A stretch of 64,000 nucleotides of DNA from Octopus vulgaris (lineage: Eukaryota): NCBI GenBank assembly GCA_951406725.2, contig OX597837.1, positions 8,990,001 through 9,054,000 on the forward strand, written 5' to 3'. The notes beneath the pieces were generated by a model. That model saw only the letters and a list, made by a program, of their open reading frames with translations. It made no database searches and had not been told where the DNA came from. Position numbers and translations under genes: made by a program. Positions within the stretch are counted from its first letter, which is position 1. Each line of letters begins with the position of its first letter. Shown here in pieces: positions 1-64,000 of the stretch.

Positions 1-635
1 TCTATCTCTTTTCTCTTCTCTCTCTCTCTCTGTCTCTCTCTCTCTTTATCCCCCGTCTCTCTCTTCCCCGTCACTTTCTCCACCTCTCTCCTCTCTTTCT
101 CCCTGTCTCTCTCTCTCTCTGCCTTACTTTAATTCACATCTTTTTTCCTGTCTTTTAACTCTGCCTCCATTTACTCGCTATGTGTTTCTTACTTTGCTCT
201 CTCTCTCTCTCTCTTTCTCTGTATCTGCTTTTCTTTATTTCCCCATTTCCTTCAATCTCAACCTCTCCCTTTACCTACGTCCGTTTCTCTATACCTGTCC
301 ATCCTTCCTTAACTTTACTCACACCTTTTGTTTCTTACTCCAATTCCCTTTTTCTTTCTGTCTCTCTAATTCTCCTTCTCTCTCTTCCTCTCCCTCCATC
401 CTCCCCACTCTGTTTTTTTTTTCACGCTCATACTCGAATCGAATCCTTTCCGTCTACCCCGCACATATTTTAACACATTCTCAAAGTTTTTTTTTACTAA
501 GTCTGTGGTTTTTCCCCAGTTTATCATCTGCCTGTCTAACTCTCTTACCTGCCACCCATTACTGACGCGCAACAGCTTTCTTATTCATTCTCTATAAGCT
601 CATCTTCTCTCGTTCTCTTTTATTTTCACCTTCCC
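1..635. repeat. Polypyrimidine/(CT)n low-complexity tract
   Basis: Strongly C/T-biased + strand with degenerate (CT)n runs; ORFs here are S/L/F/P-rich artefacts. Confidence 0.9.
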
Positions 636-810
636 TATGTTATTTCACCTCATCATGCTCCTGGGACCACGCATAAAACTACAACTCCAAAACTTCAAAC
701 AACAACAAACTAAAAAATATCAAATATCTTGGTACAACCCTTCTTGTATTGACACAATTAAAACAATTATTCTCTCCAAATTTATAAACTTGATATATAT
801 TTATATATAC

Positions 811-819
<9 letters not shown>

Positions 820-841
<22 letters not shown>

Positions 842-842
842 G

Positions 843-917
<75 letters not shown>

Positions 918-1030
918 ATATGTATATATATATATATATATATGCACACGTATATATATATACATATTTATGTATACATATGTATATATATATATATGTA
1001 TATTTATGCGTATATTTGTATTTATTTGTG

Positions 1031-1080
<50 letters not shown>
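820..1080. repeat. (TA)n/(TATG)n microsatellite
   Basis: Direct reading; first of dozens of similar tracts. Confidence 0.97.
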
Positions 1081-1084
<4 letters not shown>

Positions 1085-1248
1085 AAGATAAGCAGAGTTA
1101 GCGGCTGGAATAACTGTCTAAGGGATAAGAATATCCGATTTTACTACCGGTATCGTTTATCCATGTTAACCCTGGGCATGGGCATGCAAGTACATTATGC
1201 TCATAGGCCACAGGTAATAACAAAATAAACAAACCTTTATCAGGAATC

Positions 1249-1441
1249 AAATTCGAATAAGCAGAAAATGGAGAACACTTTTGATCAGCAAACAAACAAA
1301 TTGATCAACATCGATTAATTACTTTTTAATACAAAACATAATACCATGTTATGTTCTGTTTTGTATTCAAAATTAATTAACCAATGTTGGTCAATTTGTT
1401 TGTTTTCTGATCAAAAGTTTTCTCCATTTACGGCTTATTTA

Positions 1442-1446
<5 letters not shown>
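1249..1446. repeat. Imperfect palindrome (~90-bp arms), MITE-like fold-back
   Basis: aaattcgaataagcagaaaatggagaacacttttgatcag...aatacaaaac is the reverse complement (with scattered mismatches) of gttttgtattc...ctgatcaaaagttttctccatttacggcttatttaacttt. Confidence 0.85.
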
Positions 1447-1478
<32 letters not shown>

Positions 1479-1480
<2 letters not shown>

Positions 1481-1788
1481 TGTGATCACGTGACCGACCA
1501 GACCATCAGATATTGTTACACATCGCTGGTCACAATGCGTTCGCATTGTTTTAGCCTTCGAAAGATGCCACCCCGCTGGCTAAGCGAGCAGGCCATCAGA
1601 AGAAAGAGCGAGAGAAAGAGTGGTGAAAGAGTACAGCAGGGATCACCCCCCCCCCCGCTGCCGGTGCCTCGTGGAGCTTTTAAGGTGTTTTCGCTCAATA
1701 AACACACACAACGCCCGGTCTGGGAATCGGAACCGCGATCCTTCGACCGCGAGTTCGCTGCCCTAACCACTAGGCCATTGCGCCTCTA

Positions 1789-1789
<1 letters not shown>
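1479..1789 (-). mobile_element. tRNA-derived SINE (family B head) with alternative 3' tail, in (TA)n
   Basis: Minus strand gaggcgcaatggcctagtggttagggc (A box) ... ggttccgattccc (B box); head shared with 12475/13377/31168 copies; tail matches 62428-62530. Confidence 0.9.
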
Positions 1790-1824
<35 letters not shown>

Positions 1825-2409
1825 GTGTGTGTGTGTGTGTGTGTGTTTGTGTGCTACTATACGCTTGCATATCTGCATCCTATGCGTGCGCTTTTTACTC
1901 GCTTATACCCTAGGACAGAAATAGCGTGCAGTATGTAATATCAGGCGGTTCAGAAGTCAATGTATACAGTTCTTCCCGTACTTCATTTACCCTCTCCTCT
2001 CTCTTTCCTCTTCTACCTGTCCACTATCCACCCGTCCATATTTCATCTGTCTGTACTATACAATCATGTTGTACAACAGTGTATTGTACTGAAATACTAA
2101 TATATTGCTGGGAAATCTCATATCCGCTACCAGCATTTCCTGGTGAATTTGGCGTGAATATGAGAATATGCACTATTACATAGACAAACGCATTGATCTC
2201 TGTCTCTCTCCCACCCTACTCACACACGGTCACATACTTGCACTCACAAGCTCATGGGTGTACACACAGTCACGTACAAACAAGGACAGATATACGACAT
2301 AACATAACATATAGGTACATACACGTTTTCACAATCGAACAAAAGCCTACATATGTATATAGTGTAAATATATTAGAATTATAAGTATCTGCACAGACAC
2401 ACACACACA

Positions 2410-2453
<44 letters not shown>

Positions 2454-2562
2454 CATATGCATATATGTACATATGTATGAGTGTATATATATGTATACGT
2501 ACATACATGCCTGTATGTCTGTATCTGTACAGACATGCACATATTTGTTAGACTAACTCTCA

Positions 2563-2645
<83 letters not shown>

Positions 2646-3159
2646 CATTTATACATGTTAATATACATGGATAGTAGAACCCACACACACACACATGCAG
2701 ACGCACACACACGCACACACACGCACACACATATCTATATACAAAATCAAACAAATATAGGTCAAATTTTATGCATGAAAGACTTTTTTATCTGTGCGTG
2801 TTCATGCGTGCAATTTGCAAGTGTTTGTCTGTGAGAGTGATGTAAAAATGAAAGTGTACGGGAAAAATTGCTTTTCTGTATTTACACTAATTACGCATTG
2901 CCTAAATGTCTTTATTAACCACAACATTCAAGTATCCAGGTCAATATAAATGACTACAAATATCTACGCTTATTTAATTTATGTTTGGCAATGCCATCAA
3001 ACAAGTAGTTTCTAATTTCTGTCTCAACTTCATCATTCCGTAGAAAACTCTTCTGGCAATACTTGGCAAAATTTTCTCCATTGATAACTGCTGGTGCTCC
3101 ATAGAAATTTCTCGTAGCCTCCATCTCATAAGAGCTTCACCAATCTTTTTTTTTTTTTG

Positions 3160-3369
3160 CCCACAAGGGGCTAAACATAGAGAGGACAAACAAGGACAAA
3201 GGGAATTAGTCGATTACACCGACCCCAGTGTGTAACTGGTACTTATTTAATCGATCCCGAAAGGATGAATGGCAAAGTCGATCTCGGCGAATTTGAACTC
3301 AGAACGTAGCGACAGACCGCTAAGCATTTCGCCTGGTGTGCTAACGATTTTTAGCCAGTTCGCCGCCTT
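3160..3369 (-). mobile_element. SINE family A (tRNA-like head + Meta-like core)
   Basis: Reverse complement of ggcggcgagctggc...gcctttcatcctttcggggtcgat...agccccttgtggg consensus seen many times in the window. Confidence 0.9.
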
Positions 3370-3454
3370 AACAATAACAATCTTATCCCACCACGCTGTA
3401 CTTGTAGAGATAAAAGGAAGTTATTTTTTATATATAGTTTCCTAAGCTAAGAAG

Positions 3455-3650
3455 ATACATGGATGTGTGGAAAGAAGCTTGCATCCCAACCACATGGTGC
3501 GGGTTCAAGCACTGCTCCGTGACATCTTGAGAAAATGTCTCTTACTATAGCTTCGGGCCGATCAAAGGGTTTCCGTTTCCGGTTAACAAATCCACTCACA
3601 AGGATCGACCCGAAGCTGTAGTAGAAGACACTTACCTAAGATTTCCCATA
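3455..3650. mobile_element. Two fused, oppositely oriented family D SINE fragments
   Basis: + head (gtgtggaaagaagcttgc...ttactatagcttcgggccgatc) followed by minus-strand fragment (gatcgacccgaagctgtagtagaagacac). Confidence 0.75.
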
Positions 3651-4328
3651 TGGATAATGGCATATTGACGCGGCCCTACATTACATAATACTTGATAAGT
3701 GAAACTAAACGCTTATCTTCTAAGCATGTCTCTGCACAGAAGAAATTTCAAGTAATGTTGTGCCAAGTAAGTTGGCTATTAAAATATTCCTCCCTCCGTT
3801 ATTTGAAATTTTATAACAATAACTGTAGCATTAAATATCTCATCTTCATTGTAAAACTAGAAAGTATTTTCAATATCTCGTTTCTGTTTCTAGCATGCTT
3901 CTGTACGCCATCTTAGTAACCATCTGCAAAAGTAGATTCTGCCATTGCGCAGCTGTAAATTTAGATTTTCTTTTACATTCATTAATGATAATGTGAATCT
4001 GAGTTGGATTTGTGGCTAATAGCCACCGATGAATTCGCGGTGAGTGATTGGTTTTGCTTATAATATAAGCGTATAAGTTTCAATTGAATGTTATAATCTT
4101 TGTCTAGACAACACACAGCGTTTCATTCGAATGTCTATGTGTTCTGTCAGGGTTGGGTATTTTCGTGTGATTGAGTAGGAGATCGGTAAATGTGATCTAT
4201 GCGTGAAAACACAAAATTCTAGTTGTTACTTCTGTGACTTTGTAGGTGCTCATTAGACGCAGGTAGACAATGGTGGAACAGACTTGTAATCAAAAGCATT
4301 CCAGCTATGAACGTCATCCCGTAAATTA

Positions 4329-4363
<35 letters not shown>

Positions 4364-4786
4364 TTATGTATGTGTATGTATATATAAACAGATCGACGTA
4401 TACATATGTATGTATATATGTGTATATATGTATATGAACGTGTGTATGAGTGTTATACATAATTCTTCAATATAAGAATTATATATAACGAGGTCGTTAT
4501 GAAGCACCAGCTTTGCTAGAAATAGGAGTCAAATATACGCTGAAGCTACAAAAATTGACGTTAGATTTTGACAGACATGATTGCAAAAAATCAAGATGAA
4601 TAAGGATTGTGTCTTATCTCTACAAAATAGTAAGAAGGAATGCTTGTTAATTTGGTATCTCTTCAGGAAATCTACCCATAACAAAAGTATATATCACTGC
4701 AACCAATTCAATGCCTGTCTTCGTTTTAGTGTCCAAACCGCATTGAGAAAACGAATTAAGTAAATGTAATAAAATATATTTATATA

Positions 4787-4915
4787 GGTACAGGGGTGGC
4801 CGTCTGGTTCAGTCTCACTGCGTGACACCTTAGGCAACTGTCCTCTACTATAGCTTCGGGTCGACCAAAGCCTTGTGAGTGGATTTGGTAGATGGAAACT
4901 GAAAGAAGCCCGTCG

Positions 4916-4964
<49 letters not shown>

Positions 4965-5265
4965 GTATGTATATTACTTAAACATGTATGCGTGTACATA
5001 TGTATATATATATATACATACTTACGCGTGCACACATACATATATGCATATTTTTGTTCTCTTTCTCTCGCTCACACCGCTTGACAGCGGTACTTTTTGT
5101 GTTCGCCACCATCACTGAGCAGTTCAGCAAAAGATCCCGACTAAAAGCGTACTAGACATTGAAAAGAAAAACAAGTATTGCGGTCGATTTGTTGAAAGAA
5201 ACGCTTCAACAGATTGCCCCAGCATGACATCAGTGCCGTGACTGAAATTATTGAACGATTAAAGA
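4787..5265 (+). mobile_element. Degenerate family D SINE with internal (TA) microsatellite
   Basis: ggttcagtctcactgcgtgacaccttaggcaactgtcctctactatagc...gaaactgaaagaagcccgtcg, then TA run, then tail (cgcttgacagcgg...agcatgacatcagtgccgtgactgaaa). Confidence 0.85.
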
Positions 5266-6574
5266 TACTTCACTCGGAGGCTGTTATTGATAGAAATTGG
5301 AATTGTTTACGTCCATTTCATGTCTGAATTCAGATCACACTGAGGTGCTTCTATCGTTAAATCTTTTCTCGAACTGATAAGAAAAATACCAGTTATAAAC
5401 TGGTATATTTTTTAAAATGGTTATTCTCTTTTTAGCTTTCATTTTTACTTCTAGTAAACACTATAACCAATGAGAGTGGCATCTATGCAAAATGCTAAAA
5501 TAGCAACGAAATCGTCTTAAAAACAAATACCGTCATTAAACAAAAATACAAAACGGACATATTCGGAAATGTTGTCTAATATATACTATGTCTGATAAAA
5601 GAGAGCATAGCCTCTCATGGCTAGAACTTCTTTCATTTTACTTTTGCTTGATCTTGGCTGAACCACTCTAAACACAAACAAACATCACAACGACAATGAT
5701 AGTTACATCAGTAGCAGACACTGCTACAACCACAAAACAACAATAGCAGCCTGAGTAAAAGCGGAACCATTAGCAAAAACAACAACAGCAGCAGCCATAA
5801 ACAACATCATCATCAATAACCATTATTATGTCGTCTACGTTTGAAGAAGTACTATTTGTGTTACTTTGTTTTTTCACTCCAATCTCCTGTCTGTGTATTT
5901 GTGCTTGTGTTTATGTGTATCTAAATGTGTGAGCATGTCTTGTTGCCTGTGTGTGTGCATGTACGTGTATTTATCTGTCTGTATGTGCATTGTGTATATA
6001 TGTGTTTCTGTGTGCCAATATATGTATGATATGTATTCGTTTATATATGTACCTGTGTGTGAGTGAGTGTGAGTGTGGCATGTTGCTGTTGTTGAAAGTA
6101 GCGGTTGTCTGACTGGTTGGTTTGTATTTAGTGTGTTTATATTTGATGTTCTTTTATGTCGCTAAGTAAGAAGAAAAGATGGCGGATTTTCGCAGCTGCT
6201 ACTTTACGTCTATTTACTTAAGAGAGCAGGTTTCAAGGTGATTGATGTTAGATTCTAAGCAGTTGTGCAAATGAATTTGGGAAATTGTGGCAGGACGTGA
6301 CCGTAGTGTCATCAATGTATTAGGAAGTTTGTATGATTTACACAAGTGCAGAAGGTCGTTGAGAGGTATTAGTACAATAAATAAAAACACAAATAAAAAG
6401 GATAATAAGTAAATAAATGAATAAATAAGCTGCTGAAATGAAGCAATAGTGTCGCTCACCATTCAGTAAATTACATAGACTTAATGTGTTATTATTGTTT
6501 AGTGTATATATATATATACCGCACGGAAATACAGCCAAGTAACCAGCGTTTTGTGATGTTTCTTAAAGAGTTAT

Positions 6575-7250
<676 letters not shown>

Positions 7251-7727
7251 GATTTAATATGCTGTTTATATAAGTGAGTTACCGCAAATGAAGTTTCGAA
7301 ATCGTTTTGTTTTTCTTTTTTCGTTATTATTTTCTCTCTTTCCTAATGTGGATGCTACTTAACGTGTCGTTTGCAGTTTCTTTTAATCTTTATTAAAGCC
7401 GTCTTCAAGACGTTGTATAATGTTTGCAAGTCGAGCGTGGTTATATTACAATAGACTCTCAACATGTCTAACATGGAGCGAAATGGTAAAAGAAATGTAT
7501 AGGCGCGTGTATTTGTGTGTTTGTTTCTGCTGTTTAACACTTTGGTTGTTTTGCTCGTTAATGCGAGATACAAATAATATTTGCTAGTTTTCTGCTCTTT
7601 GTTGCTTTAATTCTTCGCTATTGTTTTTCTGGTTGCAGTTGCTGTTTATATTAGTGGTTCTATGTTTAGCTGTCGTAGTCTGAGATTTATGCATTTAGTG
7701 TCGGAGTATTTGTGGGTTTTTTTTTAA

Positions 7728-7765
<38 letters not shown>

Positions 7766-8263
7766 CTGATGTTTCTATTTTTCATCAAGTTGGCCATTTT
7801 GCCATGTAATTCCTTGCAGACATAATTGACTTACATTCTGTTGTAGATTGATTAAGGGAAAGCTTCTATAACTGATCTCTTACATTTCTATACACATTTA
7901 GCTAAGCGTCAGATTGACAAGATCATTAAGAAAACAAGGGTGTAGGTGTGGGTTTGTTTCCATTCTTTGTGCTTTGAGTTCAAATTCCGCGAACGTTAAA
8001 TTGACATTTAATTCCTCTTTTAAATTTTTGGTAATAAAGTACCTGCCCTGGTATTTTATTTATTTACCTGGATATTTAGTGAAATTAATAGCTATCGAAA
8101 CTTATAAGGTATTTTGTCGATATGTTCCAGCTCTTTGGGTTGTGAGTTAAAATTCTGCCTCTTGTTATCGTTAGGCAGAGGGCACGCACATACATGATGC
8201 GTGTGCAGTGTATACGTCTCTCGTTTATTTCTATGAATGTAAGTATGTCACTCTATCTGTCTG

Positions 8264-8328
<65 letters not shown>

Positions 8329-8387
8329 TTATCTAGATACCTATCTATCTATCTATTTATCTATCCATCTAACCATCCATCCATCCA

Positions 8388-8585
8388 TACAGAGTGTGGC
8401 AGAAAGGTGCCCCGATTTCAAAGTTTGATAAACAAAGAAACACATGAAGATGCAAAAAAACAAAACAAACGATGCTCTCCACTGAGGCCCATAGCGGGCA
8501 TTACTTGAAAGCAGAAACAAAATGGCATTTATGAACTTCATAGGAATATAAATATTTTTCACGCATCTTTCTGTGTTTCTTTTTT
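8388..8585. mobile_element. Truncated Tc1/mariner-type MITE remnant
   Basis: Begins TA-CAGAGTGTGGCAG; internal inverted pair aaagaaacacatgaagatgc / gcatctttctgtgtttcttt; right end lost at the SINE at 8594. Confidence 0.5.
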
Positions 8586-8593
8586 TTTTATTT

Positions 8594-8841
8594 CGGCAGA
8601 CGAAATACCTATTTCTTTACTACCCACAAGGGGCTGAACATAGAGGGGACAAACAGGGACAGACAAACAGATAAAGAAGATTATATCGACCCCAGTGCGT
8701 AACTGGTACGTATTTAATCGACTCCGGAAGGATGAAAGGCTAAGTCGACCTCAGCATAATTTGAACTCAGAACGTAACAGCAGACGAAATACCACTTAGC
8801 ATTTCGCCCGGCGTGCTAACGATTCTGCCAGCACGCCGCCT
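8594..8841 (-). mobile_element. SINE family A (one unit plus start of a second)
   Basis: Reverse complement of family A consensus incl. junction gaaatacctatttctttactacccac. Confidence 0.92.
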
Positions 8842-9235
8842 TTATGGGACTTTATAATGCCTGCAGTTTACGTTATTTGGGAATCGGGGGCGTCGCCGTT
8901 CTGTTCTTTGTGGTTCTTATTGCTTTATTTCCTAATCTTTGACCAAAGGTGTCGCTGCTATACTATTTATTTAAGACTTCTTAAATCTTGTATAACCTTC
9001 ATTTTTATTGGAATTGGTATACAAACAGGCAGCAGGTGTAAAAATGCAGGAAAAACAAACAAATATATAATCAATTGAAATTACAGTGATTCATTCTCTA
9101 TTACAATAATAGAAATATCGATGACAGCGGTCAATTTTGAGTGATTGGATGACTGAAAATATTTTGTTGTTGCCGCTGCATCTGCTGCAGCTGCTGCTGT
9201 AATTGATATCGATGATGTATGGCAAGAAGTAGATA

Positions 9236-9530
9236 GGCGGCGAGATGGCAGAAACGTTAGCACGCCGGGCGAAATGCGTAGCCGTATTTCGTCTTCCGTT
9301 ACGTTCTGAGTTCAAATTCGGCCGAAGTCGACTTTGCTTTCTATCCTTTCGGGATCGATAAATTAAGTATCAGTTACGCACTGGGTCGATATAATCGACT
9401 CAATCCATTTGTCTGTCCTTGTTTGTCCCCTCTGTGTTTAGCCCCTTGTGGGTAGTAAATAAATAGGTATTTCGTCTGCTGCTACGTTCTGAGTTCAAAT
9501 TCCGTGCTAACTTTTCTGCCAGCTCACCGC
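9236..9530 (+). mobile_element. SINE family A with partial second unit and inverted head at 3' end
   Basis: ggcggcgagatggcagaaacgttagcac...; 9504-9530 gtgctaacttttctgccagctcaccgc is the reverse complement of the head. Confidence 0.9.
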
Positions 9531-9840
9531 ATTCAGATGATAACCATCTCACATTCAATCTGATTGTTCTGATTCACCTTAATCTTTGCATGTGCACGGA
9601 TATGACTTTTCACACGATTTATTTCAAACCATGAGGGTTTATAAAATAGAAAATGGATCGGGAAATGAAATGGTAGTGAGAAAGCTGAACCTCATAGCAT
9701 TTCAGTGACAAGGATTTTGCGAAAAGTTTGCCCGTTTCTCAGTCGTCATAGAAGGTTCCATTGCAAAGCGACTGATATTATTTTGACTTCCAGTTTTACG
9801 TCAGAGAGCCTTTCTCCTACAAAAGAAACCTTTCACACGA

Positions 9841-9903
9841 AATAATAATACTACTAATAATAATAATAATCATAATAATCTTAATAATAATAATAATAAT
9901 AAC

Positions 9904-9947
<44 letters not shown>

Positions 9948-9967
9948 TAATAATAATATTAATAATC

Positions 9968-10020
<53 letters not shown>

Positions 10021-10042
10021 CTTAATAATAATAATAATAATA
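9841..10042. repeat. (TAA)n microsatellite
   Basis: Direct reading; source of the poly-Ile start of ORF 9944..11029. Confidence 0.97.
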
Positions 10043-11187
10043 GAAGGTGGTAGAGGCCTTATACAGCTGGAAAACTTCTATAAAATAACCACCATAGGAC
10101 TGCAAAAATATCTACTTCAGAAGGAAGGAAAACTGATCCAGATAGCGGCAAAACACGAGCAAAACAAAAAACTGTTCTCAGTATTTAAGGAAGCTGACAA
10201 ATACAAACAAGAAATCATACCACCTAATAAACATGAAGAAGAAGAAGAAGATGAAGAAACAACAAAAGCTATAAAACAAATGAGATCCAAACTAAAAATA
10301 GAACAGCAACGAACCATGATAAAACGATGGCAAGAAAAGCCCCTTCATGGTAAATACTGCACTAAACTAAACGCAAAAGAAATAGACAAAGAAAAATCCC
10401 AGCAATGGTTGAGAAGCTCAGGACTCAAAGCAGAAACAGAGGGATTTTTAATTGCAGCACAAGACCAAAGCCTCCCCACCAGAAATTACCAAAAACATGT
10501 AATGAAAAGAAATATTACAAGTAACTGCAGAATATGTGGAGATGGACAAGAAACAATAAATCATATTATCTCTAGCTGCCCAGTCCTGGCTAAGAAGGAA
10601 TATATTCACAGACATGACAGAGTTGGAACCTACATACATTGGAAGCTATGCCAACATTATGGAATAACAACAGAAAAAAGATGGTATAGGCACACACCAG
10701 AAAAGGTCACAGAAAACGAGAAAGCAACCATACTCTGGGATATGCCGATACACACAGATAGAGAAATTAAGGCCAACAGACCAGATATAGTTGTCAGAGA
10801 CCATGAAGAAAAAAAATGCTTTCTAATTGATGTATCAATACCGGCTGATGACAACGTGTCTCTAAAAGAAATGGAGAAACTCTCAAAATACAAAGACCTG
10901 GAAATAGAGGTAACTAGAATGTGGAATCTGAAAACAAACAATTTCTATCATAGTAGGTGCATTAGGCATGATAAAAAAATATTCAGACAAATACATAACA
11001 AAAACACCAGGACTTACAAACACATATAACATACAGAAAATTGCACTACTAGGCACTGCACACATCCTACGCAGAACACTTTCCATACAATAACCATCAG
11101 AGCATCACAACAAATCACAGCACATACCCAAGGCACACAGAGCTGCGCTCGGTAGTGAAGTGAAAGCACGCTATAAAAATAAAACTA

Positions 11188-11190
<3 letters not shown>
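10043..11190 (+). mobile_element. 5'-truncated R4/Dong-like non-LTR retrotransposon (RT thumb, CCHC zinc knuckle, restriction-like endonuclease, 3'UTR)
   Basis: GGRGL, KPLHGKY, ETEGFLIAAQDQ, CRICGDGQETINHIISSC, RHD, RPDIVV, IDVSIP, EKLSKYKDL; frameshift near 10935 then IIVGALG...KIALLGTAHILR, stop 11091-11093; (TAA)n on both flanks. Confidence 0.93.
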
Positions 11191-11265
<75 letters not shown>

Positions 11266-11295
11266 CTTAATAATAATAATAATAATCTTAATAAT

Positions 11296-11373
<78 letters not shown>

Positions 11374-11386
11374 CTTAATAATAATC

Positions 11387-11433
<47 letters not shown>
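11191..11433. repeat. (TAA)n microsatellite
   Basis: Direct reading. Confidence 0.97.
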
Positions 11434-11434
<1 letters not shown>

Positions 11435-11867
11435 TTTAGTATCCAAACGTTCATTATATCGAATATTTAGGCTGAAAATCTTGTTTACTGTTTTTAAAAC
11501 GTTTATTTCTATTTTCGAAAGATAATAGCAGTACTTTCGATTCTTGATGCTGTCATTGTCGTGATTCCAGATAATTAAGTTAGCGTTCTGACTTTTTTTT
11601 TTTGCATAAGTTCTCTCATGACTCTTTGGCATGACTTTTCAACTGTAGGGGATGCTTGATGGATTAAGGAAGTTAGTGTATCTCCGTCGCTTTCGACGAT
11701 GACGACGATTCAGTTGTTTGATCGACCGATTTACCTGCTCGTTGTATGAACGTGTTAGTGGTTGGGTATTCCACAGATACTGCTGCTCTTTCATTAATCT
11801 TCAGTTATAGTCGCTTTGACACAGCGTGCAACAAGGCTTTGCTTTTTAGTTAACACGACAATCCATC

Positions 11868-12030
11868 TGATGGGCTTCCGTCCAGTTTCCATCAACTCAA
11901 TTTCACTTACAAGGCATGAATCGACCTTAGGCAATACGACAATGTATATATATATATATACAAGAAACCTTAGAGTGGGATTGAACCCAAGATCTCGCGA
12001 CTGTTAAGCAACATAATTAACCATTCAGCC
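11868..12030 (-). mobile_element. Degenerate family D SINE head
   Basis: gatgggcttccgtccagtttcc...agtgggattgaacccaaga...aaccattcagcc, reverse complement of the family D head. Confidence 0.6.
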
Positions 12031-12306
12031 AACTTCATTTACCCGAACTGGTTAAACTTTAAACTTTAACCAGTTAGGACGAATGAAACCTTTCTCAGCG
12101 AATTTGTGCCTATTGGCCCCTTCGACTCCTATTTTACTCGGATTGACTCCGATAGCCATTTGATTTTTTTTTTTTAATCGTATATTCTTATAATTAAATA
12201 TTTTTAAGAATTGTATTTAAAAAATTGAGATATTTGGTGTATCGTTGAAGTAATATAAAATTGTTACACATAAATTTTAACAACAAAACCTTATTTGGGA
12301 CTCCAA

Positions 12307-12385
12307 GGAGGCACATGGCCTAGTAGTTAGAGCAGCAGACTCGCGGTCGAGGGATCACTGGTTCGAATCTCAGACCGGGCAATAT
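12307..12385 (+). mobile_element. Family B SINE head only
   Basis: ggaggcacatggcctagtagttagagcagcagactcgcggtcgagggatcactggttcgaatctcagaccggg. Confidence 0.88.
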
Positions 12386-12474
12386 GGACCCCGATTGAGA
12401 ACCACTGGATTTTACAACTAGATTTTATCCTTGACGAATTCGCTTTTTTTTCACGAATTATATTATTCAACGTT

Positions 12475-12776
12475 GGAGGCACATGGTCTAGTGGTTAGAG
12501 AAGCGAACTCGCGGTCGAGGGATCACTAGTTCGAATCTCAGACCGGACGATGTGTGTGTTTATGAGCGAAACACCTAAGCTCTACGCAGCTCCGGCAGAA
12601 GGTAATGGTGAAACTTCTGCTGACTCTTTCGCCACAAATTTCTCTCACTCTTTCCTCTTGCATGTTGCAGCTCACCTGCGACGGACCGGCTTCCCTTCCA
12701 GGTGGGGAACCTATACGCCAAGGAAACCGGGTAACCGGCCCTTTTGAGCCAGGCGTGGCTCGAGAAGGAACAAACA
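12475..12776 (+). mobile_element. Full-length family B SINE (tRNA-like head, V-domain-like core)
   Basis: A/B boxes; ctgcgacggaccggcttcccttccaggtg resembles the V-SINE core; imperfect TSD atattattcaacgt / atattattgaatgt. Confidence 0.92.
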
Positions 12777-13376
12777 TATTATTGAATGTGAGATTTTGCC
12801 GCTGCTGTTAAGATTACGTGACACAATAGTGGCCACTAACACCGTAGGCATTTTAGTGGATCTGTAGGATCCACCCACATTTCCGCCATCTTATTTACCA
12901 GTTGCACCTTCCAAATCAATATCAACTGGAATTTTTGTCTTCGATATCGAGATGTTTGTTGCTGCTGTTTTGGATGTCATGGCGCTTCCTGTCATTGACC
13001 TCTTGAACTTTGTCATTGTAGTTGTTTGGTATATCGATATATTTGTTCCTGTTATTATATTCGATATCGATATGCTTGCTGAGGTGATGTTTGTTTTGGT
13101 TCTTGTTTTAGATCACGTGTTAGCTGTTGACGTGGATGCAGTTTTAGTTATGGAGATGTCTCTCTGTTGCTGGCGTTCGTTCAGTGTTTGATATTTAAGA
13201 TATTGAGTTCTTTGTTGTAGCTGTTGTTTTAGACTGCGTTGTGTTTGCTTTCTTAGTTATTGTCGATCACATGGTATGAACTGTTCTATGTTGACTTTTA
13301 TATTATTGAACCATTTTTCCGCCTGAGAAAATTCAATATTTTGTTTTTTTTCGTCTGGAATAATAAATTGGAGACT

Positions 13377-13682
13377 TCGTCGCCTTTTTCAAGCCTAGCC
13401 AGACTCATGGGCCCGGTTTCCCGGTTTCTGTGGCGTATGTGTTCCCCCCAGCTGGACGGGGCGTCAGTCCACCGCAGCGTTACTCACGAAACAGGAAGAG
13501 AGAGTGAGAGAAAGTTGTGGTGAAAGAGTACAACAGAGGTCGCCACCCTCCTTGCTGGAGCCTCGTGGAGCTCTTAGGCGTTTTCGCTCAATAAACACAC
13601 ACAACGCCCAGTCTGGTAATCGAAACCGCGATCCTCCGACCGCGAGTCCGCTGCCCTAACCACTGGACCATTGCGCCTCCAC
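13377..13682 (-). mobile_element. Full-length family B SINE with 12-bp TSD
   Basis: Perfect direct repeat aaattggagact at 13365-13376 and 13683-13694; A/B-box head on minus strand. Confidence 0.94.
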
Positions 13683-14172
13683 AAATTGGAGACTACACAT
13701 ATAATAACCAGTATGTCCTCCTCTTTTAAATATACCAGTGTATGGTTTCGTTCTGAGATTGAACTGTTAATTCGAGAAAATCTTATGAAAATATTCAGAG
13801 TGTCTCTCCTGTGATTCGACGATACGTTGCTTGTTTCATTTGCTCGCGATTCTGGATGGAAGAGTAGAAGCAATTCACGAAAGCAGCGTATACCTCGTCG
13901 TTAGGAATATATAATGGCCGATGATGGTGGGATACAAATCTTGAATGATCGATGACTTCCTGTTACTGCAAGGAGTTCATTGCTTATCCGCTTCACACTC
14001 GATTCCAACCTCTGTATTGCGTATGCGCTATATTATATACGATATTTATCATTATTATAATAAATTCTGTGTTCAGAAATTGATATAAATCATACGATAT
14101 ACCCAGTGGTGTTTACATATTTATACGGAAGGAGAGGAAAAGCTTGTAAACGTTGGTACAACAGTATGTGTG

Positions 14173-14216
<44 letters not shown>

Positions 14217-14948
14217 AGCATGCACATATAATGGTTGTTGCTGTTAGGTTTTAGTCTGAATCGAATATCCATGTAAGCTACTAAGATTAATGGAAGTTAT
14301 GTATATTTACAAAGCTCCATCCAAAGACGACTTATTCTATCGGAGAAAAGACTGTCTAAATTATTTAGTAGCGAGTTCGTTAGCTGAAGCATAGTGACGA
14401 AAAGGGGGGATATGTATTAGTTTATGTCGAAATCCTTTAACTGTAAATTGAATATATTTAACGGTTTCAGTCACCGGAAACCAGCCAGTTACACAGAGTG
14501 TTAGAACATAATTTTAAACCACCTTACCTGTTCGTTCTTATATGTTTGCTGTAAATGCGTGAGAAAAGCAGCTAAATCCTCCTCAAGTAACGGAGTAACG
14601 CACTAAAAATTCCTATCTTTTCTCACTCTAAACACATTAGAATAATGAGGGGCATTTTCTGTAATGTAAAAATTAAACCTTAATAAAAAGATGGGATTGA
14701 AAGAAAGAACTGTATTCGTGTATAAACCACACTCGGAGATAATTGTCCTGGGGTATCAACAGCAATTTCAACGCAAAAACAAGAGGATGAGATAAGGCGT
14801 TAGCAATATGTGCCAGATATAGTTAGTTCTCCAATGTAACGAACTCTTACTTGCACAGAGATAAGCAGGTTTAATAAATTATACATACATACATACATAC
14901 ATACATACATACATACATACATACATACATACATACATACATACATAC

Positions 14949-15369
14949 GGATAGAGTAGCTTTCGGATCATCAACACAAATGAGACTGAACAAGGAAACA
15001 TTCTTCATTGAAAAGTACAAACCCAGACTCAACCATCCGAACATACTGACACAGAGAAATTAACAAGGAAAAGGGAAAAAAATTTTTAAGCGATTATCTC
15101 CCTTACACCGGAAGAAATCACTCACTACCTCCCCTTATTTAGAAATCTCCTGTTAATAAACACAACGATAACTCCATGCAATATAAACATAACGTCACAA
15201 GAAATTTGAAAAGCTACACGCGAAACCGGTAATTTCTTTAAAAATTTTTAAATTATGTCATTTTAAGGAAAGGAAAAAAATTTTTCCAATATTCTCCAGA
15301 CATTTTGACACAAATATATATATTTTTTAACATTTAAGCCTTCTGTCGTTTTTTCACACTTTACTATTT

Positions 15370-15375
<6 letters not shown>
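14949..15375 (+). mobile_element. Penelope-like element 3' remnant (GIY-YIG C-terminus + 3'UTR with hammerhead motif)
   Basis: TQMRLNKETFFIEKYKPRLN fits the GIY-YIG C-terminal E...I....P.LN motif; flanked by (ACAT)n and (TA)n. Confidence 0.75.
15199..15238 (+). ncRNA. Minimal type I hammerhead ribozyme motif (U3-A8 variant)
   Basis: aagaaat-UUGAAAA-gc(tacac)gc-GAAA-ccgg-UA-atttctt: 7-bp stem I, 2-bp stem II, palindromic ACCGGU stem III, GUA site. Confidence 0.75.
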
Positions 15376-15438
<63 letters not shown>

Positions 15439-15547
15439 TTATGAGTGTGTTAATGTGTTATGGAAAATTAAAACGTTGACAATGTTTATGGGTCGTTGGA
15501 AAGAGGTCAAGCGCATATAGAAAGATACACACACATATATGTATACC

Positions 15548-15700
15548 GCAGGCTTCCATATAGTTTCCGTTTTCCAAATTAACTCAAAAGGAACCAGTCT
15601 ATCCGGGGATATAGTAAAAGACCGATGCCCATAGTGTCTCGCAGTGAAATTGAACCAAAAAATTCCTAACTTTAAAAGAAGCTTCTAATCCACACAGCTA
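15548..15700 (-). mobile_element. Degenerate family D SINE head
   Basis: caggcttccatatagtttccg...cgcagtgaaattgaacc...cacacagcta. Confidence 0.65.
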
Positions 15701-15911
15701 AAATTTGTTTTCTCTGTTGTGTTGACAGTAATAGATATAACGTATGTAATAAGTAATAAAAAGTGTATAATAAACATATACAATATGTTATAATGCAGGT
15801 GTTTTACTTCTTAAATATAAACACAAAGTACACGTGACAGATTTTAACATACAATCCTGTGGGTAGTATGAAATTAATTGCTACTGTATCTCTTTTAATA
15901 TTTAACTATAC

Positions 15912-16077
15912 AGCAAGTCGGCAAGTTAGTAGAGTTGTTAACATCCCGAGCAAAATGCATCGTAGTATTCCGTCCCTTTTGACGAGTACCAGTTGAACAA
16001 TAGGGATGATGGAATCGATTACCAATGTCCCCAGAAATTCCAAACCTCCTGCTATAATTTGAAACCAATATTTAACT
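15912..16077 (+). mobile_element. Old, internally deleted family A-related SINE
   Basis: Head-like start, gagtaccagttgaac..., tail aaattccaaacctcctgctataatttgaaaccaatatt; same deletion as 16513-16672. Confidence 0.65.
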
Positions 16078-16089
16078 ATACAGCAATTT

Positions 16090-16323
16090 GGTGAGATGGC
16101 AGAAACGTTAGCACGTCGGCCGAAATGCTTAGTGGTATTTCGTCTGCCGTTACGTTCTGAGTTCAAATTCCGATGAGGTTGACCTTGCCTTTTATCCTTT
16201 CGGGGTCGATAAATTAAGTACCAGTTACTTACTGGAGTCGATATAATCGACTTAATCCGTCTGTCTGTCCTTGTTTGTCTCCTCTGCGTTTAGCCGCCTG
16301 TGGATAGTAAGGAAATAGGTATT
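16090..16323 (+). mobile_element. SINE family A
   Basis: ggtgagatggcagaaacgttagcac...gaaataggtatt. Confidence 0.92.
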
Positions 16324-16512
16324 GCATACGTATTAATAGCTTCGAGATTTCAATGATGTAATTGTAGGGTAAATGTAAAAGGCTATATCTGGCCAGTTTG
16401 AACATAGAGCAGATAGAATATTTGGGCGAGAGATGGCTGTTATTTCTGTCAGGACGAGCGATTACGTAGAAACTCTCTTGAAGAACTTCCAGTAGAAGAG
16501 AGTCATGTTGTT

Positions 16513-16672
16513 AAGGCGGTGACCTGGTAGAATCGTTACCACGTCGGGCAAAATGCATTGCCGTATTCTGTCCGATTTATTAAGTACCAGTTGCACCACG
16601 TGGTTGATGTAATCGATTACCAATCTCCCACCAAATTCCTGACAATCTGCTATAATTTGAAGCCAATATTTA
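16513..16672 (+). mobile_element. Old, internally deleted family A-related SINE
   Basis: aaggcggtgacctggtagaatcgttacc...taagtaccagttgc...ctgctataatttgaagccaatatt. Confidence 0.7.
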
Positions 16673-16677
16673 ACCAT

Positions 16678-17098
16678 GCAGGAGTGGCTGTGTGGTAAGT
16701 AGCTTGCTTACCAACCACATGGTTTTGGATTCAGTCCCACTGCGTGGCATCTTGGGCAAGTGTCTTCTGCTATAGCCTCGGGCCGACCAAAGCCTTGTGA
16801 GTAGACGGAAACTGAAAGAAGCCTGTCGTATATATGTATATGCATATATATATGTGTGTGTGTGTGTGTGTATATGTTTGTGTGTCTGAGTTTGTTCCTC
16901 TAGTATTGCTTGACAACTGATGCTGGTGTGATTACGTCCCCGTCACTTAGCGGTTCGGCAAAAGAGACCGATAGAATAAGTACTGGGCTTAAAAAGAATA
17001 AGTCCTGGGGTCGATTTGCTCGACTAAAGGCGGTGCTCCAGCATGGCCGCAGTCAAATGACTGAAACAAGTAAAAGAGTAAAAAAGTGTAAAAGAGTA
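16678..17098 (+). mobile_element. Full-length family D SINE (CORE-like cttgggcaagtg, internal TA/TG microsatellite, conserved tail)
   Basis: gcaggagtggctgtgtggtaag...cttgggcaagtgtcttc...(TA/TG)n...gcatggccgcagtcaaatgactgaaacaagtaaaagag. Confidence 0.93.
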
Positions 17099-17112
17099 TG
17101 CATTGCTGTTAA

Positions 17113-17660
17113 GGCGGTGAGCTGGCAGAATCGTTAGCACGTCGGGCAAAATGCTTAGCGGTATTTCGCCTGCCGTTACGTTCTGAGTTCAAATTCCGCC
17201 GAGGTCGACTTTGCCTTTTATCCTTTAGGGGTCGATAAATTAAGTACCAGTTACGCACTGGGGTCGATGTAATCGACTTAATACCTATGTCTGTCCTTGT
17301 TTGTTCCCTCTATGTTTAGCCCCTTGTGGGTAATAAAGAAATAGGTATTTCGTGAGCTCAAATTTCGCCGAGCTCATCTTTGCCTTTCATCCATTCGGGG
17401 TTCGATTAAATAAGTACCAGTTGAACAATGGAGTTGATGTAATTGGCTTATTCCCGCCCCCAAAATTTCAGGCCTTGTTGTCTATAGTAGAAAGGAATAT
17501 TTAGCCATGAAGTAAAGCCGCGGGCGGACAGAATCGTTAACACGCTGGACATGTTGCTTAGCAGCATTTCGTCCGTCTCTGTGTTCTGAGTTTGACCTTG
17601 CCTTTCAACAGTTCGGGGTCGATAAAACAAGCAGCAGTCGAGCACTGGAGTTGATGCATA
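17113..17660 (+). mobile_element. SINE family A (17113-17352) followed by older related fragments
   Basis: Family A consensus, then further gcctttcatccattcgggg...aagtaccag and gcctttcaacagttcggggtcgataa cores. Confidence 0.88.
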
Positions 17661-18060
17661 TGTACATCATACATATCTGCATGCATTTATTTATTTTTTC
17701 TTTTTATTCTTATGTATTTCAGGCAAAACTTGTAGCATGCTGACGCAACGCCATTGTTATCACATTTTCAATGTCCACTCTTTTTTGATCGGCTGCGGAT
17801 AAAGGAACGATTTCGATATTGTTTTCCTCGTTTGAATTTCTTGCAGTGAGCTTACTTCATCTGATCCTATGCATCAGATTAACAGGCTTCGTAATGTGTT
17901 ATCAGCTTTGAAAGGATCTCGGGGTGATGTGAGATTACAACACACAGAATCGGAGTTAATATTGCAAGACTTTCTATCTGAGGATTTGACTAAGACTGAT
18001 TCGCCTTGTCACACACGCACGCACGCCACACGCACATACAAACACAGAAACACACCCACG

Positions 18061-18098
<38 letters not shown>

Positions 18099-18135
18099 AT
18101 CACAGTCTGACCGTCCACCCTTCTATCTGTATTAT

Positions 18136-19225
18136 TACCGCGAGTGTCGCGTTGCTCTCAAGCAACTCTGCCGTCCTGGGTCGACCTTAAGTGACTTCAA
18201 CACAACCAAAGCATTCTATAGGGGTTTAGTGGAGGGGAGGTACGACGACGAGCTCGGGGCGAACCTGGACGTCGACGAGGAGTACCTGACCCGCCTGTTC
18301 AGGACGACTTTCGGGCCAGGGCCCATGGACAACTTCCAGAGATCCCTGGCCTGGCAGTGCTACCGAGAAGCGCTACCCGTTCGGGATAAGCTCTACAGAC
18401 ACGGCTCGAGAAACACGGGGCCGACCTGCCCGAGATGCGGTCAGAGCGACGAAACCGTTCTGCACGCACTCGTTCAGTGTCCAACAATTTCCGACCTGTG
18501 GGCTTATGTCGAACAACTGCTGTCACGTGTGGGACGAGTCGGTTTATCAGCTGAGTCTATCGTCAATATTGTCACGCCTCCTTCCTTCAAACGGGAAGGA
18601 AGAGCTATTTTCATCATCCTTGTGGCTATGGCGAAGGAATGTATCTGGTGGACGCGTCGGAAAGGATTGGAGACAAACACTTTCCTCTCTGGTCAATCTC
18701 TCATCAACTTCTTCAAGTACCACTTGAAAAGGAAAGTGAGAGTAGAGAGGCAAGTTTTGTCTAGCGAATGTTTTAAAAAAAGATGGGTGAATGTAGCAAG
18801 AATGGCACGTATGAATGACGAAGCCACCTTGAGCATAGTCCTATGAACCCAGAAATCGAAAACAGAGAGTTGCTTATTTGCAAAAAAAAAAAAAAAAAAA
18901 AAAAGAAATATAAAATGTGACTTCATTGACCGAGGTTACCGTGGTCTTTTCCGTAGGCTTTTCTTTCCACGGGTAAACCTCACCTGTCCTCCCCTTTACA
19001 CTTCATATTGACATTTCTGTGATAACGATCCCAATTGATCAATTTTTTTTCCTCCCCCCTTTTTTTTAACCCCCCTTTTTTTGTCCTCTTTCTCTCCTTT
19101 TACGATCCCTTTTGATCGAAACTCCCCCTTCCTTTTTTTTTTTTTTTTCTAACCCTTCAAAAGAAAAGCTCTACCTTGTAATTTGTTCTATCTGTGTGCA
19201 GCCCGGTGTGGCTAATAAAGAAACA

Positions 19226-19226
<1 letters not shown>
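18136..19226 (+). mobile_element. 5'-truncated Tx1/L1-clade non-LTR retrotransposon (C-terminal zf-RVT region + 3'UTR)
   Basis: TKAFYRGL, SLAWQCYREALPVRDKL, CPRCGQSDETVLHALVQC (CCHC), AMAKECIWWTR, FKKRW; stop at 18846; pyrimidine-rich UTR ending aataaagaaacat into (TATC)n. Confidence 0.9.
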
Positions 19227-19655
<429 letters not shown>

Positions 19656-20249
19656 TTCAATGTATCTCTTTATATTGTTTTTTGGTTGTGTGCATGCACG
19701 CGTATATACATCCGTACGTATATACATATATACACAAATACACACCCACACATGTGCTTATTGACAAAGGTATTTATGATATATAATATAAAACATAATA
19801 TAATATACATGTGCCTCTATGTGCATGTGTGCATGTTGGTGTGCAGCTAAACATGCATAAACATTATTGAAACACAGCTATTCTCAGATATTAAAATGGC
19901 CGTAACAAAATATACTCGCATGTATTTCGTTCCATTGCATTACGACAAATAACGAGGTAATAGATAGATGAACAACACGACATTGTGGAATGAATATATA
20001 TCAGATTGGTTACCAGAAACGCCATCTACGCATGTTCTATCTTGAAAAAGGCGCATTATCATTCGCCCCCCGATTAACAATATTTGCAAAGACACGCAAG
20101 CGAACGGGAAACAACACACATTAAATCTACCTAGCCAAAGGACCTGACAGAAACAGAAACCAACTCTTGCTTAGATTACACTATGTTGTCTATAAAAAGA
20201 GGAAGGACAGATGGGACTCGGTCTATTCGAAGATGTACGAAAATATATT

Positions 20250-20375
20250 GGTTCCGGGTTCAGTCCCACTGCTTGCCACCTTGGGTAGATGCCGTGTACT
20301 ATTTCCTCGGGCTGAGCAAAACCTTGTGATTTGCTAGATTTGCTAGACGGAAACTGAAGGAAGCCCGTCGTATGT
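20250..20375 (+). mobile_element. Family D SINE fragment
   Basis: ggttccgggttcagtcccactgcttgccaccttggg...gacggaaactgaaggaagcccgtcg. Confidence 0.8.
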
Positions 20376-20393
20376 ATGGATTGTATGTATGCA

Positions 20394-20469
<76 letters not shown>

Positions 20470-20597
20470 ATTTATAAACAAGGGTAAAAGAAAAAAGATT
20501 TTTATGCCAATATGCTGTGAATAGACGTAAAATCGTCAATCACTACATTATAATATAGAATATATACAATATATATTGTAATGTGGTGATAGACGAT

Positions 20598-20691
20598 ACA
20601 GCTTGGCGCGAGTGACATCGCAACTCACTTCTACTGCTGAGTGAACTGGAGCAACGTAATTTCGACTCTCTAACCACTGAGCCATGCGCCT

Positions 20692-20692
<1 letters not shown>
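20598..20692 (-). mobile_element. Internally deleted family C SINE
   Basis: Minus strand aaggcgcatggctcagtggttagagagtcga...gccaagctgtatcg matches 57765 copy. Confidence 0.75.
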
Positions 20693-20737
<45 letters not shown>

Positions 20738-20777
20738 ATTGTGTGTGTGTAGATATACATAATATATATATCTATAT

Positions 20778-20945
20778 ATGGAGTTTTTACGAAAAAAATA
20801 CAAAAGACGAAGACTGGTGGTGTACAAACAAACAGATGTATTAGTATAGCGCTCAGGAATAGAAAAAAATCTTTTACGTTTCAAGCCTACGCTCTTCTAC
20901 AGAAAGGGACACAGAAAAAAGGAGAGAAACAAGGAGAGAAAAGTA
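20778..20945 (-). mobile_element. Short TA-flanked repeat with hammerhead-like motif (PLE-type terminal piece)
   Basis: Highly similar to 51172-51360; minus strand ctttCTGTAGAAgagcgtaggcttGAAACGTAaaag. Confidence 0.7.
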
Positions 20946-20980
20946 TATCTATATATATACGTAGATACATACATACAAAC

Positions 20981-21042
<62 letters not shown>

Positions 21043-21103
21043 ATACATACATACGTACATACATACATACATACATACATACATACATACATACAAGCAT
21101 ACA

Positions 21104-21137
<34 letters not shown>

Positions 21138-21278
21138 CATACATACATACACAGGTCTTCAGCTTTCTAGGATTTGTTAAAGAAGTCAGAATGTTGGGTC
21201 TCTGACCTGTCCATTCGCAATTACTTTAAAGCCAGGAAATTTTCAGCAATCCCTCGTATACTTTTATGTGTCTGTATG

Positions 21279-21359
<81 letters not shown>

Positions 21360-21715
21360 TAATTGCTGTATGGGATATTACAAATTTCATTTCGAATTCC
21401 AGGAAAACCCAGAAATTATGAATAAAATATTAAAAAATATTTCGCAAAGAAAAACAAAATAATATCTGACGAATTCAAAGTCAATGGTCTTGTGCGTAAA
21501 TTGGTATGGTCGCCGCAAACGTAATGTTTCCATCATTCCTGTATAAATTGCAATATTTAGTAGTGTGCGTTACATAATCTCTGAAGATTTTACAATACAG
21601 TCTTAAATTTCCGTCTTCTATGATTGATACACTTTTCATTGTAAATGAAACGCTTGCATGATGACGTAACTAAACAATTTATGAACAACAAACAGTCATG
21701 CTTCATTGTGATTCA

Positions 21716-21800
<85 letters not shown>

Positions 21801-22162
21801 CATATATATATATACACACACGCTCACACACAAATGGAAATTACACACACATACACGCGGGCACATACGCACAGTCACGCAGACCCATGCATGCACACAC
21901 AAGTAATGTTACGTTATATTACAAGAATGCGAAGTGTGAACGACATAACCAACACGCCATTATTGTATCCAATTAACCTCCAATCAAAGACCCAACCGAA
22001 ATCAGAGTTCTAGAGTGATTCAAATAGGAAATTATACCTTTCAAAAAAGAATTAGAGATATTCTGACATTAATAACGCGAACAAGTATGGGGCAGGTGGG
22101 AAACGGAATACGTAACAGAGGTATGTTAATAAGAGCCGAAGCGTGAGAAAGAACGAGTGTGT

Positions 22163-22199
<37 letters not shown>

Positions 22200-22432
22200 T
22201 CGGAAGGAGAAAAGGTAAGATATAAGCTGTCAAAAAGACATGAAAAAGCGACATCTATGAAGAAACCATAGGACACAATAAATCAAACATTTTCTAGTTA
22301 AAAAGCCCCGAAGGAATGAAACGGTAACTTAAGATCACAAGGAAAGAAATTGGAACAAATATATATACGAATATACATACATATATACCTAATAACATAT
22401 AGGTGTGTATTTGTGTGTGTACATATATACAC

Positions 22433-22499
<67 letters not shown>

Positions 22500-22561
22500 T
22501 ATTTATATTTATATATATATATACACACAAATATATTTATTTGTATATATATATGTACATG

Positions 22562-22603
<42 letters not shown>

Positions 22604-23580
22604 TGTATGTACATATATTTGCATACATATATATGTATGTATGCACAAATATACGAGTATACACGCACGCATGCACACATTTCTAGTGTTTGAGTATAAT
22701 TACGCCTATATATATATGTATGTATATGTATATATATGGAGAGAGAGAGAGAGAAGGGGGGAGAGAATAAGAGCGACAGGTAGAAAGAGGGGAGAGAGAG
22801 AGAGTGAAGGAGATGAACTGTGTATGTACGACAGAGCGAATGAAAGAAATACAAAGCTGGGCATAGGGAACGAATAAATAGCTACATATATATATATAAA
22901 AAAAGAAATATCGGGATATTAGACATAGATTGATCTGGGGAAAAAAAAAAAACAGAAAATCAAAAAAAAAAAAAACTAAAGAAAAACGAAACCAAACATC
23001 AAATATACACAAACAAAAATCAGATCAGAAAATCATTTATTGAAAGGCCTAAAAGATGAAAGTGGGAAAAAAATTGCTGAAATTAAAGGGTAGATAACTC
23101 GTTAAATAAATATTCGAAAGTTAGCTTATTAATTATATAGGATCATAGTTAAATATATATAACCTTAGATCTTTTAACAGCCGTATATACTAAGTTACTA
23201 TTGTATTTACTTACTGCCATGGGTGGGTGATTATTAGACTCGGTAGATGGCTTTGAATAAAACACGCCGTTGTATTGTATTTTTTTAAAACATTTTTTAT
23301 ATTGATTTTGTATTTTGTGAGTTCTAATCCTAGGTCAGAGCTTACTGGTGTTTATCGTACTTACTAGGGCCCCCAAGGAATTTATTTCATAATAATTAGT
23401 GCCAAATATTGGGTAGTAGTAGATATTGTTTAAAAAATATATAGCTCCGCTTATGAGAACTTCACCACAAAATTAGAAAATACACCAATGTTCGTATAAT
23501 ATGTTTAATTAATACTTTTATAAGCTAAAACAATGCAGGCTATTAAAGCAATACGAAACTATCGCTTTACCTAGTATATC

Positions 23581-23720
23581 AATATTTCAGGGCAAGGATC
23601 TCTTCTTCAGGAAATCTTCGGAGAAACGTTGTTGTGAGCTGACTACCATACAGATAGGGCGGTGCAGAACACAATTTTTCTGAAGATTTCCTGAAAGAAG
23701 TGTCCGAGCCCCAAAATATT
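23581..23720. repeat. Imperfect inverted repeat (~50-bp arms)
   Basis: aatatttcagggc...ttcaggaaatcttcggagaaacgttgt vs acaatttttctgaagatttcctgaaagaag...gccccaaaatatt. Confidence 0.75.
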
Positions 23721-23842
23721 AGAATACAAATCAAAAGAACTGACGATCTATCTGTCTTACTTCTCACAATATTCCTTGCTTTGGCTTCATAAAAAGTAAA
23801 TAACTAAAAACAATTATAAATAATATCAGAAAATATCAGAAA

Positions 23843-24075
23843 GCGGCGAGCTGGCAGAATCGATAGCACGCCGGGCGAAATACTTAATGGGAATTTGTCT
23901 GCGGTTACGTCCTGAGTTCAAATTCTACCGAGGTCGACTTTGCCATTCATCCTTTTTCCTGGTCGATTAAATAAGTATCAGTTGCGCATTGGGGTCGATG
24001 TAATCAACGAAATTCCTTTGTCTGGCCTTGTGCGTCCCCTCTACGTTTAGCGCACTGTGGGCAATAAAGAAATAA
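23843..24075 (+). mobile_element. SINE family A
   Basis: gcggcgagctggcagaatcgatagcacgccgggcgaaat...gtgggcaataaagaaataa. Confidence 0.9.
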
Positions 24076-24559
24076 ACATGAGATAATGCTTCGTAGAATC
24101 TCTACAACTTAAGTGAGTGTATATATATATATATATATATCTATATATACATGTATTTGCGTGCTGAGTCTTCGACAAATGAAATAGCACCCGATGAGCT
24201 AAGAGAGTAAAGATATTCTTTACAATGAAAACCACAGGTCTTCTGAGATACAGGGTTTCCTGGCTGAAATATTAATTAATTTTGCTATTTTTCAAGCCGA
24301 AAGAAGCGACAGTATAACCTGTCAGCTGCGTTCGGAGAAGTTGACGTTTGAATGGGGGGAAAAAAAAAGGGAAAACATGCAGAGAGAAAAATAGACAGGG
24401 GAGACAACCAAAGTTACAACAAACATTACGTTTATCAAAAATGCGTAAACATGGGAATAGTTTTTAAGACGTGTCCGCCGGTCTATTTTTTAATTTCAGC
24501 TAATTTGTGTACATTAAAATGCGAACATGAAAAACAAACAGCTTGTTCATAGAATTTAC

Positions 24560-25690
24560 ACTCTCATAGAAGGTTTTTAAGATCTTTAAAAGGTACAGTT
24601 TATTGAGTGAGCATATCGAACATAGCTTTGAACCGTTAACATAGTCTTTGCCCCTGGAGAGTGATTTCTGTTTGATGTCGAAATATTTTCCTCTTTAAAT
24701 TTCCAGATTAAAGACAAGAATGTTATCGTATATCTCTTCTCACGATGCCTAAAGGTCGAAAGATGTTTCCTGTACTTGGATTTAAATTTTCCTTCTACCG
24801 TTTCAGTATAACGATTGAATCTCTTTTTGGCCGTTACCAAAACGTGCTGATATCAGCGCTTCGAAAACAATGGAGGATATTTCGAATTTCTGCCCTAGTT
24901 GACGTTTAGATTTTTCTCAGAATATTCATCCAGAGAAGGTATCAATCACCAGATTTTAATTGATATATGTCTTTACATTCGGAGTAAGAAAAAGTAATTT
25001 TAATCTTGTACCTATTTAGATATCTTTCTGTATCTCTGCCCGCTGGGAAATAGAATATCTATCAAGAACCTTTTATTTACATTTATCCTAACATTTAGGG
25101 AGAAAGGCAGAGAAAAACATAAAACTTTACGAGACCTATTCCTACGACCAGATGATTTAGTTGGTTGAGGGTTACAAAAGTAAAGCCACTATTCTGGGAG
25201 TCGTATTATTATGTGGGGAAGTCTTTCCAAATAATTCTTTCAGAGAAGAAAGATATAAAATCCTACGGCTTCCGTTCGGAATTAAATTTTTAAATACAAT
25301 AAGTGGTTTGCGGAAGAGTTTATTAATATATTATAGCTTTTCGTTTGGTTTATGGAATGTCTTAACTGAACGACTTAACTGAATTGTGTGGTCCAAGGAA
25401 ACATCTGAAAAGTCAGTCTTAGGTTAGCTTCAATGGAGATTTTCATCACTAACGAATTAAAGGTAGAAATCAACTGTTTGTTGAAGAAATCCGTAGCGTG
25501 GCTACCAAAAATGTGTGATATTAAATAAACATCATCCCGATATATACAGATGCAATGGTTCGGGTATTTCGAATTTAGATCATCCGTTATGTATAAACTA
25601 ACAAAACCATATATATCTGCGCTATCGTATGAACCAACTAGGACAACGAATAGTTCACTCGGCTTATCTAATAATCGCTTCTTGATGATA
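24560..25690 (-). pseudogene. Decayed Penelope-like RT (C-terminal motifs) + GIY-YIG endonuclease
   Basis: LFVVLVGSYDSADIYGFVSLYI (cf. FDVTMGSYDGAE), IYRDD catalytic motif, KISIEANL, LPFSLNV linker, YTETVEGKFKSKYRKHLSTF...LSLIWKFKE; multiple stops/frameshifts. Confidence 0.82.
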
Positions 25691-25862
25691 ACTTGGTTCA
25701 AATACGTTCACAATATAAATAGAACGGAATTCACAAAATTTGATATTTTGGATTTCTACTCGTTGATATCTGAATCATTGCGTAATGTTCTGAAGTTTGC
25801 ATGTCGGTTTCTAATCATCGATGAAGTTGAAATGAAGATCATTGTGCAATCATGTACGACAA
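25690..25862 (+). pseudogene. Inverted upstream RT segment of the same Penelope-like element
   Basis: WFKYVHNINRTEFTKFDILDFYSLISE...LKFA...EMKIIVQSC matches the PLE RT FDIxxFYPSI region that normally precedes GSYD. Confidence 0.75.
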
Positions 25863-26169
25863 TGGGATTTCGTAGACCATCTCTTTCTATTTCTCATCCA
25901 TTTAGAGGCATCCTTTGTAAGTTTTCGCACTAGTCACAAGATTTCTGTTACCAGTACAGAGCCCTAAGTACAACAGTTCCCTTAAATATATTTTCAGTTA
26001 TGCCGCATCACCTTAAACTATTTCAATTCTTTTTAAAAGCAATATTCACTTATTGTACCAGCAGCTCTTTAAGCCATGACGTTACCAATGCATTTAAAAA
26101 GATATTTTGAATGCGTTTAGCAATTGCTAAACCTCAATGTTATGGATGTATGTATGGACATACACCCAT

Positions 26170-26650
26170 ACACACAAACACACATATTCATATATGTACG
26201 CATGTATGTGTGTATATATGTATATATATATGTAGGTTTCTATGCATATATATATGTTTTTGTGCATCTATATATGTGTACATTTATGTAAACACACACG
26301 TATATATTTGTGTGTGTGTGTGTATGTTTGTATGTGTGAGTGTGTGTGTGTGTCAGTATGTAGGCAAGTATGCATATATGCAAATATATGTAGAATTATC
26401 TGTGCGTATATATTATACATACACGCAGGTAAATATATAATATGTATATATATATATATGTATGCATATACGCATACTTGCCTACATACAAACATTTAAC
26501 AATATATATACATATATATATATGTGTGTGTGTGTATGTATGTATATATGTATATATATATATATATGTATGTGTATATATATGCATATATATATATATG
26601 TATATATATGTGTATATATATATGTGTTATATATATATATATATATATAT

Positions 26651-26713
<63 letters not shown>

Positions 26714-27229
26714 ATATCTATCTATATGTATATATAAATAAATTTTCATCACGTTTTTATTAAACATTTTTGCTGCGTATATTTTTCATCAGATAAAGAA
26801 GCTCTTTACTTATTGATCTCTATCATCCTATTTATCATCTCTATAGTTCTCTCATTTTTATAATCCATATCGTCTTTTAAGATCCATCAACTACTTCCTC
26901 TTGTTCTTTCTCCTTCGCTATTCACCTCGGTTCAATCTACCACCAGCTCCGCGCCGCTTCTTCATCTCTGCTCTTCAACGTGCATCTCTAACACTGTTAC
27001 ATTTGAGCGAGTTTTAATTACTGTTTGAGTGTGTGTTCCAGTATAAAAGAAACGTAATTCTGTGGCAGGGTGGGGGAGCATGTGTGCATGCGTGCAGGTG
27101 TTGTTGGGCCTTGTGGGTTGTGTGCGTATATGCTGCGTGCGTGTGTCTGGAATGTGTGTGCATGCATGCATGATGCGCGCGACTGTGTAGAGGCGAGTAT
27201 GTGCATAGCAAAGAAGCATGAGACAGTTT

Positions 27230-27315
<86 letters not shown>

Positions 27316-27452
27316 GCGTATATAAATGTATATATATATGTATATACATGTATATAAATATATACATATAAACATGCATACGTATATATATATAAATAAA
27401 TATTCATACGTACATTTATATATGTATGTAGTTATATCTATCGCTCTATCCA

Positions 27453-27489
<37 letters not shown>

Positions 27490-27591
27490 TATAAAATATA
27501 TATATATATATTATATGTATATATATATATTATACATGTCATATATATTATATAATATATACATATATCATATTATGTATATATATATATA

Positions 27592-27622
<31 letters not shown>

Positions 27623-27645
27623 TGGCTGGATGGATGGATGGATAT
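26170..27645. repeat. TA/TG-rich microsatellite region (two large blocks)
   Basis: Direct reading. Confidence 0.9.
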
Positions 27646-27758
27646 GCCCATCAATTTATATATCTATGAACGCTTATCAATGTAACTGCACACATATATA
27701 GATGTGTATATGTGTTTTGTTCGTCTCTGTATGCTTGTATTTGTTCGTGCATTGTGTA

Positions 27759-27819
<61 letters not shown>

Positions 27820-28321
27820 TTCTTGCTTAAAATATTCCGGTGCATATACACAAACTCGAATATTTATACACCGAGTTTCTAAAAGCGTATATTTCAAGAA
27901 CTTATTGATATTGTATCCTTCAGTTACATTCATAATACATTTACCTAAATTGAATCAAAATTCTGGCATGCAGCTTGTTGTACCATATTCCTGCACAAAG
28001 AGAATAAATTCGAAGTACAAGAAAATTTCAATTCAATATTTTCACGTTTTTCTACGAACTAATATTGAACCGCACAACTATATGAGTTTTGTAACATTCC
28101 AATTTGTTTTCACTTAGAATTTCACCGATAAAGGATACATCTCTGGTGCATTCATGTATCGCATTTCTAAATAAATCCAGTAACTAGACAGCAACATGTG
28201 TTGAAGCAGATATATTATAAATACATTTAGTTTAAATTAATTTTCATCTTGACGTGATTATACAGCGTGGGCCAAGAGTCAAGAACAAAACATTTGACGT
28301 TTTATTCATATCAAAATCATT

Positions 28322-28921
28322 TATTTCTTTACTACCCACAAGGGGCTAAACACAGAGAGGACAAACAAGGACAGAAAAATGGATTAAGTCGATTATATCG
28401 ACCCCAGTGAGTAACTGGTACTTATTCAATCGACCCCGAAAGGATGAAAGACAAAGTTGACCTCGGCGGAATTTGAACTCAGAACATAATGGCAGACGAA
28501 ATACCTATTTCTTTACTACCCACAGAGGGCTAAACACAGAGGGAACAAACAAGGACAGAAAAACTGATTAAGTCGATTATATCGACCCCAGTGCGTAACT
28601 GGTACTTATTTAATCGACCCCCGAAAGGATGAAAGGCAAAGTCGACCTCGGCGGAATTTGAACACAGAACGCAGCGGCAGACGAAATACCTATTTCTTTA
28701 CTAGCCACAAGAGGCTAAACACAGAAGGGACAAACAAGGACACACAAACGGATTAAGTCGATTATATCGACCCCAGTGCGTAACTGGTACTTATTTAATC
28801 GACCCCCGAAAGGATGAAATGCAAAGTCGACCTCGGCGGAATATGAACTCAGGACGTAACCGCAGACAGATTCCCACTAAGCATTTCGCCCGGCGTGCTA
28901 ACGTTTCTGCCAGCTCGCCGC
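28322..28921 (-). mobile_element. Family A SINE array: one head + 3 units of 184-185 bp
   Basis: tatttctttacta at 28322, 28506, 28691; single head at ~28876-28921. Confidence 0.95.
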
Positions 28922-29617
28922 CCCTTCATATTAATAATACCATCATGATTACTCATTTTGTTGATCATGTCAAAATACACGTGCATTGATCATTATTTCA
29001 TTTCATTTTATTCAATTTTTGAAAAAAAATGAAGCATGCCTTTGACAATTTCAGAGCATATTGAACTTATCTTGTGCGTGACTTTAGTTCATAGTCCAAC
29101 ATGTATTGCTGTTGAATTTTATAATTTGACGTGTTGCATTATTCGTCCGCAATATTTTCTAGTATGTACTCCTATATAATAGAATAGCATATTTCGTTTC
29201 TACTTCTTGTTTCCGGTGTAGAAATAATTAGATATTGTTTAATGTGAATTTAAGAGAGATAGTTTGAATCGAGTTTACTTTTTCAATACTGAATTGTATT
29301 TTCGAAAGAATCTTTGTTTCTTCCATCATTTGTATGAAGCTTAAATACATACATATATATATAAAGGGGGTGTATGGTTGTGTATAGAGGGATATATATT
29401 ATTCAATGAAATTCTAACTCTGTTTTTTATGTTTTATTTATATTCTTTATAATATTAATGTAGAATATATAGTATAAATAATATATATATAGTAAAATGA
29501 AATGAAGTATTGATTGTCTTATTGAATAGATGAAATATTGAATATAAAATGTTAGGGGACTAGTATACTTTCATGCGTTATAGCAGTCTTCAAGGTCCCA
29601 GCTTGTGACAGGAGTAT

Positions 29618-29659
<42 letters not shown>

Positions 29660-29674
29660 ATGTATGTATGTATA

Positions 29675-29726
<52 letters not shown>

Positions 29727-30442
29727 GAAGAATGTTATTAGAATGATTTCGCTCCGCTTGTATGAAGTTTAACACTATTGGAATATTCTGGTATGAGCCA
29801 GAAATGGAATCAGACAGGTACCTTTCGAGCAATCACGTTTGCAAACGTCACTGTCAGGATTTTGCTAATATTCACATGAAGATAACTTTCAAATAACATG
29901 TCATAGCTTTCAAATAACATTTCAAATAATATTTCTAAAATATATTGAAACGACGGATAGTTCAAAGGGACGAATGCAGGCTCGCAATACTCAGTGAAGA
30001 ACGGAAACTGAGGTGATTGGGAAAACGGGCCACTTTGTTACAATGTATTACAGAATATCCAACGCTTGTATTGAGTCCCGAAAATTTTCCCTCTCGTGGG
30101 AAAATAAGGATATACATATATAGATACATGCAGGTATACATACATATATATATATATATAACTGTATTTATATATACACATACACACGCACACACATATA
30201 TATTCCCGTTCCTTCTCTCTCACTCTTCCCCCTTGACTCTCTCGAACGCTGACATGTGACGAAAGGGAATCTATCTTTCTGCGCATTTCCTTCCTAAAGA
30301 CAATACCTGTCTCCTCTCATAAGCTCGTCCTCCTAGCATTCATAATAATTTTTTCTATCGTCTTGGCTTAAGAGCCCTCACCGTTTGTTTTTACTGTCGT
30401 GTTCCCACTGTCCTGTTCTTGTTACCACTTTCACTCTCCGTA

Positions 30443-30814
30443 AAAGTCATTCAAGGAATTGAAATGTTTATCATTAAAGACTATTTTGCAGAGACCTGAA
30501 TAAGTGGAAAACCGAAGGAGCAATATCTGGTGAATATGGAGGGTGGGATAACCCATCCCAGCCGAGCTGCAGCAATTTTTGTCTAGCTCCCAAACATCAA
30601 GTACCGAAAATGAACTTTCTTATCTTCCAATTTTAAAGGGTTACAGAATTAACACAGGTTATAGGGACATAAACCTTCATCCACGAAAATATATCTTAAA
30701 CTGTGCTCTAAATGGAGGTGTAGTCAAATCCTATTTTATGGACTCAACCATGTTCTAAAATAAGTCGAAAGGTAAGCTACTATAAATCGGCACGAACTTT
30801 CCGGACAACCCAAT
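30443..30814 (-). pseudogene. Mariner transposon relic (5' TIR + C-terminal transposase piece)
   Basis: Minus strand RQKLLQLGWDGLSHPPYSPDIAPSVFHLFRSLQNSL (YSPDLAP motif) at ~30475-30586; mariner-type TIR attgggttgtccggaaagttcgtgccg at ~30788-30814. Confidence 0.85.
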
Positions 30815-31167
30815 GCATTTCTACCACACCTAATTAATAGATTGAAATTAATGAATAGCTTTCGTCTCCTTTTCACCGTAGAACCAATTATATCATTACT
30901 TAATATAAAACAGGCTGAAATTTGAATCACCCTATCAAGTTAAAGCTTATAAATTTGTATTATAATTATGATAAGATTTTGCATTTCTTCAACCATCCAA
31001 TCCATGTATAATGTAAATGTGCAAATCTAGTTACAGATAATATGATAAATAACGTATTGCTCTGCCAGTGTGGCTTTTTCATCATCCGTATGCGCGCAAC
31101 TGGAAACATTTATATTACTTTATTTCATGATTTAATTCAATATTACGATTGTCACATACATGTATGT

Positions 31168-31474
31168 GGAGGCACATGGCCCAGTGCTTAGAGCAGCGGA
31201 CTCGCGGTCGAGAGACGGCGGGTTCGAAGCTCAGACCGGCCGATGTGTGTGTTTATGAGCGAAACACCTAAGCTCCACGCGGCTCCGGCAGAAGGTAATG
31301 GCGAAACTTCTGCTGACTCTTTCGCCACAACTTTCTCTCGCTCTTTCCTCCTGCATCTTGCAGCTCACCTGTGACGGAGCGGCGTCCAGTGCAGATGGAG
31401 AAACTATACGCTAAGGAAACCAGGAAACCGGCCCTTATGAGCCACGCGTGGCTCGAGAAGGAACAAACAAACAA
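31168..31474 (+). mobile_element. Full-length family B SINE
   Basis: Colinear with 12475-12776; ends aacaaacaaacaa. Confidence 0.93.
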
Positions 31475-31599
31475 TATACATAGAAACATACGTTTGATTA
31501 TTCACATACATGTGAATAATCCATATTTTTATTGCTTTTCTTTTGTCTTACTCGATTACGTTCTAGTGTTTGCTACATTTTTCTTGCGAACATTTCTTA

Positions 31600-31686
31600 G
31601 TGGTAAGACCATAGCGGATCTAATTCTATAATAAGGGTTGTCCACATTGCGGTCACCCCTCTCATATGTATATATATATATATATA

Positions 31687-31731
<45 letters not shown>

Positions 31732-32796
31732 TGCATATATATACATATGTATATATATATACAAATATATATGTATGTGTATATATATATATACCGACAA
31801 ATTCCACTGAGTGACCACATAGACTCATGCGCTAAAAACATAAATCCCAAATTCTACATATTCCCCTTCTACCACTGTAAGGACGGGATCACCACACAGG
31901 AGAGAATTAACAAGGAGAATCTCTTTATTGAAAAATTCAAAACTCAACTTAATATGCAAACTCCTCGTTGATCATACTTCTTTTTTCTACCTCATTCTTC
32001 ATGGATGGACTAACATAAATATATAAGGACACCATGCATTCATCACTTCAAGCTAAAACTTATATTCTTTAAATATCATTATTATTATTGTTGTTATTAT
32101 TACTATCATTTTTATTATATATGACATAACAATCTGAAATGTAATTATAAATTGGTTTATGCAAATTTATATAATTAGAAAATAATATAAATAAAGTGTT
32201 AAAATCTGAATGTTAAGTTAGCAAACAATTATATAAAAAAGATAATGCAAATGAAGCTAAAGTGATAATTTTATAATTTAAGGTTTATTAACACCCTTTA
32301 TCACAAAAAATTGATAAACACAAAACGAAGAGCTCAAAAACCATAGAGTTGTCTCCCCTTATTCACAACACAGGAACTGAAGAACTACAATTACTACTAC
32401 TTCCTGTTTTGCCAACACCCTTAATTAAACTAAACAACACATGGCTTTAATCCCATTGGATCCTAATACTTCAAGGTAATTTTTTCGTGAACAATCATTA
32501 AACTCAAGATACACAAAGACTTCACAATGTATCGGAGTACTTATTTTGTAATTTTTGTACATATTTATCATTATTTTTTTGCAAAAAACAATGCAATTTT
32601 CTTTTGTCCACTTTCTCACTTTAAAAAAAAAAATTTACTTTACAATTCTTGAAAAGTCACATTATGACGAAAACCGGTTTGAATTAATATATATTTATAT
32701 ATTTTATCAATTTTTCAAAAACTTTTTCCATACACCCATTTACATTAAAATTTTCTTTCAATTTAGCATTCTGCATTTTTACAATTTTTCCTTGCT

Positions 32797-32800
<4 letters not shown>
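31600..32800 (+). mobile_element. Penelope-like 3' remnant: GIY-YIG (split by TA tract) + AT-rich 3'UTR with hammerhead
   Basis: DLI..CPHCG before the TA tract; [54 protein letters not shown] after it, stop 31971. Confidence 0.8.
32644..32685 (+). ncRNA. Minimal type I hammerhead ribozyme motif (U3-A8 variant)
   Basis: aattc-UUGAAAA-gtca(catta)tgac-GAAA-accggt-UU-gaatt: 5-bp stem I, 4-bp stem II, palindromic AACCGGUU stem III. Confidence 0.75.
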
Positions 32801-32848
<48 letters not shown>

Positions 32849-32926
32849 GTATGTATCTAACTTTCTATTTATCTATCAAGTTATATGTATTTCCTCTGTG
32901 TGTGTATATATATATATAATATATAC

Positions 32927-33000
<74 letters not shown>

Positions 33001-33535
33001 GTATCATGTACTATATGAAACTGAAAGAAAAGTGACAGTGATAGAGAAAGAAAGATGAAAGGAGTCAGAGGAAAAGATGATAATAATAGCAAGGAAAATG
33101 AAACATCTAACGACTGTCGCAATAATTTTGACCAAATGTCACTCGAATCTGCTGACTCACCATCAGGGAAGCAGGCAATATAGAAAGCGGTATTGACCTC
33201 CTCAAATCCTATAACACAAATTCTCTAGGATCCGTGGAAATCACTCTGTCATTTGCTTTGACAACTAGCCTGTCATGTGCTGCACTATCTACATTAGGTA
33301 TTTATTACAGAGCTTTTTGTGAACGTATCTACCTTGTTTGCCTCTTTCTCTATATCTCTGACGATATATTCCTCCATTTTTCTCAATTTTCAATGTTGGT
33401 GCTTCTCAGCCGTTTCTTATGAAAGCCTATATGTTTGTGGAACTTTAGCTGAAATCTTTCTCTGCGCATGCGTTTAAATATCTTTGTATGCATCACCGTA
33501 AAAGTTAGTATATCATATATTGTAATACGTATGTA

Positions 33536-33703
33536 ATTACGTTCTGAGTTCAAATTCCGCCGAGGTCGACTTTGCCTATCATCTTTTCAGGATCGATAAA
33601 TAAAGTACCAGTTTCGCACTGCGGTCGATGTAATCAACTTAATCCCTTTGTCTGTCCTTGTTTGTCCTCTTTATATTTAGCCCCTTCTGGGTAGTAAAAA
33701 AAT
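33536..33703 (+). mobile_element. Headless family A SINE unit
   Basis: ttacgttctgagttcaaattccgccgaggtcgac...gggtagtaaaaaaata. Confidence 0.88.
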
Positions 33704-33994
33704 ATATATTATAATATGTATGTAATATCTGCAGGCGAAATCACATACAAACACGTGTACATACACGCACATGTATATAAATACATACAAAAATATATAT
33801 GTCCCTCCTGAACGGGATCTGGTCCACTTTAGGATTACCATTTGTATCATCTGAGTGGACGGAAGCAACATGAAATGAATTGTTTTGCTCAAGGACATGA
33901 TACGTCTTCCGGTCCACAAATGGAAACCATAGTCTTAGAATTATGAGTCCATCACCATTAAAAACTGAGCAACGGTCCTCCATTAAGTGCTGAA

Positions 33995-34410
33995 ATTGGT
34001 TTAAAAGTTGGGCTGAGGGCCAGTAATTTCATGGAAAGGGTTAATCGATTACATCGACCCTTATGTTCAACTTGTACTTATTTTATCGATCTTGAAATCG
34101 TGAAAGGTAAAGCTGATCTTCGTGGAATTCGAACCCAGAATATAAAAACGGACGAAACGCCGCCACATCTAAGCATTTTGCCCGGGGTGCTAAAGATTTT
34201 GGCAGCTCACCGTCTTAGAGCTTGGATCTAATATTAATCTCAAATTTTGGCACAAGGCCAGCAATTTCAGAGGAAGCGGAGTACTCAATTCATGTTCTTT
34301 TTATTGCTACCGAAGGTGGAATTTCTACTCAGAACGTAAAGACGGACGAAATAACGCAATGCAGATTGTCCGGCATGGAACCGATTTTGCCAGCTTGCAG
34401 CCTTTCATTG
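33995..34410 (-). mobile_element. Two old family A-related SINE fragments
   Basis: cgattacatcgaccc...gaacccagaa...gcattttgcccggggtgctaa; second ctcagaacgtaaagacggacgaaat...tgccagcttg. Confidence 0.65.
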
Positions 34411-34623
34411 ATCTAATACTGCCGGGCCACTATCTATGCTGGCACACTAACGGTTTCATTTTTGCCGGACTAGAAATGAATCATATTTTATGAATTGAGG
34501 CTGTATGAAGCTACGAAGTTTTGAATTGATATCAGAACACAGAAACCGGCAAGAAATACGTAAATCATATTAATTCCTAGCGACTCAGCAAATTTGGCCG
34601 TTGAGATAGACACGGACAGACAG

Positions 34624-34667
<44 letters not shown>

Positions 34668-35190
34668 TCATATTTCTGCCGGTACATACATATATCCATA
34701 TAGAGACTCAAATATGTAAATATACATTCTAACGTAATATCTATGTATATGTGAAATAATATGCAGGTTTCTGCTTATTAACAACCAATTTGCTGGCTCC
34801 CTCTTCCCGACAGACACTCTTTCTCTCTCAATTTGTCTCTCTCTCCCTCTCTGTCTATCTATCTCTCTACCTATCTATCTATTTCTCCCTGCCTATGTAT
34901 GATTATATATGCATATATATTACCTATTATAATAACGATGTTGTGTTGTTATGTATTCGAAGTTTATAAATAACATATCGATGCTGCCTCAGATTATACA
35001 CTTTGTGAAAGCAAATATCGTCATACTGGTGTGTACATGGTTATGAATGCAAATATATGTGCATATATATATTCGGATTTATAAAAAAATGTGTATGGTC
35101 GAGAATATATAGTACTTTTAGAAATATATAGACACTTCGTGGTCTTTGCAGTAATGTATTAATATGCATATGGACAACAAACATTTCATA

Positions 35191-35297
<107 letters not shown>

Positions 35298-35375
35298 CAT
35301 TGATGAGTGGTGCCGAGTTACAATTTTGTAAATAATAAGCTAATAAAATATCATTATTATTTATTTTTATTATTA

Positions 35376-35409
<34 letters not shown>

Positions 35410-35413
35410 TTTA

Positions 35414-35471
<58 letters not shown>

Positions 35472-35848
35472 CATTTTCGTTAGCATCTTCTTTCAATTAT
35501 TTCTATTTCTTGCCGAGTGTCTTCCTGACACTTAGGGCAGAGAAACGTACTGTATACATTGGTAGGTCATTAAAAACAGATTTTTCCTTTACAGAGACAT
35601 GTGATAGAGAAAAAGAGGAAGATGAGAAAAAGAAAAAAATAATTTTTTTTCTTTAACCCTCTGATAAATTTGCTGATGCCGAAGATTGTCTCACTTTGGG
35701 TAGACTAAATGAAAAAAAAAAGCAGAAAGGGCCAGATTTGGACTGTATTATGGACTGGCGAGTAATATTTAATCAAATTGGCCCATCGACTGATTCGTTG
35801 ACAAATTTGTTTGTAGTTGAGCGTAGTAATCAGAATAGTAAGAATGAA

Positions 35849-36633
35849 GGCGGTGAGCTGGCAGAAACGTTAGCACGTCGGGCGAAATGCTTAGCGGTAT
35901 TTCGTCTGCTGCTACGTTCTGAGTTCAAATTCAGCTGAGGTCGACTTTGCCTTTCATTCTTTCGGGGTCGATTAAATAAATACCAGTTACGCACTGGGGT
36001 CGATATAATCGACTTAATCCATTTATCTGTCCTTGTTTGTCCCCTCTGTGTTTAGCCCCTTGTGGGTAGTAAAGAAATAGGTATTTCGTCTGACGTTACG
36101 TTCTGAGTTCAAATTCCGACGAGGTCGACTTTGCCTTTCATTCTTTCGGGGTCGATTAAATAAATACCAGTTACTCACTGGGGTCGATATAATCGACTTA
36201 ATCCGTTTATCTGTCCTTGTTTGTCCCCTCTGTGTTTAGCCCCTTGTGGGTAGTAAAGAAATAGGCATTTCGTCTGCTGCTACGTTCTGGGTTCAAATTC
36301 CGCCGAGGTCGACTTTGCCTTTCATCCTTTCGGGGTCGATTAAATAAGTACCAGTTACTCACTGGGGTCGATGTAATCGACTTAATCCGTTTGTCTGTCC
36401 TTGTTTGTCCCCTCTGTGTTTAGCCCCTTGTGGGTAGTAAAGAAATAGGTATTTCGTCTGTCTTTACGTTTTGAGTTCAAATTCCGCCGATGTCGACTTT
36501 ACCTTTCATCCTTTCAGGGTCGATTAAATAAGTACCAGCTACGCACTGGGGTTTGATATAATCGACTTAATCCGTTTGTCTATCATTGTTTGTCCCCTCT
36601 ATTTTTAGCCCCTTGTGGGTAAAAAACAAATAA
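35849..36633 (+). mobile_element. Family A SINE array: one head + 4 units of 184 bp
   Basis: gg(t/c)atttcgtctg at 35896, 36080, 36264, 36448; head only at 35849-35895. Confidence 0.96.
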
Positions 36634-36850
36634 GTAATAGTATCGTTGTCCTTGATTTTTTGAAACGTGACTGTATTGTGAACTCAGACCGAAGTAGTAA
36701 TGGCGAATGCGACTTTTTGACCAGTTTTTCATTGATTACTTTCTGTTAATGGTTTCTTTAATTATTTCGAAGTGTTTCAATTACTCCGTTCGGTCTGTGT
36801 TCACAATACAGCCACGTTTCAGAAAATCAAGGACAATGGTACTATTCTTA
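36631..36850. mobile_element. MITE-like element with ~70-bp terminal inverted repeats
   Basis: aatagtatcgttgtccttgattttttgaaacgtgactgtattgtgaactcagaccgaa vs ttcggtctgtgttcacaatacagccacgtttcagaaaatcaaggacaatggtactatt. Confidence 0.82.
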
Positions 36851-37405
36851 TCTTAAAAAACAAACAAGCAAACAAACGAGAAAAAACACATCAATTTAAT
36901 TTTGTACCGATCGCTGTCTCTTAAACATAACTCCATTTTCAGAAGAAATTTTCTACCTCTTGCTGGAAAGGGTTCAAGAAAATATTAAGTGAAGACTATA
37001 AAAATCTTTATTTGTATTTTAAGTCCACACAGTTTTTTTTCTTTTTTTACATTTTGTGAGGATTTCGGGTTTTCAAGAGAATTTTTCTCTTAAAACTGAG
37101 CTTTATTTCTTATCGTTTTTAATTAATTTTTTCTGTTTTCTGAAGTAGACATAGAAGACAAGTGTGTTCCGCATTGAGTATGACTCTCAGAGGAGTAAGT
37201 TATTAAATATATTCATTTCTTAAACAACTCAGCCAAGCAAGTGAAGGTTCACAATAAAAATGGCCAAAGCAATTAAAAGATAACGGACACAATACATTTG
37301 TATAATGCAATATTTAGCAAAATAATAAAAGAGACTGATACGTTCAAGTGTTGTTGGTGTGTTTTTTTACGATAATTTTTATGCTTAATTTTTTTATGCT
37401 TTATA

Positions 37406-37591
37406 GGCGCAGGCGTGGCTGTGTGATAAGAGACTTGCTTCCCAACCACATGATATTGGTTTCACTTCCACTGCTTGGCACCATTGCACTTTGGATAAGG
37501 GTATTCTACTATAGCTTTGGAGGTTAAAGACGTGTGATGGGATTTGGTTGACGTAAGCTAAGCTGAAAGAAATTCGTCGTATGTGTGTGTG

Positions 37592-37656
<65 letters not shown>

Positions 37657-37665
37657 GTGTTTGTA
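37406..37665 (+). mobile_element. Family D SINE head running into (TG)n
   Basis: ggcgcaggcgtggctgtgtgataag...ttctactatagc...gctgaaagaaattcgtcg. Confidence 0.8.
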
Positions 37666-37835
37666 AGTTAACATAAAAATTTAAATTCAGATTTTAAATT
37701 TAAACTATGCGTGTTGGGTATGTCCCTAGTAGCATGCCGACAAAGCATGTTCACAGCATATGGTTACCTGGTGTCATCCACGGTAATTCAGCAATCATCG
37801 CTGGATCTACGTTAGGAATTCCTCAGTGCACGAAG

Positions 37836-38011
37836 AGTCGGAGAAAGTCGTGGCGAAAGAGTCAGCAGAAGTTCGCCATCACCTTCCGCCGGAGCCGCGT
37901 TGATCTTAGGTGATTCGCTCATAAAAACACACATCGTCCGGTCTAAGATTCGAACCCGCGATCCCTCGACCGCGAGTCCGCTGCTCTAACGACTAGGCCA
38001 TGTGCCTCTAC
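37836..38011 (-). mobile_element. 3'-truncated family B SINE
   Basis: Minus strand gaggcacatggcctagtcgttagagcagcggactcgcggtcgagggatcgcgggttcgaatc. Confidence 0.9.
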
Positions 38012-38709
38012 AGGGGGTGGGGGAGGGATTTAGGTTTCGGTAAATATAAAAGAGACTTATAATATTATATTTTTCAGTAGGCAGGATTTTGTGATGAGTG
38101 TTTAAGGGTTTGAAAAGAAAAGGAGCTGGGTTATGGAAAAGTAAAATTCTATTATAATAAAGCACGTGAAAATCGTACTTAATGAAGGTCACAAAGCAAT
38201 CTGCTACGGATATGTTACACAATGAGAAAGAAACGGTGTTTTTTAGTCAAAATATAACTGAATGTAGAATATACTTTCTAATTGTAACTAAACGACATAC
38301 AATAGGTATGGATACTCTACGTTGAAGGTTGCTATGGAAATTACTTTGTCAGCATCAAATATACTTTGCCGAGATTAATGCTAAAATTTATGGAGTGTCT
38401 CGTGTATAATATGATGCTGTCGCCGTCATTACTGGCGGTAAAGATGGAGTCTTTGATTCCAATTTCATGTTCTATGCTGCTGTACGCGTTAGTGACAATC
38501 TCTTTGTAAATTAATGTTTGATCTGTTTGCTTTAATACGTAGATATATACAGACACATTCATAATACGAATATATACATACATGCATAAGTACAAATATA
38601 CATGCATACATATATATACATAGATACTTGTATACAAATATGTATATGTATGTACATATATATGCATTTATGTACGTATACATATAAATCCATATATATA
38701 TATACATAT

Positions 38710-38777
<68 letters not shown>

Positions 38778-39440
38778 GGATGAATGAATTATCCTTTGTT
38801 TTCCGTTAACATGGAAATTCAATAAGCAGTTACCAGGGTAGCAAAATTCACGCAAGTAACAAGGATGCAGTGACCTATTCAAAGGTAGAAACTCCGGGTT
38901 AATGTGCAGTAATCTGTATAGTACAAGTAAATAAATAGAATTGAACGCAGTTGCTATTCAAATTCTTTTACTTTCGACATATGTTTCGAAGAGAACATTG
39001 GTTTAATTCCAAAGGAATAAACGGTTTAAAATGCAATCTTCTCATCAGGAAAGAAAGAGAACCTATCTCAACAAGACATTATAACAATTTTGATGACTGC
39101 ATAAATGATAAACAGAATGCAATTAAGTATTTAAGAAAAAACGTTAGTAGATTTGACGTCAAAGACAGACCCTAGGAAAAGAAGGGTAAAAGAAATAATA
39201 AGTAGAGAACAAATAAAGAGGGATATTTTGGTTGAAAAAATGTTCAAAGGCTTAGACGTAGATTTCTCTATTGAAGAAAAGTGCAAGGTGAAGTAATGTT
39301 CAAACTATAAAGACTGGTAAAAATTACTTATATGAGCTAAAGGTATGTTTTTGCCAGTGCTTACATTTGTAAGATCGCTCTATAAGTGTGTTAACAAGGT
39401 GATTTTTAGACAAGAGAATATGGAAGAGTTCAGAGTTGCA

Positions 39441-39653
39441 AATGGGTTACTCGACCAGAAGAAAATTGTAATTGGGCCCCATCTGCAAGGTCATGTGCTG
39501 TTTATCTTGATATGAGATCACCATGTAGCGCACATGTGGTTGTGATGCATGTGCCTAGTGTACCCTTATTAGACGGGTAGTCATGATGGGTATACTGGGT
39601 TTCGTATATGTTACCGCCGTGTCACTTCGATGACATGCACTGCTCTCTCACTC
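39441..39653 (+). mobile_element. Truncated copy of the (TAA)n-associated non-coding element
   Basis: Reverse-complement match to 62881-63090; ends gcactgctctctcactc then (AAT)n. Confidence 0.88.
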
Positions 39654-39690
<37 letters not shown>

Positions 39691-39699
39691 TAACTAAAG

Positions 39700-39855
39700 G
39701 AACAAGACCTGAAATTTGGGCCGAGGGGACTAGTCGATTATGCCGGCCCCAGTGATTCACTGGTGCTTAAATTATCGACATCAATTGGAATTTGAACTCA
39801 GAATATAAAGTCGGAAGAAATGCTGCTAAGCATTTTAACCGGTGTGCTAACGATC
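39700..39855 (-). mobile_element. Old family A-related SINE
   Basis: ctgaaatttggg...gtcgattatgccggccccagtg...ggaatttgaactcagaa...gtgctaacga. Confidence 0.7.
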
Positions 39856-40043
39856 TCGAAGAAGAAGAAGAAGAAGAAGAAGAAGAAGAACAACAACAAC
39901 AACAACAACAACAATATTGTCATCAACAAGAACTAAAATAACGACAACCAAAACAATAATATATATAAAATTATGTATCTACATACGTTGTACTGCCCCT
40001 AGCAACCACTCTCTTTCTCTGTCCCTCAGTCCATCTCTCTGTA

Positions 40044-40084
<41 letters not shown>

Positions 40085-40182
40085 ATCTATACATATGTAT
40101 CTTTGTGTGATTACGTGTGAGTATGCACTTATGTGAAAACAAGTTTACAGAACGCAACACATACATACGCACGCACATATAA

Positions 40183-40242
<60 letters not shown>

Positions 40243-40579
40243 GGAATATGTAGGTAGAATGTAGGTAGGTAGGAAGTTTCGAGCAGACATAATATAACTT
40301 CGGACGACGAACGTACATTGACACAACGATATTTTGTTTATAGTCTGCATGTGCCTGTCTGTCTGTGTGTCTTGGTTGTTACTGAAAAGGACCTCGGGGT
40401 CTTCAATTAAAACATTTCTCGAAAGTCTATTTAGACAGATCCAGCTGCTGTCAAAAGCAATTGACTTAAAGCAATTCCTTGCAAAAATAAACGTTTCTTT
40501 TTTTATATATATTGTATTAAAATACCCCAAACCACAAGCGAATTTTTACATACTTACCTACAAGCATATATTCATCCAT

Positions 40580-40604
40580 ATGTATGTGTGTATGTGTGTG
40601 TGTT

Positions 40605-40653
<49 letters not shown>

Positions 40654-40801
40654 CTATTTATCTGCTTAACCGTTTTCTTTCTTTCTCTCTGTCTCTCTTT
40701 TCCCCACATACAAACGCCTACATACGTATACGTACACATGTTTACATGTGTGTATACATGCGGGCTCTTTGGTGTATATGTCCCAATAATGTATGTTTAA
40801 T

Positions 40802-40833
<32 letters not shown>

Positions 40834-40977
40834 TATACATACATGTATATATATATATATATATACATACATATATATATATAGGTATATATATATACAT
40901 ATATATACATATATATATACATATATATATACATATATATATATACATATATATATATATACATATATATATAAACA

Positions 40978-41033
<56 letters not shown>

Positions 41034-42105
41034 TATATATATATATGAATATAACATAAATATTTGTAAATATGTTAATATATATATATGTGCATATCTT
41101 TATAAATATGTATGTATGTATGAATTTACTTATGTATATATGTATGTGCGTTTAATTGAACGAATATATCCATATATATGTACATAGCCAGTGAGTTGAA
41201 AAGAGAGAGAGAAGAAAGAAAAAAAGGGAGAGGTGGACGGATCGAGGGAGAGCAACGCAGGGTGGGGCAGAGAACAATTGGGGTTTAAACACTATTACAA
41301 AAATATATACAATTATATAAAAATATATTAAAATAATATATAAAATATTTAAAATTGCAAAACAATCATTTTCAATACCATAAATATAATATAAAATAAA
41401 ACTGTTTTTTTTTGTCAATTTTTACACATTTTTATCTAACCATGAAAAGAATTATTTTTTTAACTATTCTGTTCTTCTATAATTTTTACTTCATTTTTTA
41501 ATTTTATTTTATTTTATTTTATTTTATTTTCATATTCAGTGTTTGAATTTTCTATTTATTATTTTTATTCTATTTTATTTCATAGTTTATTGTCTGCTTT
41601 TATCTGAATAAAATCATATTCGTATGGTAGTAAGCGAGGCATTTATTCGATAAAAATGAAGCTTAGGAAAAGCTTATGGTATATATTTAGAGACTCTTTT
41701 ACGATTTAAAAACCATAAAACTCTGACATATATTACTTTGTTATAGCTCATACCCTTGTTACTGTTGTTGTTGCTGTTGTAAGCAGTGGCGTTGGTGTTG
41801 GTAGAAGGAGTAGTGTAATTTTCTTTTTTATTATCTGCTATTATATTTGTTATATTAAAATTATATTTTGCTGTTTTGTTTTAATTTTCTTTATTTTGCT
41901 TTTTTGTTTTGATGTTGTTATTGTGGTAATCTTGAGAAATTTGTGTTTCATTTTTTTTTTCTAAGTCTTTTCTTCTTTAAATGTCTTTCGGCAAAAGATA
42001 TACATGAAGAAGAACAGCGGAATATGTGTATATATGTGTTTAGGTTGCGAGTGTGCTCATACATACATAATAAATATATACATACATACGTATATAGATA
42101 CATAA

Positions 42106-42151
<46 letters not shown>

Positions 42152-42419
42152 GTGTATGTATATATATATATACATACATATATACATATACATATATATA
42201 TATACATTTATATATGAATATACATCTATAGTACATATATATAAATATACATATATATATGTATATATATACACACAGATATATATATGTATATCTGTCG
42301 GTGTAGCTATAAATCTTTCCCTATACATCTATCTTCTCGATCTAATTATCTGTTGGTATATCTATTGATCTACAATCTCTGACTATATACATATATACAC
42401 ATATACATACACACATACA

Positions 42420-42455
<36 letters not shown>

Positions 42456-42567
42456 TATATACATATGCACGTATATATAGATATGTATTTATATATATAT
42501 ATGTGTGTGTCTGTATGTGTGTATGCATACATGCACACGTGTGTACGTATATATCTGTTTCATATGC

Positions 42568-42621
<54 letters not shown>

Positions 42622-42630
42622 TCATACATG
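40580..42630. repeat. TA/TACA microsatellite blocks with AT-rich low-complexity spacer
   Basis: Direct reading (40580-41150 and 42060-42630). Confidence 0.88.
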
Positions 42631-42798
42631 TTTTGTATGTATGAATATTGTGTTTATTTGATTTACTGCTCTTTACGAAACGACATTTCCTGTGAACATG
42701 TCGATAGATTACAAACATACTTCATTGTTATAACCAAACAATACACTACAATATAAACATTTACGCAATATATTAGGGACATTTTTCTTTGTACACAC

Positions 42799-42837
<39 letters not shown>

Positions 42838-42959
42838 TATGCAGATTTTTATTTCCATTAAAATCATCATCACAATTATTGCCATAATGATAACAACAAC
42901 AGAAATAAAAATAATACTGATAATGATGATGACAGTGAGGTGGATGGATGATGATAATA

Positions 42960-43012
42960 AAAATAATCATCATAACATTATCATTATTATTATCATTATT
43001 ATTATTATAGTG

Positions 43013-43054
<42 letters not shown>

Positions 43055-43560
43055 GTTGTTGCAGTTGTTGTTGTTGTTATTATTATTATCATTATTATTA
43101 TTGTTGTTGTTGTTATTATTATTGTTAGTATTATTATTGTTGTTGTTGTTGTTATTATTATTGTTGTTACTATTGTTGTTATTATTATTGTTGTTATTAT
43201 TATTGTTATTATTATTATTGTTATTATTATTATTATTGTTGTTGTTATAGTTGTTGTTTATATTATTATTATTATTGTTGTTGTTGTTGTTGTTGTTGTG
43301 ACTGTTGTTATCATTATCGTTTTATTTGTTATTGATAACGTCAGTGTCATTGCTGCTATTATCATTAAAATCATCCTCGTTGTAATACTTATCAATATCT
43401 TTTTTATTGCCACCATTATCATCGTAATTGCTTTCCTTGTCCTTGCAGCTGTTGTTGTTATTGTTGTTGTTGCTGTTTTGTTTTAGTTGTTGTTGTTGTT
43501 CTTGTTCTTGTTGCTCTTCTCCTTCTGCTTCTTTTTTCTCCTTCCTCTTCTTCTTATCGT
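42960..43560. repeat. Compound (ATT)n/(GTT)n trinucleotide tract
   Basis: Direct reading; produces the poly-I/V and poly-L ORFs. Confidence 0.95.
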
Positions 43561-43804
43561 TCTTATTCTCTTTCATCATATTTATTTTTAACCCATACAC
43601 AAGGCTATACACACGCACACCCACGCACTCACAGCTACACACATACATACCCACACATACATACACACTCTCTCATACACAGATACGCATACATATGCAG
43701 TCAATCATACACATATATGTAGAATGTGTACATATATAGATCTACATATAAGTATGATGGCAGACGCCATATCTATCTATCTATCTATTTACATGGTTGT
43801 GTGC

Positions 43805-43901
<97 letters not shown>

Positions 43902-44378
43902 TAGGCGTTTGTATGTATGTATATATATATGCGTGTGTGTGCGTGTGTGTGTATGTATGTATATATGCATATACGCATGTATGTGTGTGTGTGTGTGTGT
44001 ATATTGTCACCTGAATTAATCGACTAAATAGCGTCCAGAGTGATGGAAGTCAAAAGTTGACCTCTTGGGTATTTGAACGCAAAACTTAAAGTACCGCCGA
44101 AGTAAACGCCGCAAGCATTTTTGCCTGGAATCTTAACGATTCTGCCGACTCAACACTTTGATTGTAATGGTTTCTAAGTTTGCAATAGAAAACCACTTTT
44201 CGATATGAGTTTTAGTCGATTAGTTCGAACTCAATCTTTGAACAGGAACTTCTTTTATCGATTCCGAAATGATAAAAGTTAAAGTTTACCTTGATGGCTT
44301 TTGAACTCAAAACATGGAGCAGGTTAAATAACTCTGCATCATTTTCTGTCCAGTTTTCTGTTGATTCAACCAAATTTC

Positions 44379-44547
44379 GGCGTAACTTCGGTATAGGTAC
44401 CGGAAATACCCGATACATGTCAAAAAAGTGTTTTCTTTTTATATATGTCGGGTTAGGGTTAGGGGTGAGAGAAAAGGGTTTCTGTTATCTTCAGAAATGT
44501 AAACAAGCCATTTCCGGTACTTACGGTACCTATACCGAATGATCGCC
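44379..44547. mobile_element. Small MITE with ~24-bp TIRs and internal TTAGGG-like motif
   Basis: ggcgtaacttcggtataggtaccg ... cggtacctataccgaatgatcgcc; gggttagggttagggg at ~44450-44465. Confidence 0.75.
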
Positions 44548-45402
44548 CAATATTCTTATCTAAGAAATAACAGTTAAACTTTGTAGCACCAGACCAGCAA
44601 ATTTCCCTTCAGTAAATCTGTTACACCGTTCTTAATGCTCCACTGGTTCTAATTTTAACAATCCTGAATGAATGAATTGCAGAATTCTACACAGTAGGAT
44701 TTGAACTCAGATTGTAAAGAACCAACGGCAAGAAATGCCACTATTCACTTTGTTTGGTGCGATAACAATTCTGCCAGCTCCCGGCCTTGCTGGACTAGCA
44801 AACAATAATAATAACTACTATGGATGCTAATCTGAAATTTTTAGACTGGGTTGTCGATTAAATCAACACCCAGTATTTGACATCCGCGGGAAAATGAAAG
44901 ATAATTTTGAATTCGGAGTTTAAATCAGGCCGTGATTACCTATATATTTCTGTGGTTGCCAAATATCGGGCTCGATTTATTCAACAAACGTTCATTCCAA
45001 ATTTGGGGCTTCGTACTTATAGATAAAAACAACTATTATTAAACGACAGACTATGCTGATGATCTTGCAGATGTTATGTATTCATATACGTAAATTATTA
45101 ACAAGTGAAACTAATTAGTACATAGGTAATCGTTTTTTATATGCATATTTTCATTTGGCTTGCTTATTTTTACGCTTTTAGATTTTTGCTGAATTTTTTC
45201 TTGGGAACACATTCTCCGTGGAAAATGGCGATTTTGACCTCCATATCTAGCATACAGGCTGTCCACTTTTAGTGGTCAATCCTCTAAATTTTGTACGTAA
45301 AAAAATTTTTAATCTTCGGATTTTTTGAATATGCTAGGTCACTGATTTTTAATTAATTAATATCAATTTCTACCCGTATTTCATTATACATATATATATA
45401 TA

Positions 45403-45568
45403 CGACGGTTTTCTTTCAATTTCCGTTTACCATATACGCTCAAATGGCATTGGTCTACTCGAGACCCTATCAGAAGAAACTTCTCCAAGGTTCCACGCGT
45501 TGGAGCTGAACTCGGAAACTTGTAGTTAGGAATCAAGCTTCTTACGACACAACGCTGCACCTGTGTAT

Positions 45569-45600
<32 letters not shown>

Positions 45601-45628
45601 ATATGCGTGTTTGTATCTGTTATATATG

Positions 45629-45663
<35 letters not shown>

Positions 45664-45816
45664 GTATATATGTATAAACATATGTATATATATATATGTG
45701 TACATATATGTATACATACATACTTAGATATATATGTTATATATATAGAGAGAGAGATACATTCGTACATACACATAAATATCTGTATGTATGTATATGT
45801 ATATTTATGTATATAC

Positions 45817-45864
<48 letters not shown>

Positions 45865-46025
45865 GACGGGCTTTTTTCAGTTCCTGTCAAGCAACTCCAC
45901 TCACGAGGCTTGCTCCGTTAGAAGGTAGAGTAGATGTCACTAGCTCAATTCTCCACTCAGCATCTTTGAACCGAAGATCATATCTTTGAGAGACAAGCAT
46001 CTCAATCCACGATCACATCTGCCCC
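45403..46025 (-). mobile_element. Two degenerate family D SINE heads separated by a TA tract
   Basis: cgacggttttctttcaatttccg (45403-45563) and cgacgggcttttttcagttcc (45864-46025). Confidence 0.7.
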
Positions 46026-46609
46026 TACAAATCTATGAGGGATGATAAAATGAGGTTAAAAGGATTACAATGATCAGGTTTTAATGTAAATGTTTTCATA
46101 AGGAATATTCTATGTACAGAAATTTTATATTTTACACATAAATATAAAAAGGTAAAAAAACTTCCCAGCAAAAGAATACGTTAAAACGAAGTTACTGTTA
46201 ACCCATCATTTCCAATAAAAATAAAATTATTCATTGGCTGCGATTTTTTTTTTCATTTCTTCTTTCTTTCATTCAATATTCCGGGAAATTTTTCACGTGA
46301 TAACTTGATATATTATCGACTTGTGATTTGGGAATATCTGCGAGCAAACGGCTTTTACAATGTGCGAATCTGCCAAAATACGCAACACAACTGAAATAAT
46401 ATAGCGTCGTTTTTTTGTTTGTGTCTGAGAAGCAACGTGTGTTTGTATTGGTTGTTAAATATAGCAGCTAAATTTTCCTCAAACCACGTTCTCCTGTCTT
46501 AAGATCATTCTTCGCACACTTATTTATGAACAAATGCGACACGGTAGGAAGGCTTTTTACGATGTCTCAGAATACAACTGTCAGAAATAACAGATGCCAC
46601 AAAATCAAA

Positions 46610-46975
46610 ACTACTACTACTACTACTACAACCATATTTGTGATGATACATCTATTACAATTACAATTACAACAACTACTACTACTATATCAACTACTAA
46701 TACTACTACTATTGCTACTAGTACTACTACACCTACTACAACTACTATTACTACATGTATAACAACAGCTACTACTACAACTATTACTACTACTACTACA
46801 ACTACCACTACAACTACAACTTCTACTACTACAACTACTATTACTACACCTACTACAACCACATCAGCAACAACTACTTCTACAACAACTGCTACTACTA
46901 CTTCTACGTAAAGACAGACGAAATACTGCTAACTACTACGACTACTACTACTACCACAACCACCACCACCGCTAC
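46610..46975. repeat. (ACT/ACA)n trinucleotide tract
   Basis: Direct reading; poly-Thr ORF artefact. Confidence 0.93.
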
Positions 46976-47161
46976 CCAAATATTTTCTTCCCTTTCAGTG
47001 ATTCCCATCCTCTAACATAGGTAGTCGAAGTAATACTATGCGAAGAAAAATAAATATAGAAGGCGACGGTCATAGATGGAATGGCTTTCGTTACACATCA
47101 GCTCCATCAGATCTGGACTGGAGCCAAACATATCTTTCTTACTCCCTTACTGTAGCTCTCT

Positions 47162-47472
47162 CTAAGGCTGGAGAAGAAATGCCTGTCGCAAAGTGTGTTT
47201 CGTAAAAGATGGAAGTCTCTAGCAAGTATGTTGCGAGTGAAAGAACCTGTTTAATGGAGAATGTAAAAAAGGAGAAAGCAAAGTCTTCAGTGTATGTGGT
47301 TTGTGGGGTCAACCGCATCCTCCGCTTCATTTTTTGTTACTCACTCATTCTCATTTAATTGTATATATTTTAATTGTTTTTTTATTCATACGTTTCGTCT
47401 CATTCGATACCCTGACCCCAACGTTTGTTTTGTCCCCTCTTTTTCTCAACCTTATGGTGAATAAAGAAATAC
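47162..47472 (+). mobile_element. Extreme 3' end of a second Tx1-like element, in (TC)n
   Basis: LRLEKKCLSQSVFRKRWKSLASMLRV* (stop 47252-47254) parallels VRVERQVLSSECFKKRWVNVARM; UTR ends aataaagaaatac; ctctctct on both sides. Confidence 0.75.
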
Positions 47473-48865
47473 TTTTTCTCTCTCTCTCTGCGCATTGCAA
47501 AGCTTTTTGGAACGGTTGTTGTTAAATACAAACAATCTTCAGAACCCGTTTAATTTTTGACCCTAAAATGATGCAATGCAAACTGAACTGAACCAGGAAT
47601 TGAACTTCAACCGTAAACATAAATAAACATTGAGATTCACGTAGGCAGTAGCCCCAACATCCAGCGTTTCATTGCAATACAAGAAAAAATTAATAAGAAA
47701 ATACGTTGACTGCCTGCCTGTATGTGTCTGCATATTGCGGCCATTGTTTTGCCTGTATGTGAAGGAAAGAGAGTGTGGTTTCTTAACATAGTGTGTAAGG
47801 GGCGTATTTCTTTGAAGCACATTTCCAATCTCTTTCTATTTCTTTGTTTATTATAATTCTGGTTTTGATTATTTTCATTTTCTCCAAAACAAAATTTCAA
47901 TATTATCAAATATGAAAAATAAAAATTATTGCATCTTTAAATTATTCTTTCTTTGTTCGGTGATTTTCGCAAATGTTGTTATAGAGTTGGGAAGGGAAGC
48001 CGAGATTAAATAGTTGAATACCGCAGATAAAACAGGAAGCCAGGAAACCGTCGAACTATTACAACGATAGAAAGAAATTCAACGAAAGGATCTGAAACTA
48101 AATTTTCACTTTAAAGAACAAACGTGGAAAAAAAAATAGCTGTCAATTACGGCGGCTCGGTGACAATACGAACCGATATGAGCACATTTTAGTCACGACC
48201 CGAGTTGTGATCAACTCAAAGTTAAGTCTCTATTAACAAGCCTTAATATGTTGACAGATGCTTCAATGAAGTCCACTGCGACACTAAAAGCTTGTTCACT
48301 AATAAAATAATATTTTTTCATTTGGTTATTTTGCTATTAATTTATTTCTGTCTGAAACCGTTTGGAATTTCAATTTATTTATTTCTTTATTGTCATTTTT
48401 ATTATCATTATCATATTTTTTTTTATTTTAAATTCTAAAGCATTGCTCACAAGTTGAAATAATTATTTAAAGTTTCGACTGTAATATCATTTTAATTGCA
48501 GGTTTTATATTTTTGCTGTATTGAAAGAATTAATATTCCCAAGCCATCTGGTGGTGAGTCGTTAAGTAGGAATAATGCTTCATGTAAAATGATTTTAAAT
48601 TCGTCGCGGCTAGAAAATTAAAAGTTTCCAGTTTTCCCCTCATTTACACTACATTTCATTAAAATAGGAAGATGGAAACTAGATTCTTAAACCAAGGACC
48701 AAACACCATGGACCAAAGAAGTCTTCGTGGAAGCCTCTACATTGTCGCTCTAACAATAAGAAATTGAAACCAAATCCTCTTTCCCCTGCTCTACAAAACC
48801 AGCGCCCTTTCGAAGCGGATTTAGTAGAACGTGGAGGTTAATGCTGAAAATATTATTTTTATAAA

Positions 48866-49062
48866 GGCGGCGAGCTGGCAGAATCATTAGCACGCCGGGC
48901 GAAATGCTTAGCGGTATTTGGTCTGCCGCTACGTTCTCAGTTCAAATTCCACCAGTGCTCTCCTGGTACTAATTTCATCAATCCCCAAAAAGATGAACGG
49001 CAAAGTCGACCTTGATGAAATTTGAACTCAAAACGTAAGGACGGACGAAATACCGCTAAGTA
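48866..49062. mobile_element. Fused + and - family A fragments
   Basis: + head to aaattcc (~48950), then minus-strand core/head ctggtactaatttcatc...gacgaaataccgctaag. Confidence 0.8.
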
Positions 49063-49401
49063 TTTGAGAAAGATTTAGCTGCAATTTCTTACACGCTCAG
49101 CGATTAAACTGTAACATCCTTGTACCCCACAAAGGTACAAAGAATGTGAGAAAGATTTAGCTGCTATTTTTAAGACGCTCAGCAATTAGACAGAAACCCC
49201 CTCATACAGTTTATTTCTTCTCGACAGGGCTTTAAATTAAATATGGAAACGCTTAAATGTCTGCGCATGTAGATTTGTGTTTCTGTTTGGGTGACTATGT
49301 ACACGTGTTCGTAAGTGTTCTCTTCTTTTTACCATAGATCTTTAATAATCCAACATGCGTTTGATCAAAATCTTTCCAAACCCATAAAATATTCATATAT
49401 A

Positions 49402-49634
49402 TATTTCTTTACTACCTACAAGGCGCTAAACACAGAGGGAACAAACAAGGACAGACAAACGGATTAAGTCGATTACACCGACTCCAGTGCGTAACTGGTA
49501 TTTAATTTATCGACCCCGAAAGGATGAAAGGCAAAGTCGACCTCGGCGGAATTTGAACCCAGAACGTAACGGCAGAACGAAATACGGCTACGCATTTCGC
49601 CCAGCGTGCAAACGATTCTACCAGCTCGCCGCCT
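49402..49634 (-). mobile_element. SINE family A
   Basis: Full consensus; attcatat repeated on both flanks (possible TSD). Confidence 0.92.
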
Positions 49635-50164
49635 TATATAAGATTCATATGCGGTTCGTCTAGCGTTACTGTCTCGGAAGTAGGTACCCTGCTGTCAGTA
49701 CGTTTTCAGGGTATAATTTGAGCGAAAACCATCTGGTCGCCATATCTAATCATGCTTAACAGTTCCATAAAGCGTACCCTGATAAATGAACCACCACTGC
49801 AGCAACAGTTTTTAAAAAAATCATTTTTCTGCTAAATACTTGTGTTTGCTACATTTTACCATTTCCATAGAGTTTTACACCTGTTGATATTTCTTGTTGT
49901 TTATGAAATTTAAATTTTCATCAATATGCTTGCACTCGCTTAAACTATTCATCATGGAGTGTGAATTTTTAAGATGCAGATCAATGGAATCTGCACAGCA
50001 TGTTGTTAGTTTAATTCAACTCCAGAATTTTTTTTTATATTTTATTCATCTATTTCATTTTACCGTGTAATATTTGTTACTGGTTCTCGATTTGAGTTGT
50101 ACGCTATTTCCAGATTTCTTTCACTTTCGCTTCTCTTTCTCACTCTTTCCTTCACTGTCTCTGC

Positions 50165-50339
50165 CTCTCTCTCTCTCTCTCACTCTGTCTTCCATTTACT
50201 CACTCATACACAAAGATACTCCTACGCGCAGACACACACACACACACACACACACACAAGCACACAGAAGCATACACGCTTTCTTGGTGTCTTGGCCTCC
50301 CGTTCTACTCGCTCTCGTTGAAAGCTCAATAGTTATATA

Positions 50340-50411
<72 letters not shown>

Positions 50412-50586
50412 GTGTATATGTGTGTGGGTGTGCGAGCGTGTGCATGTGTCGAAAAGACAGAAAAAACAGAGACAGAGAGATAGAGAAGGAGTTAGAAGTA
50501 CATATATCCGTATATATGTATATGTATGTATATATATATGTATATATATACCTATATATGTATATGTATGTATATATATGTGCATG

Positions 50587-50617
<31 letters not shown>

Positions 50618-50712
50618 CCACACAGACGAACAAACACACATATGAAATACAAGAACTCTGATCAACATAAAATGGTAAGAGGAACGTCTGAGACCAAATC
50701 AATTGTCTTTTA
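50165..50712 (+). repeat. Local duplication, copy 1
   Basis: Unique blocks (cactctgtcttccatttactcactc; cctcccgttctactcgctctcgttgaaagctcaat; atgaaatacaagaactctgatcaacataaaatggtaagaggaacgtctgagac) recur at 51755-52412. Confidence 0.93.
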
Positions 50713-51171
50713 TCGATTTCTCATTTCTTTGGGGTTGAATTTGTGTGAACTTTTCTTTTTTCTTTTTGAAGTTGGTGGAGGTGTTCAGATGAAGGGGATT
50801 TTTCTTAAAGATTTTTATCCTATTTCATATCATTGCTAAAGCACAGAACTCGGAGGGAGATGATTTCTTTAAAATGTTTTTTTTATAAAGAAATATTTTT
50901 GTAATTTTTCATCTGAAAAGATTCTTGTTTTGTAAAGAGTGCAAAAAAATATTTCCATCTTTAGAACGCCAACTCAATTTAATTATCAATATTTCTGTGC
51001 GGTTAAGAAATAAATTTCACTTCGATGTTCGTTCGGTTCAATACAATAAAGCAGCATCAAGGGGCCTGTTTGGCATGGTTTCTACAGAGTCATTCCAAGT
51101 TTTCCCCTGACTCATTCGTGGAAACAAGTAGACGTTGGTACATGGCGGAAGTGCCTTACGCATATATATAT

Positions 51172-51360
51172 AAAGGGAAAGTTTACGAAAATAAACAAAA
51201 GACGAAGGCAGGTGGAGTACAAACAAACAAATGTATTAGTATAGCGCTCAGGAATAGAAAAAGTCTTTTACGTTTCGAGCCTACGCACTTCGACAGAAAG
51301 AAACACAGAAAAAAACAAGGAGAGAAAAAAATGCGTGTAGTAGCTAACGATCTATCATGA
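51172..51360 (-). mobile_element. Second copy of TA-flanked repeat with hammerhead-like motif
   Basis: Matches 20778-20945; minus strand ctttCTGTCGAAgtgcgtaggctcGAAACGTAaaag at 51265-51300. Confidence 0.7.
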
Positions 51361-51411
<51 letters not shown>

Positions 51412-51480
51412 TGCTTAGAGAAAAAGAAACGAAACGAAACGAATCGAATCAAATCGACGCGAAGGTGCTCAGTCATACTA

Positions 51481-52659
<1,179 letters not shown>

Positions 52660-52869
52660 TATATGCGTTAAGGCACTTATATATATATATAGTAAAATTA
52701 TATATATATAGTAAAATTTATTTTCCAGTATTATAAGGTTGTCCTATACAAGGTTGATCTGAAAAAGAGTCTTGTTTTGTGAAAAATGAACGCCAACTCG
52801 ATTTAATTATCAATTTTTCTGCGCCTTAGGAACCTCTGTGAATAAGTCGAAGGACTTTCGGAATAATAT

Positions 52870-53080
52870 TCATTTTCTGACGCGAATACAATCAACTAGT
52901 TTAGGTCAGATGGTATGAAACGAGTTTGGCGACGACCAGATGAAGATAATAGCGACAAATGCATCGTACCTACCGTGAAACACGGTGGTGGAAGTTTTAT
53001 GTTTTGGGGATGCATGTGTGCGACTGGTGTGAAGGAAAACATATTTATTGAGAGTAAAATAAACAATGATATATATATCG
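52870..53080 (+). pseudogene. Tc1-family transposase fragment
   Basis: FSDANTIN*FRSDGMKRVWRRPDE...CIVPTVKHGGGSFMFWGC: Tc1 catalytic-domain N-terminal motifs with in-frame stop. Confidence 0.88.
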
Positions 53081-53239
53081 TTGCCATAATGTCGTAAGTC
53101 ATTGCTATTATGTCGTAAGTCCTAAACGTTGTTTTTTCACAAATCGACAAAAGTAGATTCACCATTCTGTAGCAAAACCGTGGTGCTACACTTTGGCAAT
53201 ATTTGGACATACGACAGTTTAACATCATAGTAACGATAT

Positions 53240-53623
53240 ATATATATATATATAAACGGCAGTTTGTCTGTGTGTGTTTCTGTGTGTCTGTTAGGTTGTA
53301 CCCTCACCCTGACCACGGCTTTCAACCGATCCTGATGAAACTTGATACACACATAACCCAATGACATAATTCAAAACTAACGCAGCGAAAATTTTGAAAA
53401 GTTCCCCCAGTTCTGAAAAAAATCGATAAATTTGACATGGGGTCGAGAATCAGAAACACAAACCACAGACTGTCTAGGGGACGCAACTCGACCTTTTAAC
53501 TCTCAAAAAAAAATTTACCATCATTTTTTTTCCATTTTTTTGCTATTTTTTGGCTATAACTCTCTAAAAATGCTTTATAGTTATTTTCCTTACAAACCCG
53601 AGCAACGCCGGGTGATACTGCTA

Positions 53624-53624
<1 letters not shown>
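53240..53624 (+). mobile_element. Non-autonomous Helitron
   Basis: 3' GC hairpin cccgagcaacgccggg 8 nt before terminal CTAG, followed by T; 5' tatataaa + (TG/TCTG) run and caaccgatcctgatgaaactt typical of short animal Helitrons. Confidence 0.8.
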
Positions 53625-53671
<47 letters not shown>

Positions 53672-54043
53672 GATTCTCCAGCCAGGTTTATTTTATTCGT
53701 GATACTTGTAATTCACCTCTGTGTTGATCTTAGCTTTGTTCGGTGTTATATTGGCAAAGATGTATAGTATGTAAGTGTTGTCTACTAATATTTTCCTAGC
53801 AGGTTCCCGTATATGTGGCGAAGTAATTCGCCAATGCTCTTTACTAGAAAAATAACGGCTACATGAGGTTAGGTTACTTCATGTTCAGAATATAAAAGTG
53901 AAAATCTCGAAACACCAATGATACAATTAAGAACCGGGTTGTTTCAAACATAATGCAAGAGATTTATGCGAAAATATAATATATACAATTTATAGAGAAG
54001 ATAAAGCCAAAATGCTATCACGTTTTCAGTGCATCATATTTAT

Positions 54044-54125
<82 letters not shown>

Positions 54126-54253
54126 TGTGTGTGTACACATACAATACATATATATATATATAAACACATATATACACATACATATATCTATATATATTAA
54201 TATGTATGCATATATATATATATATACATATGTTTATATATATGTATATATAC

Positions 54254-54390
<137 letters not shown>

Positions 54391-54444
54391 TAGATATAGA
54401 TATATATATGTGTGTATACAATATATATATATATATGTGTGTGT

Positions 54445-54476
<32 letters not shown>

Positions 54477-54620
54477 GAGAAAGAGAGAAAGAGAGAGAGA
54501 GAGAGAAATTATGAAATTGAGTCGAACGCAGGTGTTATTCAAATCATTTAAACCTCCATCTATCGTAAGTTACGAAAACAGCATTGAGTAATTTCCTTGG
54601 CATTTACGTGAATTTGTGCT
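54477..54620 (+). repeat. Dispersed TA-adjacent repeat, copy also at 62572-62725
   Basis: gagtc(g/a)aacgcaggtgttattcaaat...acagcattgagtaa...gtgaatttgtgctac in both. Confidence 0.85.
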
Positions 54621-54640
54621 ACTATTTAATTATATATTAT

Positions 54641-55020
54641 TTTACTCATTTGCTCTTTTACTTGTTTCAGTCATTGGACTGCGGCCATGCTGGAGAACCG
54701 CCTTTAGTCGAGCAAATCGACCCCAGAAACTAATTCTTTGTAAGCCTAGTACTTATTCGATCGGTCTCTTTTGCAGAACCGCTAGGTTACGGGAACCTAA
54801 ACACACAGGCATCGGTTGTCAAGCGATATTGGGGTTACAAACACAGACACAAAAACATACACATATACATATACATACATACGACGGGCTTCTTTCAGAT
54901 CCGTCTACCAAATCCACTGACAAGGATTTGGTCGGCCTGAAGCTATAGTAGAAGACACTTGTCCGTGGGACTAAACCGGGAACTATGTGGCTGGTAAGCA
55001 AGCTACTTACTACACAGCCA
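54641..55020 (-). mobile_element. Near full-length family D SINE
   Basis: Reverse complement of 16678-17098 incl. tail cttttacttgtttcagtcattggactgcggccatgctgg. Confidence 0.92.
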
Positions 55021-55152
55021 ATATATATATGCATACATACATACATACATACATACATACATACATACATACACATACACACACACAGACACATATATAT
55101 CTGTGTTTGCGTGTGTATTTGTACAGACATATATAAATACACTCCAATTGTA

Positions 55153-55274
55153 TGACGACGTGTTTTGACGACTTGTTTTTTGACGACGTGGTTTTTGACG
55201 ACGTGTTTTTTGATGATGTGCTTTTTGACGTGTTTTTTGACGACGTGTTTTATGACGACGTGTTTTTGACGACG
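55153..55274. repeat. Minisatellite, ~14-15 bp unit gacgacgtgttttt(t), ~8-9 copies
   Basis: Direct reading. Confidence 0.9.
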
Positions 55275-55516
55275 CTGAATATCTAAGAATAAGTTTATAA
55301 TGTCTTATTACTCCCAACAACATATCAATTCTCGCTGATAAGAATAACGTTTCTAAGACGAATAAAAAAATTGGAAAGAACACCTTGGTCCAACGGCAGA
55401 ATGCCTGCTATGTCTGCAACAGATGTGGGTTTGAGTCCCATGAACGGCCTTTGAATATTTTCTACTCTGTATGTATATGTGTGTATGTGTGTGTGAGTAT
55501 GTATCTTTTATTTTTT

Positions 55517-55888
55517 CAATCACTATGTTGCGGCCCTGCTGCAGCACCGCCTGAAGAATGTTTATTCGAATAAATCGAACCAAGAATTTAGCTTTCTTTT
55601 CTCTTCCTTTAAGCCTGGTATTTATTCTTTTGCCGAACTGCTAGGTACAGGGACATAAATATATCAACACCGGTGGAGAACAAAGACATAAAAAACACAA
55701 ATACACACACATATATATTTATATACGACGGGCTTCTTTCAGTTTCCTTTTATCAAGTCCACTCATAAAGCTTTGGTCAACCTGAGGCTATAGAAGAAGA
55801 CACTTGCCCAAGATGCCACGCAGTGGGACTGAACCCAGAACCATGTGGTTGGGAAACAAACTTCTTATCACTCAGGCACACCTGCGCC
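55517..55888 (-). mobile_element. Family D SINE
   Basis: cgacgggcttctttcagtttcc...gaagacacttgcccaagatgccacgcagtgggactgaacc. Confidence 0.88.
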
Positions 55889-56695
55889 TTAAAACCTCTC
55901 CCATATATATATGTGTGTGTGAGTATACAGGTATACATGTGTGTATACTTCTACATGCTTTCTTATTTTATTATTATTTCTTTAATCTAAGACCACATAT
56001 GATATACAAGACGATTTGGTTGCTATTTCTAGCAAAGGTCGAGTATATTATACCGCAAATGCATAACAACACATCGTTCCCCTTCACGTAAAATGAAATG
56101 AAAAGCAGAACCTTCCAAACAACTTCAATTCTACACCCACCCGTAAAAAAAAGTGAAAACAAGCAGAAAAAAGTCCTACTTCCCCAACAACAACAACAAG
56201 AATAATAACTACAACAAAAACAAAAACAAAATGAAATATGAATTAATAAAAAAAAAATGAGAAACATTCCTACAAAAACAAATTAAGAATTACACTATTT
56301 ATATTTGGAAATATTATCGAAGTGTAGAACTAACAAGAATTTTAATTAATCTGTGAATATCAAATTCTATTTTATTCAATATTTCAAAATAGATAAAAAG
56401 AAGATAAAAAATATAAGGAAAAATAAAAACAAATACAAACGTATAAATATAACGAAATAAATAATTAACAAAACACAGATTATATTAAAAGAGTGAATAA
56501 AAATTGATTATAAGTCATGCTGGAATTTTGTATTCTTGTCACGAAAAGTCTGCTAATATCATAGAAACGTTTCCATTATGGAAGGTCTTTATAAAGAATT
56601 TTTCTAAAGGTGCTTCCCAGATAGATTATGCATGTAATCTTAACAGAATACGTAGATGGAAATTCTCTATCTTTAGAAATATATAAACCTTAGCA

Positions 56696-56728
<33 letters not shown>

Positions 56729-56756
56729 TTCTTTCTTTCCCACTCTTATCTTGCTG

Positions 56757-56906
56757 TAGTAATAGTAGTAGTGGTGATGACGATTGTTGTGGGTTTTATG
56801 GTACTACTACTATTACTACTACTACTGTAGTAGTAGTAGTACTAGTAGTAGTATTGGTAGTAGTAGTAATATTAGTAGTTGTAGTAGTAGTAGTAGTAGT
56901 AGCAGT

Positions 56907-56990
<84 letters not shown>
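56757..56990. repeat. (AGT)n/(AGC)n microsatellite
   Basis: Direct reading. Confidence 0.96.
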
Positions 56991-57004
56991 TCTTGATATT
57001 GTTG

Positions 57005-57046
<42 letters not shown>

Positions 57047-57054
<8 letters not shown>

Positions 57055-57206
57055 TTAGGGTATCTAAGAGACACCACCACGCTGGAAATAGCAGTCAAAA
57101 CTTGACTCTAAAACCACATTAAATGTTCATTTAATGTCGTTTTAGAGTCAGGTTTTGACTGTCATTTCCAGCGTGGAGGTATCTCTTAGATACCCTAAAT
57201 AATAAT
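57047..57206. repeat. Long hairpin (~78-bp arms, tiny loop)
   Basis: atttagggtatctaagagacacc...accacattaaatg / catttaatgtcgttttagagtc...ctcttagataccctaaat. Confidence 0.9.
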
Positions 57207-57304
57207 TTTAAATAATTATCACATTTGAAAAGTTTTTATTACCATACATGCCACCTGATAAGATCGGTATTGAAATATCGATCTTATCCTTATTTATGTA
57301 AATT

Positions 57305-57335
<31 letters not shown>

Positions 57336-57404
57336 ATATATATATATATTTATTATATATATATATAAGTGTGTGTGTGTGTGTGTATATAAAAGACATA
57401 CACT

Positions 57405-57620
57405 AAATACACAGGCGAACAGAAAGCACAGAAGATCCCTCGACCGTCCACTAATAGTCTCTGTTTGTCATGTTTTCGTCCCATTCTCCGCAAGTTTCTT
57501 GTCGGTGCCTGAAGAATGCAAGCAATATTATCGATAATGATCGAAATTGCGTTAGACCTCCTGACCGATAACTGATGAGGCGTTGGTGACCTTCTGTGTT
57601 TTCTGTTCACCCGTCTATTT
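57405..57620. repeat. Element with 33-bp imperfect terminal inverted repeats
   Basis: aaatacacaggcgaacagaaagcacagaagatc vs gaccttctgtgttttctgttcacccgtctattt. Confidence 0.75.
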
Positions 57621-57764
57621 GGTTTATTCGTTTGTTAATTTACTACACGTTTTCTTTTAATTATATAGGTCTGTCAAATTTTCCGTGATCTCTTTTATTT
57701 AATCCTGAAAATATTATTTCTGTAATCCACGCACTCCTTAAAGTTTTACCCTATATATATATGT

Positions 57765-58066
57765 GAAGGCGCATGGCTCAGTGGTTAGAGCGTCGAGCTT
57801 ACGATCGTGAGGTTGTGAGCTCGAATCCCGGACCGGGCTGCGTGTTGTGTTCTTGAGCAAGGCACTTTATTTCACGTTGCGACGTCACAGGTGCCAAGCT
57901 GTATCGGCCTTTGTCTTTCCCTTGGATAACACTGGTGGCGTGGAGAGGGGAGGCCGGTATGCATGGGCGACTGCTGGTCTTCCATAAACAACCTTGCCCG
58001 GACTTGTGTCTAGGAGGGTAACTTTCTAGGTGCAATCCCATGGTCATTCATGACCGAAGGGGGTCT
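57765..58066 (+). mobile_element. Family C tRNA-derived SINE in (TA)n
   Basis: gaaggcgcatggctcagtggttagagcg (A box), gagctcgaatccc (B box), tgtgttcttgagcaaggcactt core; TA runs on both flanks. Confidence 0.92.
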
Positions 58067-58072
58067 TTTTTT

Positions 58073-58125
<53 letters not shown>

Positions 58126-59649
58126 GGCGCCGCTAGATCGGGATTTCTGTTCCTAGACCGAATGGTGATTATGTTTTAGAGCAAAATACTTCTTCTCATG
58201 CTGCTATACGGTCACTTCGACCTCAGACACGTAGTATATATATTCACCAGTTCAGGTAAGGTCAATATGGTGGAGTGAGTGACCTAATGTTCGGCACTAT
58301 AAAGAAATCATTTATGCAAGTCATTCGGCAAAGCCGAACTGTCACACGTCATCTTCGACGGGAGACGGGAAAGTTTGACATTCGCTCTTCTGATTCCGAT
58401 AAAGAATCTACCTGTGCAGATCAGTATTCAAGACCATAAAGAATTTTTCAAAATTGTACAGAGAGGTTCTTAAACATGCGGCCTTATTTTTTGCTATATA
58501 AGCGTTGTTTCGGCTCCAGGAACGTCTTTGATTAAAATATCTCCATTCATTCTATCTTCACTTGCTCGATCCGTTTTTATTTTTCAGTTTATTTAATAGT
58601 AGAGTATCATTAAGATGCGTCAATGTGATTTTTCTTAAACGTGATAGAGTGAAGATTTGAAAGAAGTTTGACCATTATTTCTACCAAGACGTTTTGATTG
58701 TACGTTTCGCAGCAGCTGTATCGAAATGAATAGTGGATAATTAGTAAAGAGATTTGTTAATTAGTCATGCCGTGATAAATATTGACACTGAGACTAAGTT
58801 AACAGCTACAATCCATTAATTGTATTTATTTGCACTCATACGTAGGACTTGGCAAAATAGATCTAGGAACATTTCAAAAATATGCACCAACATTTCAAAA
58901 CAAGATTCTACTTTGGTCATACTACGCAGTCTCACGAGAACTAAAAATAAGAGCTAAATTTCCTTCGTCGTTGTCTAGTACCAAACATGTAAACATATTG
59001 ATAAATGGATTTATCTTGCGTGCCCCTAAGTCATGTCTCTGGTTATTTAATCTTACCTGGTTTTAAACAGTTTCTTTTTGGCCATTTCACCGCCTAGAAA
59101 TAGATGTCGGCCATATTGTACAAACAAGGGAAAACACATTTTACTATGTTGTCCTATGTATTAGATTAATATATAAATATATAAACTCTTGACATAATAT
59201 GCATTCTAGATAAATCTTCACCATCTCCTTTTTCTTTTTATGTTTGGTCATAAATAGCCATAGCCATTTAGAAGTTTGTACTGTATTGTTATGGATTAAG
59301 CGGAAGCATAAAGTGTAAAATTCATCCTATTTTTACCTACACCGACACTCGTGGCACGCGATGGAAGATGGAGAAAATATGAGCCTAACAGTCAATCTTC
59401 AGTCAGAGCCTATGTTCTGAATCCTGGCAGCAAAATGGTCTCAACTAGAACTGAACTTCACAAGTGACTCGGTGATTAATGCATTTCACTTAACTGCCTT
59501 CATTTTCCACTTCATACTCAAAGAGAGCCTAATATCCGACAAATATAAATGAGGAGCTGAAAGATGGAAAATATCTCACATATCAGCATAACACTGCAAA
59601 ATAGGATTGATATAAATGTCAATGGTTTGTCTATTTTATTATGTAAGGA

Positions 59650-59873
59650 GCATGGCCATCGGTTTCCTGGTTTTTCTAGCGTATATATTCTTCCCTGGAC
59701 GGGATACCGGTCCGTTGCAGAAATATTCATTTTCACCAGCTGAGTGGAATTGGACCGACTTAAAATTAAGGATTTTGCTCAAGAATACAACGCATCGCAC
59801 GTTCTAGGAATCGAAACTACAATTCTACGATCATGTTTCGAACATCGCTAACCACTAAGCCACGGACCTCCAC
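59650..59873 (-). mobile_element. Old tRNA-derived SINE fragment
   Basis: ttttgctcaagaatacaacgca...ggaatcgaaac...ctaaccactaagccacggacctccac. Confidence 0.7.
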
Positions 59874-60814
59874 CTGAAGCTAATAATGGTTTCAAATTTT
59901 GACAGACGGCCAGCAATACCGGGTGGAAGCTGAGACGATCATGAGTCCAAAACGGTTACCACTAAGCTATACACGGCCACATAAATGCCAATGGATTCAC
60001 ATAAAGCATCTTCTTCAAATGATGTGTAGCAAAAGCTGATCCTATTACATGTATACCGATTCTTGTTTGAATCCGTATAGTGAAGCTCTCTGTAATTATT
60101 TAATTCCATAGTTATAGGCGCCAAATACTCCCCAGTCTAAGCATGGCGTTTTTATAACGTAAGTGTCCATAAATTAATGCAACGCAATGCAATAAATCGT
60201 AACGTAACACGAACGGATTACAGTTGTAATGATAATGGCCGTAGGTCTTCACTACGAATAATTAAACTTCACCCTTAGAATAGCCTTGTCAGCGAAGAGT
60301 AGCCTTCACCTGAACTTACTACCGCAGGAATGTAAGCAGTAGTATATAAGTATACAAGACTGCATTAATTAGAGTAGTGAAGTAAGAGTATATTCACAAA
60401 ATACATTATACGAGGACGCCATTTACATAAAAGAAATACTTAAGTTTGTATAAATATATTTAATGCGGGAGCCATTAAAATGAGTTAACAAAAAATAATT
60501 AATGGTGAGACACACATAAACTGATAGAATAGTTAAGTTAGTGTTAATATATTTTAATTCGGAAAGTATTGAAATCTAACGAGAAATAATTATGCAGTGA
60601 GGAAGAAACAAATTTTGTTACCGACTAAAAAAATATTTAAATTATTTTCAGCAATCATGGTAAAAACTGTGACTTCATTAGAAAAGCAGAGAAGCCATTA
60701 TAGAATCCGACAAACCAAAAAACCATAATAATGTTAACGCAAATGAGAAAGGAAAGAAAATTAAAGCAATCTGACAAGAGGTAACAAGATTTCGAATCAA
60801 AATCTAAATTTACG

Positions 60815-61213
60815 CAGGCGCAGACATGGCTCGGAGTTAGGAACTTCGCGTCTCAGCCAAATGCATCCGAGTTCGTGCCACTGTGTGACCCCTCGGTCAA
60901 GTGTCTTCTGTTATGGCCCCGGGCCGACCAAAGTATTGTGAGTGAATTCGGTAGAGGGAAACTGAAAGAAGCCTGTTATAAATATGTATGTGTGTCCGTG
61001 TGCTTTTGTGTGCGTGCGTCCCCCTCACCCTGCTTAACAACCGACCGGTGTGGGTTTGCTGACCTCCCCGTAACTTAGTGTTTCGCGAACAGAGGCCGAT
61101 AGAATAAATAATAGATGTTAATAAAGAAGTACTGGATTTGATGTGTTCGAGCAAAAATCCCCCATGACTGTAGTCCAATGAATGAAATGTTTAAACGATG
61201 AACGATTAAAAAG
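60815..61213 (+). mobile_element. Degenerate full-length family D SINE
   Basis: ggtcaagtgtcttctgttatggccccgggccgaccaaag...ggaaactgaaagaagcc...ccccgtaacttag...catgactgtagtccaatgaatgaaa. Confidence 0.85.
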
Positions 61214-61923
61214 ACCTCCATGAAAGACAGTTTATTCCCCTATCCTCCATGTCTGATCTTAGCCATTAGAATGTAATGGCGAATGGCGTTCATTACATGT
61301 AACTCATAACATTAAATCTTTCTACAGAACTACACGGATTCATTGCTGTTTTTTTTTCAGTCTTTTACAACAAGTCTCTTTGAAAAGGTCATTCGTAAGA
61401 TTATTCAAGATGTCTGAATTTTAATATGAAAGGATGATGTAATATAAACAAAGAGTGAAATTGCTAAATGAGACCTGCAAAAAATAATTGTAAAAATGTC
61501 TCTTAATTTCATTCGAAAAGAAAATTGTAATAATGAATTCTGGTGTTGATACAAGCGAAGAGAATTTGCAATGGCAATGGTCACACTCTATTAAATCATC
61601 CGTCGTTCATGACTAGTAATTAATTGGTTAACATCAAACGGATAAAAGGAAGACAAGATGGGTCTTCCATAATTCTGAAACCCCAATCGCAAATGGAGCA
61701 GATTAAATGTCATTAGGATTTTACGCTTTTAGTGTTATTTGATAATCAACTGTTCTAGAAAATGTGGATGATTATATTAACACTAAACAGAACTCCAGCT
61801 ACTACAATTAATAATAATGGGGATGATGATGAGGAAGATGATGATGATAAGGATGATGATGATGAAAATGAGGATGATCATGTTGATGATGATCATCATG
61901 AGGATGATAGTAACAACAGCATC

Positions 61924-62293
61924 ATGACCTGATGCAATAACAGGTTGTGGCTCACGTGGCTGCTGATCTGAACTGATTGGAACAATTGTTGGTATTTGGG
62001 CAAACCTTCAAGTTTTATGTTCAAATTTCACCTCGGTCATCTTTGTATTTCATCCTTCCGAGGTTCATAATAATGCTGATCTGAACTGATTGGAAGTGTT
62101 AAAATATATATGTTTTGTCTTGGTGTAAAAGATGGCCTACAGCAAATATTATGCTCAATACCACACATATTTGCTTGTCCGTTGTTTGACCATAATCAGT
62201 GGAGCATGTCCGTTAGTGGGTGATGATATGTGCATTGGGGAGCATTATTGCCAAGTGTCGAAAGGGAATTTTGGGTGTCTGACTAAATCACCC
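61924..62293 (+). mobile_element. Degenerate 5' half of the (TAA)n-associated element with a family A-like fragment inserted
   Basis: Reverse-complement match to 63160-63438; gctgatctgaactgattggaa occurs twice around catccttccgagg insert. Confidence 0.78.
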
Positions 62294-62368
62294 TAAGAAA
62301 CATGAGTGTCTCCGTCAACAATAGTTTTTGTATGTACGTATACATACATACACACACACACACACACA

Positions 62369-62427
<59 letters not shown>

Positions 62428-62430
<3 letters not shown>

Positions 62431-62530
62431 CTGCTTGCTTAGCCAGCGGGGTGGCGTCATTTGAAGGCTAAAACAATGCGAAGCGCATAGTGACCAGCGA
62501 TGTGTAGCAACATCTGATAACCTGGTCGTA
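62428..62530 (+). mobile_element. Isolated SINE/LINE 3' tail in (TA)n
   Basis: ggcctgcttgcttagccagcggggtggc...gtgaccagcgatgtgt matches reverse complement of ~1495-1594. Confidence 0.85.
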
Positions 62531-62540
62531 AAAGAAGAGG

Positions 62541-62586
<46 letters not shown>

Positions 62587-62827
62587 AAGAGAGAAATTAA
62601 GAAATGGAGTCAAACGCAGGTGTTATTCAAATTCATTTAAACTTCCATCTATCGTAGGTTTCGGAAACAGCATTGAGTAATATCCTTGCATTTATGTGAA
62701 TTTGTGCTACCCTGGAAACTATTTACTTATATGCTCTTTTACTTGTATATATATGTATATACATATACATAATAAATTCCACCACCTCCTCCTCCCCGTC
62801 TTCGTTTCTTCTTCTTGGTGTTATTTA

Positions 62828-62880
<53 letters not shown>

Positions 62881-63438
62881 GAGTGAGAGAGCAGTGCATG
62901 ACATCAAAGTGACACTGGGGTAAAATATACGAAGCCCAGTATAGCCATCATGACTACCCGTTTGATAAGGGGACACTAGGCACATGCATCACGACCATAT
63001 ATGCGTGACACGATGATCTCATATCAAGATAAACAGAACATGAACTTTCAGTTTGGGGCCCAGATAGAACTTCTTTCTAGTTGAGTAACCAATCCCGCAA
63101 AAAAGGTCCCTGAATAAGGGTTGTTTAAGAATGCTGAATGAAAAACCCATGTTTCCAGAAGTGAATTATTCAAACCCCAAAGAATCCCTCTCAACACATG
63201 GCTATGATGCTCCCCCACTACTTCTGCTTGTGACCAGAGATGCACATATCGTCAGCCACTAAGGGGCATGCTCAACTGGTTAAGGTCAAACAACTGACAA
63301 GCAAATCTGTGGTATTGAGCAGAATATTTGCTGTAGCCCATCTTTTATACCAAGACAAAACAACGTACATGATAACACTTCCAATCAGTTGAGATCAGAA
63401 TTCACGAGAGCCACTACCTGGTACTGCATCAGGGCATT
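62881..63438 (-). mobile_element. ~560-bp non-coding element embedded in (TAA)n
   Basis: (TTA)n on both flanks; two further copies in window; no ORF with TE motifs and no clear A/B boxes. Confidence 0.85.
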
Positions 63439-63523
<85 letters not shown>

Positions 63524-63772
63524 CATTATTCATCATCATTATCAGTAATATAATTAATATTCTTCTTTTCCTTCTTCTTTCTTCTTCTTCTTCTTCTTCT
63601 TCTTCTCCTTCTTCTTCTTCTTCTTCTTCTTCTTCTCCTCCTACTTGTTGTTGTTGTTATTATTATTATTAATATTATTACTGTTATTATCATCATTTTC
63701 ATTATCTTCGCCATAATACAATTGTATCTATATCTATATTCCTTGCAAGCAGCTGTAATATGCAGAAGTAAA

Positions 63773-63822
<50 letters not shown>

Positions 63823-64000
63823 TACATTCACATAAATATATGCGTGTGTGGGGGGGGGTCCGTAACTAGATGAAGGCATAAAGCAAATCTAAATGAATAT
63901 ATACATATAAAATATACATTTCCTGATCAGAACCAGTTTAATCTTTAATCAATAGCTGTTACCTAGAATTTCAAAATTGTATATTTCATGGTGATATCAT

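What the first reader, a model, noticed from the sequence alone, without database searches (positions are those of the whole stretch)
32644..32685. Second, independent U3-A8 hammerhead with different stems
Seen: same core (UUGAAAA...GAAA, CCGG palindrome) but different stem I (aattc/gaatt) and stem II (gtca/tgac) and a UUU triplet, again 3' of a GIY-YIG end. Conserved core with compensated stems across two diverged elements argues for selection on RNA structure.
Basis: partly seen in the sequence, partly recalled or inferred. Interest (0 to 1): 0.7.

Follow-up and report, generated by a model that had tools for sequence, protein, structure and literature searches.

The report
Known Penelope hammerhead, U3-A8 variant
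This 42-base motif is the hammerhead-shaped RNA at the end of a truncated copy of an abundant Penelope-like jumping gene; its U-A core pair is a variant already in print, it shares ancestry with the window's other hammerhead, and it likely cuts only weakly and only as a pair of copies, which is untested.

Summary
The motif is real. 32644-32685 has a type I minimal hammerhead layout: 5-bp stem I, U3-A8 core, 4-bp stem II, 8-nt palindromic helix III, U17. A descriptor finds 2 sites in the window against 0.02 in shuffles; a genome pattern finds 6,241 against 5 controls. It lies 673 nt behind the endonuclease remnant of a 5'-truncated, 1-kb Neptune-type Penelope-like element in (TA)n. It is not independent of the window's other hammerhead: the two ORFs are 59% identical. 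Core and stem pairing persist across three families whose UTRs no longer align, which fits long-term selection. Yet related subfamilies amplified with a U3.G8 wobble or a cut-site junction one base short, and copy ends do not pile up at the cut site (0 of 27). U3-A8 minimal hammerheads in Penelope-like elements were published in 2014 (PMC4209133), and this scan noted them before in this and other genomes. Cleavage is untested; this lone copy is likely inert.

The parts
31791..32799 (+). 5'-truncated copy of a Neptune-type Penelope-like retroelement (family B, subfamily B1), between (TA)n tracts; lacks the optional ~45-nt 3' tail
   Evidence: Matches to 29 other loci begin at or after 31791 and run to about 32799; tail present in 22 of 30 loci picked by the 3' end, absent here
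31792..31971 (+). Last 59 codons and stop of the RT-GIY-YIG ORF (endonuclease C-terminus)
   Evidence: Translation continues the ORF of longer copies that hit RVT_1 and, weakly, GIY-YIG
31972..32643 (+). 3' UTR / pseudo-LTR upstream of the hammerhead
   Evidence: 91-97% identical to other B1 copies; no alignment to the UTRs of families A or C
32644..32648 (+). Hammerhead stem I, 5' strand
   Evidence: Pairs with 32681-32685; pair 5 is swapped A-U to U-A in sister subfamilies
32649..32655 (+). Core positions 3-9 with U3 and A8 in place of C3 and G8
   Evidence: Sequence; N7 varies among sister subfamilies
32656..32668 (+). Stem-loop II, 4 bp closed by G10.1-C11.1, 5-nt loop
   Evidence: Only helix of the monomer MFE fold; stem invariant and loop variable among B subfamilies
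32669..32679 (+). G12 A13 A14 and the 8-nt palindromic helix III half-site (A15.1 to U16.1, CCGG centre)
   Evidence: Self-complementary; forms helix III only between two copies in the folding model
32680..32681 (+). Predicted cleavage site, after U17 (UUU triplet)
   Evidence: Inferred from hammerhead numbering; not observed. Copy 5' ends do not pile up here
32681..32685 (+). Hammerhead stem I, 3' strand
32686..32799 (+). Terminal part of the pseudo-LTR; in tandem copies it leads into the 5' end of the next unit's ORF1
   Evidence: Tandem copies L152 and L153 carry the hammerhead in both repeats about 4.6 kb apart, with ORF1 starting within about 200 nt behind the upstream one
14959..15378 (+). 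5'-truncated copy of the related family A, with the window's other U3-A8 hammerhead at 15199-15238 (7-bp stem I, 2-bp stem II, 6-nt palindrome, A17)
   Evidence: ORF 59% identical to family B

Best explanation
The motif is the minimal type I hammerhead in the pseudo-LTR of a Neptune-type Penelope-like retrotransposon, inherited from the same ancestor as the window's other hammerhead, and it likely self-cleaves slowly and only when two copies pair through their palindromes. Shown: anatomy, location behind an RT-GIY-YIG ORF, two same-strand motifs per tandem element, homology of the families, conservation of the core across them. Inferred: a read-through transcript of a tandem element (pLTR-ORF-pLTR) holds two motifs; each one's palindrome pairs with the other's to build helix III; cleavage after U17, probably helped by the element's own protein, would trim the precursor to a unit-length RNA at some stage. 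Insertion itself likely uses uncut RNA, primed in (TA)n and started inside the RNA about 120-165 nt behind the cut site, which would give the short and tailed 3' ends. The window's copy has one motif and lacks most of the ORF, so it is likely a dead passenger.
For: Layout and chance controls. Element context. Monomer hammerhead fold +2.5 kcal/mol (ensemble probability 7.5e-5) against -15.3 for the two-copy fold. Two motifs 4.6 kb apart on one strand in L152 and L153. Families A, B and C are 64-70% identical in endonuclease DNA and their UTRs do not align, yet all keep the core, G10.1-C11.1 and the CCGG palindrome. Among 18 hand-picked representatives, stem I pairs 1-3 are standard in 16, 18 and 18, with 3, 3 and 4 pair types; stem II pair 2 is standard in 17, with 4 types. 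Among B subfamilies 4 of 5 scored free positions differ against 2 of 35 constrained, and those two are one compensating pair (p=0.0008). In print: U3-A8 minimal hammerheads in Schistosoma Cercyon elements, dimer requirement and low activity (PMC4209133); natural U3-A8 pairs, said to be active in vitro (PMC3088659); protein-assisted cleavage, internal RT start and tail in an anole element (PMC11167929).
Against: No cleavage or transcript data. The two-copy hammerhead fold is 3.8 kcal/mol above the dimer MFE, in which the palindrome extends to pair A14 with U17 and stem I opens. A pairwise scan of another hammerhead found only the G-C swap rescuing pair 3-8 (PMC9901934). Subfamily B2, with one U fewer at the junction, has 597 exact pattern matches against 846 for the whole B clade (patterns not strictly nested). 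246 U3.G8 and 68 C3.A8 matches include amplified subfamilies. 0 of 27 scored long B2 copies begin within 5 nt of the cut site, and 16 of 27 keep the upstream motif whole. Within-clade conservation against flanks is not significant. Rfam hammerhead models did not hit the two B-clade loci scanned.
Confidence: 0.72

Rival explanations
1. The fold is a hammerhead descendant kept mainly as a non-cutting signal (RNA dimerisation through the CCGG palindrome, or a binding site for the element's protein), so cleavage has become dispensable in this lineage.
For: Several subfamilies amplified with a junction one base short (B2, A3, A4) or a U3.G8 wobble. The palindrome dominates the dimer MFE. No pile-up of copy ends at the cut site. 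Hammerhead mutants did not affect insertion in vitro in the anole element (PMC11167929).
Against: U4, G5, A6, A9, G12, A13, A14 and A15.1-U16.1, needed for catalysis, are kept across families A, B and C (the search pattern demands them, so part of this is built in). B2 can be re-registered with a one-base insertion in the GAAA strand, a tolerated change in print (U13a; PMC3088659), with a two-copy fold of -16.5 kcal/mol.
Confidence: 0.18
2. The motif is a decaying relic: selected in ancestors, now neutral in family B, and intact here only because the family is young.
For: Substitution rate within 30 B1 copies is similar in motif and flanks (24 of 1,260 against 233 of 8,558 cells, p=0.11). Subfamily-level test not significant. 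Broken-looking subfamilies amplified.
Against: The only constrained change among four B subfamilies is a compensating pair, while free positions changed in 4 of 5. Neutral decay of inserted copies is expected whether or not source elements are selected.
Confidence: 0.09
3. Chance match in AT-rich DNA, or an independently evolved second ribozyme.
For: The region is about 30% GC; the monomer does not fold as a hammerhead; the two UTRs do not align.
Against: 0 of 200 shuffles reach the observed 2 hits; 6,241 against 5 genome-wide; same position behind homologous ORFs.
Confidence: 0.01

Closest known systems
Minimal hammerheads (min-HHR) of metazoan Penelope-like elements, U3-A8 variant of Schistosoma mansoni Cercyon (Cervera and De la Pena 2014, PMC4209133; parts 1-2 of 4 of the text and part 2 of 3 of supplement file 2 read)
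   Same: Type I layout, short stem I (4-5 bp), U3-A8 core (about 1,300 hits reported there), G10.1-C11.1, palindromic helix III needing a dimer, position in the pseudo-LTR, mostly single truncated copies, inverted pairs close together. Its Fig. S3 lists UUGAAAAA and UUGAUAAA cores, a U3.G8 example, many U17 sites, a UUU triplet (Crassostrea) and 4-nt palindromic loops (Aedes).
   Different: Here stem II is 4 bp, not 7-8; there is no unpaired base between positions 9 and 10.1; helix III is an 8-nt palindrome. U3-A8 dominates the CCGG-type motifs of this genome (6,241 against 117 C3-G8 by similar patterns). Host element is Neptune-type by eye.
Hammerhead of Poseidon_Ac (PAc) from the green anole (Frangieh et al. 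2024, PMC11167929; parts 1-2 of 4 read)
   Same: Pseudo-LTR hammerhead, optional tail at the 3' end, AT-rich targets, no sign of RNA or copy ends at the cut site.
   Different: C3-G8 core, overlaps the ORF start, Penelope/Poseidon clade without the Zn-finger linker; cleavage shown there (protein-assisted), untested here.
Small PLE-associated hammerheads that cleave as dimers (Lunse, Weinberg and Breaker, RNA Biol 14:1499; text not held, seen only as cited in PMC6765202)
   Same: Very short palindromic stem III, dimer cleavage, link to Penelope-like elements.
   Different: Could not check whether that set includes U3-A8 motifs of this layout or this genome.
Neptune-clade EN+ Penelope-like elements (Craig et al. 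2021, PMC8557442; passages and supplement part 54 read)
   Same: RT with DKG motif, CX2-5CxxC linker, C-terminal GIY-YIG, (TA)n targets, tandem and inverted pseudo-LTRs, tail.
   Different: An upstream ORF1 joined to the RT ORF at a conserved slippery heptamer; clade placement judged by eye against Fig. S2, no tree with references.
Metazoan non-LTR retrozymes (PMC7229834, passages; bioRxiv 10.64898/2026.07.22.740005, part 1 of 5)
   Same: Type I hammerhead with weak palindromic helix III; a 359-bp tandem family in this genome has the same CCGG palindrome.
   Different: Retrozymes are short non-coding tandem repeats; this motif belongs to a protein-coding element.

Membership tests
Minimal type I hammerhead of metazoan PLEs | Helices I and II around the core in type I order | tested here: met
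   5-bp stem I, 4-bp stem II
Minimal type I hammerhead of metazoan PLEs | Core U4 G5 A6, A9, G12 A13 A14, A15.1-U16.1 and H17 | tested here: met
   Sequence; H17 = U
Minimal type I hammerhead of metazoan PLEs | Watson-Crick pair 3-8 (C-G, or the published U-A variant) | tested here: met
   U3-A8; variant in PMC4209133 and PMC3088659
Minimal type I hammerhead of metazoan PLEs | G10.1-C11.1 closing pair | tested here: met
   18 of 18 representatives, but the search pattern required it
Minimal type I hammerhead of metazoan PLEs | Palindromic helix III unstable as a monomer | tested here: met
   8-nt palindrome; monomer fold +2.5, two-copy fold -15.3 kcal/mol
Minimal type I hammerhead of metazoan PLEs | Unpaired base between 9 and 10.1 (usual consensus trait, not universal) | tested here: not met
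   Absent; also absent in published examples Saccoglossus(2) and Marsupenaeus (Fig. S3)
Minimal type I hammerhead of metazoan PLEs | Located in the pseudo-LTRs of a Penelope-like element | tested here: met
   both repeats of tandem copies L152 and L153 carry it
Minimal type I hammerhead of metazoan PLEs | Site-specific self-cleavage | not testable with these tools
   Needs a bench assay; the indirect test on copy ends was negative
Rfam hammerhead families (clan CL00010) | Match at gathering score | tested here: inconclusive
   No hit on B-clade loci L137 and L140; family C gave HH9 20.9 bits, E 0.25; the C3-G8 retrozyme motifs of L061 were missed too, so the test is insensitive. One search showed only the best 150 of 438 rows, none a hammerhead.
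Canonical type I hammerhead with loop I-loop II tertiary contact | Extended, bulged stem I that docks on loop II | tested here: not met
   Stem I stops at 5 bp in all B subfamilies and loop II is the most variable part
Neptune-clade EN+ Penelope-like element | RT followed by C-terminal GIY-YIG endonuclease | tested here: met
   L153 ORF2: RVT_1 E 4e-7, GIY-YIG E 0.0016, below the curated cut-off
Neptune-clade EN+ Penelope-like element | CX2-5CxxC linker before the GIY-YIG motif | tested here: met
   Present in families A and B; long spacer resembles Neptune, not Nematis, rows of Fig. S2 by eye
Neptune-clade EN+ Penelope-like element | (TA)n insertion bias, optional tail, tandem and inverted pseudo-LTRs | tested here: met
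Neptune-clade EN+ Penelope-like element | Groups with reference Neptune RTs in a tree | not tested
   No reference sequences on hand; one search holds only this genome's families
Neptune-clade EN+ Penelope-like element | Single ORF | tested here: inconclusive
   ORF1 and the RT ORF overlap at a shared slippery heptamer in families A, B and C; PMC8557442 Fig. 1 legend allows a frameshifted ORF1 in some PLEs, clade not visible in text
Non-LTR retrozyme | Short non-coding tandem repeat unit | tested here: not met
   Unit is about 4.6 kb and protein-coding

The most novel reading that the evidence does not exclude
In this lineage the hammerhead has turned from a cutter into a shared RNA pairing signal. 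Several Penelope families and the retrozymes they likely mobilise all keep one CCGG palindrome that could pair across families, while the core slid to the weak U3-A8 pair and whole subfamilies (the commonest B subfamily among them) lost a base at the cut site and still amplified.
Probability: 0.15. Interest if true: 0.6.

Novelty: new member of a known kind. Interest (0 to 1): 0.22.

Why it matters
As it stands it is one more of thousands of copies of a published motif in a published setting, so it matters little alone. The lineage is a useful natural series for an open question, what Penelope hammerheads do. Closely related subfamilies (93-95% identical endonuclease DNA) differ at N7, loop II, one compensated stem I pair and the cut-site junction; other families differ at pair 3-8 (U-A, U.G, C-G, C.A). 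Assaying a handful would show whether cleavage is needed for amplification.

Tried and rejected
Rfam scans: window (best 150 of 438 rows shown, all microsatellite-driven) and five loci gave no useful hammerhead hit. Sequencing-run search: no RNA holder listed; no read-level evidence on transcription or RNA ends was obtained, so expression and in vivo cleavage stay open. Pile-up of copy 5' ends at the cut site: not seen in B2 (0 of 27 scored of 30 loci; 3 lacked the anchor); in B1 4 of 30 fell within 5 nt, two being the arms of one palindrome and the others ambiguous AT-rich alignments. Lower substitution rate in the motif among inserted B1 copies: not significant. Constrained against flank positions among four B subfamilies: not significant. 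A loop II pseudoknot with flanking sequence: no pairing shared by the subfamilies, by eye. Family D motifs (L095, L096, L107, L168-L170): no RT-EN match within 1.5-4.5 kb upstream, host element unresolved. One search's protein step failed silently and was redone; one search crashed and was redone. The Lunse et al. paper was not held. Literature searches: hammerhead+penelope (45 papers, 25 listed), hammerhead+a guessed host name (nothing on ribozymes beyond PMC8557442's preprint), C3U+G8A, U3-A8 (only PMC4209133). No rate for UUU sites was found; that U17 and G17 slow cleavage is recalled, apart from GUG being uncleavable in PMC3138052.

Full report
Observation. The 42 bases at 32644-32685 read as a type I minimal hammerhead: 5-bp stem I, core U3 U4 G5 A6 A7 A8 A9, 4-bp stem II closed by G10.1-C11.1, G12 A13 A14, an 8-nt palindrome from A15.1 to U16.1 around CCGG, and U17. 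A descriptor asking for a paired 3-8 core, both stems and a palindrome finds these 2 sites in the window and a mean of 0.02 in 200 block-wise dinucleotide shuffles, none reaching 2. In the 2.8-Gb own genome a U3-A8/CCGG pattern has 6,241 matches against 5 for the reversed pattern.

Context. The motif lies in a 1-kb repeat copy (31791-32799) between (TA)n tracts. The search found 1,766 candidates, scored 40, and all 30 loci fetched, the window's own included, hold the motif. The window keeps 59 codons of the ORF end. Longer copies extend into an RT, a CX2-5CxxC linker and a GIY-YIG domain. Of 30 loci picked by the 3' end, 22 carry an extra tail of about 45 nt; the window's copy does not. L152 and L153 are pLTR-ORF-pLTR tandems with the motif in both repeats, 4.6 kb apart; inverted pairs are common. 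These traits match Neptune-type Penelope-like elements as described in PMC8557442 (passages; Fig. S2 by eye). No tree with reference elements was made.

Independence. The family A and family B ORFs are 59% identical over 358 residues. A tree of 21 endonuclease DNA stretches separates families A, B and C. Their endonuclease DNA is 64-70% identical, their UTRs give no alignment, and all carry the motif at the same place behind the ORF. The two window motifs are therefore homologues, not independent inventions. They are still separate samples for a covariation argument.

Selection. For: among 18 hand-picked representatives, stem I pairs 1-3 are standard in 16, 18 and 18, with 3, 3 and 4 pair types, and stem II pair 2 in 17, with 4 types (representatives are related, were found by a pattern that fixes the core, and B2 was counted in its alternative register). 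Among four B subfamilies (4 copies each) the only constrained positions that differ are the two partners of stem I pair 5 (A-U to U-A), while 4 of 5 scored free positions differ (p=0.0008). Against: constrained against flank is 2 of 35 against 22 of 224 (p=0.75; 0.09 without the compensated pair), and inserted B1 copies decay alike in motif and flank (1.9% against 2.7%, p=0.11). Pattern counts for pair 3-8 are U-A 6,241, U.G 246, C-G 117 (slightly different gap range) and C.A 68. The U.G and C.A sets contain amplified subfamilies, not only decayed copies. Subfamily B2 has one U fewer at the cut site and 597 exact matches against 846 for the B clade (patterns not strictly nested). It may use a register with one extra base in the GAAA strand, like the U13a insertion in PMC3088659 (section 8).

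Mechanism. As a monomer the hammerhead fold costs +2.5 kcal/mol (probability 7.5e-5). Two copies that swap halves through the palindrome reach -15.3. The dimer MFE (-19.1) extends the palindrome to A14-U17 and leaves stem I open, so the active fold has a competitor. I infer dimer-type cleavage after U17 in tandem transcripts, slow and probably protein-assisted. This follows PMC4209133 (monomer inactive, multimers weak) and PMC11167929 (cleavage only with the element's protein; not needed for insertion in vitro; RT starts inside the RNA and explains the tail). U3-A8 is described as active in vitro in PMC3088659, but only the G-C swap rescued pair 3-8 in the scan of PMC9901934 (section 7). None of 27 scored long B2 copies begins within 5 nt; 16 keep the upstream motif and 11 begin 9-166 nt behind it. 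In B1, 4 of 30 fall within 5 nt, all ambiguous. This fits insertion from uncut or re-ligated RNA. No RNA-level evidence was obtained (no RNA holder listed). The window's copy has one motif and no upstream repeat or RT, so it is likely inert.

Comparison with what is known. Cervera and De la Pena 2014 report minimal hammerheads in the pseudo-LTRs of metazoan PLEs, the U3-A8 variant with about 1,300 hits in Schistosoma, and palindromic helix III types. Their Fig. S3 text shows UUGAAAAA cores, a U3.G8 case, U17 sites and a UUU triplet. A search for 'U3-A8' with 'hammerhead' returned only that paper. I found no paper on this family, but the Lunse et al. paper and one supplement file were not visible. 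Earlier notes of this scan reached the same reading on other DNA of this and other genomes; they were leads, not evidence.

Verdict. Observation confirmed; interpretation partly supported. It works like, and by every sequence feature tested but one non-universal trait belongs to, the known minimal PLE hammerheads. New member of a known kind, interest 0.22. The boldest reading left open is that the motif now serves as a cross-family pairing signal and cutting is dispensable (probability 0.15, interest 0.6).

Noticed in passing
L125:3842, L126, L153:4495, L152, L117, L121, L130 (oriented locus coordinates): An upstream ORF1 meets the RT-EN ORF at the same U-UUU-UUA slippery heptamer in families A, B and C (6 of 7 long copies; L126), a candidate -1 ribosomal frameshift kept across about 60% amino-acid identity. 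ORF1 has no Pfam hit.
   Followed up: partly
L152, L153, L097, L098 and 597 pattern matches: Subfamily B2, derived from three-U relatives such as L164 (tree support 86/76), has one U fewer at the cut site. It needs either G17 or a one-base insertion in the GAAA strand, yet is the commonest B subfamily.
   Followed up: partly
L145-L148, L093; 246 matches: A-clade subfamilies with a U3.G8 wobble and/or a junction one base short amplified to many copies.
   Followed up: partly
L061-L090, L104-L106, L149, L150: A 359-360-bp tandem retrozyme with the same CCGG palindrome occurs with C3-G8, C3.A8 (tandem subfamily) and U3-A8 cores, a natural path between the two pairs within one family.
   Followed up: partly
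window 15199-15238; L099-L103, L110: A-clade motifs have stem II of only 2 bp or 1 bp; such weak stems are reported in PMC3088659.
   Followed up: partly
B subfamilies: N7 and loop II differ among subfamilies far more often than flanking UTR (4 of 5 against 22 of 224, p=0.0006), faster than background; unexplained.
   Followed up: no
L095, L096, L107, L168-L170: Family D U3-A8 motifs with a 3-bp stem II have no RT-EN match upstream; possibly non-autonomous or a more distant element.
   Followed up: partly
window 31153-31350: A dispersed repeat (78% identical to stretches in L005 and L017) with a tRNA-like look, upstream of the element; probably a SINE.
   Followed up: no
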